A DNA stretch of 64,000 nucleotides from Burkholderiales bacterium RIFCSPHIGHO2_01_FULL_63_240 (GTDB taxonomy: Bacteria; Pseudomonadota; Gammaproteobacteria; Burkholderiales; Burkholderiaceae_C). The position numbers and the translations under genes were made by a program. Below are positions 1 to 64,000 of this stretch, in pieces; the stretch's first letter is position 1; each line of letters opens with the position of its first letter. The stretch lies in contig MERU01000007.1 in the NCBI GenBank assembly GCA_001770725.1, positions 108,924 to 172,923 on the forward strand, written 5' to 3'. The notes under the pieces were generated by a model. The model was not told the DNA's origin. It was given only the letters and a program-made list of their open reading frames with translations, and made no database searches.

Positions 1-105
1 GATCCCGGAGGTGCGCTCACCGACTGCGAAGCTGACGGCGATGCCGACGACGAAAACAGCGGCTGCACTGATCGGCAGCATCCAGATTTTGGTGCGAAAG
101 TTCAT
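1..105 (-). CDS. N-terminal ~35 codons of a membrane-anchored protein running off the left edge (possibly a sensor or chemoreceptor)
   Basis: rc of 103-105 is ATG, preceded by GGAGCC. Translation MNFRTKIWMLPISAAAVFVVGIAVSFAVGERTSGI gives a short head plus one TM helix. Truncated by the window. Confidence 0.4.
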   Translation of the reverse strand, partial: MNFRTKIWMLPISAAAVFVVGIAVSFAVGERTSGI

Positions 106-257
106 CTTGGCTCCTGCGAGGGACGAGGGCACCCTGAGCGTCTGGCGTGCCCTTCACGGTGAGGCTATCGGCATGATGGCCGACCCTCTGAAGGGGAAAT
201 GCGCAAATAAGTCGCCCTTACCTGGCCGTTTGTGCGGGTGTTCCTACAATCCGCGCC

Positions 258-1784
258 ATGTCTGCCCCTTTGACCGCCGGACCGGCTTCGGCCTCCGTTA
301 CACGCCACCCGATGTTCTGGGTGGCCCTGCTGTACTTCTCCGAAGGGCTGCCGCTCGGGGTGTTCTACGACCTGTTCCCGGTGCACATGCGCCAGGCGGG
401 GGTGGGGCCGGCCGAGATCGGCCTGCTGAGCCTGCTGGGCCTGGCCTGGACGGTGAAGTTCCTGTGGGCGCCGCTGGTCGACGCCTGGCGCCACCACCGC
501 CGCTGGATCGCCGCCGCCAACCTGGGCATGGCCGCGGTGCTGGGGGTGCTGGCGACCCAGCCCGAAGCGCTGGGGCAGGGGGCCACCTGGCCCTGGGCCC
601 TGCTGGCGGCCTTCACGATGCTGTCGGCCACCAACGACATCGCCACCGACGGCTACACGATCGAGCTGCTGTCCAAGGGGCAGTACGGCTTGGCCAACGG
701 CCTGCGCATCGGCTTTTACCGGGGGGGCATGCTCACCGCTGGCGGGCTGCTGGTGGTGGCGGGCTGGCTCGGCACCCCCGGAGCGCCCGCCTGGTCGGCG
801 GCTTACGCGACGGGTGGTGCGCTGATGGTGCTCAACGCCGCCTTGATCCTGCTGGCGCCGGCCCAGCCGCCACGCCCACCTGCGCCGGCAACGGCCGCGG
901 TCGACGAGTGGCAGGTGCTGCGCAGCCAGCCACTGTGGTTGCTGGCCCTGGGCCTGGTGCTGGCGGGCCTGCTGTGGCCGGTGCTGGGGCCGGTGGGCAA
1001 AGCGCTGTCGTGGCCCGCCGTGCAAGCGGTCAGCGGCACCTGGTGGTTCAAGGGCGCCGTGCCGGTCGGCCTGATGCTGCTGGGCGCCAGCCTGATGGTG
1101 GTGGCGGCCCGCAGCCCGCAGGCCGCCCGCCTGACCGACGGGCCGGTGTTCGGCGCCTGGGTGGCGCTGCTGGCGCGCCCGGGCATGCTGGCCGTGCTGC
1201 TGTTCATCCTGCTGTTCAAGCTGGGCGATGCGGCCATGGGTTTCATGGTCAAGCCCTTCTGGGTGGACGCCGGCTTCACCCCGGCGCAGATCGGCCTGGT
1301 CAGCGTGAACGTGGGCCTGGGGCTGTCGATCGCCGGGGGGCTGGCAGGCGGCTGGTACGTGGACCGTGCCGGCATCTACAAGGGCCTGTGGGTGCTGGGC
1401 CTGGCCCAGGCCATGTCCAACCTGGGCTACGCCGCGGCGGCCTGGGTGGTGCCCGCTGCCTCACCTGGGGTGGAAGTGGGTGCCAACTATCAAATGATGG
1501 TTTACGCCGCCAGCGCGCTGGAAAGCTTCACCGGCGGCCTGGGCACCGGGGCCTTCCTGGCCTTCCTGATGGGCATCACCGACAAGCGCCGGGCCACGAC
1601 CGAGTACGCCATCCTGTCGTCCATCTTCGCGTTCTCGCGGTCGGTGGCGGGTTGGGCCGGTGGCCTGGGGGTCGAGCAGATGGGCTACGCGGCCTTCTTC
1701 CTGCTGACCTTCTTCCTGTCATTCCCGGCCTACACGCTGCTGCCAGCCGTGCGTCGTATGCTGTTGCGCGACGAGGCGCGTTGA
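258..1784 (+). CDS. ampG: AmpG-family MFS permease (muropeptide transporter-like)
   Basis: 508-aa ORF with multiple TM segments. The N-terminal motif FWVALLYFSEGLPLGVFYDLFPV...WTVKFLWAPLVD is typical of the AmpG/PAT family. Confidence 0.8.
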   Translation: MSAPLTAGPASASVTRHPMFWVALLYFSEGLPLGVFYDLFPVHMRQAGVGPAEIGLLSLLGLAWTVKFLWAPLVDAWRHHRRWIAAANLGMAAVLGVLATQPEALGQGATWPWALLAAFTMLSATNDIATDGYTIELLSKGQYGLANGLRIGFYRGGMLTAGGLLVVAGWLGTPGAPAWSAAYATGGALMVLNAALILLAPAQPPRPPAPATAAVDEWQVLRSQPLWLLALGLVLAGLLWPVLGPVGKALSWPAVQAVSGTWWFKGAVPVGLMLLGASLMVVAARSPQAARLTDGPVFGAWVALLARPGMLAVLLFILLFKLGDAAMGFMVKPFWVDAGFTPAQIGLVSVNVGLGLSIAGGLAGGWYVDRAGIYKGLWVLGLAQAMSNLGYAAAAWVVPAASPGVEVGANYQMMVYAASALESFTGGLGTGAFLAFLMGITDKRRATTEYAILSSIFAFSRSVAGWAGGLGVEQMGYAAFFLLTFFLSFPAYTLLPAVRRMLLRDEAR

Positions 1785-1813
1785 ACCCTCTCGTGCCCTG
1801 ATAGAAACCGACC

Positions 1814-2818
1814 ATGCCCCTGACCGCCGTTGCCCCTTCGTTCCGATCCACCCCGCGTGCCCTGGCCGCCAGCGTGTGCCTGGCGCTGGCCGCCAGCCTG
1901 GCCGCCCCCGCAGGCCAGGCCTGGGCCCGCGAAGGCGTGGAAGTCGACAAGCAGTCCTTCCTGGCGCGCCTGGTGCCGGCCGAGCAGCTCGAGCAGGCCG
2001 CGGCCCAGCAGTACCAGCAGATGGCCGTTCAGGCCCGCCAGCAGAACGCGCTGCTGCCTGACAACCACCCTCAGGTGATCCGCCTGCGCACCATCGCCAA
2101 GCGCATCATCCCGCACAGCCTGAGCTGGAACAAACGGGCCAATCAGTGGCAGTGGCAGGTCATCGCGATCAACTCCAAAGAGCTCAACGCCTTCTGCATG
2201 CCCGGCGGCAAGATCGCCTTCTACACGGGCATCCTGGAGCAGCTCAAGCTGACCGACGACGAGGTCGCCATGATCATGGGCCACGAGGTGGCGCACGCCC
2301 TGCGCGAGCACGCCCGCGAGCGCATCGGCAAGCAGTCGGCCACGCGCCTGGGGGCCAACGTGATCTCGGGCCTGCTGGGCCTGGGCGGGCTGGGCGACTC
2401 GCTGCTGAACATGGGCGGGCAGTTGCTGACGCTGACCTTCAGCCGCCAGGACGAGTCCGAAGCCGACCTGGTGGGCATGGAGCTGGCCGCGCGCGCCGGC
2501 TACAACCCGCAGGCCGGCATCACGCTGTGGCAGAAGATGGCCGCGGCCGCCAAGGGTGCACCGCCACAGTTCCTGTCCACCCACCCCTCGAGCTCGACCC
2601 GCATCCAGGACATCCAGGCCAACCTGCCCAAGGTGATGCCCTTGTTCGAGCGCGCGCCCAAGCCGCAGCAGCGTTGGGACGCACCGGCGCGTTCAGGCCT
2701 GAACACCGCCGATCCGCTGGAGCTGGCCTACTGGGGCCGTGGCGTGGCGACCCGCCCTGCGCAGACCGACCGGCTCGACCAGGGCGAACGCCGCGATCAC
2801 CACGATCACGGGCACTGA
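1814..2818 (+). CDS. M48-family zinc metallopeptidase (secreted or lipoprotein, LoiP/YcaL-like)
   Basis: Signal-like N-terminus, HEVAHALREH (HExxH) motif, a downstream E(A)D motif and STHPSSSTR. Confidence 0.85.
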   Translation: MPLTAVAPSFRSTPRALAASVCLALAASLAAPAGQAWAREGVEVDKQSFLARLVPAEQLEQAAAQQYQQMAVQARQQNALLPDNHPQVIRLRTIAKRIIPHSLSWNKRANQWQWQVIAINSKELNAFCMPGGKIAFYTGILEQLKLTDDEVAMIMGHEVAHALREHARERIGKQSATRLGANVISGLLGLGGLGDSLLNMGGQLLTLTFSRQDESEADLVGMELAARAGYNPQAGITLWQKMAAAAKGAPPQFLSTHPSSSTRIQDIQANLPKVMPLFERAPKPQQRWDAPARSGLNTADPLELAYWGRGVATRPAQTDRLDQGERRDHHDHGH

Positions 2819-2828
2819 GCCCGCGCCT

Positions 2829-4292
2829 TCAGCGGCTGGTGGCCATCAGCTCGCCGGCCAGCTTGCCCACGCGGGCCAGGGCGCGGCGCTCGGCGTCGCC
2901 CCACTTGCCGCCCAGGCCCAGGCGCATGCAGCGCTTGAAGCGGTCGTTGGTGCTGAACAGGCTACCCGGGGCGATGCAGATGTGCTCTTCCAGGCAGGTG
3001 TGAAAAAGCTCGACGGTGTCGACCTCGGCGGGCAGCTCCAGCCACAGGATGTAGCCCCCCGAAGGCGAGGTCATGCGCGTGCCCTTGGGGAAGTGGCGCG
3101 AGATGACGGCGCGGGCCTCGTCCATGCGCGCGGCCACCACGGCGCGCAGCTGCCGGTAGCCGGCTTCGATGCCGGGTTGGGTCAGCAGGTCGGCCAGGGC
3201 GCGCTGCAGCATCACGGTTTCGCTGCCTGAGGTGGATGCCTTCAGGCGTTGCAGCCTTTGCTGGCGCTCGCCTTGACCCGGCGCGGCGATCCAGCCCAGG
3301 CGCAGGCCCGGCGCGATGGTCTTGCTGAAGGAGCCGCACAGCAGCACCTGCCCACCGGTGTCGAAGGACTGCACCGCTCGGCGGCGGTCGTCGTCCTCGC
3401 ACAGGTCGTTGTAGAGCACGTCCTCGATCAACGGCACCTGGTGGCGCGCGACCATCTGCGCCAGGCGCTTGCGCTCGGACAGCGGCATGCTGCAGCCCAG
3501 GGGGTTTGACAGCGTGGGCACCACCAGGATGGCCTTGACGGGCTGGGTGTCGAGCGCCAGTTGCAGCGCGTCGAGCGACAGGCCGGTGCGCGGGTGGGTG
3601 GGGATCTCCAGCGCGCGCAGCCCCAGGCTCTCGAGGATCTCCAGGAAGCCGTAGTAGGTGGGCGACTCCAGTGCCACCACGTCGCCCGGCTTGGTCACCG
3701 TGCGCAGGCACAGCGTGATCGACTCCAGGCAACTGCCCGTGACGGTGATGTCCTCGGCATCGACGTGGCAGCCCATGCGCAGCGCGTGGCGCGCGATGGC
3801 CTTGCGCAGCGACTCGTCGCCGGGGCCGAAGGGGTACTGACACAGCGTGGCGCGGTGGCGCTGGGTGGCGCGGCTGACGGCCCGGCGAACGCGTTCTTGC
3901 GCGAACAGCGCGGCGTCGGGGCAGGCCGCGCCAAAGGAGACGTAGTCGGGGTGGTGGGCCAGGCTCATCATCTTGCCGGCCATGGCGCTGATGCCGACGC
4001 TGACCGAGCGCTTCGGGGGGCGCGAGGTGTCGGGCTCGGGCAACTGGGGCGGGCGCGCGGCGACGAAGTAGCCCGAGCGCGGTCGGGCCTCGATCAGGCG
4101 GGCGTCTTCGAGCGTGCGGTAGGCCTGCACGACGGTGGACTGCGAGACACCGTGCTGGTGGGCCAGGTTGCGCACCGAGGGGATGCGCTCGCCGCGCGAG
4201 AGCGTGCCGGTGCGGATCTGCCGCGCCATGGCGTCGGCGATGCGCAGGTAGAGGGTGTCGGGGGCTTCGGCCAGGGTCTGCATGAGCCCCAT
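2829..4292 (-). CDS. MocR-type regulator (GntR HTH fused to a PLP aminotransferase-like domain)
   Basis: From MGLMQTLAEAPDTLYLRIADAMARQIRTGTL..RIPSVRNLAHQHGVSQSTVVQAY (GntR wHTH), followed by a class-I aminotransferase-like body. The upstream 154 codons of the 641-aa ORF look like non-coding read-through. Confidence 0.85.
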   Translation of the reverse strand: MGLMQTLAEAPDTLYLRIADAMARQIRTGTLSRGERIPSVRNLAHQHGVSQSTVVQAYRTLEDARLIEARPRSGYFVAARPPQLPEPDTSRPPKRSVSVGISAMAGKMMSLAHHPDYVSFGAACPDAALFAQERVRRAVSRATQRHRATLCQYPFGPGDESLRKAIARHALRMGCHVDAEDITVTGSCLESITLCLRTVTKPGDVVALESPTYYGFLEILESLGLRALEIPTHPRTGLSLDALQLALDTQPVKAILVVPTLSNPLGCSMPLSERKRLAQMVARHQVPLIEDVLYNDLCEDDDRRRAVQSFDTGGQVLLCGSFSKTIAPGLRLGWIAAPGQGERQQRLQRLKASTSGSETVMLQRALADLLTQPGIEAGYRQLRAVVAARMDEARAVISRHFPKGTRMTSPSGGYILWLELPAEVDTVELFHTCLEEHICIAPGSLFSTNDRFKRCMRLGLGGKWGDAERRALARVGKLAGELMATSR

Positions 4293-4461
4293 TCTGTATG
4301 GAATGGTGGGCGGTTGACCAGCACAGATGGCGGCGCACACGACCGGCACAGTCCGCGCATGGGGGCGTCTGTGTGGGGGCGACCGGTGCCGGGCTGTGGC
4401 TGTCGGGGTGCGCAGTCGCGGCCTACCTTGGGTGGCCCGACCCGTGCCCGAGGAGGCCCCC

Positions 4462-4785
4462 ATGTCCCACCTGAATCGGCTGCCCGCCTTCGCCCTCATG
4501 ATGCGCCCCTTGCTGCGCGCCTTCCTGCGCCCCAAGCCGACCCGGGGGGCGACCTGCGTGAGCGCGACCCTGCCCGCCGGCCAGGCCGCCCGCCTGACGC
4601 TGCGCCGGGGTGAGACCCTGCTCGTGCGCCAGGGGCGCCTGTGGCTGACCCGCGAAGGTGACCCGGTGGACCATGTGCTGTGGCCGGGGACGGGCCACGT
4701 CGCCTCGGTGCCGCAGGAGGTGGTCATCGAGGCCTTCGGGCCCCAGGCCTGCAACTACGAGCGCCACCGCCTTCGGGGAGCGTGA
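4462..4785 (+). CDS. DUF2917-like small protein, divergent from the MocR regulator
   Basis: ATG at 4462 preceded by GAGGAGG. Sequence ...LRRGETLLVRQGRLWLTREGDPVDHVLWPG... matches the DUF2917 pattern as I recall it. Confidence 0.55.
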   Translation: MSHLNRLPAFALMMRPLLRAFLRPKPTRGATCVSATLPAGQAARLTLRRGETLLVRQGRLWLTREGDPVDHVLWPGTGHVASVPQEVVIEAFGPQACNYERHRLRGA

Positions 4786-4910
4786 TTCCGTTACGCATGT
4801 AAAAGGCGGGATTGCGCCTCATGAATGGGGCGCAGCGGTCGATAGCCTTCTGACCAACCATGCGTGTCTCCATAGGAAATGGGGTTGCGCCCGTCCCGAA
4901 GGAGATCATC

Positions 4911-6476
4911 GTGAATGCAATCAGGTCGGAAATGACCGTCACGGGCCGCCTGGCCCTGGGTTTTGGGGGCGTCACCCTCATCGGCTTGCTGATCGCCGCC
5001 ATCGCGGTGTGGATCATGCAGGACATGGGGAACCGGCTCGACACCATCGCCAAGGACCGCATGGTCAAGGTGGCGAAGTTCAATGAGCTCAAGGGCAACC
5101 TGAGCCTGATCGCGGCGGCGGCACGGGACATCCTGCTGTCCGAGGACCTCGGCTTCGAGAACGAGGCAAGCACCCGCATCCAGCAGCTGCGGGCCCGCAA
5201 CGCCGAGCTGATGGCCGAGCTGGACAAACTCGTGCTCATGCCCGGGGGGCGCGAGTTGCTCCAGGCGATCTCCGACAACCGGCCCGAATACAACCGCCTG
5301 ACCGATCAGGCGATCGAGCTGGACCGCAAAGGCCAGACCGCTGAGGCCGTGCTCATCTTAATGGTGCAGGCCAAGGAGAGGCGCCAGGCCATCTTCAAGG
5401 CGGTCGACGACTCCATCGCCATGCAGCAGGAAGCCACCCTGGCCTTGGTCACCGAATCACATCGTCAGGCCGGCATGGGCGTGATGGGCATGGTGCTGCT
5501 GGGCGTGCTGATGGCGGCCCTGGGCGCCGCCGTGACCTGGTTCACCGCGCGCAACCTGCGCCGTGCACTGGGGGCCGAGCCGCGCGAGCTGGGCGCCATC
5601 GCCCAACGCGTGGCCGACGGTGACCTGCATCCCATCGCCCATGGCCACCAGGCGCCGCAGGGCAGCGTGCTGGCCTCCCTGTCGGACATGCAGACCAAGC
5701 TGGCCACCATCGTCGGTCAGGTGCGCCACAGCAGCGAGAGCATCGCCACAGGGTCCGCCCAGATCGCCACGGGCAACGCCGACCTGAGCCAGCGAACCGA
5801 AGAGCAGGCGAGCAACCTGCAGCAGACGGCGGCTTCGATGGAGCAGATCTCCGGCACCGTGCAGAGCAACGCAGAAACCGCGACCGAGGCCAGCCAATTG
5901 GCCGGCGACGCGGTTTCGGCGGCCGAGCGCGGCGGCGCGCTGATGGGCAACCTGGTCTCGACGATGAAGGACATCTCGCTGGCTTCGGGCAAGATCTCCG
6001 AGATCATCGGCGTGATCGATGGCATCGCCTTCCAGACGAACATCCTGGCGCTCAACGCCGCGGTCGAGGCCGCACGGGCGGGCGAGGAAGGGCGTGGCTT
6101 CGCGGTGGTGGCAGGCGAGGTGCGCACGCTGGCGCAACGCTCGGCCGAAGCCGCCCGCGAGATCCGCACCCTGATCCACACCAACGTGGAGAAGGTCCGC
6201 CTGGGCGAGCAGCAGGCCGACGAGGCCGGCGGCTCCATCGGAGACATCGTCGGTCAGGTGCAGCGCGTCAATCAGATGATCGCCGAGATTTCGAACGCCT
6301 CGGCCCAGCAGGCCACGGGCGTGGGGCAGGTGGGCGATGCCATCACCCAGCTCGACCAGGTGACGCAGCAGAACGCTGCGCTGGTGGAGGAAAGCGCCGC
6401 CGCCGCGGAGAGCCTGCGCACGCAGGCGCACCGCATGGCGGAGATGGTCAGCGTGTTCAGGCTGGCTCAGGCCTGA
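4911..6476 (+). CDS. Methyl-accepting chemotaxis protein
   Basis: GTG at 4911 lies 6 nt after AAGGAGA. TM helix, periplasmic region, second TM helix, HAMP, and the conserved signalling hairpin ([41 protein letters not shown]). Confidence 0.9.
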
Positions 6477-6493
6477 TCGCCGATTGAGCCGTC

Positions 6494-7129
6494 TCAGCGC
6501 TTGAGGAAGGGGTTGAACCGGCGTTCTTCCCCGAAGGTGCTCTCGGGCCCGTGACCGGGCGTGAAGGTGATGTCGTCGCCCAGGGGCAGCAGGTGCTGCG
6601 TGATGGCGCGGATCAGGTCGCCGTGGTTGCCGCCGGGGAAGTCGGTGCGACCGATGCCGCCGTTGAACAGCACATCGCCCACGAAGGCGTGGCGCGTGCC
6701 ACCGTGGAAGAACACGACGTGGCCTGGCGTGTGGCCAGGGCAGTGCAGCACCTTCAGCGTCTGCTTGCCGATGCTGACTTCATCGCCATCGTGCAACCAG
6801 CGCGTGGGCGTGAAGGGCTCGGCTTGCGGAAAGCCGAACATCTGGCTTTGCTGGGGCAGGGCGTCGATCCAGAACTGGTCGCCTTCGTGGGGGCCGACGA
6901 TGGGCAAGGCCAGCGTGCGCGCCAGCGTGCCGGTGCCCCCCGCGTGGTCGATGTGGGCATGCGTCAGCCACAGCGCCTTGAGCGTCAGACCGCGCTCTTC
7001 GACGGCCTGCAGCAGCACGCCGATGTCGCCACCCGGGTCGATCAGGGAGGCCTCGTTGGTCTCGTCACACCAGACGAGGGAGCAGTTCTGTTCGAAGGCG
7101 GTGACGGGGAGGGTGAGGCGGTGGAGCAT
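6494..7129 (-). CDS. MBL-fold hydrolase (GloB/YcbL-like hydroxyacylglutathione hydrolase family)
   Basis: THAHIDHAGG metal-binding motif. Start placed at MLHRLTLPV (7129) because the 14 extra codons of the ORF are encoded by the AT-rich inverted-repeat element at 7141-7187. Confidence 0.8.
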   Translation of the reverse strand: MLHRLTLPVTAFEQNCSLVWCDETNEASLIDPGGDIGVLLQAVEERGLTLKALWLTHAHIDHAGGTGTLARTLALPIVGPHEGDQFWIDALPQQSQMFGFPQAEPFTPTRWLHDGDEVSIGKQTLKVLHCPGHTPGHVVFFHGGTRHAFVGDVLFNGGIGRTDFPGGNHGDLIRAITQHLLPLGDDITFTPGHGPESTFGEERRFNPFLKR

Positions 7130-7140
7130 GCCGTCTGCGT

Positions 7141-7187
7141 AGGAATCGGACAACAAAGTTTTAAAACTCAAAACATAGTCTCAAAAC
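7141..7187. repeat. Left terminal inverted repeat of the island
   Basis: AGGAATCGGACAACAAAGT + 20-nt insert + CTCAAAAC. The reverse complement of 13348-13375 is AGGAATCGGATAACAAAGTCTCAAAACC (18/19 plus 8/8 match). Confidence 0.6.
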
Positions 7188-7516
7188 GCTTTGATTTGAA
7201 ACGACTTTTGAGAGCGTAGCACTCTGTGGGCAGAGTGCCCATTCAAATGCGCCACTTCGGCCAGTGATCAGCCCCTTCCCGGTCAGATGGGATTTTCATC
7301 GGATGAAAGCGGGCTGAGGGCCTTTCCAGGCTGGGTGCGGTCATGCCCAGCTGACAGGCACCAAGCTCGTGTCACTGAACAGCTCGGCCACTGCGAGGCG
7401 AACCAAGGTGCATTGCTCCATTCTGGCCCGTCGCGAGTTGAGCAGGTCACAGCGACTTATCAAGATGCTGGGCATGACCTGGTCACCCTGACCGCCTGCC
7501 ACATTGAACATGTCAG

Positions 7517-7558
7517 CATCAAATAAAACGGGGCGTCCGTCTTGAAACGAACGCCCCG
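7517..7558 (-). terminator. Rho-independent terminator after rtcB
   Basis: On the minus strand, stem CGGGGCGT...ACGCCCCG is followed by GTTTTATTTGAT, immediately 3' of the rtcB stop. Confidence 0.7.
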
Positions 7559-7580
7559 GCTAGTGGGCACAATAGATCTG

Positions 7581-8798
7581 TCATCCCTTGACACACACCA
7601 CCTGCTTGAGCGTGTGCACCACATCGACAAGGTCACGCTGAGCCTCCATCACCGCATCAATGTCCTTGTACGCGGCCGGGGTCTCATCGATCACATCCTT
7701 GTCCTTGCGGCACTCGACGCCCTCGGTGGCCGTACGGTGGTCAGCCAGAGTGAAGCGGCGCTTTGCCTCGCCACGGCTCATGACACGACCGGCCCCGTGT
7801 GAGCAACTCTCGAAGCTCTCTGGGTTGCCCTTGCCACGCACGATGTAGCTGCGCGCGCCCATGCTGCCCGGGATGATGCCCAGCTGACCGGCCTTGGCGC
7901 TCACCGCACCCTTGCGGGTCACAAAAATTTCCTCGCCAAAGTGATGCTCGCGCTGCACGTAGTTGTGGTGACAATTCACGGCCTCGATGTGGCTTTGGAA
8001 GTTCTTGCGGATCACGGTCTTGGCAGCCTCGATCACGCGGCGCATCATCACCTCACGGTTGATGGCGGCGAACTTCTGCGCCCAGCCGACGCCGCGTACG
8101 TAGTCACCAAAGTAGCGGCTGCCTTCTTCGAAGTAGGCCAGATCGCGGTCGGGCAGGTTGGCGTTGTTGCGCATCGCATCTTGCTTGGCCAGTTCGATGA
8201 ACATGGTGCCAATGAAGTTGCCCACGCCACGCGAACCTGAGTGCAGCATGAACCACACGGCACCTTGCTCGTCCAGGCAGACTTCGATGAAGTGGTTGCC
8301 CGTACCGAGCGTGCCCAGGTGATTGCGGTTGTTGGTCTTGGCGATCTTGGGATAGTCGCGGCACAGTTCGGTGAACTCGGGCTCCAGTTGCGCCCAGGCC
8401 GTGTCGACCGAACCTGGCACCTTTTGCCAGGCACCTGGATCACGGTTGCCTGGTGCGCGACCATGCGGCACGGCACGTTCGATGGCGGCGCGCAGCGGGC
8501 CCAGGTTGTCAGGCAGGTCTTCAGCTGTCAGCGTGGTCTTGCAGGCCATCATGCCGCAGCCGATGTCCACACCCACCGCAGCCGGGATGATGGCCTTGAT
8601 GGTGGGAATGACCGAACCGACGGTCGCTCCGATACCAAAGTGCACATCCGGCATGGCTGCAATGTGTTTGAACACGACAGGCAGACGGGCCGCATTGATG
8701 AGCTGGCGACGGGCTTCGTCTTCCACGGGCACACCGCGCGTCCACATCTTCACCGGCACGCCACCAAGCGTGTCTTCTTCGATGTAATTCGTTTCCAT
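7581..8798 (-). CDS. rtcB: RtcB-family RNA 3'-phosphate/2',3'-cyclic-phosphate ligase
   Basis: 405 aa. Hallmark motifs AAMPDVHFGIGATVGSV, GCGMMA, GTLGTGNHFIE, HSGSRG and SCSHGAGR. Confidence 0.95.
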   Translation of the reverse strand: METNYIEEDTLGGVPVKMWTRGVPVEDEARRQLINAARLPVVFKHIAAMPDVHFGIGATVGSVIPTIKAIIPAAVGVDIGCGMMACKTTLTAEDLPDNLGPLRAAIERAVPHGRAPGNRDPGAWQKVPGSVDTAWAQLEPEFTELCRDYPKIAKTNNRNHLGTLGTGNHFIEVCLDEQGAVWFMLHSGSRGVGNFIGTMFIELAKQDAMRNNANLPDRDLAYFEEGSRYFGDYVRGVGWAQKFAAINREVMMRRVIEAAKTVIRKNFQSHIEAVNCHHNYVQREHHFGEEIFVTRKGAVSAKAGQLGIIPGSMGARSYIVRGKGNPESFESCSHGAGRVMSRGEAKRRFTLADHRTATEGVECRKDKDVIDETPAAYKDIDAVMEAQRDLVDVVHTLKQVVCVKG

Positions 8799-8862
8799 GA
8801 TTTATCTCATTCTTCCGTAAATGGAGGCGGCATGGCCGCCTCTGTGTAATGCCCTCGCTGAT

Positions 8863-10005
8863 CTAGGCCTTGAGCTTGACCAAGCCATTGAGGACCTGAT
8901 CCAGACCTCCGAACACGGAGATCTTGTCGATGCGCTCGGCAACACGCTCCAGCGTCTCCAGCTCCTTCATGCGCAAAGCGACAGGGTTGCCCTCCATCAC
9001 CTTGGCGGTGTTGAGCAAGGAACGCGTGGCAGCGGTTTCCTCACGGCGACGGATCACGTTGGCCTGAGCAGCCTTTTCGGCTTCAACGACTTGCGCCAGG
9101 ATGGTCTTCATCTCGCCGGGCAGTACGATGTCCTTCACGCCGGCTGTTTCCAGATCGATGCCATAAGCCACCAAGCGTGCCTTGACGTGTGCCATCACGA
9201 CCTCATCGATCACGGTCTTGTTCTCCAGCAGCTCATCGAGCGTGCGCGTACCCACGGCCGATCGCAAACCGAACTGCAGCTCACGGTACAGGTGTTCCGC
9301 GGGCTTTTGCAGCTGCGTGTAGGCCTTGAGTACATCGGTGAAGCGCCACGATGCCGACAGGTTCAGGCGCAGGCCGACCTTGTCCTTGGTGAGGATGTCC
9401 TGGCCGGACACCTCCACCACCTGCAGACGCAAGTCCACCAGCTCGACCGAAACGTTGCGGTTGTACTTCCAGAAGCCGTAAGAGCCCGGCTTCAGAAGCG
9501 AGTCCACCTTGCCGTCGACATGCAGCACGCCCACGCCGTACTCGGGCACCTGCACGGTCAGCACACCAATCAGACCAGCGACCTGGCGTTGACGCATCTG
9601 CGTCTGCGTCAGGCGCGCCACCAGTTCAGCAGGAAGCTCGGCGTGGTTGCTGATGTCCAGCACATCAACCTTGACCTCGTGCAGGCCCTTCCAGTACAGA
9701 CGGCGCGTGGTGGGCGCCAGCAACTCAACCAGTACACCGTTCTCATAGCGCAAGCCCACCTCGGTTTCCTTGAGGTCGACGCGCACGAACTCGGCTTCCA
9801 CCACAGCAGGCTCCTTGGCCATCAAATAGTCGGCCAGGCCGTGCGCGAAGGCGGACTGCTCCAGCGAGAATGTCTCGACACGCACATCGCTCAGTGCCGT
9901 GGCCAGCCAGTGACGGCCAGGCTGCAGCACGCGCTCGAAGTCGCCATTGCGCAGCAGCAGGCCACGCTCGTTCTTTTTGACAGTGAAACGTTTGAATCCC
10001 AACAT
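8863..10005 (-). CDS. SPFH/band-7 (slipin-like) protein with a ~200-aa N-terminal extension
   Basis: Start MLGFKRF at 10005 preceded by AAGGAGAAG. The C-terminal half carries an SPFH core and a coiled region (VVEAEKAAQANVIRRREETAATR...NPVALRMKELETLERVA). Confidence 0.8.
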   Translation of the reverse strand: MLGFKRFTVKKNERGLLLRNGDFERVLQPGRHWLATALSDVRVETFSLEQSAFAHGLADYLMAKEPAVVEAEFVRVDLKETEVGLRYENGVLVELLAPTTRRLYWKGLHEVKVDVLDISNHAELPAELVARLTQTQMRQRQVAGLIGVLTVQVPEYGVGVLHVDGKVDSLLKPGSYGFWKYNRNVSVELVDLRLQVVEVSGQDILTKDKVGLRLNLSASWRFTDVLKAYTQLQKPAEHLYRELQFGLRSAVGTRTLDELLENKTVIDEVVMAHVKARLVAYGIDLETAGVKDIVLPGEMKTILAQVVEAEKAAQANVIRRREETAATRSLLNTAKVMEGNPVALRMKELETLERVAERIDKISVFGGLDQVLNGLVKLKA

Positions 10006-10240
10006 GGGCTTCTCCTTCTTGTTTGTATGAGGGTGCCGATACAGCACTGGCTGCGGACAAGGAAGGCCTTGGCTCAGGCATGGCGGATTCGCGGTGTGTC
10101 TTCCTCCCAGATCGACACGTCGCTTGGCCACCTGCGCGAGCCACGCGTTTTCCTTGCACAAGCCACCAGCGCTGACAGATGGCAAGCCATCTGCGTTCGG
10201 CGGAGGTCTTTCGACCGGCTTTTTGGCAACCTTCGCAGGG

Positions 10241-10314
10241 TTGTTGGTACGGGAATCGAACCCGTGACAGACGCATTACAAGTGCGTTGCTCTACCCGAC
10301 TGAGCTAACCAATG
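10241..10314 (-). tRNA. tRNA-Thr(UGU)-like, with non-pairing 1:72 and 2:71
   Basis: Hand fold: D arm GCTC/GAGC, anticodon arm ACGCA-CTTGTAA-TGCGT, T arm ACGGG-TTCGATT-CCCGT. Acceptor CATTGGT/ACCAACA pairs at only 5 of 7 positions. No encoded CCA. Confidence 0.6.
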
Positions 10315-10516
10315 GGTGGCTGCTTGGGAATCGAACCCATCACCGTTGCCGGCGCTGACCACAGACAGCCCAATCAACCGTTTCCAACAGACGCGGCATG
10401 CACCGTGACAACAGGCTTGAACCTGGCCACAGCGCACCGGCGGGGCGGGCTTTCACCCAAACCCCTGACCTGTGAGCGCCCGCCTTTCACGGCAGACTCT
10501 TTGGCGCTTGAACCTC
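10313..10516 (-). ncRNA. Structured non-coding segment ending in a tRNA-like 3' module (T-arm + acceptor strand + CCA)
   Basis: 3' end reads ATGGG-TTCGATT-CCCAA-GCAGCCA-C-CCA (10313-10340). Internal T-arm-like hairpin CAGG-TTCAAG-CCTG (10412-10425). Two GTGAAAG hairpins. No local 5' tRNA half; the only complement (GTGGCTG) is at 10553-10559, inside the HNH 3' end. Confidence 0.3.
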
Positions 10517-11092
10517 TCAGTTCAAGCGCGATCCTTTTGGCAGGCGCGAAGCCAGCCACTCGTGTACATCGGCCCGGATGTGCCTGCCTTGCAGCAGGAA
10601 GTCTTCGAATCGACTGGGCACATAGGGCAGGTACAGCAATGGCATGCGGGCTTCCTCTGGCGTGCGGTTGGCCTTGGCAGCATTGCAGCCAGGGCAGGCC
10701 GTCACCAGATTCATCCACGATGTGGCACCGCCCCGAGAGGCCGGCACGATGTGCTCGCATTGCAGTACGCCCTCAGAGAAGCGATCACCGCAGTAGGCAC
10801 AAACACACCGGTCACGCCGAAAGAGCTTCAACCTGTTCAGCGACGGCGCAACCTCAAACAGGTTGATGCGCGAAGCGCCGTTGAGCGCCATGATGGGGAA
10901 GATTTCCATCACGGACGGGCGACCCGTTCGGGCATTGACGCCGCCCCGCAGACGGCGCAGCGGTCCGTCGCCGTCGACCCATGCCACCGAGGCACTGGCC
11001 AGATGGATGGCGGCCTGTTCGACCGTGATCCAGGCTTGTGGCGTGCCTTGAATGTCCAGTTGCAGGACATGCGTTGAGGTACTCGGTGACAT
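10517..11092 (-). CDS. HNH endonuclease (McrA/COG1403-like, ~191 aa)
   Basis: Start MSPSTS at 11092 follows AAGGAGGG by 6-7 nt. HNH core CAYCGDRF...CEHIVPASRGG..WMNLVTACPGCNAAKANRTPEEA. Confidence 0.85.
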   Translation of the reverse strand: MSPSTSTHVLQLDIQGTPQAWITVEQAAIHLASASVAWVDGDGPLRRLRGGVNARTGRPSVMEIFPIMALNGASRINLFEVAPSLNRLKLFRRDRCVCAYCGDRFSEGVLQCEHIVPASRGGATSWMNLVTACPGCNAAKANRTPEEARMPLLYLPYVPSRFEDFLLQGRHIRADVHEWLASRLPKGSRLN

Positions 11093-11119
11093 GGGGAGCC
11101 CTCCTTTCATGGGCAGGTG

Positions 11120-11272
11120 TCAGTGCATGGTGTCGTTGGATCGGCGCAGCTCACGCTTGAGGCGTTGCCGCTCTTGCTTGTTGTTGGGTTGATGATTGCC
11201 TGCTTTGCGTTGCATGGCAGGGGCGACGAGTGGGTTCCTCGGCTTGGAGGTGCCCCGTTTGGGTGTTCTCAT
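11120..11272 (-). CDS. Hypothetical 50-aa highly basic peptide upstream of the HNH gene
   Basis: ATG at 11272 follows AAGGGA. Sequence MRTPKRGTSKPRNPLVAPAMQRKAGNHQPNNKQERQRLKRELRRSNDTMH. No homology recognised; could be non-coding. Confidence 0.3.
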   Translation of the reverse strand: MRTPKRGTSKPRNPLVAPAMQRKAGNHQPNNKQERQRLKRELRRSNDTMH

Positions 11273-11306
11273 GACAAGATCCCTTGCGAACGCGTGGCGG
11301 AACGAA

Positions 11307-11383
11307 TGGCGTCTCGTACGGGAATCGAACCCGTGTTCCGACATTGAAAGCGTCGTGTCCTAGGCCAGCTAGACGAACGAGAC
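11307..11383 (-). tRNA. tRNA-Glu(UUC), CCA encoded
   Basis: GTCTCGT-TC-GTCT-AGCTGGCCTA-GGAC-A-CGACG-CTTTCAA-TGTCG-GAAC-ACGGG-TTCGATT-CCCGT-ACGAGAC-G-CCA. Resembles bacterial tRNA-Glu (TTCGTCTAG...GGAC). Confidence 0.9.
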
Positions 11384-11433
11384 GTAGATGGCTGTGGCTT
11401 CAATCACGCCAGTAGTCATGGCGTTGGCTGCCG

Positions 11434-11642
11434 TCAAAAGCAGCCCGATGTCAGGCAACAGCGCTTGAAATGATTTGGTCGATCCGCAAGGGCATGGGTC
11501 GTTGCGTCCCAGCTTCTCGTGCAGGTACTTGTCACCATGCACGATGCGCTGACCACGCTTGACGCCTGTCTCAGACGGATAGCCCTTACGACGCTTGCTC
11601 GTGACCTCGAAAGCAAGCCTGTTCTTGGCGGTTGAATTTCAT
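11434..11642 (-). pseudogene. Small SEC-C-motif protein gene disrupted by two +1 frameshifts
   Basis: RBS AAGGAG plus ATG at 11642 opens an 18-codon frame. The next frame reads ...[55 protein letters not shown] third frame finishes [10 protein letters not shown]. Removing one A from an AAA run and one T from a TTT run restores a 68-aa ORF. Confidence 0.55.
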
Positions 11643-11725
11643 TTTTGACTCCTTGTTGAGTTGCCCCTGTGAACGGCCAGGTGCCTACCGGATGACAGCG
11701 ATATGCGATGCCCAATGCGCTTGGG

Positions 11726-11796
11726 GGTGACCGGCCGGAGTCGAACCGGCACCATCGGAATCACAAACCGAGGCTCTGCCATTGAGCTACGGCCAC
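11726..11796 (-). tRNA. tRNA-His(GUG)-like lacking the encoded G-1
   Basis: GTGGCCG-TA-GCTC-AATGGCA-GAGC-C-TCGGT-TTGTGAT-TCCGA-TGGT-GCCGG-TTCGACT-CCGGC-CGGTCAC-C. Nucleotide -1 is T. The trailer is CCCAA, with no exact CCA. Confidence 0.75.
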
Positions 11797-11826
11797 ACCC
11801 AAGCGCACTGGGCGTTGAAATGGTTG

Positions 11827-11899
11827 TCTCGGAGGACGGGTTCGAACCGCCGACCTGATGCTCCCAAAGCACCCGCGCTACCAACTGCGCTACACCGAG
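11827..11899 (-). tRNA. tRNA-Pro(UGG)
   Basis: CTCGGTG-TA-GCGC-AGTTGGTA-GCGC-G-GGTGC-TTTGGGA-GCATC-AGGTC-GGCGG-TTCGAAC-CCGTC-CTCCGAG-A. C1-G72 and A73 as in bacterial tRNA-Pro. One U-U mismatch at 6:67. No encoded CCA. Confidence 0.8.
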
Positions 11900-11906
11900 A
11901 AACAAC

Positions 11907-11984
11907 TGGCGCCTCCTGCACGACTCGAACGTGCGACCCCTGGCTTCGTAAACCAGTGCTCTGAATCCACTGAGCTAAGGAGGC
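11907..11984 (-). tRNA. tRNA-Arg(ACG), CCA encoded
   Basis: GCCTCCT-TA-GCTC-AGTGGATTCA-GAGC-A-CTGGT-TTACGAA-GCCAG-GGGTC-GCACG-TTCGAGT-CGTGC-AGGAGGC-G-CCA. Confidence 0.9.
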
Positions 11985-12002
11985 AAAGCTGCAGAAACTG
12001 AT

Positions 12003-12078
12003 TGGTGCCGCAGGAGGGATTCGAACTCTCGACGCCCGGCTCTTCAGGCCGGCGCTCTACCAACTGAGCTACCGCGGC
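12003..12078 (-). tRNA. tRNA-Phe(GAA) with G37, CCA encoded
   Basis: GCCGCGG-TA-GCTC-AGTTGGTA-GAGC-G-CCGGC-CTGAAGA-GCCGG-GCGTC-GAGAG-TTCGAAT-CCCTC-CTGCGGC-A-CCA. A-C mismatch at 52:62. Position 37 is G. Confidence 0.8.
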
Positions 12079-12092
12079 ATGGGAATAGGTTG

Positions 12093-12168
12093 TGGCGCTT
12101 CGTGCGGGAGTCGAACCCGCGGCTTCCGGCTAGACAGGCCGGCACTCTGGCCACTGAGTTAACGAAGC
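12093..12168 (-). tRNA. tRNA-Asp(GUC) with U37, CCA encoded
   Basis: GCTTCGT-TA-ACTC-AGTGGCCA-GAGT-G-CCGGC-CTGTCTA-GCCGG-AAGCC-GCGGG-TTCGACT-CCCGC-ACGAAGC-G-CCA. Anticodon stem is identical to the neighbouring tRNA-Phe. Confidence 0.8.
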
Positions 12169-12401
12169 AAGGTATCCACTTCGGCTGTGCCCAAGCGCGA
12201 GCACTCATGGACGGCAGTCCAGAGTCGATGTCTCGCTGCATGTGGATCCGGGCCCGGACCACACACATCCCTTGCCACCGACACCAGCGTTACGCGTGTG
12301 ACTCGGAGTGCAAGGACACACCCGAAGTGGAGCGAACGGCGAACCATTCGCTACTTGTGCGAAATGTCTGCTTGCGTGTAGGCAAGACATCTCGCGGCAA
12401 A

Positions 12402-12414
12402 TTGTTAAAGAGCG
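12402..12414 (-). promoter_or_regulatory. rrn-type boxA (NusB/NusE antitermination element) in the leader of the tRNA array
   Basis: The minus strand reads CGCTCTTTAACAATTT. The E. coli rrn boxA, as I recall it, is TGCTCTTTAACAATTT. Confidence 0.65.
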
Positions 12415-12429
12415 ACACCTGTGAGGTGC

Positions 12430-12447
12430 GGCGATCCGTTGATCGCC
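12430..12447 (-). promoter_or_regulatory. boxB-like hairpin just upstream of boxA
   Basis: Minus strand GGCGATC-AACG-GATCGCC is a perfect 7-bp stem, 15 nt 5' of boxA. The boxB-then-boxA order matches rrn leaders. Confidence 0.5.
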
Positions 12448-12480
12448 AGGGTGCGTAACGAGCACGCAGTGAAGGTGGTG

Positions 12481-12523
12481 AGGAAAAGCGAAGAGGCCCG
12501 GATCCTTTTGGAATCCGGGCCTC
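12481..12523 (-). terminator. Intrinsic terminator or attenuator between the 66-aa ORF and the boxB/boxA leader
   Basis: Minus strand GAGGCCCGGAT(T)CC-AAAA-GGATCCGGGCCTC is followed by TTCGCTTTTCCT. Confidence 0.55.
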
Positions 12524-12553
12524 TGCTTGAGAGAGCTAGGAGGGGCGTGCGCC

Positions 12554-12754
12554 TTACGCGTCAACGACTCCCTCACCCGGTTGCACCTGATCCTCATGTC
12601 CACGGATGTACGCATCCCGCTTGGCATGGGATGGTTCAAACTGGAACGCGATCAAGCACGGGCGGCTGCCATACAACATCGCGGCAGCCGCACGCACGAA
12701 CGCGCTCTGGCCCATGAGGGGCAGGCGGTTGGTGGTGTTCAGTCTGGATTTCAC
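12554..12754 (-). CDS. Hypothetical 66-aa protein, divergent from the HTH regulator (Cro-like position)
   Basis: GTG at 12754 lies 6 nt after AAAGGA, and the ORF is followed by the hairpin terminator. No family recognised. Confidence 0.4.
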   Translation of the reverse strand: MKSRLNTTNRLPLMGQSAFVRAAAAMLYGSRPCLIAFQFEPSHAKRDAYIRGHEDQVQPGEGVVDA

Positions 12755-12835
12755 GATGTGTCCTTTGAAAATCTGCGTCAGTTGTTTGGTTTGATCTAGC
12801 CAAGCTTCATCTCGAAACTTGACAATGGATGAAAT

Positions 12836-12852
12836 GGTAAAGACTCTTTACC
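12836..12852. promoter_or_regulatory. 17-bp perfect palindrome (candidate operator)
   Basis: GGTAAAGA-C-TCTTTACC, in the divergent intergenic region. Confidence 0.45.
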
Positions 12853-12883
12853 GAGCTGTCAACGCCCTGCGACAATGGTGCTA

Positions 12884-12900
12884 TTGCCAATTTGTGGCAA
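12884..12900. promoter_or_regulatory. Palindrome TTGCCA-N5-TGGCAA abutting the regulator ATG (candidate operator)
   Basis: TTGCCAATTTGTGGCAA, whose last A is the A of the ATG at 12900. GACAATGG also occurs twice, 50 bp apart (12821 and 12871). Confidence 0.4.
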
Positions 12901-13286
12901 TGCTCACACCAGCCATCTTGAACAACATCACCGTGACACGCCGGCGTAACGCGCTGGCGCTATTCCAAAGCTTTGCAGAAGAAGCCTTGGCTTCGGGCAC
13001 GCCTCCCAAAGGGCTGGAGCAATCGTTCGCGCAAAAGCTGGAAATTTCCCCCAGCATGTGGAGTCAGATCAAGTCGTCCAGGCCTATCGGCGACAAGATG
13101 GCCAGGCAGATTGAACAGCACTGCATCAAGCCACCTGGGTGGCTTGATGAAGAGAGGGAGAGCGTCGGTCTCACGCCAGCGGAGCAACAGTTCCTGGCAT
13201 TGGCCTTACAGGCGTGGCGGTCCACTAACACGGCTGGCCGCAAGGCATTGCGTGAGCACCTTAAGAGCAGCTTGGCCAAGACCTGA
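12900..13286 (+). CDS. Phage-repressor-like (Cro/CI, XRE-type) HTH regulator
   Basis: ...FAQKLEISPSMWSQIKSSRPIGDKMARQIEQHCIKPPGWLDE is a typical XRE HTH plus the GWLD tail. An alternative TTG start at 12819 would place two palindromes inside the coding sequence. Confidence 0.7.
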   Translation: MLTPAILNNITVTRRRNALALFQSFAEEALASGTPPKGLEQSFAQKLEISPSMWSQIKSSRPIGDKMARQIEQHCIKPPGWLDEERESVGLTPAEQQFLALALQAWRSTNTAGRKALREHLKSSLAKT

Positions 13287-13347
13287 CGGCCCACTCGGTG
13301 CAGACCTAAATGAATACAAAAGACCTTCAGCAACCTCCCTAGGCACC

Positions 13348-13375
13348 GGTTTTGAGACTTTGTTATCCGATTCCT
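13348..13375. repeat. Right terminal inverted repeat of the island
   Basis: GGTTTTGAGACTTTGTTATCCGATTCCT is the reverse complement of the 7141-7187 element, allowing one mismatch and one 20-nt indel. Confidence 0.6.
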
Positions 13376-13426
13376 CTTCGTGGAGGTGAAATGACGTGGG
13401 GGGCGTACCGCCGCAGCCAGCGTGGG

Positions 13427-15619
13427 TCAGGCTGGTGGTGGATGGCTGAGCCACTTGAGCAAGGTCGCAAAGAGCTGGGCGCGATCGATGGGCTTGGCGA
13501 TGTGGTCGACCATGCCTGCAGCCAGGCAGAGCTGTTTGTCTTCCTCGAAGGCGTTGGCCGTCATGGCAAGGATGGGCGTGGCCTGATTGAGCCCACCGCC
13601 CAGGATCGCCCGCGTGGCGTCCAGCCCGTTGAGATGGGGCATCTGCATGTCCATCAGGATGAGGGCATAGCGGTTGCGGCGGGCCAGCTCGACGGCCTGC
13701 TCACCGTCTTCGGCCAGGTCGACCGTCAGCCCGACGTGCTCCAGCAGGCACCGCGAGACTTCCTGGTTGATGGGCTCGTCCTCCGCCAGCAGGACCTTGG
13801 CGGAGGCAAACCGCTGCCGCAGTTGGGCCTCGTCCGATGACTGGGCGAGTGGGGGCGTCGGTGCAAGCGATGTCGCGTCGGCTGGCGCCTTGTCGAGCCT
13901 CACGGTGAACCAGAAGGTGCTGCCTGAGCCCGTCTGGCTCTGGACCCCGATGTCCCCGCCCATCAGCCGCACCAGACGCTTGCTGATGGCCAGCCCGAGC
14001 CCGGTGCCGCCATACCTGCGGGTCATGGAGCCATCGGCCTGCTCGAAGTCCGTGAACAGCTTTGCCTGGTCTTCCGGGGCGATGCCGATGCCGGTGTCGA
14101 TGACCTCCCAGCGCAGCAGCAGGTCTTTGTCCGTGTCCTCCGCGATGCGGCAACGCAAGGTGACGTGGCCCTCCTGCGTGAACTTGATGGCATTGCTGAC
14201 CAGGTTGAGCAGCACCTGGCCGAGTCGAGTCGGATCGCCTGTGACACGGAGGTCGCCCAGGCCGGGGGAAAGGTCCACGCGCAGGCGCAGCCCCTTTTCC
14301 GTCGCCTTGTGACCAACGATGGTCAGCAGGTGGTCCACGACCTCCCTGATCTGCAAGTCCACGCGCTCCAGCACGAGGCGTTCGGCTTCGATCTTGGAGA
14401 TGTCGAGGATGTCGTTGATCAGGTGCAGCAGGTGCTGCGAGGCCTTGTCCGCCTTCTCGAGGTAATCGCGTTGCTTGGGATGGGTGGCGAGGTGCAGGGC
14501 CAGGCCGGTCATGCCCATGATCCCGTTCAAGGGCGTGCGCAGTTCGTGGCTCATGTTGGCCAGGAAGGTGCTCTTGGCGCGGCTGGCGGCTTCGGCGGCG
14601 TCCCTGGCCTGGATCAGTTCCAGCTTGGACAATCGCAACTCGGTGTTCGATGTTTCCGCGGCGTCCTTCGCGGCCTGCAGTTCGGCCGTTCGTTCGTGCA
14701 CAAGGGCCGCCAGGTGCTGGTGATAGGCCTGCAGCTCGATTTCAGCCAGGTTGCGTCGGTGGGCGTACTGAGCCAGCAAGAGCATCGGCCCCACGCTCAG
14801 CAGGAGCGCCAGCGCAAACCCGAGCCGGATGGTCCAGGTTTGGCCTTGGTCGTCGGGCCACCCGCCGCGAGGCCTCGCCGCGATCTGCCACGAGCCAGTG
14901 GGCAGGGTGATGGGCAGGGTCACGCCCTGGCCGGCAAAGAGGGTCGGGTCGCCGTGGAACACCTCGCCCTGCTCGCCTTTGCCATCCTTGCCGCGCAGGG
15001 CCACCTCGATCGGCAGGCTGTCGTCGTGCAGCCCGCTTTGTTGATACAGGCGATCGACCTCGAGGACGACGGACAGCAGCCCCCAGAAGCGGCGACCTTT
15101 CTCACCTTCGTCGAGGGTGACGGGGATGCGGGCGATCATGCCCTTGCCGCCTTGAACCAGGTCAAGGGGACCGGCGATGACGAGGGAGTTGGTGTCGCGG
15201 GCCAGTTCGGCGGCGGCCCGCTGGGCGGGGTTGCGGGCGTACTCGAGGCCGATCACCTTTTCGTTGCCGGCCAGGGGGTACACCAGGCGCACCACCATGT
15301 CCGGGGCCGCAGCGATGCTGCGCAGCACGTTGGGGCCTTCGAACAGGGGTTTGGCCGCCCTCTCGAAGTCACGTTGGGTCAAATCGGGTTTGGATGCGAT
15401 CACGGCCACCAGGCCGCGCGAGAGCAGGATGTTGCCGGTCAACTGGCTTTCGAGCCGGGCCTGCAGGATGAGCAGGTGTTCGCGCACCTGGGTCTCGGCC
15501 TCCACGCGCAGCGTGTGCTGGCGTTGCCGCTCGACGAAATAGGCTGCCAGCACCAGCACCACGGCTGTGGTGCATGCCGCCAGGACAATCTGCCAGACCC
15601 CTTTGTAGCGAACATGCAT
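13427..15619 (-). CDS. Hybrid sensor histidine kinase/response regulator with a periplasmic CHASE-like domain
   Basis: Start MHVRYKG at 15619. TM helix, CHASE-like region, second TM helix, coiled coil, HisKA ([16 protein letters not shown]), HATPase (GTGLGLAIS), and C-terminal REC ([10 protein letters not shown]...DMQMPHLNG). Confidence 0.9.
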
Positions 15620-15740
15620 CCGAGAGACCTCAGCCAGGAACCCGCCGTGATGGACCAAAGTCCATTCTAAGACTTGGGTTATCGGTCAGGGCTGATTTTT
15701 CGCGACGTCACCTCGGGGTGCGGCGCGGCTGAGACATGCG

Positions 15741-16433
15741 TCAATGCAGGAACCGGTAGCCCACCCCGACTTCGGTCAGCAGGTGCCTGGGCATCGACGG
15801 GTGGGCTTCGACCTTCTTGCGCAGGTTGGCCATGTGCACGCGCACGTAGTGGCTGTCTTCGGCGTGCCCTGGGCCCCAGACCGCCTTGAGCAGTTGGCTG
15901 TGCGTGATGACGCGGTCGGGCTGGCCCGCCAGGTAGGTCAGCAGCTTGTACTCGATGGGCGTGAGGTGCACGACTTCGCCACGCCGTGTCAGCTGCCGCT
16001 TGACGAGGTCGAGCTCCAGGTCGCCAAAGGCGATGAGGCTGTCGCCGTTGGGTGCTTGGTGCAGGTGCCGCCGCAGCTGAGCCCGCACGCGCGCCATGAG
16101 CTCGCCCGCGCCGAAGGGCTTGACCAGGTAGTCGTCCGCGCCAGCATCCAGGGCTTCGATCTTGTCGGTCTCGGCGCTGCGGGCCGACAGCACGATCACG
16201 GGTGTGGTGGACCAGTTGCGAAATTCGCGGATGAAGGTCACGCCATCGCCATCGGGCAGGCCGAGGTCGAGCACCACCAGGTCGGGCCTGCGCGTGCCGG
16301 CTTCGATCAGGCCGCGCCGCAGGGTGTCGGCCTCGTGGACTTCGTGGCCCTCGGTTTGAAGGGTGAGGCGAACGAAGTGCCGGATGGTCGGGTCGTCCTC
16401 GATGACCAGGATGTGGGCGTGCAGCTCGCTCAT
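15741..16433 (-). CDS. kdpE: KdpE response regulator (OmpR family)
   Basis: REC plus winged helix, overlapping the kdpD stop by 4 nt. Confidence 0.9.
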   Translation of the reverse strand: MSELHAHILVIEDDPTIRHFVRLTLQTEGHEVHEADTLRRGLIEAGTRRPDLVVLDLGLPDGDGVTFIREFRNWSTTPVIVLSARSAETDKIEALDAGADDYLVKPFGAGELMARVRAQLRRHLHQAPNGDSLIAFGDLELDLVKRQLTRRGEVVHLTPIEYKLLTYLAGQPDRVITHSQLLKAVWGPGHAEDSHYVRVHMANLRKKVEAHPSMPRHLLTEVGVGYRFLH

Positions 16434-19162
16434 GACAGGTGGGGTGTAGCGGTGTGTGCTTGGGCGATGGTGCTGGCGCCGTCATCGCTGGGTGGGGAGC
16501 CGGTGGGCAGGGTCACGGTGAAGCGGGCGCCACCGCCTTCGCGGTTCTCGGCGTGGATGCGACCGCCGTGGGCCTGGACGATGGCCCGGCAGATGGCCAG
16601 GCCCAGGCCCACGCCCGGCAGCGCGCTTTCGCGACTGCCGCGCTCGAACTTCTGGAACAGCGATTCTTCGCGACCGGGTGGCAGGCCCGGGCCGCGGTCG
16701 TCCAGGCAGATCATGACCTGCCCGCTGGCCTGTTCCGCGTGCAGCTCGATGGGCGAGCCGGGCGGGGTGTACTTGGCGGCGTTTTCCAGCAGGTTCACCA
16801 GCACGCGCTCGATCAGCACCGCGTCGAGGTGCAGCAGGGGCAGGTGCTCGGCCAGGCGAACCTCGATGGGGCGGCCCTTGAGCGCGGCCTGGCAGGCGGC
16901 CAGGGCGCTGCCCACCACCTCCTCCAGGGGCTGCCACTGGCGGTTGAGCTGCACGGCACCGGCCTCCAGCCTGGCCATGTCGAGCAGGTTGTTGACGAGC
17001 GCGCCCATGCGGACGGCGGACTGGCGCATGGCCGCGGCGATCTCGCGTTGCTGGTCGGGCAGGTCGTGGCCGGATGCTTCGAGGGCATCGGCCATGCCCA
17101 CCAGGCCGGACAGCGGTGTGCGCAGGTCGTGCGAGATGGCCGACAGCAGGGAGTTGCGCAGGCGCTCGGATTCGATCTGAACCGTGCTGGCCTGCGCGAC
17201 CTCGATGTAGTGGATGCGCTCGAGCGAAATCGCCAGCAGCGAGGCGCAGGTCTCGAGCAGGCGCTGCTGGGCAGGGTCCCAACTGGTTGCCTTGGGCGGC
17301 AAGATGACCAGCGCCCCCCTTGAGCGCATGGGGGCCTTCAGGGGCAGCACCAGCGTGGCGCTGGCGGGCAGGGTGTCGGTGCCCAGGCCAGCGGGCCGCT
17401 CCTTGCTGAAGGCCCACTGGGCCACGGCCAGATCGACCGCGCAGCCACCCTCGGGCACGGGTTGCAGTTGCCCGTTTTCATCGGCGATCAACAAAGTGCC
17501 CTTGGCCTGGAACTCGGCCGCCAGAAAGCGCTGGGCGATGCCCGAGACCTGCTCGACCATCAGCGCCGACGACAGGTCGCGTGCCATTTCATACAGGCTG
17601 CGCACGCGCTGCTCGCGGCGCAGCGCCGATTCGGCCTGGACCTTGAGCACGGCGGTGAGCTGGCCGATGGTCAGGGCCACCGCGAGCATGACCACGAAGG
17701 TCACCAGGTACTGGACGTCGCTGACCGCGAAAGAAAAGCGTGGCTTGACGAAGAAGAAGTCGAACAGGCCCACACCCACGAAGGCCGCCGTCACGGCGGG
17801 GCCACGACCGAAGCGAAGCGCCACGCCGACCACCGTCAGCAGGAACAGCATGACGATGTTGGAGAGCTCCAGGACCTGCATCAGCGGCGTGGCCAGCAGG
17901 GCGGTGAACACGCATGCCGCCATGGCGGCGCCGTGACCGGGCCAGTCGATGGCTCGTCGCTCTGCATCCGTGGGCGCTGCGTTGGCTTGACGGGACGGGG
18001 GCGTTCGCAAGGCCGCAGGCGTGGACACCTGCAGGACGTCGATGTCGCAAGCCATGTCGGCAATTTGATCGGACAGGGCAGCATCCCAGGGCCAGCGGCG
18101 GCCGTGTCGGCCCATCACCAGTCGCACGAGGTTGTGCTCGCGCGCATAACGCACCAGGGCCTGCGCAACGTCGGCACCGGGACGCACCGCGATGGTCGCG
18201 CCCAACTGTGCTGCCAGCTTCAGGGTGCGATCCACCTGGGGCGAGATGCCCGCGCCATGGGCCGAAGCCGCGATGGGCTCGATGTGCACCGCGTGCCAGC
18301 TCACGTCCAGCTGTGCGGCCAGCCGGGCACAGCTGCGCACCACCTTGTCGCCCTGCGTGCCGGAGCCCACGCAGGCCAGCAGGGCCTCCCGGTTGGGCCA
18401 GACCGTTTCGACGGAGGCGCGCTTGCGGTAGGCCAGCACCTGCTCATCGACGCGGTCGGCGGTGCGCCGCAAGGCGAGCTCGCGCAGCGCCAGCAGGTTG
18501 CCCTTGCGAAAGAAGCTGCCCGCCGCGCGTTCGGCTTGCTCGGGCAGGTAGACCTTGCCGGCCTGCAGGCGGGCAAGCAGCTCGTCAGGGGGCAGGTCGA
18601 CGACGACCACCTCGTCGGCCTCGTCGAACAGGCGGTCGGGCACCGTCTCCCAGACGCGGATGCCGGTGATGCCGCTGACCACGTCGTTGAGGCTTTCGAG
18701 GTGCTGCACGTTCATGGTCGACCACACGTCGATGCCGGCCTGCAGCAGCTCCTCGATGTCCTGCCAGCGCTTGGGGTGGCGCGAGCCTGGCGCGTTGCTG
18801 TGTGCCAGTTCATCGACCAGGACGAGGGCATCGTCGTGCGACTGCCCGAAGGCCAGGGCGGCGTCGAGGTCGAACTCCTGCAGCGTGCGGTCGCGGTGAT
18901 GGACCTGCCGCAGCGGCAGCCGCGGCAGCCCTTCGGACATGCGCTCCGTGTCGTGTCGGCCGTGGGTTTCCAGCAGCCCCACGATCAGGTTGCGGCCTTG
19001 GTTCAGGCTGGCCCTGGCCGCGGCCAGCATGGCCCAGGTTTTGCCCACGCCTGCGCAGGCCCCGAAGAAGATCTTCAGGCGGCCCCGGCGTGCGCGGACC
19101 TCGTCCTGCGTCACCTGCTGCAGCAGCTCATCGGGATCGGGTCGTTCTCGGCCAGCGTTCAT
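16430..19162 (-). CDS. kdpD: KdpD sensor histidine kinase
   Basis: 910 aa. N-terminal KdpD domain (GKLKIFFGACAGVGKT), Usp-like region, 4 TM helices, GAF-like region, HisKA and HATPase. Confidence 0.95.
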   Translation of the reverse strand: MNAGRERPDPDELLQQVTQDEVRARRGRLKIFFGACAGVGKTWAMLAAARASLNQGRNLIVGLLETHGRHDTERMSEGLPRLPLRQVHHRDRTLQEFDLDAALAFGQSHDDALVLVDELAHSNAPGSRHPKRWQDIEELLQAGIDVWSTMNVQHLESLNDVVSGITGIRVWETVPDRLFDEADEVVVVDLPPDELLARLQAGKVYLPEQAERAAGSFFRKGNLLALRELALRRTADRVDEQVLAYRKRASVETVWPNREALLACVGSGTQGDKVVRSCARLAAQLDVSWHAVHIEPIAASAHGAGISPQVDRTLKLAAQLGATIAVRPGADVAQALVRYAREHNLVRLVMGRHGRRWPWDAALSDQIADMACDIDVLQVSTPAALRTPPSRQANAAPTDAERRAIDWPGHGAAMAACVFTALLATPLMQVLELSNIVMLFLLTVVGVALRFGRGPAVTAAFVGVGLFDFFFVKPRFSFAVSDVQYLVTFVVMLAVALTIGQLTAVLKVQAESALRREQRVRSLYEMARDLSSALMVEQVSGIAQRFLAAEFQAKGTLLIADENGQLQPVPEGGCAVDLAVAQWAFSKERPAGLGTDTLPASATLVLPLKAPMRSRGALVILPPKATSWDPAQQRLLETCASLLAISLERIHYIEVAQASTVQIESERLRNSLLSAISHDLRTPLSGLVGMADALEASGHDLPDQQREIAAAMRQSAVRMGALVNNLLDMARLEAGAVQLNRQWQPLEEVVGSALAACQAALKGRPIEVRLAEHLPLLHLDAVLIERVLVNLLENAAKYTPPGSPIELHAEQASGQVMICLDDRGPGLPPGREESLFQKFERGSRESALPGVGLGLAICRAIVQAHGGRIHAENREGGGARFTVTLPTGSPPSDDGASTIAQAHTATPHLS

Positions 19163-19201
19163 GGAAGGCGCATCCTCGTTGCCCGGAGTGTGCGCCAGAA
19201 C

Positions 19202-19246
19202 GCATCAAGAAGGCATCAAGACGGATTCTTGATGCCTTCTTGATGC
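19202..19246. promoter_or_regulatory. 20/21-bp perfect inverted repeat built from 11-bp-phased direct repeats (candidate KdpE operator) in the kdpD / kdpF divergent region
   Basis: GCATCAAGAAGGCATCAAGA-cggat-TCTTGATGCCTTCTTGATGC. GCATCAAGA repeats with an 11-bp offset on each arm. Confidence 0.45.
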
Positions 19247-19324
19247 GGGCGTCCCCAAACTTGGCCCTGTCTTGACGAGCCACTTTCTACGATGCATTGC
19301 ATCTGTGGACGACAGGAGAAACAC

Positions 19325-19414
19325 ATGGACTTGGTGTTTGTCGCGCTGGGCGCGGCGTTCTGGCTGCTCACCGCCGGCATGGTGGTGGGTTGCGATCGTT
19401 TGGGCGGGCGGTGA
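19325..19414 (+). CDS. Hypothetical 29-aa hydrophobic peptide immediately upstream of kdpF
   Basis: AGGAGA lies 7 nt before the ATG. Sequence [29 protein letters not shown]. The TGA ends 2 nt before the kdpF ATG. Confidence 0.4.
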
Positions 19415-19416
19415 CC

Positions 19417-19509
19417 ATGAGCGGCGAGCTTTTGCTGTGTGGTGCCCTGGCCGCCGGGCTGCTGATCTACCTGATCGCGGCCCTGCTCAACCCGGAGGAC
19501 TTCTCATGA
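19417..19509 (+). CDS. kdpF: K+-transporting ATPase subunit F
   Basis: 30-aa single-TM peptide [30 protein letters not shown]. Its stop overlaps the kdpA ATG (ATGA). Confidence 0.8.
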
Positions 19510-21209
19510 ACACCCAAGCGTGGTCCTTGCTGGGCCTGTTTTGCGTGGTGCTGCTGGCGCTTTCGTGGCCGCTGGGGCGCTACCTTCACCTGGTGATGGA
19601 GGGGCAGGTGGGCTGGATGCGCCGCGTCGAGGCGGCCGTGCTGCGCGCCTGCGGTGTCCGGCCGGAAGACGACATGGGCTGGCGGTCCTATGCGCTCTCG
19701 CTGGTCCTGTTCAACGTGCTGGGCGTGATCGCTGTCTACGCCCTGCAGCGCCTGCAGCAGGTGTTGCCGTTGAACCCCCAGGGCATGGGCGCCGTCTCAC
19801 CCGATTCGGCCTTCAACACCGCGGTGAGTTTCGTTGCCAACACGAACTGGCAGGGCTACGGTGGCGAGTCGACGATGAGCTACCTCACGCAGATGCTGGG
19901 CCTGTCGGTGCAGAACTTTCTGTCGGCTGCCACGGGCATCTCGGTGGTGATGGCGCTGATCCGCGGCTTCGTGCGGCACGGCGCGCAGGGGCTGGGCAAT
20001 GTGTGGGCCGATCTGCTGCGCGCCACCCTGTGGGTGCTGCTGCCCATCTGCTGTGTGTACGCGCTGTTCCTGGTTCAGCAGGGCGTGATCCAGAACTTCC
20101 TGCCCTACGTCGAGCTCCAGACCCTGGCGGGCCAGCCTCAGACGCTGGCCATGGGGCCCGTGGCCTCGCAGGAGGCGATCAAGATGCTGGGCACCAACGG
20201 GGGCGGGTTCTTCAACGCGAACTCGGCCCACCCGTTCGAGAACCCGACGGCCCTGAGCAACTTCGCTCAGATGCTGTCGATCTTCCTGATCCCGGCCGCG
20301 CTGTGCTTCACATTTGGCCGCATGGTGGGCGATGCCCGGCAGGGCTGGAGCGTGATCTCGGTGATGTTTGTGCTGTTCATCGCCGGGGCCTGTGCCGCCA
20401 CGCACTTCGAGCAGCAGGGCAACCCGCTGTGGCAGGCCCAGGGGGTGAACCAGGCCGCAACGGCGGACCAGTCGGGCGGCAACATGGAAGGCAAGGAGGT
20501 GCGTTTCGGCATCGCCGCTTCGGCCCTGTTCGCCACGGTGACGACCGATGCCTCGTGCGGTGCGGTCAACGCCATGCACGACTCCTTCACGCCCTTGGGG
20601 GGCATGGTGCCCCTGGTCAACATGCAGCTCGGCGAGGTGGTCTTCGGTGGCGTGGGCACGGGCCTGTACGGCATGCTGATCTTCGCCGTGATGGCGGTGT
20701 TCCTCGCGGGCCTCATGATCGGGCGCACACCCGAGTACCTGGGCAAGAAGATCGAGGCCTTCGACATGAAGATGGTGTCGTTGGCCATCCTGGTCACGCC
20801 GACCCTGGTGCTGGCCGGCACGGCCCTGGCCGTCTCGCTTGACGCTGGTCGCGTGGGCGTGGCCAACCCCGGCGCACACGGCTTCTCCGAGATCCTGTAT
20901 GCGCTGACCTCGGCCGCGAACAACAACGGCAGCGCCTTCGGCGGGCTGTCGGCCAACACGCCCTTCTACAACGTGCTGCTGGCCGTCGCGATGTGGTTCG
21001 GTCGCTTTGGTGTGATCGTGCCCGTGCTGGCCCTGGCGGGATCGCTGGCCGCCAAGAAGCGACTGGCCGCTCACCAGGGGACCATGCCCACGCACGGGCC
21101 GCTGTTCGTGGCCTTGCTGATGGGCACGGTGCTGCTGATCGGTTTGCTCAACTACGTTCCCTCGCTGGCCCTGGGGCCGGTGGTGGAGCACCTGATGCTG
21201 TGGCGTTGA
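19506..21209 (+). CDS. kdpA: K+-transporting ATPase subunit A
   Basis: Starts [12 protein letters not shown]. 567-aa polytopic protein with KdpA motifs ([18 protein letters not shown]). Confidence 0.95.
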
Positions 21210-21219
21210 AGGAGTCCCG

Positions 21220-23286
21220 ATGACACGCTCTGCTTTCAAGTTGCTGGACCCCGCCTTGTTGCGGCCAGCCATGCTCGATGCCCTGCGCAAGCTCGACCCG
21301 CGCGTGCAGTGGCGCAATCCCGTGATGTTCGTGGTCTACGTGGGCAGCTGGTTGACGACGGGGTTGGCCGTCGAGGCCCTGTTCGGTGCGGGTGACGGGC
21401 AACCCGGTTTCGTGTTTGCCATCGCCATGTGGCTGTGGTTCACGGTGCTGTTCGCCAACTTTGCCGAAGCCATGGCCGAGGGGCGCAGCAAGGCCCAGGC
21501 TGCTTCGCTGCGCAGCCTCAAGAAGCAGGCCTGGGCCAAGAAGCTCGAAGCGCCCGATGCGAACGCGAAGTGGCACCCCATCGAGTCCTCGGCGCTGCGC
21601 AAGGGCGACCACGTGCTGGTGCAGGCCGCGGACGTGATCCCCGCCGACGGCGAGGTCATCGACGGGGTGGCCTCTGTCGACGAAAGCGCCATCACGGGCG
21701 AGTCCGCGCCGGTCATCCGCGAGTCCGGCGGCGATTTCTCGGCGGTCACGGGTGGCACGCGGGTGCTGTCCGACTGGATCGTGGTGCGCGTGTCGGTGAA
21801 CCCGGGCGAGACCTTCGTCGACCGCATGATCGCGATGGTGGAAGGGGCCAAGCGCCAGAAGACGCCCAACGAGATCGCGCTGACCATCCTGCTGGTGGCG
21901 TTGACGATTGTCTTCCTGGTTGTCACCGTCAGCCTGCTGCCGTTTTCTTCGTTCGGCGTGGCGGCCTCCGGTGCGGGCTCGCCGGTGTCGGTCACCGTGC
22001 TGGTGGCCCTGCTGGTCTGCCTGATCCCGACCACCATTGCCGGGCTGCTGTCGGCCATCGGCGTGGCGGGCATGAGCCGCATGATGCAGGCCAATGTGAT
22101 CGCCACCTCGGGGCGGGCGGTCGAAGCCGCTGGCGACGTGGACGTGCTGCTGATGGACAAGACCGGCACCATCACCCTGGGCAACCGCCAGGCCAGCGAG
22201 TTCATCCCGGCACCAGGTGTGCGCAAGGCCGACCTGGCCGACGTGGCGCAACTGGCGTCGCTGGCCGATGAAACGCCCGAGGGGCGCAGCATCGTGGTGC
22301 TGGCCAAGCAGCAGTTCGACCTGCGGGGGCGCGACCTGCAGGCGCTGCAAGCCAGCTTCGTGCACTTCTCGGCCCAGACCCGCATGAGCGGGGTCGACCT
22401 GGGAGCCCGCCAGATCCGCAAGGGCGCCGCGGAGGCCATCCGCAAGCACGTGCTCGCCCTGGGGGGGCACTTCCCCAGCGCCGTCGATGCCGCGGTGGAA
22501 AGCGTGGCCAACAAGGGCAGCACCCCACTGGTGGTGTGCGATGGCGCGCAGGTGCTGGGCGTGGTCGAGCTCAAGGACATCGTCAAGGGCGGCATCAAGG
22601 AGCGCTTCGCCGAGCTGCGCCGCATGGGCATCCAGACCGTGATGATCACCGGCGACAACCGCCTGACCGCGGCCGCGATCGCCGCCGAAGCCGGTGTGGA
22701 CGACTTCCTGGCCGAGGCCACGCCGGAGATGAAGCTGGCGCTGATCCGGCAGCACCAGGCCGAAGGACGCCTGGTGGCGATGACGGGCGACGGCACCAAC
22801 GACGCGCCCGCCCTGGCGCAGGCCGATGTGGCCGTGGCCATGAACTCGGGCACGCAGGCGGCCAAGGAGGCCAGCAACATGGTCGACCTCGACAGCAACC
22901 CGACCAAGCTCATCGAGGTCGTCGAGACGGGCAAGCAGATGCTGATGACGCGCGGATCGCTCACCACCTTCAGTGTGGCCAACGACGTGGCGAAGTACTT
23001 CGCCATCGTGCCGGCCGCGTTCGTGTCGACCTACCCGCAGCTGGCCGCGCTCAACGTGATGCACCTGGCCAGCCCGACCTCGGCGGTGCTGTCGGCGGTG
23101 GTCTTCAACGCGCTGATCATCGTCTTCCTGATCCCGCTGGCGATCAAGGGCGTGCCCTATCGCGCATTGGGGGCGGCCACGCTGCTGCGCCGCAACCTGC
23201 TGATCTACGGACTCGGTGGCGTGCTGGTGCCTTTCGTTGGCATCAAGCTGATCGACCTGGTCCTGAGTGCATCGGGCCTGGTCTGA
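21220..23286 (+). CDS. kdpB: K+-transporting ATPase subunit B (P-type ATPase)
   Basis: DKTGTIT phosphorylation motif and [16 protein letters not shown] hinge. Confidence 0.95.
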
Positions 23287-23301
23287 GGCCCCGACAAGGA
23301 G

Positions 23302-23922
23302 ATGAACATGACATCACACACGTACCTTCGTCCTGCCCTCAGCCTGTTCCTGCTGCTGAGCCTGGTCACTGGCGTGGCTTACCCGCTGGTCGTGACCGGG
23401 GTCGGGCAGGCGCTGTTCTCCGATCAGGCACAGGGCAGCCTGGTGCGGGGCGATGGGCAAGGGGTCGTCGGCTCCCGGTTGATCGGCCAGGCGTTCACCG
23501 ATCCTGGCCACTTCTGGTCGCGCCCCTCGGCCACGGCGCCCACGCCTTACAACGCCGCGAACTCGGGGGGCTCGAACCTGGGCCCGTTGAACCCCGCCCT
23601 GTCGGATGCCATCAAGGGCCGCGTCGAGGCCTTGCGCCAGGCCGATCCGGGCAATGTCCAGCCGATCCCGGTGGACCTCGTGACGGCTTCTGGCAGCGGG
23701 CTGGACCCCCACATCAGCTTGGCCGCGGCGCGCTACCAGGTGGCGCGTGTGGCGAGGGCCCGGGGCTTGCCGCGCGAGGCGGTCCAGGCCCTGGTCGAGC
23801 GCCACGCCGAGCAACCCTGGCTGGGGTTCCTGGGCGAGCCTCGGGTCAACGTGCTGGCCTTGAACCTCGAGCTGGATTCTCTGAACAAGGCCCCGGCTCA
23901 GGTGGGCAAGGCGGCTTCGTGA
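23302..23922 (+). CDS. kdpC: K+-transporting ATPase subunit C
   Basis: 206 aa, N-terminal TM helix, KdpC motifs ([19 protein letters not shown]). Confidence 0.9.
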
Positions 23923-26342
23923 CAGCGGTTGCGACCGGCGCGCTTGGCCGCGTACAGCGCCTGGTCCGCCCGCTCGAGCGTGGCCTCCCAGGTCTCGCCG
24001 CTGACGTGCATGGCCAGACCAGCTGAGAAGGTCACGCGCAAATCGGGCGCCTGCACGGACAAGGCCATGACCACCACCTCCTCGAGCAGGCGCTGCGGCC
24101 CCACGGGTGAGCCTGCGGGCATCACGATGAGGAACTCCTCACCGCCCCATCGCCCGACCGTGTCCACTTCGCGCAGGCTCTGCCTGGCCAACTGAGCGAA
24201 GTTGGCGAGGACCTCGTCGCCCACCTGGTGGCCCAGGGTGTCGTTGATGCGCTTGAAGTGGTCCAGGTCGACCAGGGCCAGGCACAGGCCTCGTTGGTGA
24301 AGGGTGTTGCGCTCGGATTCGTGGTCGAGCACCTCGTGCAGGTGCTGTCGGTTCGGCAGACCGGTCAGTGCGTCGGTGGTGCTCAGGCGGCGGACTTGTC
24401 CGATGGCCTCGTTGAGCTTCTTGCGCTCCAGCGTGGCCAGTTCGCGCATGCGGCTGAAGTGCTGAGATTGAAGGGTCAGCAGCAGCAACACGCTGCAGGC
24501 CATGGCGATGCGCAAGCCCTCGGTGGAAAGCTCGTTGGGGCTCAGGCCGCCCCAGGTGGCCAGCGCGACCCAGGCCAGCGCCAGCATGCCGATCACCGAG
24601 ACCCCCAACTGACGTGAGCGCTGCACCGACACCGAGCCGAAGCTGAACACCAGCACCTGACACAGCACGGCCAGAATGGCCCCCTTGGCCAGCGGCGAGA
24701 ACACGTAGCCGGCCACCAGCATGGCGCTGCTCCAGATGATCTGTTCGGCCATGAGCCCCGGGTCCTTGCAGCGCTGTGACCAGCCACTGCGGATCAGCAG
24801 CGGCGGAACGACGGCCCCGAGCGTGATGTGGGCCACCAGCAGCGCATTGAGCCAGGTCGGAAAGACCTGGTTGGGGATGGCGTGGAACAGCACCGCGCCC
24901 AACCAGAACAGGTACATGGCCGACGAGATCAGCACCAGCCTCAGCTGCTTGCGGATGGTCCGGTCCGGGCCCAGCAGCCAGGCGACCCAGCCGATGGGCT
25001 CCCGAGTGCCACGCAAGGGCGGGCGGGCTTTGGGGCGCGCATCCCGGGCCAGGGCATGTTGCCACAGGGCCGTTGCGGTGTCGGCGATGGGGGGAGAAGC
25101 CATCCGCTTTTGCGTGGCCAGCCTGGCGTGGGCGGCCCGGACACCTGCCAGGCTGGGGTCTGGCTCGATGTGGGGCACCACGCGGTCGCGGCCCTGGCGT
25201 TTGGCTTCGTACAGGGCCTGGTCCGCCTGGTCGATCAGTCGTGCGACCGGGCCTTCGCGGTGCTCGGCCAGGCCCGCCGAGAAGGTGATGCGCAGGCCCG
25301 GCCGGATGGCGGACCAGTCGAAAGCATGCACGCAGTCGCGCAGGGCCAGCAGACGCTGGCTCGCCAGGGCCGCCCCGGATTCCGGCATCAGCACGACGAA
25401 CTCTTCGCCACCCCAGCGTGCCGAGGTGTCGATGGGCCCGCCGAACTCGGCGGCCACCAGGCTGGCAAAGGCCTGCAGCACGGCATCCCCCGTGGCGTGG
25501 CCGTGTTCGTCGTTGACGCGCTTGAAGTGATCGATGTCGAGGATGGCCAGCGTGAATGGCCGATTGAATCGCAGGGCCTTGCGCGCTTCCTGCTGCAAGT
25601 CATCCAGCATGCGGCGGCGGTTGTGCAGGCCGGTGAGCGTGTCGTGCTCGGAGAGGAACTCCAACGCCTGCAGCGTCTGCTCCAGCGCCAGGTTTTGCTG
25701 CTTGCGTCGCTTCATCGTGGCACGCGCGCTGGCCGATACATAGACCAGCGTGGGCAGCAGCAGCGCCATGCAGCCCAGGTTCATCAGCTCGTTGATGCGC
25801 ACGTCCGGGTCGGGGGTGGCGACCCAGATGCTCGCGAAGTTCAGCAACTGGCAAGCGGTGGCGGTGGCGATGACCCAGACGATGTGCCGCGTGGGCAGGC
25901 GCCGCATGTCGTAGATCGCGATCACCGACAACCACAGCAGGGTCACGCTGCGGCTGACCTCGATGAGGTGGTAGGTCAAGGCAATGGTGAGCACGCCGAA
26001 GATGACCTGGGGCAACACCGCCATCGGGTCGCGCCAGCTCAAGGTGGCGCCGCTGCGCAACAGCAGCCAGAAGCCGCACAGGCCCGTGGCCATGAAGGTG
26101 GCGACCAGGTGCGCGCGCTCCCAGGGCAGCAGGCCCAGCCAGGCCCCGCCGTACATCAGCAGCATGGCGCCGGAGTAGGACGGCAGGGTCAGCAGCAGCC
26201 TGCGCAGGGCCTGCTGTTGCACCGCAGGCATGGCGGGTGGGTGGGCCGCCGCGGTGGGGCTGGCTGAAGGTGAAGTCAACAAGGGCAGGGGCCGATCGAT
26301 GCAGGAAACCCTTGTGATTTCGTCGCCTGTGCGAACGCACAT
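23898..26342 (-). CDS. Tandem double module [multi-TM + GGDEF] diguanylate cyclase, fused in one ORF
   Basis: Two complete copies of a ~6-TM region followed by a GGDEF domain ([13 protein letters not shown] and [14 protein letters not shown]) with no intervening stop. The start is uncertain; an alternative ATG is at 26231. Confidence 0.75.
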
Positions 26343-26469
26343 GACCCCCAGGGCGTGGCAGGGTGGGGCCAGTGCGTGAATCGGTCACGGGATGGGTGCC
26401 TGACAGGGATAGCATGGCGACTGCCGCACGAGGGCGACGACCGCGCCCGTTGCCACCGGTCCCTTTCCC

Positions 26470-27813
26470 GTGAACGAACATCCGCTTGACGTCCCCCCGA
26501 CGCCCCCCACCTTCTGGCAAGCTTTCCTCTACTGGCTTCGCCTGGGCTTTCTCAGCTTCGGGGGGCCGGCCGGGCAGATCGCGCTCATGCACGAGGACCT
26601 GGTCGAGCGAAAGCGCTGGATTTCGGAGCGCCGTTTCCTGCATGCCTTGAATTACTGCATGGTGCTGCCAGGTCCGGAGGCGCAGCAGCTGGCCACCTAC
26701 ATCGGCTGGCTCATGCACCGCACCTGGGGCGGCATCGTGGCGGGTGGCTTGTTCGTGCTGCCCTCGCTGTTCATCCTGATCGCGCTGTCGTGGGTCTACC
26801 TGGCCTGGGGGCACGTGCCGGCGGTGGCCGGGGCGCTGTACGGCATCAAGCCGGCGGTCACGGCCATCGTGGTGTCGGCGGCGGTGCGCATTGGCTCGCG
26901 GGTGCTCAAGAACGGCTGGTTGTGGGGCATCGCGGCGGCGGCCTTCGTGGCCATCTTCGCGCTGGGCCTGCCATTCCCACTGATCGTGCTGGTGGCAGGC
27001 GTGACAGGGTTCGTTGGTGGGCGCTTGGCGCCCGAGAAGTTCATGGTGGGGGGCGGTCATGGCGCGGCGCGAGCGTCCCACGCACCCGCCGTCATCGATG
27101 ACGACACGCCGACGCCGCACCACGCGCGCTTCACCTGGGGGCGCTTCTGGCGCCTGCTGGGGGTGAGCCTGGCCTTGTGGGCCACGGGCATCGGCGCGCT
27201 GACGTGGTGGCTGGGCTGGGACGCCGTGCTCACGCAGATGGCGTGGTTCTTCACCAAGGCGGCGCTGCTGACCTTCGGCGGTGCGTACGCGGTGCTGCCC
27301 TACGTCTACCAGGGCGCGGTCGAGCACTTCCAGTGGCTCACGCCTGCGCAGATGATCGACGGCCTGGCGCTGGGCGAGACCACGCCTGGGCCGCTGATCA
27401 TGGTGGTGTCCTACGTGGGCTTCGTGGGGGGCTGGACGAAGGCCTTGTTCGGGCCGGAGGCCTTGCCGTTGGCCGGCATCGTGGCGGCGGGTGTCGTCAC
27501 GTTCTTCACCTTCCTGCCCTCGTTCTGCTTCATCTTCCTGGGCGCGCCGTTCATCGAATCGACCCATGGCAAGCTGGGTTTCACCGCGCCACTGACGGGC
27601 ATCACGGCCGCGGTGGTGGGCGTGATCGCCAACCTGGCGGTGTTCTTCGCGTACCACGTGCTGTGGCCGCAGGGCTTCGGTGGGGCCGTTGAATGGGCGG
27701 CCGCCTTGATCGGTGCGGGGGCGGCACTGGCCCTGTTTCGTTTCAAGGTCGGCGTGATCCCGGTGGTGCTGGCATCGGGCCTGGCTGGGCTGGCGTGGCA
27801 GCTGCTGCGCTGA
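26470..27813 (+). CDS. chrA: Chromate transporter ChrA (CHR family, two-domain)
   Basis: GTG start. LSFGGPAGQIALMH and TFGGAYAVLPYV motifs, one in each half. Confidence 0.9.
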   Translation: MNEHPLDVPPTPPTFWQAFLYWLRLGFLSFGGPAGQIALMHEDLVERKRWISERRFLHALNYCMVLPGPEAQQLATYIGWLMHRTWGGIVAGGLFVLPSLFILIALSWVYLAWGHVPAVAGALYGIKPAVTAIVVSAAVRIGSRVLKNGWLWGIAAAAFVAIFALGLPFPLIVLVAGVTGFVGGRLAPEKFMVGGGHGAARASHAPAVIDDDTPTPHHARFTWGRFWRLLGVSLALWATGIGALTWWLGWDAVLTQMAWFFTKAALLTFGGAYAVLPYVYQGAVEHFQWLTPAQMIDGLALGETTPGPLIMVVSYVGFVGGWTKALFGPEALPLAGIVAAGVVTFFTFLPSFCFIFLGAPFIESTHGKLGFTAPLTGITAAVVGVIANLAVFFAYHVLWPQGFGGAVEWAAALIGAGAALALFRFKVGVIPVVLASGLAGLAWQLLR

Positions 27814-27834
27814 GCTGTCGCCACGCCCTGGCGC

Positions 27835-30963
<3,129 letters not shown>

Positions 30964-30976
30964 CGTGGGCTCCTTC

Positions 30977-32113
30977 TCAGCGGACCTGGTTGACCAGGCT
31001 CGCGCCTTGTGTGAGCACCTGCTCGCCGGCTTTCAGCCCGGCGGTGATGCGCACCCTCGAGCCGTCCAGGGGGGCGTGGGTGACCCAGCGCGGCTCGAAG
31101 CGTTCGGGCGCGGTCTGCACCCAGGCGATGTCCTGGTTGCCCGCACCCTTGACGAGCGCGGAGCGGGGCAGGGCCAGGCCAGGCAGGGTCTCGCGGGTCT
31201 GTGCGATCACCTTCACGGTCTGGCCCAGCACGAGGCCGCTCAGGGCCTGCGCGTCACCGCTGAAGGCGATGGGCAAGGCCTGGTCGCGCAGGCTGCGGGC
31301 GGCGCCGACCAGGCGCAGCGGCACGCTGGTGTCGCCGAGCGCGAGGTGGGCCGAGCCGATCTGCTGGGCCTGGGCCGGGTCGCGCACCAGGGCCTCGATG
31401 CGCTGGCGGCGCGGGTCGACGACCTCGTAGAGCACGTCGCCGGCCTGCACGACCTGGCCGGCCACCACGTGGGCCGAGGCGATGACACCGGAGACCGGTG
31501 CGACGAGCGCATCGCGGCGCGACAGGCCTTGTCCCAAGGCGACCACCCGTGCGCGCAGCCCCTCGACCTCGGCGGCGGCGGCTTCGATGTCCTTGCGGGC
31601 CACGGTGTCGGCGAGTTCGCGCAGCCTGGCCAGGCGACGCTCGGCCACCTGCAAGTTGGCGCGCAACTCGGCCTGCTGAGCGCGCAGGCCGGCCTGCTCC
31701 AGCGAGCCGGTGGTGGGCTCGATGTGGGCCAGCACCTGGCCCTGGCGCACGGCCTGGCCCAGCGATGGCAGGCCGCGCGGGCCGGCCACCACGCGGCCGG
31801 CGAGTGCGGCCTGCACGCGGCCGCCGGCATTGGGGTCCATCACGACCTTGCCGGGCAGCTCGAAGGCCTGGGGCCATGAGCCGGCCTGCGCCGCCTGGGT
31901 GCGCAGGCCCAGTTGCTGCTGGGCCGCCTTGGGCATGAGCACGCTGCCATCGGCCTGGCGCCGAGGGGCCTCGCGCAGCAGGGTGGCCGGCGGTGGGGTG
32001 TCGTCGTGATCGTGGTCGCCGTGAGCCCAGGCATTGGGCACCAGGGGCAGGGCGCCGATCAGGGCCAGGCCGATGCCGGCCAGGCGCAGTCGTGGGGTGA
32101 GCGTCTTGGACAT
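30977..32113 (-). CDS. RND periplasmic adaptor (CzcB/CusB-like)
   Basis: Start MSKTLTPRLRLAGIGLALIGALPLV (signal peptide), His-rich HGDHDHDD segment, and a barrel-sandwich/lipoyl-like body. Confidence 0.85.
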   Translation of the reverse strand: MSKTLTPRLRLAGIGLALIGALPLVPNAWAHGDHDHDDTPPPATLLREAPRRQADGSVLMPKAAQQQLGLRTQAAQAGSWPQAFELPGKVVMDPNAGGRVQAALAGRVVAGPRGLPSLGQAVRQGQVLAHIEPTTGSLEQAGLRAQQAELRANLQVAERRLARLRELADTVARKDIEAAAAEVEGLRARVVALGQGLSRRDALVAPVSGVIASAHVVAGQVVQAGDVLYEVVDPRRQRIEALVRDPAQAQQIGSAHLALGDTSVPLRLVGAARSLRDQALPIAFSGDAQALSGLVLGQTVKVIAQTRETLPGLALPRSALVKGAGNQDIAWVQTAPERFEPRWVTHAPLDGSRVRITAGLKAGEQVLTQGASLVNQVR

Positions 32114-32157
32114 GTGAAGGGGGCGTTGGATGCTTGTGAGGTGGGCGGACATGGCGG

Positions 32158-33426
32158 TCACTGCGGCAGCAGCCCCGCAGCCTGGCGCCAGGCGGACGCG
32201 GCGGCAGCCAGGTCGATGGCGGCCAGTGAGGCCTGGCGGGCGGCTTCCTGCGCTTCCTGCGCGATGCGCAGTCGCGTGGGCAGGTCGGTCTCGCCCAGGC
32301 GGAAGGACTTGTCGAAGAAGGCCTGGGTTTCGTGAGCGAGGGTGGCGCGCCGCTGTGCGGCCTCGTGCGCGCGCTGGGCGGCTCGCCATCGGGCTTGCGC
32401 GCCGTCGAGCGTGGCCTGGGCTTGCTGGTGCTGGCGCGCGGCCTGCACGCTCAGCTCGGTGGCGTCGGCGTGCGCGCGTGCCGCCAGGGCGCGCTGCGCG
32501 GGCGACTCGCCCCATGGCAGCCGCAGGCCGACGGTGAGCTGGCGTTGCCGGGGCTCGCCGCGCTGGTCACGGCTGTGCACGGTGCCCAGCAGCAGCTCGG
32601 GGTTGGCGCGCGATTGCGTGTCGGCCAGCTCGGCCGCCTGGCGGGCCGTGGCGGCTTGCTGGTCGAGGTCGCGCACCAGGGGGTGTTGGGCAAGGTCGGC
32701 CGAGACCTCACCCGGGGTGGGCTCGGCGCCGGTGGGACCCGGGGTGGATGGGGCGGCAGAGGGCCATGGTTGCGCGCTGCCCAACAGCCCTTGCAGGGCC
32801 TGCCACGCCTGCACGCTTTGTCCTTCGGCGCGGGCCTGGGCCGATTGGGCCAGCGCCAGCGCGCCATCGGCCTGGTGCGCGTCGGCGGGTGCGAGGTCGC
32901 CGGCGCGCACGCGGCGGTGCACGTCCTGGCTCAGCGCCTGCGCATGTTCGACCTGAGCGCCCGCCAGGGCCAGCTCGGCGCGTGCGCGCTGCCAGGCCCA
33001 CCAGGCTTCGCGCACCTGGCCAGCGAGCTGGAGCCGGGCGCTGTCCAGCCGCGCGTCCAGGGCCTGTTCCTCCTGCGTGACCAGGGCCTGGCTGCGTGAG
33101 CGCTGGCCGGGCAGCCACAAGGGCAGGGCCACGCCAACTTCCAGCTCCTGCGCGCCCCGGTCGGTGCCGGGGCGGTCGGTCTTTGTGCGCAATTCCAGCG
33201 CCGCGGGTTGGGCCGTCCAGGCGTCGGCGGCCTGGCGTGAAGCCGCCAGCGCGCTGCGCCGCGCGGACAGGGCCTGGGGCAGGGGTTGCGTGGCCCAGGC
33301 TTGCTCGAAGGCCTGGGCAAGGGTGTCGGGGGGCTGCGCGTGGGCGGCCATGGCAGCGCCCGCGAGGGCGAGGCAGGTGGCCATGCGCAGGGGCGCGCCC
33401 CACAGGGGGCGTTGGTGTCGGTGCAT
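32158..33426 (-). CDS. TolC-family outer-membrane factor (CzcC/CusC-like)
   Basis: Start MHRHQRPLWGAPLRMATCLALAGAAMAAHA. Two OEP repeats. Confidence 0.8.
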   Translation of the reverse strand: MHRHQRPLWGAPLRMATCLALAGAAMAAHAQPPDTLAQAFEQAWATQPLPQALSARRSALAASRQAADAWTAQPAALELRTKTDRPGTDRGAQELEVGVALPLWLPGQRSRSQALVTQEEQALDARLDSARLQLAGQVREAWWAWQRARAELALAGAQVEHAQALSQDVHRRVRAGDLAPADAHQADGALALAQSAQARAEGQSVQAWQALQGLLGSAQPWPSAAPSTPGPTGAEPTPGEVSADLAQHPLVRDLDQQAATARQAAELADTQSRANPELLLGTVHSRDQRGEPRQRQLTVGLRLPWGESPAQRALAARAHADATELSVQAARQHQQAQATLDGAQARWRAAQRAHEAAQRRATLAHETQAFFDKSFRLGETDLPTRLRIAQEAQEAARQASLAAIDLAAAASAWRQAAGLLPQ

Positions 33427-33589
33427 GCGATGCGTCTTTTGGTCAAGAGGTCGGACGGCATCGGCGAGGCACACCTGGCCTCACGCACGCAAGGCGTCAG
33501 GCGGTGTCCGTCACCCGCGAAGGGGCGCGGACACAGAGGTCAACGGTGTCCAGGGTGTTGAAAGGGGCAGGCCAGTGCCACCTCGCCGA

Positions 33590-33964
33590 TCAGGCGAGGG
33601 CGGGCCACTTGGGCCGTTCAGGGCGCTCGCCGGGCGGCGCCGGCAGGCCGTGGGCCACGGTGGGCACGGGCTGGGTGGTGGTGGACATCACCTGCGCAAG
33701 GCGCACTTCGTGGGCCAGCACCGTGCCGCCATGGCAGACGTGGCAGTCGCTGTGCTCGGCGCCGGCACCATTGGTGCCGTCGTGGTGGCCCTCGCCATCG
33801 GCAGACGAGGGCTGGGCCGCGTCGGCGTGCTGGTGTTCGGGCTGGTGGTGCCCGATGTGGTGGCTCGCGGCGCCGCCTTCGTGCTGGCAGTACGGCGCCG
33901 CCGCAGCCCAGACGGCTTGCAGCGGAAGCAGCACCAGCAAAAGGAGGGCGACGAAGCGACGCAT
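33590..33964 (-). CDS. Small His/Cys-rich periplasmic protein upstream of the RND genes (CzcI/DUF2946-like)
   Basis: Signal peptide MRRFVALLLLVLLPLQAVWA, multiple His residues, and a CHVCH motif. Confidence 0.5.
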   Translation of the reverse strand: MRRFVALLLLVLLPLQAVWAAAAPYCQHEGGAASHHIGHHQPEHQHADAAQPSSADGEGHHDGTNGAGAEHSDCHVCHGGTVLAHEVRLAQVMSTTTQPVPTVAHGLPAPPGERPERPKWPALA

Positions 33965-34101
33965 GGGGGCATCTTACCGTCCGCCCGGATGGGCGTGTCG
34001 CCACATTCCCCATCTCTGTCACGGTTTCCCTTGGCGGGGGCGGGGCGGGCTGCCTACAGTCGGGCAGTCAAACCCATCAGCCCGAACCATCAGGAGTCCC
34101 C

Positions 34102-35007
34102 ATGTCACCTCATCCACCCAAGCGCGCCTTGGTGACCGGCGGCAGCGCCGGCATCGGCAAGGAAACGGTGCGGGCGCTGGCCGCGCAGGGCTGCGAGGTC
34201 ATCGTGGCCGCGAGGGACGCCAGCAAGGGCGAGGCCGTGCTCGCCGCCATCCAGGCCGAGCACCCGGGGGCTCAACTGAGCTTTCATGCGCTGGACCTGT
34301 CTCAGCCCGATGCCGTGGTGGCCTTCGCGCAGCAGGTGCGGGCCCGTTGGGACCGCATCGACGCGCTGGTGCTCAACGCCGGGCTGTTCACACCTGCGCT
34401 GCGCACGGGCTCGACGGGGCACGAGTTCATGTTCGCCACCACGCACCTGGGGCACTTCATGCTCACGCACCAGTTGCTGCCATTGGTCGAGGCCGCCCCG
34501 GCCGGGCGCATCGTGGTGACCAGCTCGGTGGCGCATTTCTTTGGCGGGGGCTTGGACTTCGACAGCCTGCGCGAGCCTTCGCCCAGCACCTTCCTGATGG
34601 CGGCGCCTTTTCGGGCCTATGGCCGCTCCAAGCTGGCCAACCTGCTGTTCGTGCGCGAGCTGGCCCGGCGGCTCAAAGGCTCGAAGGTGCTGGTCAATTC
34701 CTTCCACCCGGGCTCGGTCAAGACCGAGATCTGGCGCGGCACGCCCAGCCTGTTCAACGCCCTCATCGCCCCGGGGCTGATTTCCGAGCGCGAAGGCGCG
34801 CAGACGCAGATCTTCCTGGCCACCTCGCCGGCCTTGACACAGTCAGGCCAGCACTGGTTCCGCAAGAAGGTGGAGCGGGGCAGCCGGCCCAGCCGCGACC
34901 CCGAGCTGGCGCGCCAGCTGTGGACCTACAGCGAGCAGGCGTTGGGCATCAAGCACTTTGGCCGACCGCAAGGCCCTGTGGACGTGGCCCAGGCGCGCCG
35001 GGCCTGA
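34102..35007 (+). CDS. Short-chain dehydrogenase/reductase (retinol-dehydrogenase-like)
   Basis: ALVTGGSAGIGKET Rossmann motif, NAG, and YGRSK catalytic motif. Confidence 0.85.
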   Translation: MSPHPPKRALVTGGSAGIGKETVRALAAQGCEVIVAARDASKGEAVLAAIQAEHPGAQLSFHALDLSQPDAVVAFAQQVRARWDRIDALVLNAGLFTPALRTGSTGHEFMFATTHLGHFMLTHQLLPLVEAAPAGRIVVTSSVAHFFGGGLDFDSLREPSPSTFLMAAPFRAYGRSKLANLLFVRELARRLKGSKVLVNSFHPGSVKTEIWRGTPSLFNALIAPGLISEREGAQTQIFLATSPALTQSGQHWFRKKVERGSRPSRDPELARQLWTYSEQALGIKHFGRPQGPVDVAQARRA

Positions 35008-35018
35008 TCCGCTGGGCC

Positions 35019-36131
35019 TCAACCGGCCTGCGCTTCAGCGGCTTGTGGTGCGGTGTCCGGCGGCGAGGCCATGCAGCGGTGCAGGCGGCGGAAGTCGCGC
35101 GGCGCCATGCCCGTCCATTGCTTGAAGGCGCGCGTGAAGCTGTTGCGGTCGGTGAAGCCCAGGGTCTCGCTCAGGGTGTCGATGTCGACCTGGCCGACCT
35201 TGAGCTGCGTGACCGCGTGCTCGTAGCGGCTGCGGGTCTGGATGTCGCCGTAGACCTGGCCTTCGTCCTTGAGGCGTCGCTGCAGCGTGCGCGGGTGCAG
35301 GCCCAGGTGCTCGGCCACGTTCTGGATGCCCTGGCCCATCCACTTCGGCTGCTGCCGAAACAGCAGCTCGATGCGCTCGGCCAGCGTGGTGAAGCGGGGC
35401 GCGGGCAGGCTCTGCTCGATCACGCCTTGCAGCTGGCGGTGCAACTCGGGCAGGGCCCCGGGCAGGCGCATGTCGAGCATCGCGGTGGGGAAGACGGCGG
35501 CGTTGCGCGACTGGCGGGTGCGCACGGGCACGCCGAACTGCATCTCGCAGACCGAGCGCAGCGGGCCGGGGTCGTGTTCGAACTCGACGCGCGTGGCCAT
35601 GCTGCGCCCGCCCAGCAGCATGCGGCTGAACTTGTTGAGGCTGGCCATGGAGACCTCGGCGAAGTAGCCGGCGGCCTTGGGCGGATCGCCATCGAGCTGC
35701 TCGACCTCGATGACGATGGCCGATTCATGCTTGCCCTCGACCAGGTGGATGTGCAGGCCGTGGAACAGCTGGCTGGTCCAGTTCAGCGCAGGCATGGCCT
35801 CGCGCACCGTGGGGCTGGTGGCCAGGAAGGTCTCGATGGCGGGCAGGGTGTCGAAACCATGGCATTCGCCGATGACCAGCGGAAAGTGGTGCGTCGGCGC
35901 CGCCTGGCCCACGCAGCGCATCATCATCTCGAGCATGCCGGCGCGGCGGATGTGGTGCGCCCCCTGGTGGTCGATGCCCAGGCCGGCCTGCTCCAGCAGC
36001 GGCGGCAGGTTGATGTGGCACAGGGCCGCGGCGCGCACCCAGGCGCTGGCGCACGGGAAGGGGATGAGCTCGTTGGCGGTGGCGGGCAGGGGGTGTCGCA
36101 TGGTCGGATTGAAAGCGATCGATCGCGACAT
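35019..36131 (-). CDS. AraC-family regulator with an arabinose-binding-like N-domain
   Basis: C-terminal double HTH (...LGFTDRNSFTRAFKQWTGMAPRDFRR). An alternative start is at 36101. Confidence 0.8.
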   Translation of the reverse strand: MSRSIAFNPTMRHPLPATANELIPFPCASAWVRAAALCHINLPPLLEQAGLGIDHQGAHHIRRAGMLEMMMRCVGQAAPTHHFPLVIGECHGFDTLPAIETFLATSPTVREAMPALNWTSQLFHGLHIHLVEGKHESAIVIEVEQLDGDPPKAAGYFAEVSMASLNKFSRMLLGGRSMATRVEFEHDPGPLRSVCEMQFGVPVRTRQSRNAAVFPTAMLDMRLPGALPELHRQLQGVIEQSLPAPRFTTLAERIELLFRQQPKWMGQGIQNVAEHLGLHPRTLQRRLKDEGQVYGDIQTRSRYEHAVTQLKVGQVDIDTLSETLGFTDRNSFTRAFKQWTGMAPRDFRRLHRCMASPPDTAPQAAEAQAG

Positions 36132-36213
36132 GAGAATGGCACATCGCGACAGGATGCGGTGAATCGCGACAGGGTTTGCGCCAGGTTCCTCGACAGGTTT
36201 TGCCGCACGGGCC

Positions 36214-37344
36214 TCAGCGTGGGGCGGCGTCGGCCTCCAGGCTGCGCCAGGCCCGGGGTGAGTGGCCCGTCCAGCGCTTGAAGGCGCGGGTGAAGGCGCT
36301 GACTTCGGCGAAACCCAGCAGGAAGGCCACCTCGCTGACGGAGTGCTCGCCTGCGCGCAGGTGGGCCAGCGCCAGGTGCTGCCGCGTCGCGTTGAGCACA
36401 TCGCGGAAGGTGGTCTGCTCCTGGGCCAGGCGGCGCTGGAAGCTGCGCTGGCTCAGGCCCAGGCGCTCGCACACGTCCTTTTGCTTGGGCTCGCCGCTGG
36501 GCAGCAGGTCGGGCAGCACGGCCGCAAGCCGCGCCGACAGGCCGCTGGCTTCGTGCCCCTGCTGGTGCTGCCAGTGGCGGTGGTGCCGGGCGTGGTGCCG
36601 CTCGACGGCTTCTTCGCTGGCGCGGGCCACCTCGTGGTTGGCGAAGGCCAGCGCTCGCGTCAGAGAGGCCGCGTCCACCAGCACGGCGTTGTCCTCGCAG
36701 TTGTAGACCGGCTGGCAGCCCAGCAGCTTTTCATAGCGGGCCGGCGACTGCGGGCGGGGGCGCTGCAGGCGCAACTCCAGGGGCGCGAAATCGCGGCCGT
36801 AGAGCAGTCGCGAGCCTCGCACCACGCTGACCATGGCGTAGTCGAACAGGCTCCAGGCGGTTCGCGCGTCCACCCCCGCGAGCAGGCGCTGGTCACCGCT
36901 GATGGCCAGCCGGCCCACCCCGTGGGGCTCGACGGTGAAGGTGATTTCGCAGGCGTCGGTGACGACGTGGGCGTAGCGCGCCACCCGGGTGTACATCTGC
37001 CCCAGGTTCTCCGAGGCCATGAAGGCGTAGCCGAGGGCGTTGAGGGTCATGGGCACCGACTGGAGGGCGACGTCCACGCCCAGCAGCTCGTCGTCGGCGG
37101 CGCGCATGGCCAGTTGCCAGAAGGCCAGGCCGCGGGCAGCGGACTGGCGCGACATCGGGTCGGGGCGGGTGTGCAGGTCCAGGCCCACCTCGCGCAGCAA
37201 GGCCTCGGCGTCGATGCCGCGTCGCTCGGCCGCGCATTTGCCGGCCAGCACCCAGGCCATCAGCGCCGAGGCGTCTGAATGGGGGGCTTTTGGGACGGGG
37301 GGCTTGGGGCGTGGCGGGGTGCCGGGCGGGGCATTTCGGGACAT
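36214..37344 (-). CDS. AraC-family regulator, paralogue of the preceding gene
   Basis: Same architecture. C-terminal LGFAEVSAFTRAFKRWTGHSPRAWR. Confidence 0.8.
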   Translation of the reverse strand: MSRNAPPGTPPRPKPPVPKAPHSDASALMAWVLAGKCAAERRGIDAEALLREVGLDLHTRPDPMSRQSAARGLAFWQLAMRAADDELLGVDVALQSVPMTLNALGYAFMASENLGQMYTRVARYAHVVTDACEITFTVEPHGVGRLAISGDQRLLAGVDARTAWSLFDYAMVSVVRGSRLLYGRDFAPLELRLQRPRPQSPARYEKLLGCQPVYNCEDNAVLVDAASLTRALAFANHEVARASEEAVERHHARHHRHWQHQQGHEASGLSARLAAVLPDLLPSGEPKQKDVCERLGLSQRSFQRRLAQEQTTFRDVLNATRQHLALAHLRAGEHSVSEVAFLLGFAEVSAFTRAFKRWTGHSPRAWRSLEADAAPR

Positions 37345-37476
37345 GGGGGGGCGGATGCGGCGCGGCGGGTCAAGTCGGCTGGCGCGTCGGGGCAAGTCTG
37401 GCCGGTCGCCGCTGAGGATGATAGCGGCTCGGTTTCCCTTGGTCCGTTCGGTTTCCAACCGCTTTTGAAGTCCCCC

Positions 37477-37686
37477 ATGGCCGCGTCACGCAACCTCCTT
37501 CAGCTCAGCTTCGTCATCCACGCCGTCGTTTACGCGGCGGTCATCGGTGGTCTGGTGTACATCAACCAGGCGACGTCGTCGCAGCACAACTGGGCCGGCA
37601 TCGTGGCCTGGGCCTGGGGCATCGGCCTGGCCGCGCACGGCGCGGTGTGGGTCATGCTGCGCAAAGGCTCGTCCAAGGCGCGCTGA
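37477..37686 (+). CDS. Small two-TM membrane protein (2TM-domain-like)
   Basis: 69 aa with two hydrophobic helices. ATG at 37477. Confidence 0.5.
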   Translation: MAASRNLLQLSFVIHAVVYAAVIGGLVYINQATSSQHNWAGIVAWAWGIGLAAHGAVWVMLRKGSSKAR

Positions 37687-37755
37687 CCTCCAGGGGCCGC
37701 GCGGCGCCCGGGGCGTGGTTCGGCGGGCCCGGTGCAGGACGCCGATCGAGCGGGC

Positions 37756-38367
37756 TCAGTTGCTCAGGCCGAGCAGCCGGTTGCGCAGATCCTCGGGCAC
37801 GCCGGGGCCCATGAACATGCGCAGGTAGATCTGGTAGGCCAGCTCGTTGTTGATGGGCTTGTCGTTGAGCTGGCGGTCGTTGAGCGAGGCGATGATGCCC
37901 GCGCCCGGCTGCCAGTCGATGTTGACCTTGTCGCCCTGCTCGACGCGCTTGACGTTGTTGTAGATGGCGCCGATCTCGGCCACCTCGTTGATGAGCGCCT
38001 TGAACTCGGTGTCGGTGGCCGCCTGTTTGAAGTCGGCCAGGAAGATGCGCGAGACGGTCGATTGCGAGAAGTCGCGCAGCAGCAGCATCTGGATGCGCCT
38101 GGGGCCGTCGAGCTTCATGATGGCGTCCAGCGTGGTCAGGCGCTCGGGCAGGTAGAGCGCGACGATGTTGGACTTGTAGTAGCCACGGCGGCGCACCCCG
38201 GCGCCGTTGAGCACCAGCTTCTTGCCGCGCACCACGCTCGTGGTGGGCACCTCGACGCCATCGACCTTGATGGTGGCCTGGGCCTGGGCCTGCATCGGCC
38301 AGGCGAGGGTGCCCAGCGCGAGAGCCAGCCACTGGCGGCGGTCGATGTGGGCTTGCGATGAGGGCAT
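37756..38367 (-). CDS. Chalcone-isomerase-like periplasmic protein
   Basis: Tat/Sec-like leader (DRRQWLALALGTLAWPMQAQA), then KLVLNGAGVRRRGYYKSNIVALYL, typical of the bacterial CHI-like family. Confidence 0.65.
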   Translation of the reverse strand: MPSSQAHIDRRQWLALALGTLAWPMQAQAQATIKVDGVEVPTTSVVRGKKLVLNGAGVRRRGYYKSNIVALYLPERLTTLDAIMKLDGPRRIQMLLLRDFSQSTVSRIFLADFKQAATDTEFKALINEVAEIGAIYNNVKRVEQGDKVNIDWQPGAGIIASLNDRQLNDKPINNELAYQIYLRMFMGPGVPEDLRNRLLGLSN

Positions 38368-38522
38368 GCGAGGGCTCCGCTGGGTTGTGGCGTCCGGACC
38401 CCGGACGAGGTGCGCCATTGTGCGCAAGCAGCCAGCTTCCCCCAGCCCGTGAGGTGGCGAATCGGTGCAAATCCTGATCGCCGAGGACGCCTGTGTGCCG
38501 GATTGCGCAGGTGCGCGACGGC

Positions 38523-40030
<1,508 letters not shown>

Positions 40031-40034
<4 letters not shown>

Positions 40035-40795
40035 GGGGCCACCACACAGGTCACGCCGGCGTCGGCCAGCAGTTGGGGGAAGGGCTCGGGCGGGGGCGCG
40101 TCGGTGAACAGCATGTCCACCTCGTCGAGGCGGGCCTGGTGCACCATGGCCTCGCGCCCGAACTTGCTCTGGTCGGCCAGCACCCACACCTGGCGGGCGT
40201 GCTCGATGATGGCGCGCGCCACCTTCACTTCGCGGTAGTCGAAGTCGCGCAGCGAGCCGTCGGCCTCGATGCCGCTGATGCCGATCAGCGCGATGTCGAC
40301 TTTGAACAAGCGGATGAAGTCCACGGTGGCCTCACCGACGATGCCGTGGTCGCGCGAGCGCACGACCCCGCCGGCGATGATGACCTCGCAGTCGGCGTTG
40401 TCGGCCAGGATGGCGGCCACGTTCAGGTTGTTGGTGATGACGCGCAGGCCGCGGTGGTGCATGAGCTCGCGCGCCACCGCCTCGGTCGTGGTGCCGATGT
40501 TGAGGATGAGCGAGCAGTTGTGCGGCACGCGTTCGGCCACCGCGCGCGCGATGCGCGCTTTTTCGTCGGCCTGCAGGGCCTGGCGCTGGCGGTAGCCGAT
40601 GTTCTCGGTGGTGGACGAAGGCAGGCGCACGCCGCCGTGAAAGCGCGTGAGCAGGCCGGCGTCGGCGAGCTGCTGCACGTCGCGGCGCACGGTCTGCAAG
40701 GTGACGCCGAACTGTTCGGCCAGGGCCTCGACGGTGGCCGAACTGCGGGCGCGGACCTCGTCAAGCAGGGCAGCGTGGCGGGCCTTGATGCTCAT
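40031..40795 (-). CDS. glpR: DeoR-family glycerol-3-phosphate regulon repressor
   Basis: DeoR HTH plus sugar-binding domain. ATGA overlap with glpK. Confidence 0.85.
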
Positions 40796-40952
40796 GTTCT
40801 GGGGCGTGGAAGGGGTTTTCGGAAACGAAACCCCCGCAGTCTACGCGTGCCCGCTTGACGCGGACACCCGGGATAACGAAAATGCGACAGCCTTAAAACG
40901 AGCAAAACGCGCATTCGTTTGATTTGCGTGTGTCCCAAAACGAAAGCTGTCC

Positions 40953-42581
40953 ATGGCCGCCTCCCGCCCCCTTCCCCCCGGTGAATTCGACGTGCTCGTG
41001 GTCGGTGGCGGCATCAACGGCGCGGGCATCGCGCGCGACCTGGCCGGCCGCGGCCTGTCGGTCTGCCTGGTCGAGCAGGACGACCTGGCGGCCCACACCT
41101 CGTCGGCGTCCACCAAGCTCATCCACGGGGGGCTGCGCTACCTGGAGCATCGCGAGTTCGGCCTGGTGCGCAAGGCCCTGGGCGAGCGCGAGGTGCTGCT
41201 CAAGAGCGCGCCGCACATCATGTGGCCGCTGCGCTTCGTGCTGCCGCACGACCCGTCCATGCGCCCCGCCTGGCTGATCCGCCTGGGCCTGTTCCTGTAC
41301 GACCACCTGGCGCGCCGCGAGGTGCTGCCGGGCTCGGCCGGGGTGGACCTGCGCCGCTCGGCCCTGGGCGTGCCGCTGCACCCGCACCTCAAGCGCGGCT
41401 TTGTCTACTCCGACGGTTGGGTCGATGACGCCCGCCTGGTCGTGCTCAACGCCATCGACGCGAGCGAGCGCGGCGCCAGCGTGCTCACGCGCACCCGCTG
41501 CGTGCAGGCCGTGCGGGGCGCCACGCACTGGCAGCTCACCCTGGCCGACACGGACAACCCGGGCGCCGTGCGGCAGGTGCGCGCCCGATCCTTGGTCAAC
41601 GCCGCCGGGCCATGGGCCGAGCGCTTCCTGCGCGACGTGGCCCAGGCGAAGTCGGGCGAACGCCTGGCCACGCGCAGCCTGCGCCTGGTCAAGGGCAGCC
41701 ACATCGTGGTGCCGCGCCAGTTCGACCACGATCACGCCTACATCTTCCAGAGCCCCGATGGCCGCATCGTCTTCGCCATCCCCTACGAGCGCGACTTCAC
41801 CCTCGTCGGCACCACCGACCAGGAGGTCACGGGCGACCCGCGCGACGCGCGTTGCGAGGCCGACGAAGTGGCTTACCTGTGCGAGCAGGCCAGCCGCTAC
41901 CTGGCCCGCCCCATCCGGCCCGCCGACGTGGTCTGGACCTACTCGGGCGTGCGCCCGCTGCTCGACGACGCCTCGGGCGACCCCTCTGCCGTGACGCGCG
42001 ACTACCTGCTCGAGCAGGACTCGCAGGCCGCGCCGCTGCTGACGGTGTGGGGCGGCAAGATCACCACCTTCCGCCAGCTGGCCGAGGATGCGTCGAACGC
42101 CATCTGCCGACAACTGGGCAGGCAGGACGAGGCCCGCGGGGCCTGGACGCGCGGGGCCAGCCTGCCGGGCGGTGACCTGTCCGAATGGGTGCGCGCCAAA
42201 GGCCGGCCGGACGAAGACTTCGCGGCCTTCGTGCTGGCCGTGCGGCAGCGCCACCCGTGGCTGCCGCCCGAGTTGGCCCACCGGCTGGCGCGCGCGCACG
42301 GCTCGCGCATCGCGATGGTGCTGGGCCGGGCGCAGCGCCTGGCCGACCTGGGCGAAGAGGTCGTGCCAGGGGTGCACGAAGCCGAGTTGCGCCACCTGCA
42401 GCGCCACGAATGGGCCCGCAGCGCCGACGATGTCCTGTGGCGGCGAAGCAAGCTCGGCCTGCACCTGACCGAGGCGCAGCGCGATGCCGTGGCCTGGTGG
42501 ATGGCCGGGCACCCCCTTGATGGCACATCGGCCTCATCGACCCCACACACCACACACCCCAGAGAGGAACTGCGAGCATGA
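40953..42581 (+). CDS. glpD: Aerobic glycerol-3-phosphate dehydrogenase (FAD)
   Basis: FDVLVVGGGINGAGIARD dinucleotide fold and a DAO domain. Confidence 0.9.
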   Translation: MAASRPLPPGEFDVLVVGGGINGAGIARDLAGRGLSVCLVEQDDLAAHTSSASTKLIHGGLRYLEHREFGLVRKALGEREVLLKSAPHIMWPLRFVLPHDPSMRPAWLIRLGLFLYDHLARREVLPGSAGVDLRRSALGVPLHPHLKRGFVYSDGWVDDARLVVLNAIDASERGASVLTRTRCVQAVRGATHWQLTLADTDNPGAVRQVRARSLVNAAGPWAERFLRDVAQAKSGERLATRSLRLVKGSHIVVPRQFDHDHAYIFQSPDGRIVFAIPYERDFTLVGTTDQEVTGDPRDARCEADEVAYLCEQASRYLARPIRPADVVWTYSGVRPLLDDASGDPSAVTRDYLLEQDSQAAPLLTVWGGKITTFRQLAEDASNAICRQLGRQDEARGAWTRGASLPGGDLSEWVRAKGRPDEDFAAFVLAVRQRHPWLPPELAHRLARAHGSRIAMVLGRAQRLADLGEEVVPGVHEAELRHLQRHEWARSADDVLWRRSKLGLHLTEAQRDAVAWWMAGHPLDGTSASSTPHTTHPREELRA

Positions 42582-43447
42582 ACACCCCCGACGGCCTGAG
42601 CCTGCACACGCGCCACTGGCGTGCCGTTTCCACCGCCGGCTCGCCGGCCTGGGGCACCGCCGTGCTGGTGCATGGCCTGGGCGAACACATCGGGCGCTAC
42701 GAACACGTGGCGGCCCACCTCAATGCGCAAGGCTGGGACGTGCGGGGCTTCGACCACCGCGGCCACGGGCGCTCGGGCGGTCGGCGGGGCGACATCGCCG
42801 CACCCGACAGCCTGTTGAGCGACCTGGGCGCCTTCCTGCGTGAGGTGCGCGGGGCCGATGCGGCCAGGCCCCTGGTGCTGATCGGGCACAGCCTGGGTGG
42901 CCTGGTGGCGGCGCGTTTCGTGGCCGAAGGGCTCGCGGCCAGGCCGGCCAGCTGGCACCTGCCAGTCGATGGCCTGGTGCTGTCGTCGCCCGCCATCGAC
43001 CCGGGCCTGAGCGCGGTGCAGAAGGCCTTGCTGGCAGTGGGCCCGCGCCTGTTGCCCCACCTGTGCGTGAACAATGGCCTGCAGCCCGAGTGGGTCTGCA
43101 GCGACCCGGCGGTGGTGCAGGCCTACTTGCAGGACCCGCTGGTGCACGACCGCATCAGCGGCCTGCTGGGGCGCTTCATCGCCGACGCCGGGCCCGTGGT
43201 GCTGGCGCGGGCGTCCGCCTGGCAGGTGCCGACCCTGCTGATGTGGTCGGGCCAGGATCGGTGCGTGAGCCCGCGAGGCTCGCAGCGGCTGGCGCAGGCG
43301 CTGCCACCGGCGCTGGTCGAGGCCAGGCCTTTCGAGCGGCTGGCGCACGAGATCTTCAACGAGCGCGAACGCGCCGAGGTGCTGGCTCGGTTGAGCAGCT
43401 GGCTCACTCGGGTCTTTTCGACGCTGGACGGCAGCCAGGCCGCCTGA
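42578..43447 (+). CDS. Alpha/beta hydrolase (lysophospholipase/monoacylglycerol-lipase-like)
   Basis: HGLGEH oxyanion region and GHSLGG nucleophile elbow. Overlaps the glpD stop. Confidence 0.8.
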   Translation: MNTPDGLSLHTRHWRAVSTAGSPAWGTAVLVHGLGEHIGRYEHVAAHLNAQGWDVRGFDHRGHGRSGGRRGDIAAPDSLLSDLGAFLREVRGADAARPLVLIGHSLGGLVAARFVAEGLAARPASWHLPVDGLVLSSPAIDPGLSAVQKALLAVGPRLLPHLCVNNGLQPEWVCSDPAVVQAYLQDPLVHDRISGLLGRFIADAGPVVLARASAWQVPTLLMWSGQDRCVSPRGSQRLAQALPPALVEARPFERLAHEIFNERERAEVLARLSSWLTRVFSTLDGSQAA

Positions 43448-43473
43448 GCCGGCATCAGGCGCGGCCGGGGTGG

Positions 43474-44019
43474 TCAGTGCTGGTGGTCGCCGTGGCCGTG
43501 ACCGTGGGCGTGGTCGTGCCCGGCGCCATCGGTGCCCTGTGCTGGCCCGGCCTTCTTGACCGGCACCTTGACGTCCAGGGTGGTCTGCTTCTTCTGAGCG
43601 TCCTCGATCACCAGCTTCAGCGGCACGCTGCTGCCGTCGGGCAGGGGCTTTTTCAGGCCCATCAGCATCACGTGGTACGAGCCCGGCTTGAGCGCCACGG
43701 CCTGGCCGGCCGGCAGGGCCAGCGACGGGATGGCGCGCATGCGCATCACGTCGCCTTCCATCTTCATTTCGTGCACTTCGACGGTGTGGGCAACGGGCGA
43801 GCTTGCGCCCACCAGGGTGCTGTCCTGCTTGGCGGTGAAGGTGCCGAACATGCCCGTGGCCTGCTGACCCGGCACGGTGGCGCGCACCCACGCGTTGCTG
43901 ACGGTGACCTGGGCGTGGGCGCCGCCTGCCAGGGTGAACAGGGCGGCTGCAAGCAGGGGGGCGGAGAAGGCGGAAAGGGCTGAGAGGGGCGGTAGGGCGG
44001 CGAGGCGGCGTTGGGTCAT
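43474..44019 (-). CDS. PCu(A)C-type copper chaperone (DUF461) with a His-rich C-terminal tail
   Basis: Start MTQRR at 44019 follows GGAGA. HEMKMEGDVMRMR motif. Tail GHDHAHGHGHGDHQH. Confidence 0.8.
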   Translation of the reverse strand: MTQRRLAALPPLSALSAFSAPLLAAALFTLAGGAHAQVTVSNAWVRATVPGQQATGMFGTFTAKQDSTLVGASSPVAHTVEVHEMKMEGDVMRMRAIPSLALPAGQAVALKPGSYHVMLMGLKKPLPDGSSVPLKLVIEDAQKKQTTLDVKVPVKKAGPAQGTDGAGHDHAHGHGHGDHQH

Positions 44020-44103
44020 GTCTGTCTCCATGCTGGCCGAGCGGCTGGGTGAGAACAAGGGGCCAGCCCCCATCCTGCCACCAAAGTCACCTGCCTGCCG
44101 CGT

Positions 44104-46215
44104 TCAGAACGACACCAGCAGGCTCACCCGCAGCGTGCGCGGCTCGGCCGGGTGCGAGTGCAGGTCGGTGGTGGCCTGGCCGCTGGGCTCGCTGGCCAGC
44201 CGCGACTCATAGAGGTAGTCGATGTCGCTGACCTTTCGGTTCAAGAGGTTGAAGACATCGATCCACACGCGTGTGCTGGGCGTGAGCTTGCGGCCCAGTC
44301 GCGCGTAGGCCAGCGTCGTGCCCTTCGAGCGCACGCTGCCGTCTTCGATCAGGTCGCGCGGGCCGAAGTGGCGCAGCTGGAGCTGGCCCGTCCAGGGGCC
44401 CTTGTCGTCGAAGGTGAGGCCGAACGAGGCCACGCGCTCGACGGCGCCCGGCACGCGCCGACCCGCATGGGGGACGTCGCCCTGCGCCTGACGGAACCGG
44501 GCCTTCGACCAGGCCACATCGAGGTCGAGCCACCAGCCGGGGACCGGTTGCCAGTGCTGACCGACCTCGATGCCATGGCGGCGCGAGGCCCCGCTGGCCT
44601 CGGTCTCGCCCGCGTCACCCACGAACACCAGCTCCGAGTCGAGGTCGAGTCGCCACAGCGCGACGTTGGTGTGCCAGCCTGGCAGCCATTCGCCTCGCAG
44701 GCCCAGCTCGTGGCCGCGCGTGCGCACGAGCGGCTGAGCGCGCTCGGTGGCGTCGCGGCTGCCCGTGTCGGGGTTGAGCTTGGCGCTCAGGCGCGAGGTC
44801 ATGCCGCGCGCGTCGTTGCTGTGAAAGCCCCAGCCGGTGTTGGCAAAGAGCTCGGTGTTCGCCCATGGCCCGAAGACCAGCGAGAACTTGGGGCTGGGTG
44901 CCATGTCGCTGCGCGAGCCGCCGTTGCCCGCGATGCTGCTGTCCACATCGACCGAGATGCGGTCGAGGCGCAGCCCGGCGATGCTGCGCAGCCATGGCAG
45001 CCAGCGTGTTTCGCTCTGGCCATGCAGGCCCACGCTGGTCTGGCGAACGCGGCTTTGTTGAAAAGGCGCACCGCGCTCACCTCCTTGCGCCGCGAAAAAA
45101 CCCAGCGGATCGATCCGGTCGTGGCGCCATTGCAGGCCCAGGGTGTGACGGCTTTCCAGGCCCGCCAGGGGGGTGGTCCAGCTGCGCTGCAGTTGGCCGC
45201 CCAGCGCCAGGCGCTTTTCGGCCTGCTCGAACTGGTCGCCGTTGACCTCGTCGTCGAGGAAGTAGGTGAAGTTGGAGAACAGGCTCAGGCGCGACTGGAT
45301 GGCGTAAAGGCCGGCCTGCCACTCACCGTCATCGGCGATGCGCGTGGCCTGCCATGACAGGCTGCCGCGCTGGCTGTGGCCGCCGTCGCTCGGGTCGATG
45401 GCGCCGAAGCGGCCGATCTCGCCGCTGTCGATGGCGCGCCGGGGCACCTGGTCGGTGCTGTCCCATCGCGCGCTGTAGAGCATGGCGGTGAAGCTGTGGC
45501 GCGTGGCGCCGTCCGGCACGCTGTGGCGCAGCAGCGCGTTCACCCGCTTGTGGTGCTGTGGCTGGTCCCAGGGGCCATCGCTGTAGGCGCCTTCGATGGC
45601 GTAGAGCAGCGGACCGGCGGGCAGCTCGGTGCTGTCGGCCACGAGGGTGCGCACGTGGTTGTGCTCACCCAGCGTGATGGCGGCCAGGCCCTGCTCCAGC
45701 GTGTCCTTGAGCTGGATGCGAGCGGAGCCGGCCGAGGAAAAGTCGCCGTCCTCGGCCGCGAAGGTGCCCTTGCGGTACTGGATGGCCTGCACCAGCTCCG
45801 GGATCAGGAAGTTCAGGTCGGTGTAGCCCTGGCCATGTGCGTGCGTGGGCATGTTCACCGGCATGCCATCGACCCAGGTGGCGAAGTCGGTGCCGTGGTC
45901 GAGGTTGAAGCCGCGCAGGTAGTACTGGTTGGCCTTGCCGTCGCCGCTGTGCTGCGAAACGATCACGCCGGGCACGAACTCCAGCACCTCGGCGGGGCGC
46001 AGCACCGGGCGGCGCTGGATCAGGGCACCACTGACGGTGCCTTCGCTGGCGCTGGTCTGTTCGCCAGCGGCGGCCAGGTAGTGGGCGCGGACCTCGGTTC
46101 CGGGAAGCTGAGCCTCGGGCGAGGCGGTCTGTGCGAGGGCGGGGGCGCCGCCCAGACCGGCGAGGGCAAGCAGGGCAGCGGTGCGAGCCGCGTCGGAATG
46201 GCTGAACAGGGGCAT
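44104..46215 (-). CDS. TonB-dependent outer-membrane receptor
   Basis: Start MPLFSH at 46215. Plug domain (EVLEFVPGVIVSQHSGDGKANQYYLRGF), beta-barrel, and terminal F. Confidence 0.9.
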   Translation of the reverse strand: MPLFSHSDAARTAALLALAGLGGAPALAQTASPEAQLPGTEVRAHYLAAAGEQTSASEGTVSGALIQRRPVLRPAEVLEFVPGVIVSQHSGDGKANQYYLRGFNLDHGTDFATWVDGMPVNMPTHAHGQGYTDLNFLIPELVQAIQYRKGTFAAEDGDFSSAGSARIQLKDTLEQGLAAITLGEHNHVRTLVADSTELPAGPLLYAIEGAYSDGPWDQPQHHKRVNALLRHSVPDGATRHSFTAMLYSARWDSTDQVPRRAIDSGEIGRFGAIDPSDGGHSQRGSLSWQATRIADDGEWQAGLYAIQSRLSLFSNFTYFLDDEVNGDQFEQAEKRLALGGQLQRSWTTPLAGLESRHTLGLQWRHDRIDPLGFFAAQGGERGAPFQQSRVRQTSVGLHGQSETRWLPWLRSIAGLRLDRISVDVDSSIAGNGGSRSDMAPSPKFSLVFGPWANTELFANTGWGFHSNDARGMTSRLSAKLNPDTGSRDATERAQPLVRTRGHELGLRGEWLPGWHTNVALWRLDLDSELVFVGDAGETEASGASRRHGIEVGQHWQPVPGWWLDLDVAWSKARFRQAQGDVPHAGRRVPGAVERVASFGLTFDDKGPWTGQLQLRHFGPRDLIEDGSVRSKGTTLAYARLGRKLTPSTRVWIDVFNLLNRKVSDIDYLYESRLASEPSGQATTDLHSHPAEPRTLRVSLLVSF

Positions 46216-46237
46216 GGTGAACCGATGCGGTCGGCTT

Positions 46238-46264
46238 GTATGATGAAATGTATAAACATCATAC
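46238..46264. promoter_or_regulatory. NikR operator
   Basis: GTATGAT-N13-ATCATAC is a perfect palindrome 23 nt upstream of the receptor ATG. The E. coli nik operator is GTATGA-N16-TCATAC as I recall it. Confidence 0.75.
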
Positions 46265-46309
46265 GCAAGACCGGTGCCAGGCCGGGGCTGCCTGTGGCGT
46301 TGCGTCGGG

Positions 46310-46780
46310 TCAGCTCGCGGGTTTGAGGTGCACGTGGCGCGCGCTGCCTGGGCCGTGGTCGTGCCGGTGGGGCTGGTGCAGCTCGACGCTGATGAGGTTG
46401 AGCTTGCCGTGGTGCACGCCGCGCTCGGCGCAGACCTGGTCGGCAAAGCGCTGCACGCTGGCCACCCGGCCACGCAGCAGCACCGTCTCGATGCAGTGCT
46501 CGTGGTCCAGGTGCGTGTGCATGGTCGACACCGCCAGGTCGTGGTGCTCGTGCTGCAGCGTCATCAGGCGCTCGGCCAGGTCGCGCGCGTGGTGGTTGTA
46601 GACGTAGGACAGGCAGGCCACGCAATGGCCCTTGGGGTCGGCGCTGAGCCGCTGGCGATCCATCTCGGCGCGAACGATGTCGCGAAAGGCCTCGGAGCGA
46701 TTGCCGTAACCGCGTTCGGCCGCCCAGTCGTCGAATTCGCGGGCCAGCTTGTCGTCCAGGGAAATGGTGAAGCGTTCCAT
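46310..46780 (-). CDS. nikR: Nickel-responsive regulator NikR
   Basis: Ribbon-helix-helix N-terminus MERFTISLDDKLAREFD plus a C-terminal ACT-like Ni-binding domain carrying His and Cys residues. Confidence 0.9.
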   Translation of the reverse strand: MERFTISLDDKLAREFDDWAAERGYGNRSEAFRDIVRAEMDRQRLSADPKGHCVACLSYVYNHHARDLAERLMTLQHEHHDLAVSTMHTHLDHEHCIETVLLRGRVASVQRFADQVCAERGVHHGKLNLISVELHQPHRHDHGPGSARHVHLKPAS

Positions 46781-46876
46781 GGGGCCACATTGTGCGCAGG
46801 TTGCGTGGGGGTGGCGTCATGGTTTCGTGTTCCACTGGCGTTTCTTGCGTGCAACCGACCCAGGAGTTGTGTGTCC

Positions 46877-47746
46877 ATGAAGTGCTTCGATGTTCCCCTG
46901 TCCGTGAGCCCGCTGCCCTGGTTGGCTGGCCTGCTGGCCGTCTCCTTGGGCGCCATGTCGCCCGCTCTGGCCCAGAACGAAGGCGAGGACGAAGGTCGCA
47001 AGCCGTTGTGGGAGTTGGGTGCCGTGGGGGTGGGGGTGTCTCAACTGGCCTATCCAGGGGCCGATCAGCAGGTGCGGCGTGGGGTCGTGTTGCCGTACGT
47101 CATTTACCGAGGTCGGGTGCTGCGCGCCGATCGCGATACCGCAGGCCTGCGCGCCATCCACACCGATGATTTCGACTTGGACGTGGGGTTCTCGGGCTCC
47201 TTCGGCGCCAGCTCCGACAAGATCGAAGCCCGCCGGGGCATGCCCAACCTGGGCACCTTGATCGAGTTCGGGCCGCGCATGCGCTGGAAGCTGGGGGACG
47301 GGCCTGGCGGTGGACGCTGGCGTTTCGACCTGCCCCTGCGCGGCGTGTTCGACCTCAGTGATCGCGCGGCGCATCGGGGCATGTCGCTGGAGCCCGAGGT
47401 GCACTTCCGCCGTGAAAGCCCGACCGGCTGGAACTACAGCATGAGCTTCGGGGTCATTTTTGCCGACCAGCGCCTGGCCGACACGTTCTACGAGGTGGCG
47501 CCCCGTTACGCCACCGCCGAGCGCCCCGCCTACGAGGCCAAGCCGGGCCTGGTGGCCTGGCGCGTGGGCACCACCGTGTCGCGCAAGCTCGGCCCTGACT
47601 GGCGTGTCTTCGGCTTTGCGCGGGTGGACCACCTCGCGGGCGCCGCCAACCGCGCCAGCCCGCTGGTGCGCAGAGACGCCGGGTTGACCGCGGGCATCGG
47701 GGCCAGCTACACGTGGCTGCGCTCAGGCACCCTGGTCGACGACTGA
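46877..47746 (+). CDS. MipA/OmpV-family outer-membrane protein
   Basis: Signal peptide, then WELGAVGVGVSQLAYPGADQ...VLPYVIYRG, typical of MipA. Confidence 0.8.
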   Translation: MKCFDVPLSVSPLPWLAGLLAVSLGAMSPALAQNEGEDEGRKPLWELGAVGVGVSQLAYPGADQQVRRGVVLPYVIYRGRVLRADRDTAGLRAIHTDDFDLDVGFSGSFGASSDKIEARRGMPNLGTLIEFGPRMRWKLGDGPGGGRWRFDLPLRGVFDLSDRAAHRGMSLEPEVHFRRESPTGWNYSMSFGVIFADQRLADTFYEVAPRYATAERPAYEAKPGLVAWRVGTTVSRKLGPDWRVFGFARVDHLAGAANRASPLVRRDAGLTAGIGASYTWLRSGTLVDD

Positions 47747-47756
47747 CGCGCCTGGC

Positions 47757-48392
47757 TCAGCCTGGTTCGTGGCCCTTGAGGAACAGGGCCACGTTGGCCT
47801 TGAGCAAGGCCTCGTCCTCCGGCTCCCCTGGCTTGCCCAGGTTGAGCAGGTGACGCAGTTGCCCCATCCCCAGGAACAGCCCCATGAACTGGTTGGCCGC
47901 CAGCGTGGGCTGCCTGACCTTCAGTGAGCCCTGGCGCGTGGCCTCGGCGAGGTAAGCGGCCAGCGCCTGGCACATGCGATCCGGGCCTTGGTCGTGAAAC
48001 GCCAGGCGAACCTCGGGGTGCGCGTCGCGCAGGCCGAAGAGGATGCGGTGATGCTGCACGACCTGGTCGTCGCGGATCAGCCTCAGGAAGGCCCGCCCGA
48101 TCGCCGTCAGGGCCTGTTTGGGCTTGAGCGGGTCCATCGCCGGCATGTCGGTGCCCATGAGTTCGGCCGTGCGCGAGGCCACGGCGGCGATGAACAAATC
48201 GCCCTTGGACGGGAAGTGGCTGTAGACCGTCATCTTGGACACCCCCGCCTCGGCGGCGATGGCGTCCATGCTGGTGCCAGACAGGCCGTGCTCATGGAAC
48301 TGCCGGGCCGCGGCCGCCACGATGCGCTGCAGGCGTTCCGGGTCGCGTGGGCGGCCTCGCCGGGTGGGGGCCGGGGATTTGTCCTGATTCAT
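47757..48392 (-). CDS. TetR-family regulator
   Basis: N-terminal HTH: [38 protein letters not shown]. Confidence 0.9.
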   Translation of the reverse strand: MNQDKSPAPTRRGRPRDPERLQRIVAAAARQFHEHGLSGTSMDAIAAEAGVSKMTVYSHFPSKGDLFIAAVASRTAELMGTDMPAMDPLKPKQALTAIGRAFLRLIRDDQVVQHHRILFGLRDAHPEVRLAFHDQGPDRMCQALAAYLAEATRQGSLKVRQPTLAANQFMGLFLGMGQLRHLLNLGKPGEPEDEALLKANVALFLKGHEPG

Positions 48393-48442
48393 TTAATGTA
48401 CTGATGGGTATTGAATGTGCGCATCACAAACAGGAAGGCATC

Positions 48443-49486
48443 ATGACACCGAAGGATCACGCTCGCACCTGGCTGGCCCTGGCCTGCCTGGCGACCCTGG
48501 CCGGGCCCACCCGGGCGGCCCCCTTGCTTTGCGTCTGGGACATCCTGGGCAAGGGCGGCGAGGTGCACACCCTGGCCCAGGACTACGCCGTGGCCATGGT
48601 CCGCGAAGGCGTGCACTTCGAGGTGCGCACCTTCACCGACGAGCGCGTGGTCGCTGAGGACTTTCGCGCCGGGCAGTGCGCGGCGGCCATCCTCACGGGC
48701 TTTCGGGCGCGGCCCTTCAACCAGGTCACGGGCTCGCTCGACAGCCTCGGCTCGGCCGTGGTGGTGCGCGACGGCAAGGTCGACCTCGCGGCCAGCTACG
48801 AGGTGCTGCGCAAGCTGATCCAGGTGTTTGCCTCACCGCAGGCCGCCGCGCTGATGACCGAAGGGCAGCACGAGGTGGGCGGCATCCTGCCTGTGGGGGC
48901 GGCCTACCCGATGTTGCGCGAGCGCTTCGAGATCACGCCGCACACGCTGGCGGGCAAGCGGGTCGCCGCGTTCGACCACGACCGCGTCCAGGCCATGCTG
49001 ATCCAGAAGATGGGCGCGCAGGCGATCTCGTCGGACATCACCAACGTGGGCGCCAAGTTCAACAACGGCCTGGTCGACCTCATCCACATGCCGGCGATCA
49101 CCTTCAAGCCCTTCGAGCTGGCCAAGGGCATGGGCAGCAAGGGCGGCGTGCTGCGCATGCCGGTCATGATCCCGACCTTGCAACTCGTCTTCAACCGCGC
49201 GCAGGTGCCGGCGACGCTGGGGGCGCCTTCGCGGGTGTACTGGGCCGGTCTGCACGAAGGGGCGATGAAGGCCATTCAGCGCGCCGAAGCCGAGGTGCCC
49301 GCCCGGCTCTGGTTCGACCTGCCGCCCGATCACGTCCAGCCCTATGTGGACGTGCTGCGGGAAGGGCGCATCGCGGGTGCGAAGGCCGGGCTCTACAGCT
49401 GGCGCACGCTCAACCTGATGAAGAAGGCGCGCTGCCAGGCCTCGCCTGCCATGGCCGAGTGCAGCGTGCCGACCGAGTCACCCTGA
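48443..49486 (+). CDS. Periplasmic solute-binding-like protein of unknown specificity
   Basis: ATG at 48443 follows AGGAAGG. Signal peptide present. The fold call is tentative (TRAP DctP-like/DUF). Confidence 0.5.
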   Translation: MTPKDHARTWLALACLATLAGPTRAAPLLCVWDILGKGGEVHTLAQDYAVAMVREGVHFEVRTFTDERVVAEDFRAGQCAAAILTGFRARPFNQVTGSLDSLGSAVVVRDGKVDLAASYEVLRKLIQVFASPQAAALMTEGQHEVGGILPVGAAYPMLRERFEITPHTLAGKRVAAFDHDRVQAMLIQKMGAQAISSDITNVGAKFNNGLVDLIHMPAITFKPFELAKGMGSKGGVLRMPVMIPTLQLVFNRAQVPATLGAPSRVYWAGLHEGAMKAIQRAEAEVPARLWFDLPPDHVQPYVDVLREGRIAGAKAGLYSWRTLNLMKKARCQASPAMAECSVPTESP

Positions 49487-50230
49487 TGTCCGGGCGCCTC
49501 GGCTGCGCAGGTCGTCCCAGGCCGGCACCAGGGCCAGCACGGCCAGCAGCACCGCCAGGGGCACCGTGGACACATAGCCCACGAATTTGAAGCCATAGGC
49601 CCCGATCACCCCGCCCCCGGTGAAGGCCAGCAGCAGGCCGCCCAGCACGGTCACGCGCTCGAGGCTGGCGCGCACGGGCGCCTCGCCTTCGCGGCGGTTC
49701 CAGTACAGCGCCTTGCCCAGCTCGATGCCCAGGTCGGTGACGATGCCGGTCATGTGGGTGGTGCGGATGACGGCGTTCGACAGCTTGGTCACCACGGCGT
49801 TCTGCAAGCCCATGATGAAGCACAGCAGCACCACGGTGAAGGGCACGAGCAGGCCCTCGAACTCGCTCAGGCGCGAGCCCAGCAGGCCGAAGCACAGGAT
49901 CAGCAGGGCCTCGAGCATCAGGGGCAGTGCGAACTCGCTGCTGAGCTGGCGCCGCCGCGCGAAGTTCACCATCACGGCGCAGCACATGGCCCCGGCCAGG
50001 AAGGACAGCACGCCCACCACGCCATCGACCACCAGGTCGAGGTGCCCGAGCGCCAGGTTGTCGGCCAGCGACGAGACGGTGCCGGTGACGTGCGAGGTGT
50101 ACTGGTGCACCGCCAGGAAGCCCCCGGCGTTGATGGCCCCGGCGACAAAGGCCAGCGTCCAGCCGAGCTGGCGGTTGGCGTGGACGCTGCGGTGGCGGCC
50201 GACGAGGTAGCGGGCGTAGTTCGCGGGCAT
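49478..50230 (-). CDS. YoaK-family (DUF1275) membrane protein
   Basis: AGAINAGGFLAV..YTSHVTG motif and 6 TM helices. Confidence 0.75.
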   Translation of the reverse strand: MPANYARYLVGRHRSVHANRQLGWTLAFVAGAINAGGFLAVHQYTSHVTGTVSSLADNLALGHLDLVVDGVVGVLSFLAGAMCCAVMVNFARRRQLSSEFALPLMLEALLILCFGLLGSRLSEFEGLLVPFTVVLLCFIMGLQNAVVTKLSNAVIRTTHMTGIVTDLGIELGKALYWNRREGEAPVRASLERVTVLGGLLLAFTGGGVIGAYGFKFVGYVSTVPLAVLLAVLALVPAWDDLRSRGARTSG

Positions 50231-50293
50231 GACCGTTCGATGTTAGCGCTGATTGCGCGCTGGGCAGGGCCTGGCTTGGGGCATCATGTCCGC

Positions 50294-50959
50294 ATGCTGC
50301 TGACCCTCATGCGCAGTTTGCGTGCGCGCCCCCGCCTTGGCTTGTCGGCCCTGCTGGGTGTCGGTGTTGCCCTGGCCTGGCCCTGGCTGGGCTTCGAGGC
50401 CCGGGACGTCACGCGCTGGCTGATCGCCTGGAACGTCGGGACGGTGAGCTACCTGGCGCTGACCACGGTCATGATGGTGCGCTCGACGCACGAGGACATC
50501 CACAAGCGGGCCCTGACGCAGGACGAGGGCGCCGCCGTGATCCTGGCCATGGTGGTGCTCGCGGCGCTGGCCAGCCTGGGGGCCATCGTGGCCGAGCTGG
50601 CCGTGGCACGGCACGAAGCCGATCCCTCGCGCTTGCTGCACATCGGCCTGGCGGCCATGACGGTGCTGACCTCCTGGACCTTCACGCAGGTGATGTTCGC
50701 GCTGCACTACGCGCACGAGTACTACCAGTCGCTGCACGCCAACGAGCCACCCGGCCTGGTCTTTCCCGACACGCGGCGCCCCGAGTACTTCGATTTCCTG
50801 TACGTGGCCGCGGTCATCGGCACCTCGGCCCAGACCGCGGACGTGTCCTTCGGCAGCGGCGAGATGCGCCGCGTCGGCCTGGTGCACTGCGTGCTGGCCT
50901 TCTTCTTCAACGCCACCTTGCTGGCGCTGATGGTGAACGTGGGGGCGGCCCTGCTCTGA
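50294..50959 (+). CDS. DUF1345 membrane protein
   Basis: Start MLLTLMRS. Motifs TQVMFALHYAHEYY and FDFLYVAAVIGTSAQTADV. Confidence 0.7.
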   Translation: MLLTLMRSLRARPRLGLSALLGVGVALAWPWLGFEARDVTRWLIAWNVGTVSYLALTTVMMVRSTHEDIHKRALTQDEGAAVILAMVVLAALASLGAIVAELAVARHEADPSRLLHIGLAAMTVLTSWTFTQVMFALHYAHEYYQSLHANEPPGLVFPDTRRPEYFDFLYVAAVIGTSAQTADVSFGSGEMRRVGLVHCVLAFFFNATLLALMVNVGAALL

Positions 50960-50977
50960 GCCGTCGGTGCTGAGCCG

Positions 50978-51685
50978 TCAGTAGCGGTAGCTCATGCCCA
51001 CCGCCACGTGCGGTAGCACGCGCAGCTTGCCCACCTTGTCCTTGAGCTGGCGGGTTTCGATGTCCACGTCTTCCTGGCTGATCAGGCCGGGGTGGTTGTC
51101 CGTCAGGTTCTGCTCGACCGTGACCTTGGGCTTGCCGATGGACACCCCCAGGTCGGCGACGAAGCCGAAACCGGTTTCGCGCGGCTGGTGGCCCCAGCCG
51201 ATGCCGAAGTAGGGCGTCAGGCGCGGGATCTTCACGTGGGCACGGAAGTAGTCGGCCGCCGAGGGGGTGATGGTGGTCTCGTTGACCGTCACCTCGGTGG
51301 CGCCGTCGAAGCGGCTGTCAAGTTTCATCGAGGCGTCGTTGATCGTCAGGCCGGCGGTCAGGCGAAAGCGCCCGCCGAAGGGGCGGTAGTCACCGAACAG
51401 CCCGACGCGGTTGTACTTCATGCGCGCGCGGTAGGGCACATCGGATTCGGTGCGATCGCGCGAGATGCTGCCCGTGGTGCCGGCGTCGATGCGCAGGCCG
51501 AGCTGGTCATTGACCGAGTGGGCGTAGCCCACCACGACGCCGGGCAGGCCGACCTTGACGTAGGACTCGCCGGCCAGCGCGCCAGAAGGCATGGCACACA
51601 GCATCAGGGTCGCCAGGACGCAGGAGGGCGACAGCGGAAGCTGCGGTGGGCGCAGGTTGAACGGACGGCGGCTGGGACGATGCAT
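50978..51685 (-). CDS. Outer-membrane beta-barrel protein
   Basis: Signal-like N-terminus, alternating beta-strand pattern, C-terminal ...VAVGMSYRY. Confidence 0.6.
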   Translation of the reverse strand: MHRPSRRPFNLRPPQLPLSPSCVLATLMLCAMPSGALAGESYVKVGLPGVVVGYAHSVNDQLGLRIDAGTTGSISRDRTESDVPYRARMKYNRVGLFGDYRPFGGRFRLTAGLTINDASMKLDSRFDGATEVTVNETTITPSAADYFRAHVKIPRLTPYFGIGWGHQPRETGFGFVADLGVSIGKPKVTVEQNLTDNHPGLISQEDVDIETRQLKDKVGKLRVLPHVAVGMSYRY

Positions 51686-51817
51686 GGTGGCTCCTCGGCG
51701 AGGCAGCCTGCATTTCCCTTCGGGGGCCGATTTGGCAAATCGGAGGGAAGACAGGCCACACGCCTCGTCTTCGGTCGGCCGGCTCCGACCTTGACCACCG
51801 ATGTGTGTGCAGCTGTA

Positions 51818-52084
51818 TCAGCGCTTGCGCTGGCCGGGGGTGAAACCCGGGGTGGGGCCGCGGTTCTCGATGTGGCGGTAGGTGATGCGGCCCTTGCTCA
51901 GGTCATAGGGCGACATCTCCAGCGACACCTTGTCACCAGCGAGGATGCGGATGTGGTTCTTGCGCATCTTGCCGCCGGAGTAGGCGATCAGCGTGTGGCC
52001 GTTGTCGAGGGTGACGCGAAAGCGCGAGTCGGGCAGCACTTCATCGACCTTGCCGCTCATTTCAATCAGTTCTTCTTTGGCCAA
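51818..52084 (-). CDS. infA: Translation initiation factor IF-1 paralogue with a 16-aa C-terminal extension
   Basis: [70 protein letters not shown] plus the tail [18 protein letters not shown]. Confidence 0.9.
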
Positions 52085-52352
52085 GGTGACTCCTGTGAGG
52101 GCTTGGTGGGTTAAAAGAGTTTAAAAGAGGTCATTCGGGCAACCTGCGATTCTACCCTTGGGCCCCTGGGAAGTCGATCACCCGAACCACCCAGGGCCAA
52201 GGGGGCTTCCCCTGGCTTCGTTCGATGAATTTGAAGGCCGGGTGCGAAGGCCTCGAACCTGGGCGAGGGGGTTCTCGGCCATGATGGGCCCATCCCAACC
52301 CGCTGCGAACCGCCGCCGCCGCCCCTGCCGGGCGCCCCCTGTGGAGACCTCC

Positions 52353-52772
52353 ATGACCATCGAAGCCACCCTGCACCGCGCCCACGGCGCCCTGACCACG
52401 CTGAGCAACGGCCGCCACGCCTGGCTGGCCGACGTCAACAAGACCCTGGGCTCGGGCGACCAGGCTCCCGACCCCCACGACCTGCTGGACTCGGCCCTGG
52501 CGGCCTGCACGGCGCTGACGCTGGAGCTCTACATCCGCCGCCGCCAGCTGCCCGTCACCGACCTGAAGGTGCGCGTCGAGCACACCGAGTCGCGGGGAGA
52601 GGACGGCCGGGTGCACTACCAGCTCGAGCGCACCGTGGGCATCGAGGGCGACATCGGCGATGCCGACCGCGCCAAATTGCTCGAAATCGCCAACAAGTGC
52701 CCCATCCACCGCATCCTGGAGGGCAACATCGAGGTGCGGACGGCGCTGGCCGAGCCCGGGGTGTCCGCATGA
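52353..52772 (+). CDS. OsmC-family peroxiredoxin-like protein
   Basis: Start MTIEAT follows GGAGA. OsmC motifs (DPHDLLDSALAACTALT, ANKCPIH). Confidence 0.8.
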   Translation: MTIEATLHRAHGALTTLSNGRHAWLADVNKTLGSGDQAPDPHDLLDSALAACTALTLELYIRRRQLPVTDLKVRVEHTESRGEDGRVHYQLERTVGIEGDIGDADRAKLLEIANKCPIHRILEGNIEVRTALAEPGVSA

Positions 52773-53686
52773 GCGCGCCGGGCGGGCCGTCCCGCATCAC
52801 CCGCCTGAGCGGCCGCGAGACCACGCTGGCAGGCGCCCTGACGGTGCGCCGGGTGCTGCCCGCGGCGGCCCAGCGCTCGGTCGGACCGTTCATCTTTTTT
52901 GATCATTTCGGGCCCGTGACCCTGCCGCCCGAGGTCGACACCGACGTCGGTGGTCACCCGCACATCGGCCTGGCCACGGTGAGCTACCTCTTCGAGGGCG
53001 GCTTCCTGCACAGCGACAGCCTGGGCACGGTGCAGACCATCGCGCCGGGTGCCATCAACTGGATGGTGGCGGGCCGGGGCGTGGTGCACAGCGAGCGCGT
53101 GCCCGAGGCCGAACGCGGCCACCCGCGCCGCCTGCACGGCCTGCAGCTGTGGGTCGCGCTGCCGCCGGAGCTGGCGCAGTGCGAGCCCTCGTTCCAGCAC
53201 GTGGCGGCAGCCGATTTGCCCCATGTGTCGCTGGACAGCGGCGAGGCGGGCCGGGTGTCCGTGCGCGTGCTGGTCGGTGAGGCCTTTGGCGTGCGCAGCC
53301 CGGTTCGCACCGCTTCGCCCACGCTCTACCTGGACATCACCCTGCCGCCGGGGGCGAGCTGGACGCTGCCACCGCTGGCCGATGAGCAGGCGATCTTCAG
53401 CCCCGAGCACGCACTCACCGTGGACGACGAGGCGCTGGCGCCCCGCGACATGGCCGTGCTGCCTGCGGGTGAAGCGGTGTCCCTGCAGGCCGGCGCCGAA
53501 GGGGCGCGCCTGGTCCTGGTCGGCGGCCAGCCACTGGCCCAGCCGGTGCGCATGTGGTGGAACTTCGTGTCCACCGACCCGGCGCTGATCGAGAAGGCGG
53601 CGGCCGACTGGGCGGCGGGGGGCTTCGATCCCATCCCGGGCGAAACCGACCGCATCCCCGCGCCGCCCTGGCGGGTCAGAGCTTGA
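52769..53686 (+). CDS. Pirin-family protein
   Basis: ATGA overlap with osmC. Cupin motif GPFIFFDHFGP...GGHPHIGLATVSY. Confidence 0.85.
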   Translation: MSAPGGPSRITRLSGRETTLAGALTVRRVLPAAAQRSVGPFIFFDHFGPVTLPPEVDTDVGGHPHIGLATVSYLFEGGFLHSDSLGTVQTIAPGAINWMVAGRGVVHSERVPEAERGHPRRLHGLQLWVALPPELAQCEPSFQHVAAADLPHVSLDSGEAGRVSVRVLVGEAFGVRSPVRTASPTLYLDITLPPGASWTLPPLADEQAIFSPEHALTVDDEALAPRDMAVLPAGEAVSLQAGAEGARLVLVGGQPLAQPVRMWWNFVSTDPALIEKAAADWAAGGFDPIPGETDRIPAPPWRVRA

Positions 53687-54485
53687 AGTCGTAGTCGATG
53701 GTCAGCGGCGCGTGGTCGCTGAACCACTGGTCCTTGTAGACGGCGGCGGCCCTGGCGGTTTCGGCCAGGGCCGGGGTGGCCAGGTGGTAGTCGATGCGCC
53801 AGCCCACGTTCTTGGCGCGGGCCTGGCCCCGGTTGCTCCACCACGTGTAGCACTCGTCGGTGGTCTCGGGGTGCAGGCCGCGGTAGACGTCGACCAGGCG
53901 GGTGGCGCCGTCGGCCGCCAGCAGCTTGGTCATCCAGGCGCGCTCTTCGGGCAGGAAGCCGGAGTTCTTGAGGTTGCCCTTCCAGTTCTTGAGGTCCCGT
54001 TCCTGGTGGGCGATGTTGACGTCGCCGACCAGGATGAACTCGCGCTCGCCGCGCAGGCGTGCCAGGTGGGGCTCGATCACGTCCAGGAAGCGGAACTTGG
54101 CTTCCTGGCGCTCTTCGCTGCTGGAGCCCGAGGGGAAGTAGCAGCTGATGACCGAGAGCTTGCGGCCGGGTTTGTCAAATCGCATCTCGACATAGCGGCC
54201 CTCGGCGTCGAACTCGCCATTGTCCGAACTGCCCAGGCCCACGATCACGTCGGAGGGCTCGGTGCGGCTGTAGAGCCCCACGCCCGAATACCCCTTCTTT
54301 TCAGCATGGTGGAATTGACCCGGCATGCTGCCCACATTTCGAAGTTCGGGGGTCAGGTCACCGGCCTGGGCCTTGAGTTCCTGCACGCCCATACAATCGG
54401 CGCCGTGGCTTTCAGCCCACTGCAACATGCCCTTGTTGGCCGCCGAACGGATGCCATTGAGGTTGAAAGAGACCAGTCGAAACAC
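53676..54485 (-). CDS. xthA: Exodeoxyribonuclease III
   Basis: MFRLVSFNLNGIRSA, QELK, and SDHAPL at the C-terminus. Confidence 0.9.
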   Translation of the reverse strand: MFRLVSFNLNGIRSAANKGMLQWAESHGADCMGVQELKAQAGDLTPELRNVGSMPGQFHHAEKKGYSGVGLYSRTEPSDVIVGLGSSDNGEFDAEGRYVEMRFDKPGRKLSVISCYFPSGSSSEERQEAKFRFLDVIEPHLARLRGEREFILVGDVNIAHQERDLKNWKGNLKNSGFLPEERAWMTKLLAADGATRLVDVYRGLHPETTDECYTWWSNRGQARAKNVGWRIDYHLATPALAETARAAAVYKDQWFSDHAPLTIDYDFKL

Positions 54486-54499
54486 AGCGCACCACCATC

Positions 54500-55177
54500 A
54501 TGAGCAACGCCCCCGCACAAGACACCCTGGCCCAGGATTTCGTGGCCTTCGCCGTTGAATCCAGGGTGCTGCGCTTCGGGGAGTTCAAAACCAAGGCAGG
54601 CCGGCTGTCGCCTTATTTCTTCAACGCCGGCCTGTTCGATGACGGCGCCAAGCTGGGCCGCCTGGCCGAATTCTATGCACGCCGGCTGATCGCGTCCGGC
54701 CTGCAGTTCGACATGCTGTTCGGCCCGGCCTACAAGGGCATCACCCTGGCCGCCGCCGTGTCCATCGAGCTGGCCCGCCTGGGCCACAACAAGCCGTTTG
54801 CCTACAACCGCAAGGAAGCCAAGGACCACGGCGAGGGCGGCACCCTGGTGGGCGCGCCCGTGCAGGGCCGCGTGCTCATCATCGACGACGTGATCTCGGC
54901 CGGCACCTCGGTGCGCGAGTCCATCGAGATGATCAAGGCCGCCGGCGCCACCCCTTGCGGCGTGACCATCGCCCTGGACCGCCAGGAAAAGGCGACCGCC
55001 AACGGGCAGGACGCCGCAGAGAGCGCCGTGCAACAGGTGCAGGGCCAGTACGGCCTGCCGGTGGTGGCCATTGCCACGCTGACCGACCTCATGGGCTTCC
55101 TGGACGTGCAGTCCGACGCAGCCCTGGTGGCGGCCCGCCCGGCCGTGCAGGCTTACCGTCAACGCTACGGCGTCTGA
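54500..55177 (+). CDS. pyrE: Orotate phosphoribosyltransferase
   Basis: PRPP-binding VLIIDDVISAGTS. Typical PyrE length. Confidence 0.9.
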   Translation: MSNAPAQDTLAQDFVAFAVESRVLRFGEFKTKAGRLSPYFFNAGLFDDGAKLGRLAEFYARRLIASGLQFDMLFGPAYKGITLAAAVSIELARLGHNKPFAYNRKEAKDHGEGGTLVGAPVQGRVLIIDDVISAGTSVRESIEMIKAAGATPCGVTIALDRQEKATANGQDAAESAVQQVQGQYGLPVVAIATLTDLMGFLDVQSDAALVAARPAVQAYRQRYGV

Positions 55178-55334
55178 GACGTTTTATGATGAACGATGTG
55201 AATGGGCCTGCTGTCAGATGGCCGCGCCGATGCCCGTTCACCTTCGCCCGCCAATGACCACGCCTGACGCCCACGCCACTTCGCCGCAGCCGACCCCTCC
55301 AGGGCACCGAAGGGTGCGCCCTGTCGCCGTGCCC

Positions 55335-55982
55335 ATGGTGATGGCGCGGGCCGTGCTCGCGGCGCTGTGCGGAGGTCTGATCTGGGGCAGCGCCATGGGC
55401 TCGACCCAGACGCAGGTCGGCGGCATCTACAGCTGCATCGACGCCCAGGGCAAGCGGCACACGTCCGATCGCCCCATCCCCGAGTGCCTGGACCGCGAGC
55501 AGCGCCTGCTCAACCGCGATGGCTCCGAGCGCCGCACCGTGCCGCCTCGCATGAACGCCGAGGAGCGGGCCCTGGCCGAAGAGCGCAAGCGCCTGCAGGA
55601 GCAGGCCGCCGCGGCCCAGAAGGACGCCGTGCGCCGGGACCGCAACCTGATGATGCGCTTCCCCGATGAGCCGGCGCACACCAAGGCGCGCGAAGCCGCC
55701 CTGGACGACCTGCGACGGGCCATCGTGGTCTCCGAGCGGCGCCTCAAGGACCTGGAGGAAGAGCGCAAGCCCCTCGTCGCGGAAACCGAGTTCTACAAGG
55801 GCCGCAAACTGCCCTTCAAGCTCAAGTCCAAGCTCGAGGCCAACGACGCCCAGCAACAGGCTCAGCGCGACATCATCCAGAACCAGCAGGCCGAGCTGGT
55901 GCGGGTCAACGCCCTGTATGACGCCGAGCTGGCCCGCCTCAAGCGCCTGTGGCATGGCGCGGCGCCGGGCGCGGCCGACTGA
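55335..55982 (+). CDS. DUF4124 domain protein with a coiled-coil tail
   Basis: Signal peptide, then IYSCIDAQGKRHTSDRPIPEC (DUF4124 motif). The start is uncertain (ORF opens at 55218). Confidence 0.65.
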   Translation: MVMARAVLAALCGGLIWGSAMGSTQTQVGGIYSCIDAQGKRHTSDRPIPECLDREQRLLNRDGSERRTVPPRMNAEERALAEERKRLQEQAAAAQKDAVRRDRNLMMRFPDEPAHTKAREAALDDLRRAIVVSERRLKDLEEERKPLVAETEFYKGRKLPFKLKSKLEANDAQQQAQRDIIQNQQAELVRVNALYDAELARLKRLWHGAAPGAAD

Positions 55983-55997
55983 CCCAGCCCTCGTGGC

Positions 55998-58325
55998 TCA
56001 CAGGTCGAACGACACCTCTGCCGAGTAGCTGCGCTGCGGGTAGGGGTGGAAGTTCCAGTGCTTCCTGTTGGTCAGGTTGTCGATGCCGAACGAGGCGCTC
56101 CACTGCTTGTCGAAGCGGTGACGCACGCGCAGGTCCACCGTGGTGAACTGGCTCACGCCCATGTAGGTCTGGCCGTTGACGTCGGCGTTGTTGAGCGTGC
56201 GGTACTGCTTGCCGCTGTGGCGCAGACCGAGCGAGGCGCTCCACTGGTCGTCGAAACGGTAGCTGCCCAGCAGGGTGGCACGCCAGCGCGGGATGTTGGG
56301 CTGCCAGCGGCCATCGGTGTCGCCTGGGGTGCTCACGAAACCGCGGTTGGACGTGATCTTCGAGTCGGTGTAGGTGAGGCTGGCCTGCAGGTCGAAGCCC
56401 TTGACGAGCAGGTCTTCGGAGGTCAGCGCGGCTTCCAGGCCCGAGGTGGCGATGCGGTCGACGTTCTGCACGCGCGAGATGTTCTTGTTGGCGCCGGCGT
56501 CGTAGAGGGTCTGCGAGTACAGCGCGTCGCGGGTGCGCTCGGTGAACCAGGTCAGGCGGGCCAGGGCCGGGCCCAGGTCCTTCTCGGCGGTCAGCTCGGT
56601 GGTGAGTGAACGCTCGGGGCGCAGGTTCGGGTCGTTGATGTACTGCGAATTGGTGGTGGACGTGGCGCCGTACAGCTCCTGCACCGTGGGCATGCGGACC
56701 GCGCGCCCGACCGATGCCTTGAGCACGGTGTCGTCCAGCCATTGCCAAGAGAGGGCGCCCTTGGGCGAGTACCAGGTCTCGCGCCGTGAGGGGTGGTTCA
56801 GCTGGCTGCTGGCCGAGAAGTTCGTCTTGCCGTCGGCGGCTTGCCACTGCTGGGCGCGCAGGCCCAGCACGGTTTTCCAGCGAGGGGCGATCTTCCAGGT
56901 GTCCTGCGCGTAGAGGCTTTGCAGCTGGGTGCGCCCGCCGACTTTCGAGGCGAGGGGGCCGGTGCTGTCGTGCAGGTAGTCCCCGCTCAGCGTGGTGGTC
57001 TGGTAGCGCAGTTGGTAGGTGTCGAGCTGGTAGCCGAAGTCGATCACGTGGGCGCTGCGGGCCCGGTCGGGACGCCAGGTGCCCTTGAGCGCGAGGTTGC
57101 GCCAGCCGGTGCCGCTGCCATCGGCCAGGGTGCCCGCGCCGCCGGTCAACGATGCCGGGTAGGCGCCGGTGCTCTGGCGTTTGTCGTCGCGCAGGTAGTC
57201 GTAGGCGCTGGCGGCCACTTCCCAGTCCCATTCGCCTTTGGTGTGCTGCTTGAGCGAGAAGCCGTGCATGACGTGCAGCAAGCGCTCGCGGGTGACGGAG
57301 AAGTCGCTGTTGGACAGGGCGAAGGAGCGCCCATCGATGTTGACGGTGCCGGTGGTCACGGTGTTGCCGTTGGCGTCGCGCAGGTAAGAGCGCGGGTTGC
57401 CGTCGGAGGTGTTTTGCCACAGGCCGAGCAGGTAACTGGCGCGCAGGGTCGAGCTGATGTCGTAAGCGAGCTTGACCTTGATGTGGTCCTGCACGGTGTC
57501 GTACTGCGTGCCAGAGCCCAGGATGTACCAGGGCTTGTTTTCGCTGTTGGCGTCGAGTCGGGCGCCGGTCACGGGGGTGCCGGCGTTGCCGACCGTGCCG
57601 GCGCTCACCAGGCGGTTGGCGAAGGTCTGTGGCTGGCCGCTGCTGTCGGTGTGGTTGGCGCTGAGCCACCAGGACCAGTCGCCAGATCGGTTGCCCACCG
57701 ACATGCTGGTCTGCCAGGCCCGGTAGGTGGTGTCGGTGCCGTAGAGCTTGAAGGGCTGGGCGGTGTAGCCGGCCTTGGCGTGCACCTCGAAGCGCTTGGG
57801 CATGCGGGTGACGTAGTCGACCACGGCGCCCACCGAGTTGCCCGGGTAGGTGGCCGAGAAGGGGCCGTACATCACGTCGGCGCGTTCGATCTCGTGGGGG
57901 CTGACCATGCCCCAGCGCGGCGGGAAGGACAGCCCGCCCACGCCGTTGCCCAGGAAGTTCGACAGCAGGATGCCGTCGGCGTAGACGGCCGAGCGCGCGC
58001 TGTTGCCGGTGCCCGAGGCGCGGCTGGAGAGGATGGCGTGGTTGTAGTCGCCGATGTAGCGCTTGCGCACCAGCAGGCTGGGGAAGTACTTGAGCACGTC
58101 TTCGCTGTCGGTGGCGTTGACGGTGCGCGCGATCTCGTCACGGGTGATGCCGTGCGTGGTGGTGGGGATCTGCGTGGGCAGCGAGGTGGGGCGCGAGGCG
58201 GTCACGGAGATGACGCCGAGCTCCTTGGTGTGGGTGTTGTCGTCTGAGGGCGAAGAGGCGCCTTGGGAGAGGGCGATGGCGGGGTGGGCGAGCGCGATGG
58301 CCGCCGCGATGAGTGATTTCTGCAT
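55998..58325 (-). CDS. TonB-dependent outer-membrane receptor
   Basis: Signal peptide, plug domain (DSEDVLKYFPSLLVRKR), barrel, and terminal F. Confidence 0.9.
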   Translation of the reverse strand: MQKSLIAAAIALAHPAIALSQGASSPSDDNTHTKELGVISVTASRPTSLPTQIPTTTHGITRDEIARTVNATDSEDVLKYFPSLLVRKRYIGDYNHAILSSRASGTGNSARSAVYADGILLSNFLGNGVGGLSFPPRWGMVSPHEIERADVMYGPFSATYPGNSVGAVVDYVTRMPKRFEVHAKAGYTAQPFKLYGTDTTYRAWQTSMSVGNRSGDWSWWLSANHTDSSGQPQTFANRLVSAGTVGNAGTPVTGARLDANSENKPWYILGSGTQYDTVQDHIKVKLAYDISSTLRASYLLGLWQNTSDGNPRSYLRDANGNTVTTGTVNIDGRSFALSNSDFSVTRERLLHVMHGFSLKQHTKGEWDWEVAASAYDYLRDDKRQSTGAYPASLTGGAGTLADGSGTGWRNLALKGTWRPDRARSAHVIDFGYQLDTYQLRYQTTTLSGDYLHDSTGPLASKVGGRTQLQSLYAQDTWKIAPRWKTVLGLRAQQWQAADGKTNFSASSQLNHPSRRETWYSPKGALSWQWLDDTVLKASVGRAVRMPTVQELYGATSTTNSQYINDPNLRPERSLTTELTAEKDLGPALARLTWFTERTRDALYSQTLYDAGANKNISRVQNVDRIATSGLEAALTSEDLLVKGFDLQASLTYTDSKITSNRGFVSTPGDTDGRWQPNIPRWRATLLGSYRFDDQWSASLGLRHSGKQYRTLNNADVNGQTYMGVSQFTTVDLRVRHRFDKQWSASFGIDNLTNRKHWNFHPYPQRSYSAEVSFDL

Positions 58326-58487
58326 GGTGGAGCGGGCCGCTGCGCGGGCAGGCGTCGGGGCCCATGGGGGGCCGAGCCTGCTCGCGTGTGCGGCGATGCG
58401 CGTCGTGGCGCGCGTGGGTGCGGGTCGGGCCTGCCGCCGGTGGTGGCGGCCAGGCGCGTCTGAGGCGTCGCGCGAGGCGACGGGGGC

Positions 58488-58871
58488 TCAGCTCAACCGG
58501 GGCGGGGCCCTGGAGGGGGCATGCCGCCACACGTGCCCGGTGCTGGGGGCCTGCAGGAAGGCCTGCGGCTCCATGAAGGCGGGCAGGACATCGCGGGGGA
58601 TGCCCGGGGCGTGTGGGGCGGGAGGCAGGGTGTCCGCGTGCAGGGCGCAGTAGGGGCAGTGGGCGTTCAGGTGCCCCATGCCTTCATGGGAGCCTGGGCG
58701 GCCTTGCTCGGTGGTGGCGCCGGCCAGCGACGCGGTGCGGCAGACGTTGACCCAGGCCGCGTAGTTCTCGCCGCGCATCACCGACGAGATCGCCGGGGCG
58801 AGCGCGAGCATCAGGATCGCCACCACGGCGACCCAGCAGATGCTTCGCAATGAAACGGCGCGCCGGTGCAT
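58488..58871 (-). CDS. DUF2946-like small membrane/periplasmic protein upstream of the receptor
   Basis: Start MHRRAV at 58871. One TM helix and a HCPYCALH Cys/His motif. Confidence 0.65.
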   Translation of the reverse strand: MHRRAVSLRSICWVAVVAILMLALAPAISSVMRGENYAAWVNVCRTASLAGATTEQGRPGSHEGMGHLNAHCPYCALHADTLPPAPHAPGIPRDVLPAFMEPQAFLQAPSTGHVWRHAPSRAPPRLS

Positions 58872-59015
58872 GCCTGTCAGTGTAAAGACAGTTTCGAGGG
58901 GGCTTAGCAAGTTTTTAGGGTTTCGCTAGCCAAGTCTTAGCAACGCGCATCGGGCCGTTTCCTGACACTGAAAACCTGTTCTCGCAACACGTTTCACATC
59001 AACAGGAGTGACCCC

Positions 59016-59720
59016 ATGAACGCCCCCCGACTCGACCTCTACGCACCCATCCACAAGGCCCTGCGCGCCTGGATGTTCGACACCATCGTGGCCGTCGGCC
59101 GCATCGACGGCCGCGACGAGCCGGCCCTGAAGGCCACGCTGCGCAAGGTCGAGGGCCTGCTGACCATCTGCGCCTCGCACATCGAACACGAGCACGATTT
59201 CCTGCACCGGGCGATGGAGCGGCACATGCCCGGCTCGGCCCGCGAGGCCGACCTGGGGCACCAGGCCCACCACCGGCAGATGACCCGCCTGCGTGGCCTG
59301 GTGGCGCAGGTGCAGGACGCCGAGGCCGCGGTGCGCTTTCCGCTGCTGATGACGCTCTACCGCGAGCTGGCCATGTTCGTGGCCGAGAACCTCACCCACA
59401 TGCAATGGGAAGAGACCGTGCACAACGAGGCCCTGTGGGCGCGCCACACCGATGCGCAGCTCGACGCCATCCACGACGAGCTGGTGCAGAGCATCCCCCC
59501 TCAGGAGATGGCCGAGGTGCTGCGCCACATGCTGCCTGCGCTGTCGCCGCTGGAGCGGCACGGCATGCTCGCGGACATGCGCGGCAAGATGCCACCGCAG
59601 GCCTTCGAAGGCGTGCTGCAGCTGGCCCACGAGGTGCTGGGCCCCCACTGCTGGGCGGACCTGCAGCGCGCCTTGGGCCTGCAACTCGAGCTGCCCGCCG
59701 GGCGCGCGATGGCCTGCTGA
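59016..59720 (+). CDS. Hemerythrin-like (HHE cation-binding) domain protein
   Basis: AGGAG RBS. His/Glu-rich helices (IHKALRAWMFD, SHIEHEHDFLH, LTHMQWEE). Confidence 0.6.
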   Translation: MNAPRLDLYAPIHKALRAWMFDTIVAVGRIDGRDEPALKATLRKVEGLLTICASHIEHEHDFLHRAMERHMPGSAREADLGHQAHHRQMTRLRGLVAQVQDAEAAVRFPLLMTLYRELAMFVAENLTHMQWEETVHNEALWARHTDAQLDAIHDELVQSIPPQEMAEVLRHMLPALSPLERHGMLADMRGKMPPQAFEGVLQLAHEVLGPHCWADLQRALGLQLELPAGRAMAC

Positions 59721-59729
59721 AACAGCGCC

Positions 59730-61190
59730 TCAGGCTTGCGACACCAGCAGCAAGGGGGTGTCGACCTGAAGGCGAAAGCGCCCACGCCCGGTCTTGACCA
59801 GTTGCACCGGGGCCTGGCGCTCGGCCAGGCGCTTGTGCAGCAGGATGAGTCGGGCCTCCAGGTTGTCGGTGACATCGGGCAGGCCCAGGCTGGCGTCCAG
59901 CCGCAGCTCGCGGTTGCTGAAGTCCTGGCGGCCCGTGTCCACCCAGGTGCGGATCAGCTTCCACAGGATGGCGCCGGCCACGCCCTTGATGACGTAGTCG
60001 TCGTTGAAGAAGACGCTGTCGGTGCGCCCGTGGTGGTGCACGACGATGGCGTCGGCGGGGGGCGTGTCCAGGGCCTCGCGCGCCGCATCAGGGGTGGCCT
60101 GGCCGAGCAGGGCCGGTGCCGTCGGCCCTTCGCCGAGCGGGGCGGGGAGGGGCTCGAGCGCCGGCTCGGGCGGCTGCAGCAGGGACAGCGCCAGCGCCAG
60201 CGGCGAGGCGATGCTCACAAGCGCGTCTTCGTCGTCGTGGCTGAAGTACTGGTCCTGGTCACTCTCGACCAGCAGCACACCGATGACGCGGCCCAGCAGC
60301 CGCAGCGGCACCACCAGCTGGCTGCGCGGCTCGGCCAGGCCGGGCAGGGGGATCTCTTCGGTCTCGCTGTCGCTCAGGCCCATGTCCTCCGTGCGCTGGC
60401 GGATGGCGCGTGCGTAGGTCTGCCATTGCGCCAGGTGGCCGATGCGCAGGGGCACGCCCTCGCGCGCGGCAATGCCGGCCAGGCCCTGACCGATCGGGAT
60501 CTCGGCGCCCACGCCCGAGGTCTCATAGCCCAGGCTGGCGATGGCGTAGAGGCAGTCGCGACCCGGATCGCTCAGCAGGATCATGCTGTGGTCGATCTGC
60601 AGGTGGGCCTGCAATGCGCGCAAGGTCTCGTCGAGCAACTGGTCCATGTCGGCGCAGGCGCTGATGCGCTCGATGACCGCGCGCGTGCCCCCGGGGATGT
60701 CGCAGCGCGCCTGAGGCGCCATCAGCGGGCGCCGGCCCGCGATCTCGCGCACCGAGCTCACCTCGTAGATGTCGGCGCCCAGCAGCCTGTAGACCTTGTC
60801 CATGCCGGTGTGCGCGGCGATGCCGGCCAGCTTGGCGCGCATGCGCTCGAACACCGGGCCGCTGCACTCGGTGCGCACGTAGCGCAGCTGCATGCGGATG
60901 CCGGCGGCGGTGTAGGGATCGTCCACGGAGACCATGCAGCGGCGCGTGGCCAGGATGTTCTCGCGGCTGCGGTTGAAGAACTGGAAGGACAGGGCCACGT
61001 GGCCTTCGTCGACGTACTCGACCTGCGACAGGAAGCACAGGTGGGGCATGCCTTCGGCCGAGACCGAGCACATCACCGCGGGGATCACGCCCTCGAACAT
61101 GCGGCGCACGGACCTGAGCGTGACGGCCTGGTCTTGCGAGACCGGTGCGCGCGAGGCCTGGGGTGAGGCTGGGCTCATGGCGGGGCTCAT
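59730..61190 (-). CDS. PNPOx-like (FMN-binding split-barrel) + GAF + C-terminal uncharacterised domain protein
   Basis: Start at 61190 overlaps the upstream stop (ATGA). N-terminal FEGVIPAVMCSVSAEGMPHLCFLSQV. The central GAF region has GQGLAGIAAREG...LVVPL. The C-terminal ~150 aa are unassigned. Confidence 0.65.
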   Translation of the reverse strand: MSPAMSPASPQASRAPVSQDQAVTLRSVRRMFEGVIPAVMCSVSAEGMPHLCFLSQVEYVDEGHVALSFQFFNRSRENILATRRCMVSVDDPYTAAGIRMQLRYVRTECSGPVFERMRAKLAGIAAHTGMDKVYRLLGADIYEVSSVREIAGRRPLMAPQARCDIPGGTRAVIERISACADMDQLLDETLRALQAHLQIDHSMILLSDPGRDCLYAIASLGYETSGVGAEIPIGQGLAGIAAREGVPLRIGHLAQWQTYARAIRQRTEDMGLSDSETEEIPLPGLAEPRSQLVVPLRLLGRVIGVLLVESDQDQYFSHDDEDALVSIASPLALALSLLQPPEPALEPLPAPLGEGPTAPALLGQATPDAAREALDTPPADAIVVHHHGRTDSVFFNDDYVIKGVAGAILWKLIRTWVDTGRQDFSNRELRLDASLGLPDVTDNLEARLILLHKRLAERQAPVQLVKTGRGRFRLQVDTPLLLVSQA

Positions 61191-61711
61191 CGGGCGGGTT
61201 CCTCGTGCAGCGGGATGGCCTGGCCGGCGCCGGGGCCGGGGGTCTGGTTCCAGGCGCCGGTGGGGGTGAAGGTCACCACGCGCCATTGCTCGGGGGGCAC
61301 GTCGAGCCAGGCGTCGGCGAAGGTTTCGTCGTAGCCGTAGGGCTCGATCTCGGCGAGGAAGCGGTGCTTGAAGGGCAGGCGTTCGGGCCACTGGGCCGGG
61401 TCGGCGGCGGAGAGTTCGGCCCCCCGCCCCTTGACCTGGATGGCCCGGTGCGTGGACGGCTGGCAGGCGGTGATGGCCACCACGGGCACCTCGCCGACGG
61501 CCGCCAGCAGGCCATCGGCCGAGGGGGTCGACAGCAGCAGCGAGAGCCGGTGGTCGGGCTCGATGCGCAGGGCCAGGGCCCGCACCACCTGGGGCTCGCC
61601 CGAGCGATTGCAGGCCCCGACGTGGATCGACAGCCCGCAGCCCAGGAAGTCCAGCAACTCGCCATGCAGGCGGGCCGGTGCGGGGGCGGGGTGCACGAGC
61701 TGGGTGGGCAT
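61187..61711 (-). CDS. Pyridoxamine-5'-phosphate-oxidase-like small protein
   Basis: Start MPTQLVH at 61711. The split-barrel-like assignment is tentative. Confidence 0.5.
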   Translation of the reverse strand: MPTQLVHPAPAPARLHGELLDFLGCGLSIHVGACNRSGEPQVVRALALRIEPDHRLSLLLSTPSADGLLAAVGEVPVVAITACQPSTHRAIQVKGRGAELSAADPAQWPERLPFKHRFLAEIEPYGYDETFADAWLDVPPEQWRVVTFTPTGAWNQTPGPGAGQAIPLHEEPAR

Positions 61712-61886
61712 GGGCACGATTGTGGCTGCCCCCGGGGCCACTCGGGAAGGGCCTGGTGACGGGCGCACCACGCGGCAGCGGGGCGGCGTCGCCGCCACCG
61801 GTTGGCGCAACGCCGAAGCCAGGGGCGAATCCACGTGTGAACCCGTGTGTTCAAGCCGGGGCAGGGCCATGGTCCTTGCCTTGGGT

Positions 61887-62462
61887 TCAGCCCAGCGCAT
61901 GCGGGGCTTGTTGTGCGCCGGCGTGCAGGCACGCGCGGATCTCGTCGTCAGAAAAGTGCGCCCACCAGGCCCGCGTGAGGGTCGATTCCTCTTCGACCAT
62001 GTGGGCCAGGCCGTCGGCCACGAACAGCGACAGGCGCAAGCGCAGCTCGCGGGCGATGGCTTCGGCCTGGTCGCTGGTGCGGGCGTCGCGCAGCCGCTGC
62101 AGGGTGTCGCGCAGGGTTGCCAGGCTTTGCTGCAGTTGCTCGTGGTCGAGATCGACGGCCATCAGGGCCCGGGGCGCGCGTGCGCGCAACGGCGCGTGGA
62201 ACAGGGCTTCTTCCAGCGCGAGGTGGCTTTCGCAGCGGCACAAGGCGTGCTCCGCCATCGCGGCGAAGGTGGCGCACTTGTGCGCTTCGCTGGCGTCGAG
62301 GTCCAGGGCCTGCAGCATCAGGCGCAGCAGCTGGCGGCGCAGGTCGTCGTGCATGCGCTCGTAGGGGCGGATGCGGGGGCTGTGGCAGACGGTGCGCAGG
62401 CCGTCGGGCGCGTCGGCGAGGACGTCGTCGTGATGGGGGGCGGGCAGGGGCGCTGCGGACAT
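61887..62462 (-). CDS. Hemerythrin-like domain protein, paralogue of 59016-59720
   Basis: CESHLALEEALFH and LAHMVEEES motifs parallel those of the other copy. Confidence 0.55.
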   Translation of the reverse strand: MSAAPLPAPHHDDVLADAPDGLRTVCHSPRIRPYERMHDDLRRQLLRLMLQALDLDASEAHKCATFAAMAEHALCRCESHLALEEALFHAPLRARAPRALMAVDLDHEQLQQSLATLRDTLQRLRDARTSDQAEAIARELRLRLSLFVADGLAHMVEEESTLTRAWWAHFSDDEIRACLHAGAQQAPHALG

Positions 62463-62561
62463 GGCCGGACCTCTTGGGGCACTCGGGTGCGTTGCTCGGT
62501 GGAGGTCGGCATCTTCGAGCGGCCGGGGCTTGGCGGACAGTCCCCTTTTAGGGCACCCGGC

Positions 62562-63521
62562 TCAGGGCGCAGGTGTGTAGGGGCGCAGCTCTTCCGGGTG
62601 GTGGCGCAGGTACATCAGCAGGCTGCGGCGGCGTTCGGGGCCGCGCGTGCCCGTGTCCACCTGCGTGACGGCGTCATCGAACAGCTGGGGCATGGTGTCG
62701 AGAGCGCGCTGGTGCACCGCTCGCCACTGCTTCTTGATGCCGTGCCCCGAGATGCCGAGTTCGTCGCCGATCTGCTCGTCGGTGAGCTGGGTGACGGCCA
62801 GGCGCAGCAGGCGGCGCTCGGACGCCGAGAACCCGATGCGCGGCGGCGTGAACTGGAAGGCATCGCGCACGGGCGAGCCGGGCAGCAGGCGAGAGGCTTC
62901 GTCGCGGCTGAGGCCGTAGAGCTCGGGCAAGGGCGTCGGGGGGCCGGCCTGGTTGCGCTGGGTTCGGGCCCGAAAGCCCATGCTTTCCAGGTAGGCGCCC
63001 TGCTCGCCGAGGCCTTCCTGGTAGAGGTGCTGCAGGCGGTAGCCCGCGTGGGCCTGGCGGAACAGGCCCATGGCCAGGGCCAGCAGCTCCATGGTGTCGG
63101 GGTTGGCCAGGTCGGTGAGCGCCTGTTCGTAGTGCAGCACCAGGAAGGTGACCTCGCCCAGCCCGCTGAGCCGCCCCAGCTCCTTGTCGCTGGGCGGCTG
63201 AAAGCGCCCGTCCAGGAGCTCTTCGTAGATCAGCGCGGGGGCGAAGGGTGGCGGATCGGTGGCCATGCGCTGGCGCCAGCGTTCATCCAGCGCGATGGCC
63301 ATGCCCAGGCCGACGATGCGCTGACCAGGCGGGCGGTTGAGGTCTTCGATGACGTCGGCGTTGAAGCCTGGGTGGCCCAGCAGCCGGGTCCAGATCACCG
63401 GCAGTGCGGCGCGCACCGGCTCGGGCAGGTTCAGCCACGCGGGCACGAAGGCCTGCGCCTCGCTCAAGTCTTTGTGCCCCAGCAGGCGACCGTGCAGTCG
63501 CTGCCCTGTGCCGTCCAGCAT
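62562..63521 (-). CDS. LuxR/GerE-type HTH protein with an uncharacterised ~230-aa N-domain
   Basis: C-terminal FSASERRLLRLAVTQLTDEQIGDELGISGHGIKKQW. Start MLDGTG at 63521. Confidence 0.6.
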   Translation of the reverse strand: MLDGTGQRLHGRLLGHKDLSEAQAFVPAWLNLPEPVRAALPVIWTRLLGHPGFNADVIEDLNRPPGQRIVGLGMAIALDERWRQRMATDPPPFAPALIYEELLDGRFQPPSDKELGRLSGLGEVTFLVLHYEQALTDLANPDTMELLALAMGLFRQAHAGYRLQHLYQEGLGEQGAYLESMGFRARTQRNQAGPPTPLPELYGLSRDEASRLLPGSPVRDAFQFTPPRIGFSASERRLLRLAVTQLTDEQIGDELGISGHGIKKQWRAVHQRALDTMPQLFDDAVTQVDTGTRGPERRRSLLMYLRHHPEELRPYTPAP

Positions 63522-63749
63522 GTTCCTGGCCTTGTGTGTGGTTTGACATGCCACTGCGACTGCCGCCCTGACACCGATGGAATTTTAGGCGCGCGGGCGC
63601 GGGGCGGCTTGCAGGGGGGGCGTCCCTCATGGCGGGGGGATGCAGACGGTGCCCTTTTTGAGGTCTGTGCGGCAAGGCAGGGCGCTGGAATCATCGCGCC
63701 CTGCTGCACGCACCCATTCAAACAAGCACATCCCATCCAGGAGCACGAC

Positions 63750-64000
63750 ATGTCATTTCATTTTCCCAAGGTCTTCATGGCCTTGTCTCTGTCCATCACC
63801 GCTTTGCACAGCCAAGCGGTGGTGCTGCAAGGCTCCAGTTTTGGGGCCACAGCCGAGGCCGGCGGTGTCAAGGCCGGAGGCTGGTACCAGTCCTCGGCCT
63901 CTGCCAGCGACGGCAGCGATGCGGGCAACACCCAAGCCCATGCCTGGGGTGATTCGGAGTCTTTCAGCGTTCATGCGCTGGCATGGACTTCCGAGAACCC
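63750..64000 (+). CDS. 5' part of a secreted protein gene running off the right edge
   Basis: AGGAG lies 7 nt before the ATG at 63750. Sequence MSFHFPKVFMALSLSITALHSQA has a signal peptide. The frame stays open to the window end. Confidence 0.5.
   Translation, partial: MSFHFPKVFMALSLSITALHSQAVVLQGSSFGATAEAGGVKAGGWYQSSASASDGSDAGNTQAHAWGDSESFSVHALAWTSEN

Follow-up and report, generated by a model that had tools for sequence, protein, structure and literature searches.

Modification of RNA polymerase by Nus factors at boxA has long been regarded as belonging to rRNA operons and lambdoid phages, and whether boxA acts in vivo against Rho, on elongation speed or on RNA folding is disputed. To our knowledge, few further boxA targets are known, such as suhB, some ribosomal protein genes and CRISPR arrays. 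The locus analyzed here, which lies in a 64 kb stretch of Burkholderiales DNA (the window), raises the question of what an rrn-type boxA is doing at the head of a tRNA array. The first-pass annotation of the window had proposed that an antitermination leader, perhaps captured from an rRNA operon, drives the array and the genes beyond it. Judging from sequence comparison, GCUCUUUAACAA in the leader RNA is probably a functional rrn-type boxA that loads host Nus factors for transcription of the array, and part of the original proposal has to be revised. The array and the genes that follow it are as follows.

11724 to 12168, minus strand: tRNA array Asp(GTC), Phe(GAA), Arg(ACG), Pro(TGG), His(GTG) (ARAGORN; Rfam tRNA, 60–67 bits)
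12168 to 12093, minus strand: tRNA-Asp, the first tRNA after the leader
7581 to 11383, minus strand: distal part of the putative operon, all genes on one strand
11383 to 11307, minus strand: tRNA-Glu (ARAGORN/Rfam)
11110 to 10517, minus strand: HNH endonuclease (E = 3e-12)
10314 to 10239, minus strand: tRNA-Thr, in the distal part of the putative operon
10185 to 8863, minus strand: SPFH/Band 7 protein (Band_7, E = 7e-29)
8798 to 7581, minus strand: RtcB RNA ligase (E = 5e-128)
7519 to 7558, minus strand: terminator-like hairpin, putative end of the operon (13 bp, nine of them GC, then TTTTATTTGA)

The gene order originally read from the letters (tRNAs, HNH, SPFH, rtcB and terminator) was found on the minus strand, with the hairpin at 7558–7529. 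The island, with its seven tRNAs, HNH endonuclease and RtcB, is a segment of 60% GC in a genome of 70% GC. Its leader contains the following elements.

12452 to 12468, minus strand: hairpin A, TGCGT-loop-ACGCA (single-sequence fold; relatives have a hairpin of other sequence at the equal position)
12430 to 12447, minus strand: hairpin B, the 'boxB' of the first-pass annotation, GGCGATC (12447–12441), AACG (12440–12437), GATCGCC (12436–12430)
12416 to 12428, minus strand: hairpin C, CACCT-CAC-AGGTG, abutting boxA (window fold)
12399 to 12414, minus strand: boxA, CGCTCTTTAACAATTT, with core GCTCTTTAACAA at 12413–12402, the proposed NusB/NusE binding site
12359 to 12395, minus strand: hairpin D, 37 nt, 6 nt 3' of boxA (window fold)
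12328 to 12351, minus strand: acceptor-stem minihelix GCGAATGG-TTCG-CCGTTCGC-TCCA, relic of a tRNA-Gly(GCC)
12175 to 12330, minus strand: conserved structured RNA, 156 nt here and typically 141 nt, with closing helix P1 (CCACUUCGGGUGUGUCC/GGGCACAGCCGAAGUGG) and inner helices P2–P5

Direct reading of the coordinates bore out both the hairpin GGCGATC-AACG-GATCGCC (12447–12430) and, 15 nt 3' of it, the boxA sequence at 12414–12399. The core occurs once on both strands of the window, where 0.03 occurrences are expected at up to one mismatch, and the published boxA consensus GYTCTTTAANA (PMC5725501) likewise has one match, GCTCTTTAACA at 12413–12403 on the same strand as the tRNAs. The likeness to the E. 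coli rrn boxA noted in the first-pass annotation was confirmed: NC_000913.3 has TGCTCTTTAACAATTTA in its rrnB leader, identical to the window boxA at 15 of 16 bases, including the whole 12 nt core. Furthermore, in a comparison set of 81 rrn leaders from other genomes of Sphaerotilaceae-type Burkholderiales, the leaders carry GCTCTTTAACAA, GTTCTTTAACAA or GCTCTTTAAAAA at 133–198 nt upstream of 16S. By its agreement with the consensus, with E. coli rrnB and with the host-clade leaders, the motif is, by sequence, a genuine rrn-type boxA, as had been claimed; since the host clade shares the same 12-mer, the host Nus machinery should recognize it. It lies on the transcribed strand at the head of the untranslated array, and only tRNAs follow it, without an ORF.

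The stretch 12470–12169 folds with a minimum free energy of −140.1 kcal/mol (z = −5.5; none of 100 shuffles was equally stable), in agreement with the earlier description of a highly structured leader of ∼230 nt that runs into tRNA-Asp at 12168–12093. In both the MFE and centroid folds of the window, boxA lies in the sole long unpaired stretch, and the predicted mean pairing probability across 61 homologues is 0.09–0.33 at boxA nucleotides 3–11 versus 0.8–0.99 in the flanking stems. The boxA is thus predicted to be single-stranded between stable hairpins in the nascent RNA. Hairpin B is kept as GCGATC-GATG-GATCGC in most long leaders of relatives; by position, however, the true boxB equivalent is not hairpin B but hairpin C, which is formed by the 15 nt spacer GCACCTCACAGGTGT (12429–12415) between hairpin B and boxA. 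Upstream of boxA, 49 distinct 24-mers are found in 61 leaders, nearly all of which form hairpins, with compensatory changes in the region of hairpin C (CCACCG/CGGTGG, CCGCCG/CGGCGG and GCGCCG/CGGCGC). Hairpins B and C (12447–12416) stand where a boxB is expected, which is weak evidence since the rrn boxB has no sequence definition; its role in rrn leaders is also much less significant. On the other side of boxA, the apical sequence of hairpin D, CGGUACUGGCCG, is at least 90% conserved in relatives.

Further downstream, the structured RNA was aligned from 86 distinct copies, for which RNAalifold gave 39 pairs, with compensatory changes at 12. It is closed by P1, a long-range helix of 16–17 bp, and boxA lies just upstream. 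Rfam searches of the leader, at the gathering score and at E ≤ 10, returned only tRNA and chance-level matches outside the leader, and the ∼150 nt element, as modeled, is a candidate new structured RNA family without an Rfam family. The GT-rich tracts GGTGTGTCC and TGTGTGTGG, previously described as boxC-like, are present in sequence, but their identity as boxC did not hold: they lie 80 and 136 nt 3' of boxA, where they form the 5' sides of helices P1 and P3. Both E. coli rrnB and the host-clade rrn leaders have the start of boxC 14 nt 3' of the boxA 12-mer; in the window, the place of such a TGTGTGGG-like sequence (∼14 nt after boxA) is taken by hairpin D. At the position of the minihelix most relatives retain a complete tRNA-Gly(GCC), whose acceptor strands are GCGGATG/CATCCGC-TCCA, by which comparison part of the window leader is a tRNA-Gly relic.

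The conservation among homologous islands on which the first-pass annotation had made its proposal depend was found in 61 of 83 related leaders from Rubrivivax/Piscinibacter/Aquabacterium-type Burkholderiales: boxA is perfect in 50, near-perfect (one or two mismatches) in 11 and absent in 22. Among leaders of at least 100 nt, boxA or a version with one or two mismatches is retained in 61/64, and it is invariant while the flanking stems of the homologous leaders drift and covary. Across 667 kb of family loci, the leader position accounts for 50 consensus matches (0.02 expected), and one further match lies elsewhere. Loci with boxA have a median of 6 downstream tRNAs (n = 31) versus 0.5 in those without (n = 14; Mann–Whitney p = 2e-4, uncorrected for phylogeny), and the latter are frequently decayed arrays. 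However, boxA is not essential: among the 22 relatives without it are Piscinibacter sakaiensis 201-F6 as well as L036 and L291, the closest relatives that have the same seven tRNAs intact; on this sampling it is evolutionarily dispensable. Of the cultivated carriers, Piscinibacter caeni MQ-18, P. defluvii SH-1, Rubrivivax rivuli KYPY4 and strain AAP51 have boxA; in P. sakaiensis 201-F6 and Albitalea terrae S-16 it is naturally absent or degenerate. None of three housekeeping tRNA operons from the host clade, the only usable cases, has boxA, a number too small for a conclusion.

The region upstream of the leader bears on how the transcript would begin.

12834 to 12862, minus strand: sigma70-like promoter TTGACA-17-TACCAT (promoter scan, 10/12 matches)
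12819 to 13286, plus strand: divergent ORF of 128–155 aa depending on the start chosen (ORF list)
12554 to 12754, minus strand: small ORF of 66 aa, leader-peptide candidate, with conserved N-terminus MK(S/T)RH.. and C-terminus ..HPGEGSA*
12482 to 12524, minus strand: strong intrinsic-terminator-like hairpin (terminator scan; 14 bp, nine of them GC, plus T-tract; stem 12524–12492)

The spacer of the promoter contains the palindrome GGTAAAGAGTCTTTACC (12852–12836), a candidate operator, and the motif GTAAAGAsTmTTTAC is found again at the equivalent place in relatives. The divergent ORF, which gene calls on identical metagenome contigs also include, is by its position a candidate regulator of the island promoter; neither it nor the small ORF matched a family in Pfam or NCBIfam. 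The small ORF (29–72 aa) is open in 50/56 relatives and stops 22–44 nt (mode 29) before the terminator stem, and the two together are a candidate leader-peptide attenuator. A role of the small ORF as an N-like factor that binds hairpin D was considered and is unlikely, as the ORF is kept where hairpin D and boxA are absent. GAGGCCCGGAnnCCnnnAGGnTCCGGGCCTTTTT lies upstream in 83 of 87 distinct leaders, the remaining four of which end at a contig end. Between the terminator and boxA the scan gave no promoter, and a search by eye for sigma54- and sigmaE-like sequences gave nothing convincing; the sole sigma70-like promoter (12862–12834) is separated from boxA by the strong terminator (12524–12492). 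The boxA leader therefore cannot be said to drive the array as first proposed, since no promoter adjoins it and the conserved small ORF and terminator lie immediately upstream. In some relatives, including two with intact tRNAs (L082 and L276), only 11–21 nt separate the terminator from the next RNA; such short gaps imply, on sequence grounds, that the terminator is read through.

An independent scan of viral contigs recovered this 12-mer in 57 contigs (36 leader types, GC 32–57%), where it heads tRNA arrays. These arrays have up to 25 tRNAs, the first tRNA usually lies 14–16 nt after boxA, and consensus sigma70 promoters are often found just upstream; the contigs contain phage genes and lack rRNA. 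An example is the L318 type, in which TTGACT-17-TATAAT, a hairpin, boxA, 14 nt and tRNA-Gln follow one another. In the controls of the scan, reverse-complemented and mirrored boxA gave 0 and 5, respectively, versus 45 for the true boxA. The Burkholderiales island family itself had no match in the viral contigs, the search in INPHARED for cultured relatives of two of the viral boxA-led arrays gave only tRNA-level similarity, and the tRNA region of a T5-like coliphage contains one sense-strand consensus match, which is not above chance (0.45 expected). The independent recurrence of boxA in unrelated phage arrays strengthens the functional reading and suggests that mobile tRNA arrays may borrow the host rRNA transcription machinery.

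The most likely role of the motif is that of a NusB/NusE loading site, by which the array transcript would be made processive or correctly folded; we infer Nus binding, the transcript map, with its putative 4.9 kb read-through transcript, and an effect on expression. The host NusB–NusE(S10) dimer would bind boxA held single-stranded between the hairpins, and this binding would nucleate a Nus complex (NusA, NusG and SuhB) on RNA polymerase ahead of the tRNA array. The modified polymerase would be faster, more processive and Rho-resistant on a long ribosome-free transcript, and the leader, tethered to it, may also favor ordered folding and processing of tRNA-Gly or its relic, the ∼150 nt element and the tRNAs; the tRNAs at the distal end, as well as the HNH, SPFH and RtcB genes, would then be expressed. 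In the Burkholderiales family, transcription would most likely start at the operator-bearing promoter 400 nt upstream, and the polymerase would first have to pass the small ORF and the terminator. Since the terminator is passed before boxA is reached, boxA would act on polymerases already beyond it; the terminator is a point against the model, since a terminator lying upstream is out of reach of a complex that assembles at boxA. In addition, Rho may intrinsically act poorly on tRNAs, which are highly structured, and this speaks against an anti-Rho role. That part of the model is the weakest, because Nus factors are reported (PMC5725501) to be unnecessary for protection from Rho at the rRNA loci of E. 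coli.

The same report favors an alternative in which boxA recruits Nus factors for co-transcriptional folding and processing and not for antitermination, so that P1 forms and mispairing of tRNAs is avoided, as has been proposed for the 16S leader–trailer helix. Nus factors are also tied to 30S biogenesis (PMC5725501, PMC4807359 and PMC10250234), boxA lies just 5' of a conserved RNA closed by a long-range helix of 16–17 bp, and the 14–16 nt from boxA to the first phage tRNA equal the rrn spacing of boxC, which is part of the RNase III helix. However, the ∼150 nt element folds locally (140 nt) and is present without boxA in 22 relatives, boxA tracks array length, which better fits a processivity role, and the boxA of CRISPR arrays is reported (PMC7862264) to raise distal spacer expression. 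We therefore consider folding in place of antitermination to be unlikely.

Quite improbable is the idea that the motif is conserved for a reason other than Nus factors, either as a DNA site (a −10-like TAACAAT or an operator) or as an RNase site in a tRNA 5' leader, its likeness to boxA being coincidental. Although no other promoter is visible between the terminator and the array, and the fixed 14–16 nt gap to the first phage tRNA could be a processing signal, the match spans 12/12 positions of the host rrn boxA, well beyond a −10-like hexamer, a −35 partner at the right distance is absent and the phage motif lies downstream of complete sigma70 promoters. Moreover, only the sense orientation is enriched (45 versus 0 for the reverse complement), which argues for a strand-specific signal at the RNA level.

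It is very unlikely that boxA acts negatively, with Nus binding promoting Rho termination or attenuation as in suhB and silencing a costly foreign tRNA set. Enhancement of Rho termination by boxA is documented for suhB and hisG, and elsewhere long tRNA arrays are as a rule not expressed (PMC8421152); however, the suhB mechanism consists of translational repression of an ORF a few nucleotides downstream, whereas here and in the phages only tRNAs follow, the phage boxA stands behind consensus sigma70 promoters that suggest high expression, and silencing would already be supplied by the dedicated terminator and operator. Scarcely credible, too, is a non-functional rrn-leader remnant carried along when the array formed: tRNA genes occur in and behind rrn operons, so that such an origin is conceivable, and two hairpins followed by boxA resemble the layout of host rrn leaders, but boxA is invariant beside drifting and covarying stems, recurs in 36 unrelated phage leader types and is lost as arrays decay, and rrn-leader homology ends at boxA. 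Specifically, blastn-short against the 81 clade leaders found only 11–15 nt boxA matches, and nhmmer with an rrn-leader profile aligned ∼19 columns of the array leaders at less than 5.2 bits. The alignment with rrn leaders, called for in the original proposal and run on this host-clade set, thus showed nothing in common except boxA, and capture of the leader from an rrn operon was not borne out.

Returning to boxA as a Nus-loading site, no paper in the literature collection searched links boxA or antitermination to tRNA arrays, clusters or operons. There is about an even chance that the rrn-type boxA is a previously undescribed feature that characterizes mobile tRNA arrays in general, with Burkholderiales islands and many unrelated phages each placing a host NusB/E loading site independently, the phages after a consensus promoter and 14–16 nt before the first tRNA (the rrn boxC spot). 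The rRNA transcription and folding machinery would then be hijacked without an N-like protein, and in the Burkholderiales version boxA would be joined to a leader peptide, a terminator and a new ∼150 nt RNA class. If this is true, a whole class of mobile translation-related cargo joins the Nus regulon, and it would be explained how long ribosome-free tRNA transcripts escape Rho and are expressed to their distal end. It would also bear on phage countermeasures against tRNA-targeting defences and on stress-induced tRNA arrays, and the natural variants with and without boxA, together with cultivated hosts (Piscinibacter, Rubrivivax and Albitalea), would provide a testbed for boxA outside the essential rRNA operons. 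The candidate structured RNA family and the candidate leader-peptide attenuator are a further yield.

Among known systems, the rrn antitermination leader of E. coli and other Proteobacteria (boxB–boxA–boxC; NusA/B/E/G, SuhB and S4) has an identical 12 nt boxA core and likewise has one or more hairpins and then boxA in front of a long RNA operon that is untranslated and highly structured; in host-clade rrn leaders two tandem hairpins directly precede boxA. Unlike these leaders, the window has no rRNA after boxA, no boxC at 14 nt and no homology outside boxA, has a small ORF and an intrinsic terminator instead of a strong promoter directly upstream, and carries its boxA, which is dispensable in evolution, on a low-GC island. 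A lambdoid nut site (boxA–boxB with N protein) is similar in that a mobile element draws on boxA, the NusB/E site of the host, and in that a conserved hairpin, here hairpin D, follows it. However, the window boxA has the full rrn consensus whereas that of lambda is the weaker CGCTCTTA, the window hairpins B and C precede boxA, hairpin D is 37 nt in length without a boxB-like loop, and no N-like arginine-rich protein was recognized at the island. The boxA of the suhB/rpsJ type (Baniulyte et al., 2017; PMC5725501) also lies outside rRNA operons and has the same consensus, but is located no more than 50 nt from a start codon and represses translation, leading to Rho termination, whereas here no ORF follows; the boxA survey in PMC5725501 explicitly excluded noncoding RNAs from consideration.

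The island shares with long tRNA arrays spread by horizontal transfer (L-arrays), such as the Anabaena trn operon (PMC8421152) and the system with the TrcR repressor (PMC10272220), a dense array of supernumerary tRNAs on compositionally foreign DNA, HNH endonuclease and RtcB ligase neighbors (an association noted in PMC8421152) and an operator-like repeat in a sigma70 promoter, for which a dedicated regulator is expected. It differs in that the window copy has only seven tRNAs, below the ∼20-gene size of some L-array definitions, although relatives reach at least 21. The two L-array papers make no mention of boxA, of a leader peptide with a terminator or of the ∼150 nt RNA, and the string 'antitermin' has no occurrence in PMC8421152. 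Finally, CRISPR arrays differ from the present array in their cargo, which here consists of strongly folded tRNAs processed by RNase P/Z and not of crRNAs, and the evidence presented here is purely comparative. In both cases, an rrn-type boxA heads a long repetitive untranslated array and is linked to long arrays (PMC7862264), and upstream of CRISPR arrays boxA is reported to promote the expression of distal units (Stringer et al., 2020, eLife 9:e58182, as cited in PMC7862264).

The leader of the tRNA array carries, on the minus strand, a boxA element that qualifies as rrn-type by its sequence, strand, predicted accessibility and conservation. Read directly across the hairpins and boxA, the minus strand is ...CCTGGCGATCAACGGATCGCCGCACCTCACAGGTGTCGCTCTTTAACAATTTGCCGCGAG..., and the order proposed in the first-pass annotation, namely a hairpin, a gap of 15 nt, boxA and then a structured leader, is present on this strand. 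The elements are as follows.

12447-12430, minus strand: hairpin B, GGCGATC-AACG-GATCGCC, read from the sequence
12428-12416, minus strand: hairpin C, CACCT-CAC-AGGTG, within the 15-nt stretch after hairpin B
12414-12399, minus strand: boxA, CGCTCTTTAACAATTT, read from the sequence

The boxA core GCTCTTTAACAA occurs once in the 64-kb window, for which 0.03 matches at ≤1 mismatch are expected by chance. The rrnB leader of E. coli K-12 (NC_000913.3) reads ...gcggcacTGCTCTTTAACAATTTAtcagacaatcTGTGTGGGcactcgaag..., sharing 15 of 16 bases with the boxA of the window and bearing out the E. coli boxA given in the first-pass annotation. The element also agrees with GYTCTTTAANA, the functional consensus published by Baniulyte et al. 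(2017; PMC5725501). Furthermore, the stretch 12470-12169 (302 nt) has a predicted fold of -140.1 kcal/mol, far better than shuffled sequences (z = -5.5), and the sole long unpaired stretch of this predicted fold contains boxA.

Related islands were recovered by three scans. Among species-representative genomes, the exact string CGCTCTTTAACAATTTGCC was found at four loci of Burkholderiales, each just 5' of a tRNA array, and the arrays differ in composition; an anchor at the 3' end of the leader, chosen independently of boxA, retrieved the same family; and an anchor of higher specificity yielded 86 loci, all in Burkholderiales. The genera include Rubrivivax, Piscinibacter, Aquabacterium, Rhizobacter, Roseateles, Albitalea and Scleromatobacter, and no match to this family was obtained in viral contigs. 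Three island contigs (L029, L074 and L076) are binned in Chitinophaga, Chitinophagaceae and Steroidobacteraceae MAGs, most likely through binning errors and not transfer.

Conservation of boxA among the homologous islands was upheld for 61 of 83 distinct complete leaders, the consensus being perfect in 50 and carrying one or two mismatches, mostly as GCTCTTTGACAA, in 11. The 22 leaders without boxA are mostly short ones missing the entire module (hairpins A-D and boxA), and 61 of the 64 leaders of at least 100 nt retain boxA. Across both strands of 667 kb of family loci, the leader position accounts for 50 occurrences of the consensus, with 0.02 expected there, and only one occurrence lies elsewhere. 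The 24-mers upstream of boxA comprise 49 distinct sequences, nearly all of them hairpins with stems that change by compensatory substitutions, and boxA stays constant while the adjoining stems vary; its predicted pairing probability is 0.09-0.33, against 0.8-0.99 for the stems. Loci with boxA have a median of 6 downstream tRNAs and those without it 0.5 (n = 31 and 14; Mann-Whitney p = 2e-4, a value that ignores kinship among homologues that are not phylogenetically independent). Several loci without boxA hold tRNA remnants only. The module is absent from the two islands nearest to that of the window, which have the same seven tRNAs (L036 and L291), as well as from the island of Piscinibacter sakaiensis 201-F6, and boxA is not indispensable.

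Comparison with relatives divides what had been described as 230 nt of structured leader into several distinct parts, the order from 5' to 3' being hairpins A, B and C, boxA, hairpin D, a minihelix and a structured RNA. The parts 3' of boxA are as follows.

12395-12359, minus strand: hairpin D, directly 3' of boxA
12351-12328, minus strand: 24-nt acceptor-stem minihelix, GCGAAUGG-UUCG-CCGUUCGC-UCCA, from comparison with relatives
12330-12175, minus strand: structured RNA of 156 nt, from alignment and RNAalifold

Relatives share the apical sequence of hairpin D, CGGUACUGGCCG, with a conservation of 90% or more, far above the needs of a plain stem-loop. Most relatives carry an intact tRNA-Gly(GCC) where the window has the minihelix, which is an internally deleted relic of this tRNA with the acceptor stem and CCA remaining. 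In four relatives (L043, L056, L074 and L103) the leader tRNA-Gly bears insertions of ~10 nt in the anticodon-arm region, and in a fifth (L042) a much larger one of roughly 90 nt; ARAGORN calls such tRNAs tRNA-Ala or undetermined and misses that of L042 altogether. These insertions may be intron-like or may represent decay.

The structured RNA is known from 86 distinct copies in Burkholderiales, which are ~141-156 nt in length and align well. A closing helix of 16-17 bp (CCACUUCGGGUGUGUCC / GGGCACAGCCGAAGUGG) encloses three to four inner helices; 12 of the 39 pairs of the RNAalifold consensus fold show compensatory changes, and no matching family was found in Rfam. About eight relatives have the RNA after the terminator but lack intact tRNAs 3' of it, which suggests that it is a module of its own, and 12175-12330 is a candidate for a new class of ncRNA. 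The GT-rich tracts GGTGTGTCC and TGTGTGTGG, previously taken as boxC-like, are the 5' strands of its helices P1 and P3. They lie 80 and 136 nt 3' of boxA, whereas in rrn leaders, both that of E. coli rrnB and those of the host clade, the boxA 12-mer and the start of boxC are 14 nt apart; this spacing and the helix-strand role rule out their identity as boxC.

Capture of the leader from an rrn operon had also been suggested. Host-clade rrn operons were fetched via a 16S signature, and 81 distinct leaders were extracted. Their recognizable boxA (GCTCTTTAACAA, GTTCTTTAACAA or GCTCTTTAAAAA) lies 133-198 nt 5' of 16S and is within one mismatch of GCTCTTTAACAA in 47 of the 81 leaders; two hairpins precede it, a general layout common to the island leader, and boxC (AAGCGTGGGCG) follows 14 nt on. 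Against all 81, the window leader gave only 11-15-nt boxA matches using blastn-short, and profile searches in both directions gave nothing significant beyond ~19 columns around boxA. The array leader, having neither boxC nor homology to rrn leaders, does not pass as a complete rrn leader; no sign of a copied one was found, and the sequence likeness is confined to boxA. Since the same boxA stands in host-clade rrn leaders, the host Nus machinery should recognize that of the island.

No sigma70-like promoter was seen adjoining boxA. The features upstream of the module, and the one that ends the island genes, are as follows.

12524-12482, minus strand: strong intrinsic-terminator-like hairpin (12524-12492; 14 bp, 9 GC) and T-tract, directly upstream of the boxA module
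12754-12554, minus strand: ORF of 66 aa, 5' of the terminator
12862-12834, minus strand: promoter-like TTGACA-17-TACCAT, the sole promoter-like site found upstream
12852-12836, minus strand: palindrome GGTAAAGAGTCTTTACC, in the promoter spacer
12819-13286, plus strand: divergent ORF, 128-155 aa, adjoining the promoter-like site
7558-7529, minus strand: terminator-like hairpin at the end of the array and protein genes

The small ORF is open in 50 of 56 relatives although its length varies from 29 to 72 aa; its N-terminus MK(S/T)RH.. and C-terminus ..HPGEGSA (then stop) are conserved, and its stop codon is fixed ~29 nt 5' of the terminator stem. Together with the terminator it looks like a leader-peptide attenuator gating entry to the tRNA array. 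The stop codon sits inside a small hairpin. The palindrome, kept in relatives as GTAAAGAsTmTTTAC, is probably an operator and the divergent ORF, which had no match in Pfam or NCBIfam, its repressor. In several relatives the structured RNA begins only 11-21 nt after the terminator, in some with intact tRNAs next, which leaves no space for a separate promoter; the array is probably reached by polymerases that start at the upstream promoter and read through the terminator.

Seven tRNA genes and three protein genes (HNH, SPFH and RtcB) lie 3' of the leader, the tRNAs Asp, Phe, Arg, Pro and His being packed tightly with Glu and Thr after them. An ORF of 57 aa with a SEC-C/SWIM-type metal-binding motif (11369-11542, minus strand) is located in the tRNA-His/tRNA-Glu interval. 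The island segment (roughly 6-14 kb of the window) has about 60% GC, compared with roughly 70% for the genome.

IMG/VR contigs were scanned for GCTCTTTAACAA with the tRNA T-arm motif GGTTCRANTCC either 40-70 or 71-100 nt downstream, which gave 45 and 12 contigs, respectively; control scans gave 0 matches for the reverse complement of boxA and five for mirrored boxA. These 57 viral contigs (32-57% GC, 36 leader types) are unrelated to the Burkholderiales family. The first tRNA stands 12-18 nt (mode 14-16) after the boxA 12-mer in 23 of the 34 types with a downstream tRNA, the upstream 1 kb is tRNA-free in 24 of 36 types, and the arrays contain up to 25 tRNAs. Many of the leaders have a consensus sigma70 promoter and a hairpin immediately 5' of boxA, such as TTGACT-17-TATAAT and TTGAGA...TCTCAA in contig L318 (7981, minus strand). 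No rRNA genes were found in a sample of 14 viral loci, and phage-type genes, among them those for primase, Dda-like helicase and NAMPT, are present in the two contigs examined. The promoter-hairpin-boxA design of rrn operons is found here with tRNAs instead of rRNA, which argues strongly that boxA works in the RNA, as a strand-specific element.

The phage spacing of 14-16 nt (loci L315-L371) equals that at which boxC follows boxA in the rrn leaders of E. coli and Sphaerotilaceae, and the G-rich 5' acceptor strand of the first phage tRNA may substitute for boxC. In viral contig L320, a DUF2828/DUF7788 protein (PHROG 850, 'RNA-binding protein'; 3658-5091, plus strand) is encoded just 5' of the boxA-led array, and an ORF with a tyrosinase domain (6626-8254, plus strand) lies within it.

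The best-supported reading is that the array boxA is a putative NusB-NusE loading site, at which RNA polymerase would become the rrn-type processive form before entering the untranslated tRNA array. When boxA recruits NusB/E, Rho-resistant complexes are nucleated (reviewed in PMC12360218), and boxA upstream of CRISPR arrays promotes the expression of distal spacers (Stringer et al., 2020, cited by PMC7862264). PMC5725501, from the same laboratory as the CRISPR-boxA work, reports that E. coli rRNA loci do not require Nus factors for protection from Rho, and it stresses context dependence. A chaperone role of boxA in RNA folding or processing is therefore a serious rival; the evidence throughout is comparison and prediction, and the two roles cannot be separated from sequence alone. 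A repressive, suhB-like element fits the data poorly, as do a DNA-level signal and a functionless relic.

In the literature searched, which included few subscription journals, no paper connected tRNA arrays or clusters with boxA or with antitermination. The proposed arrangement is rated as a known signal and machinery on a new class of cargo, which is mobile and untranslated. In the Burkholderiales family, boxA is embedded between the putative leader-peptide/terminator unit and the new structured RNA. As a whole, the island of the window is like the L-arrays (PMC8421152, PMC10272220), which are horizontally transferred and have HNH/RtcB neighbours and repressor-controlled promoters.
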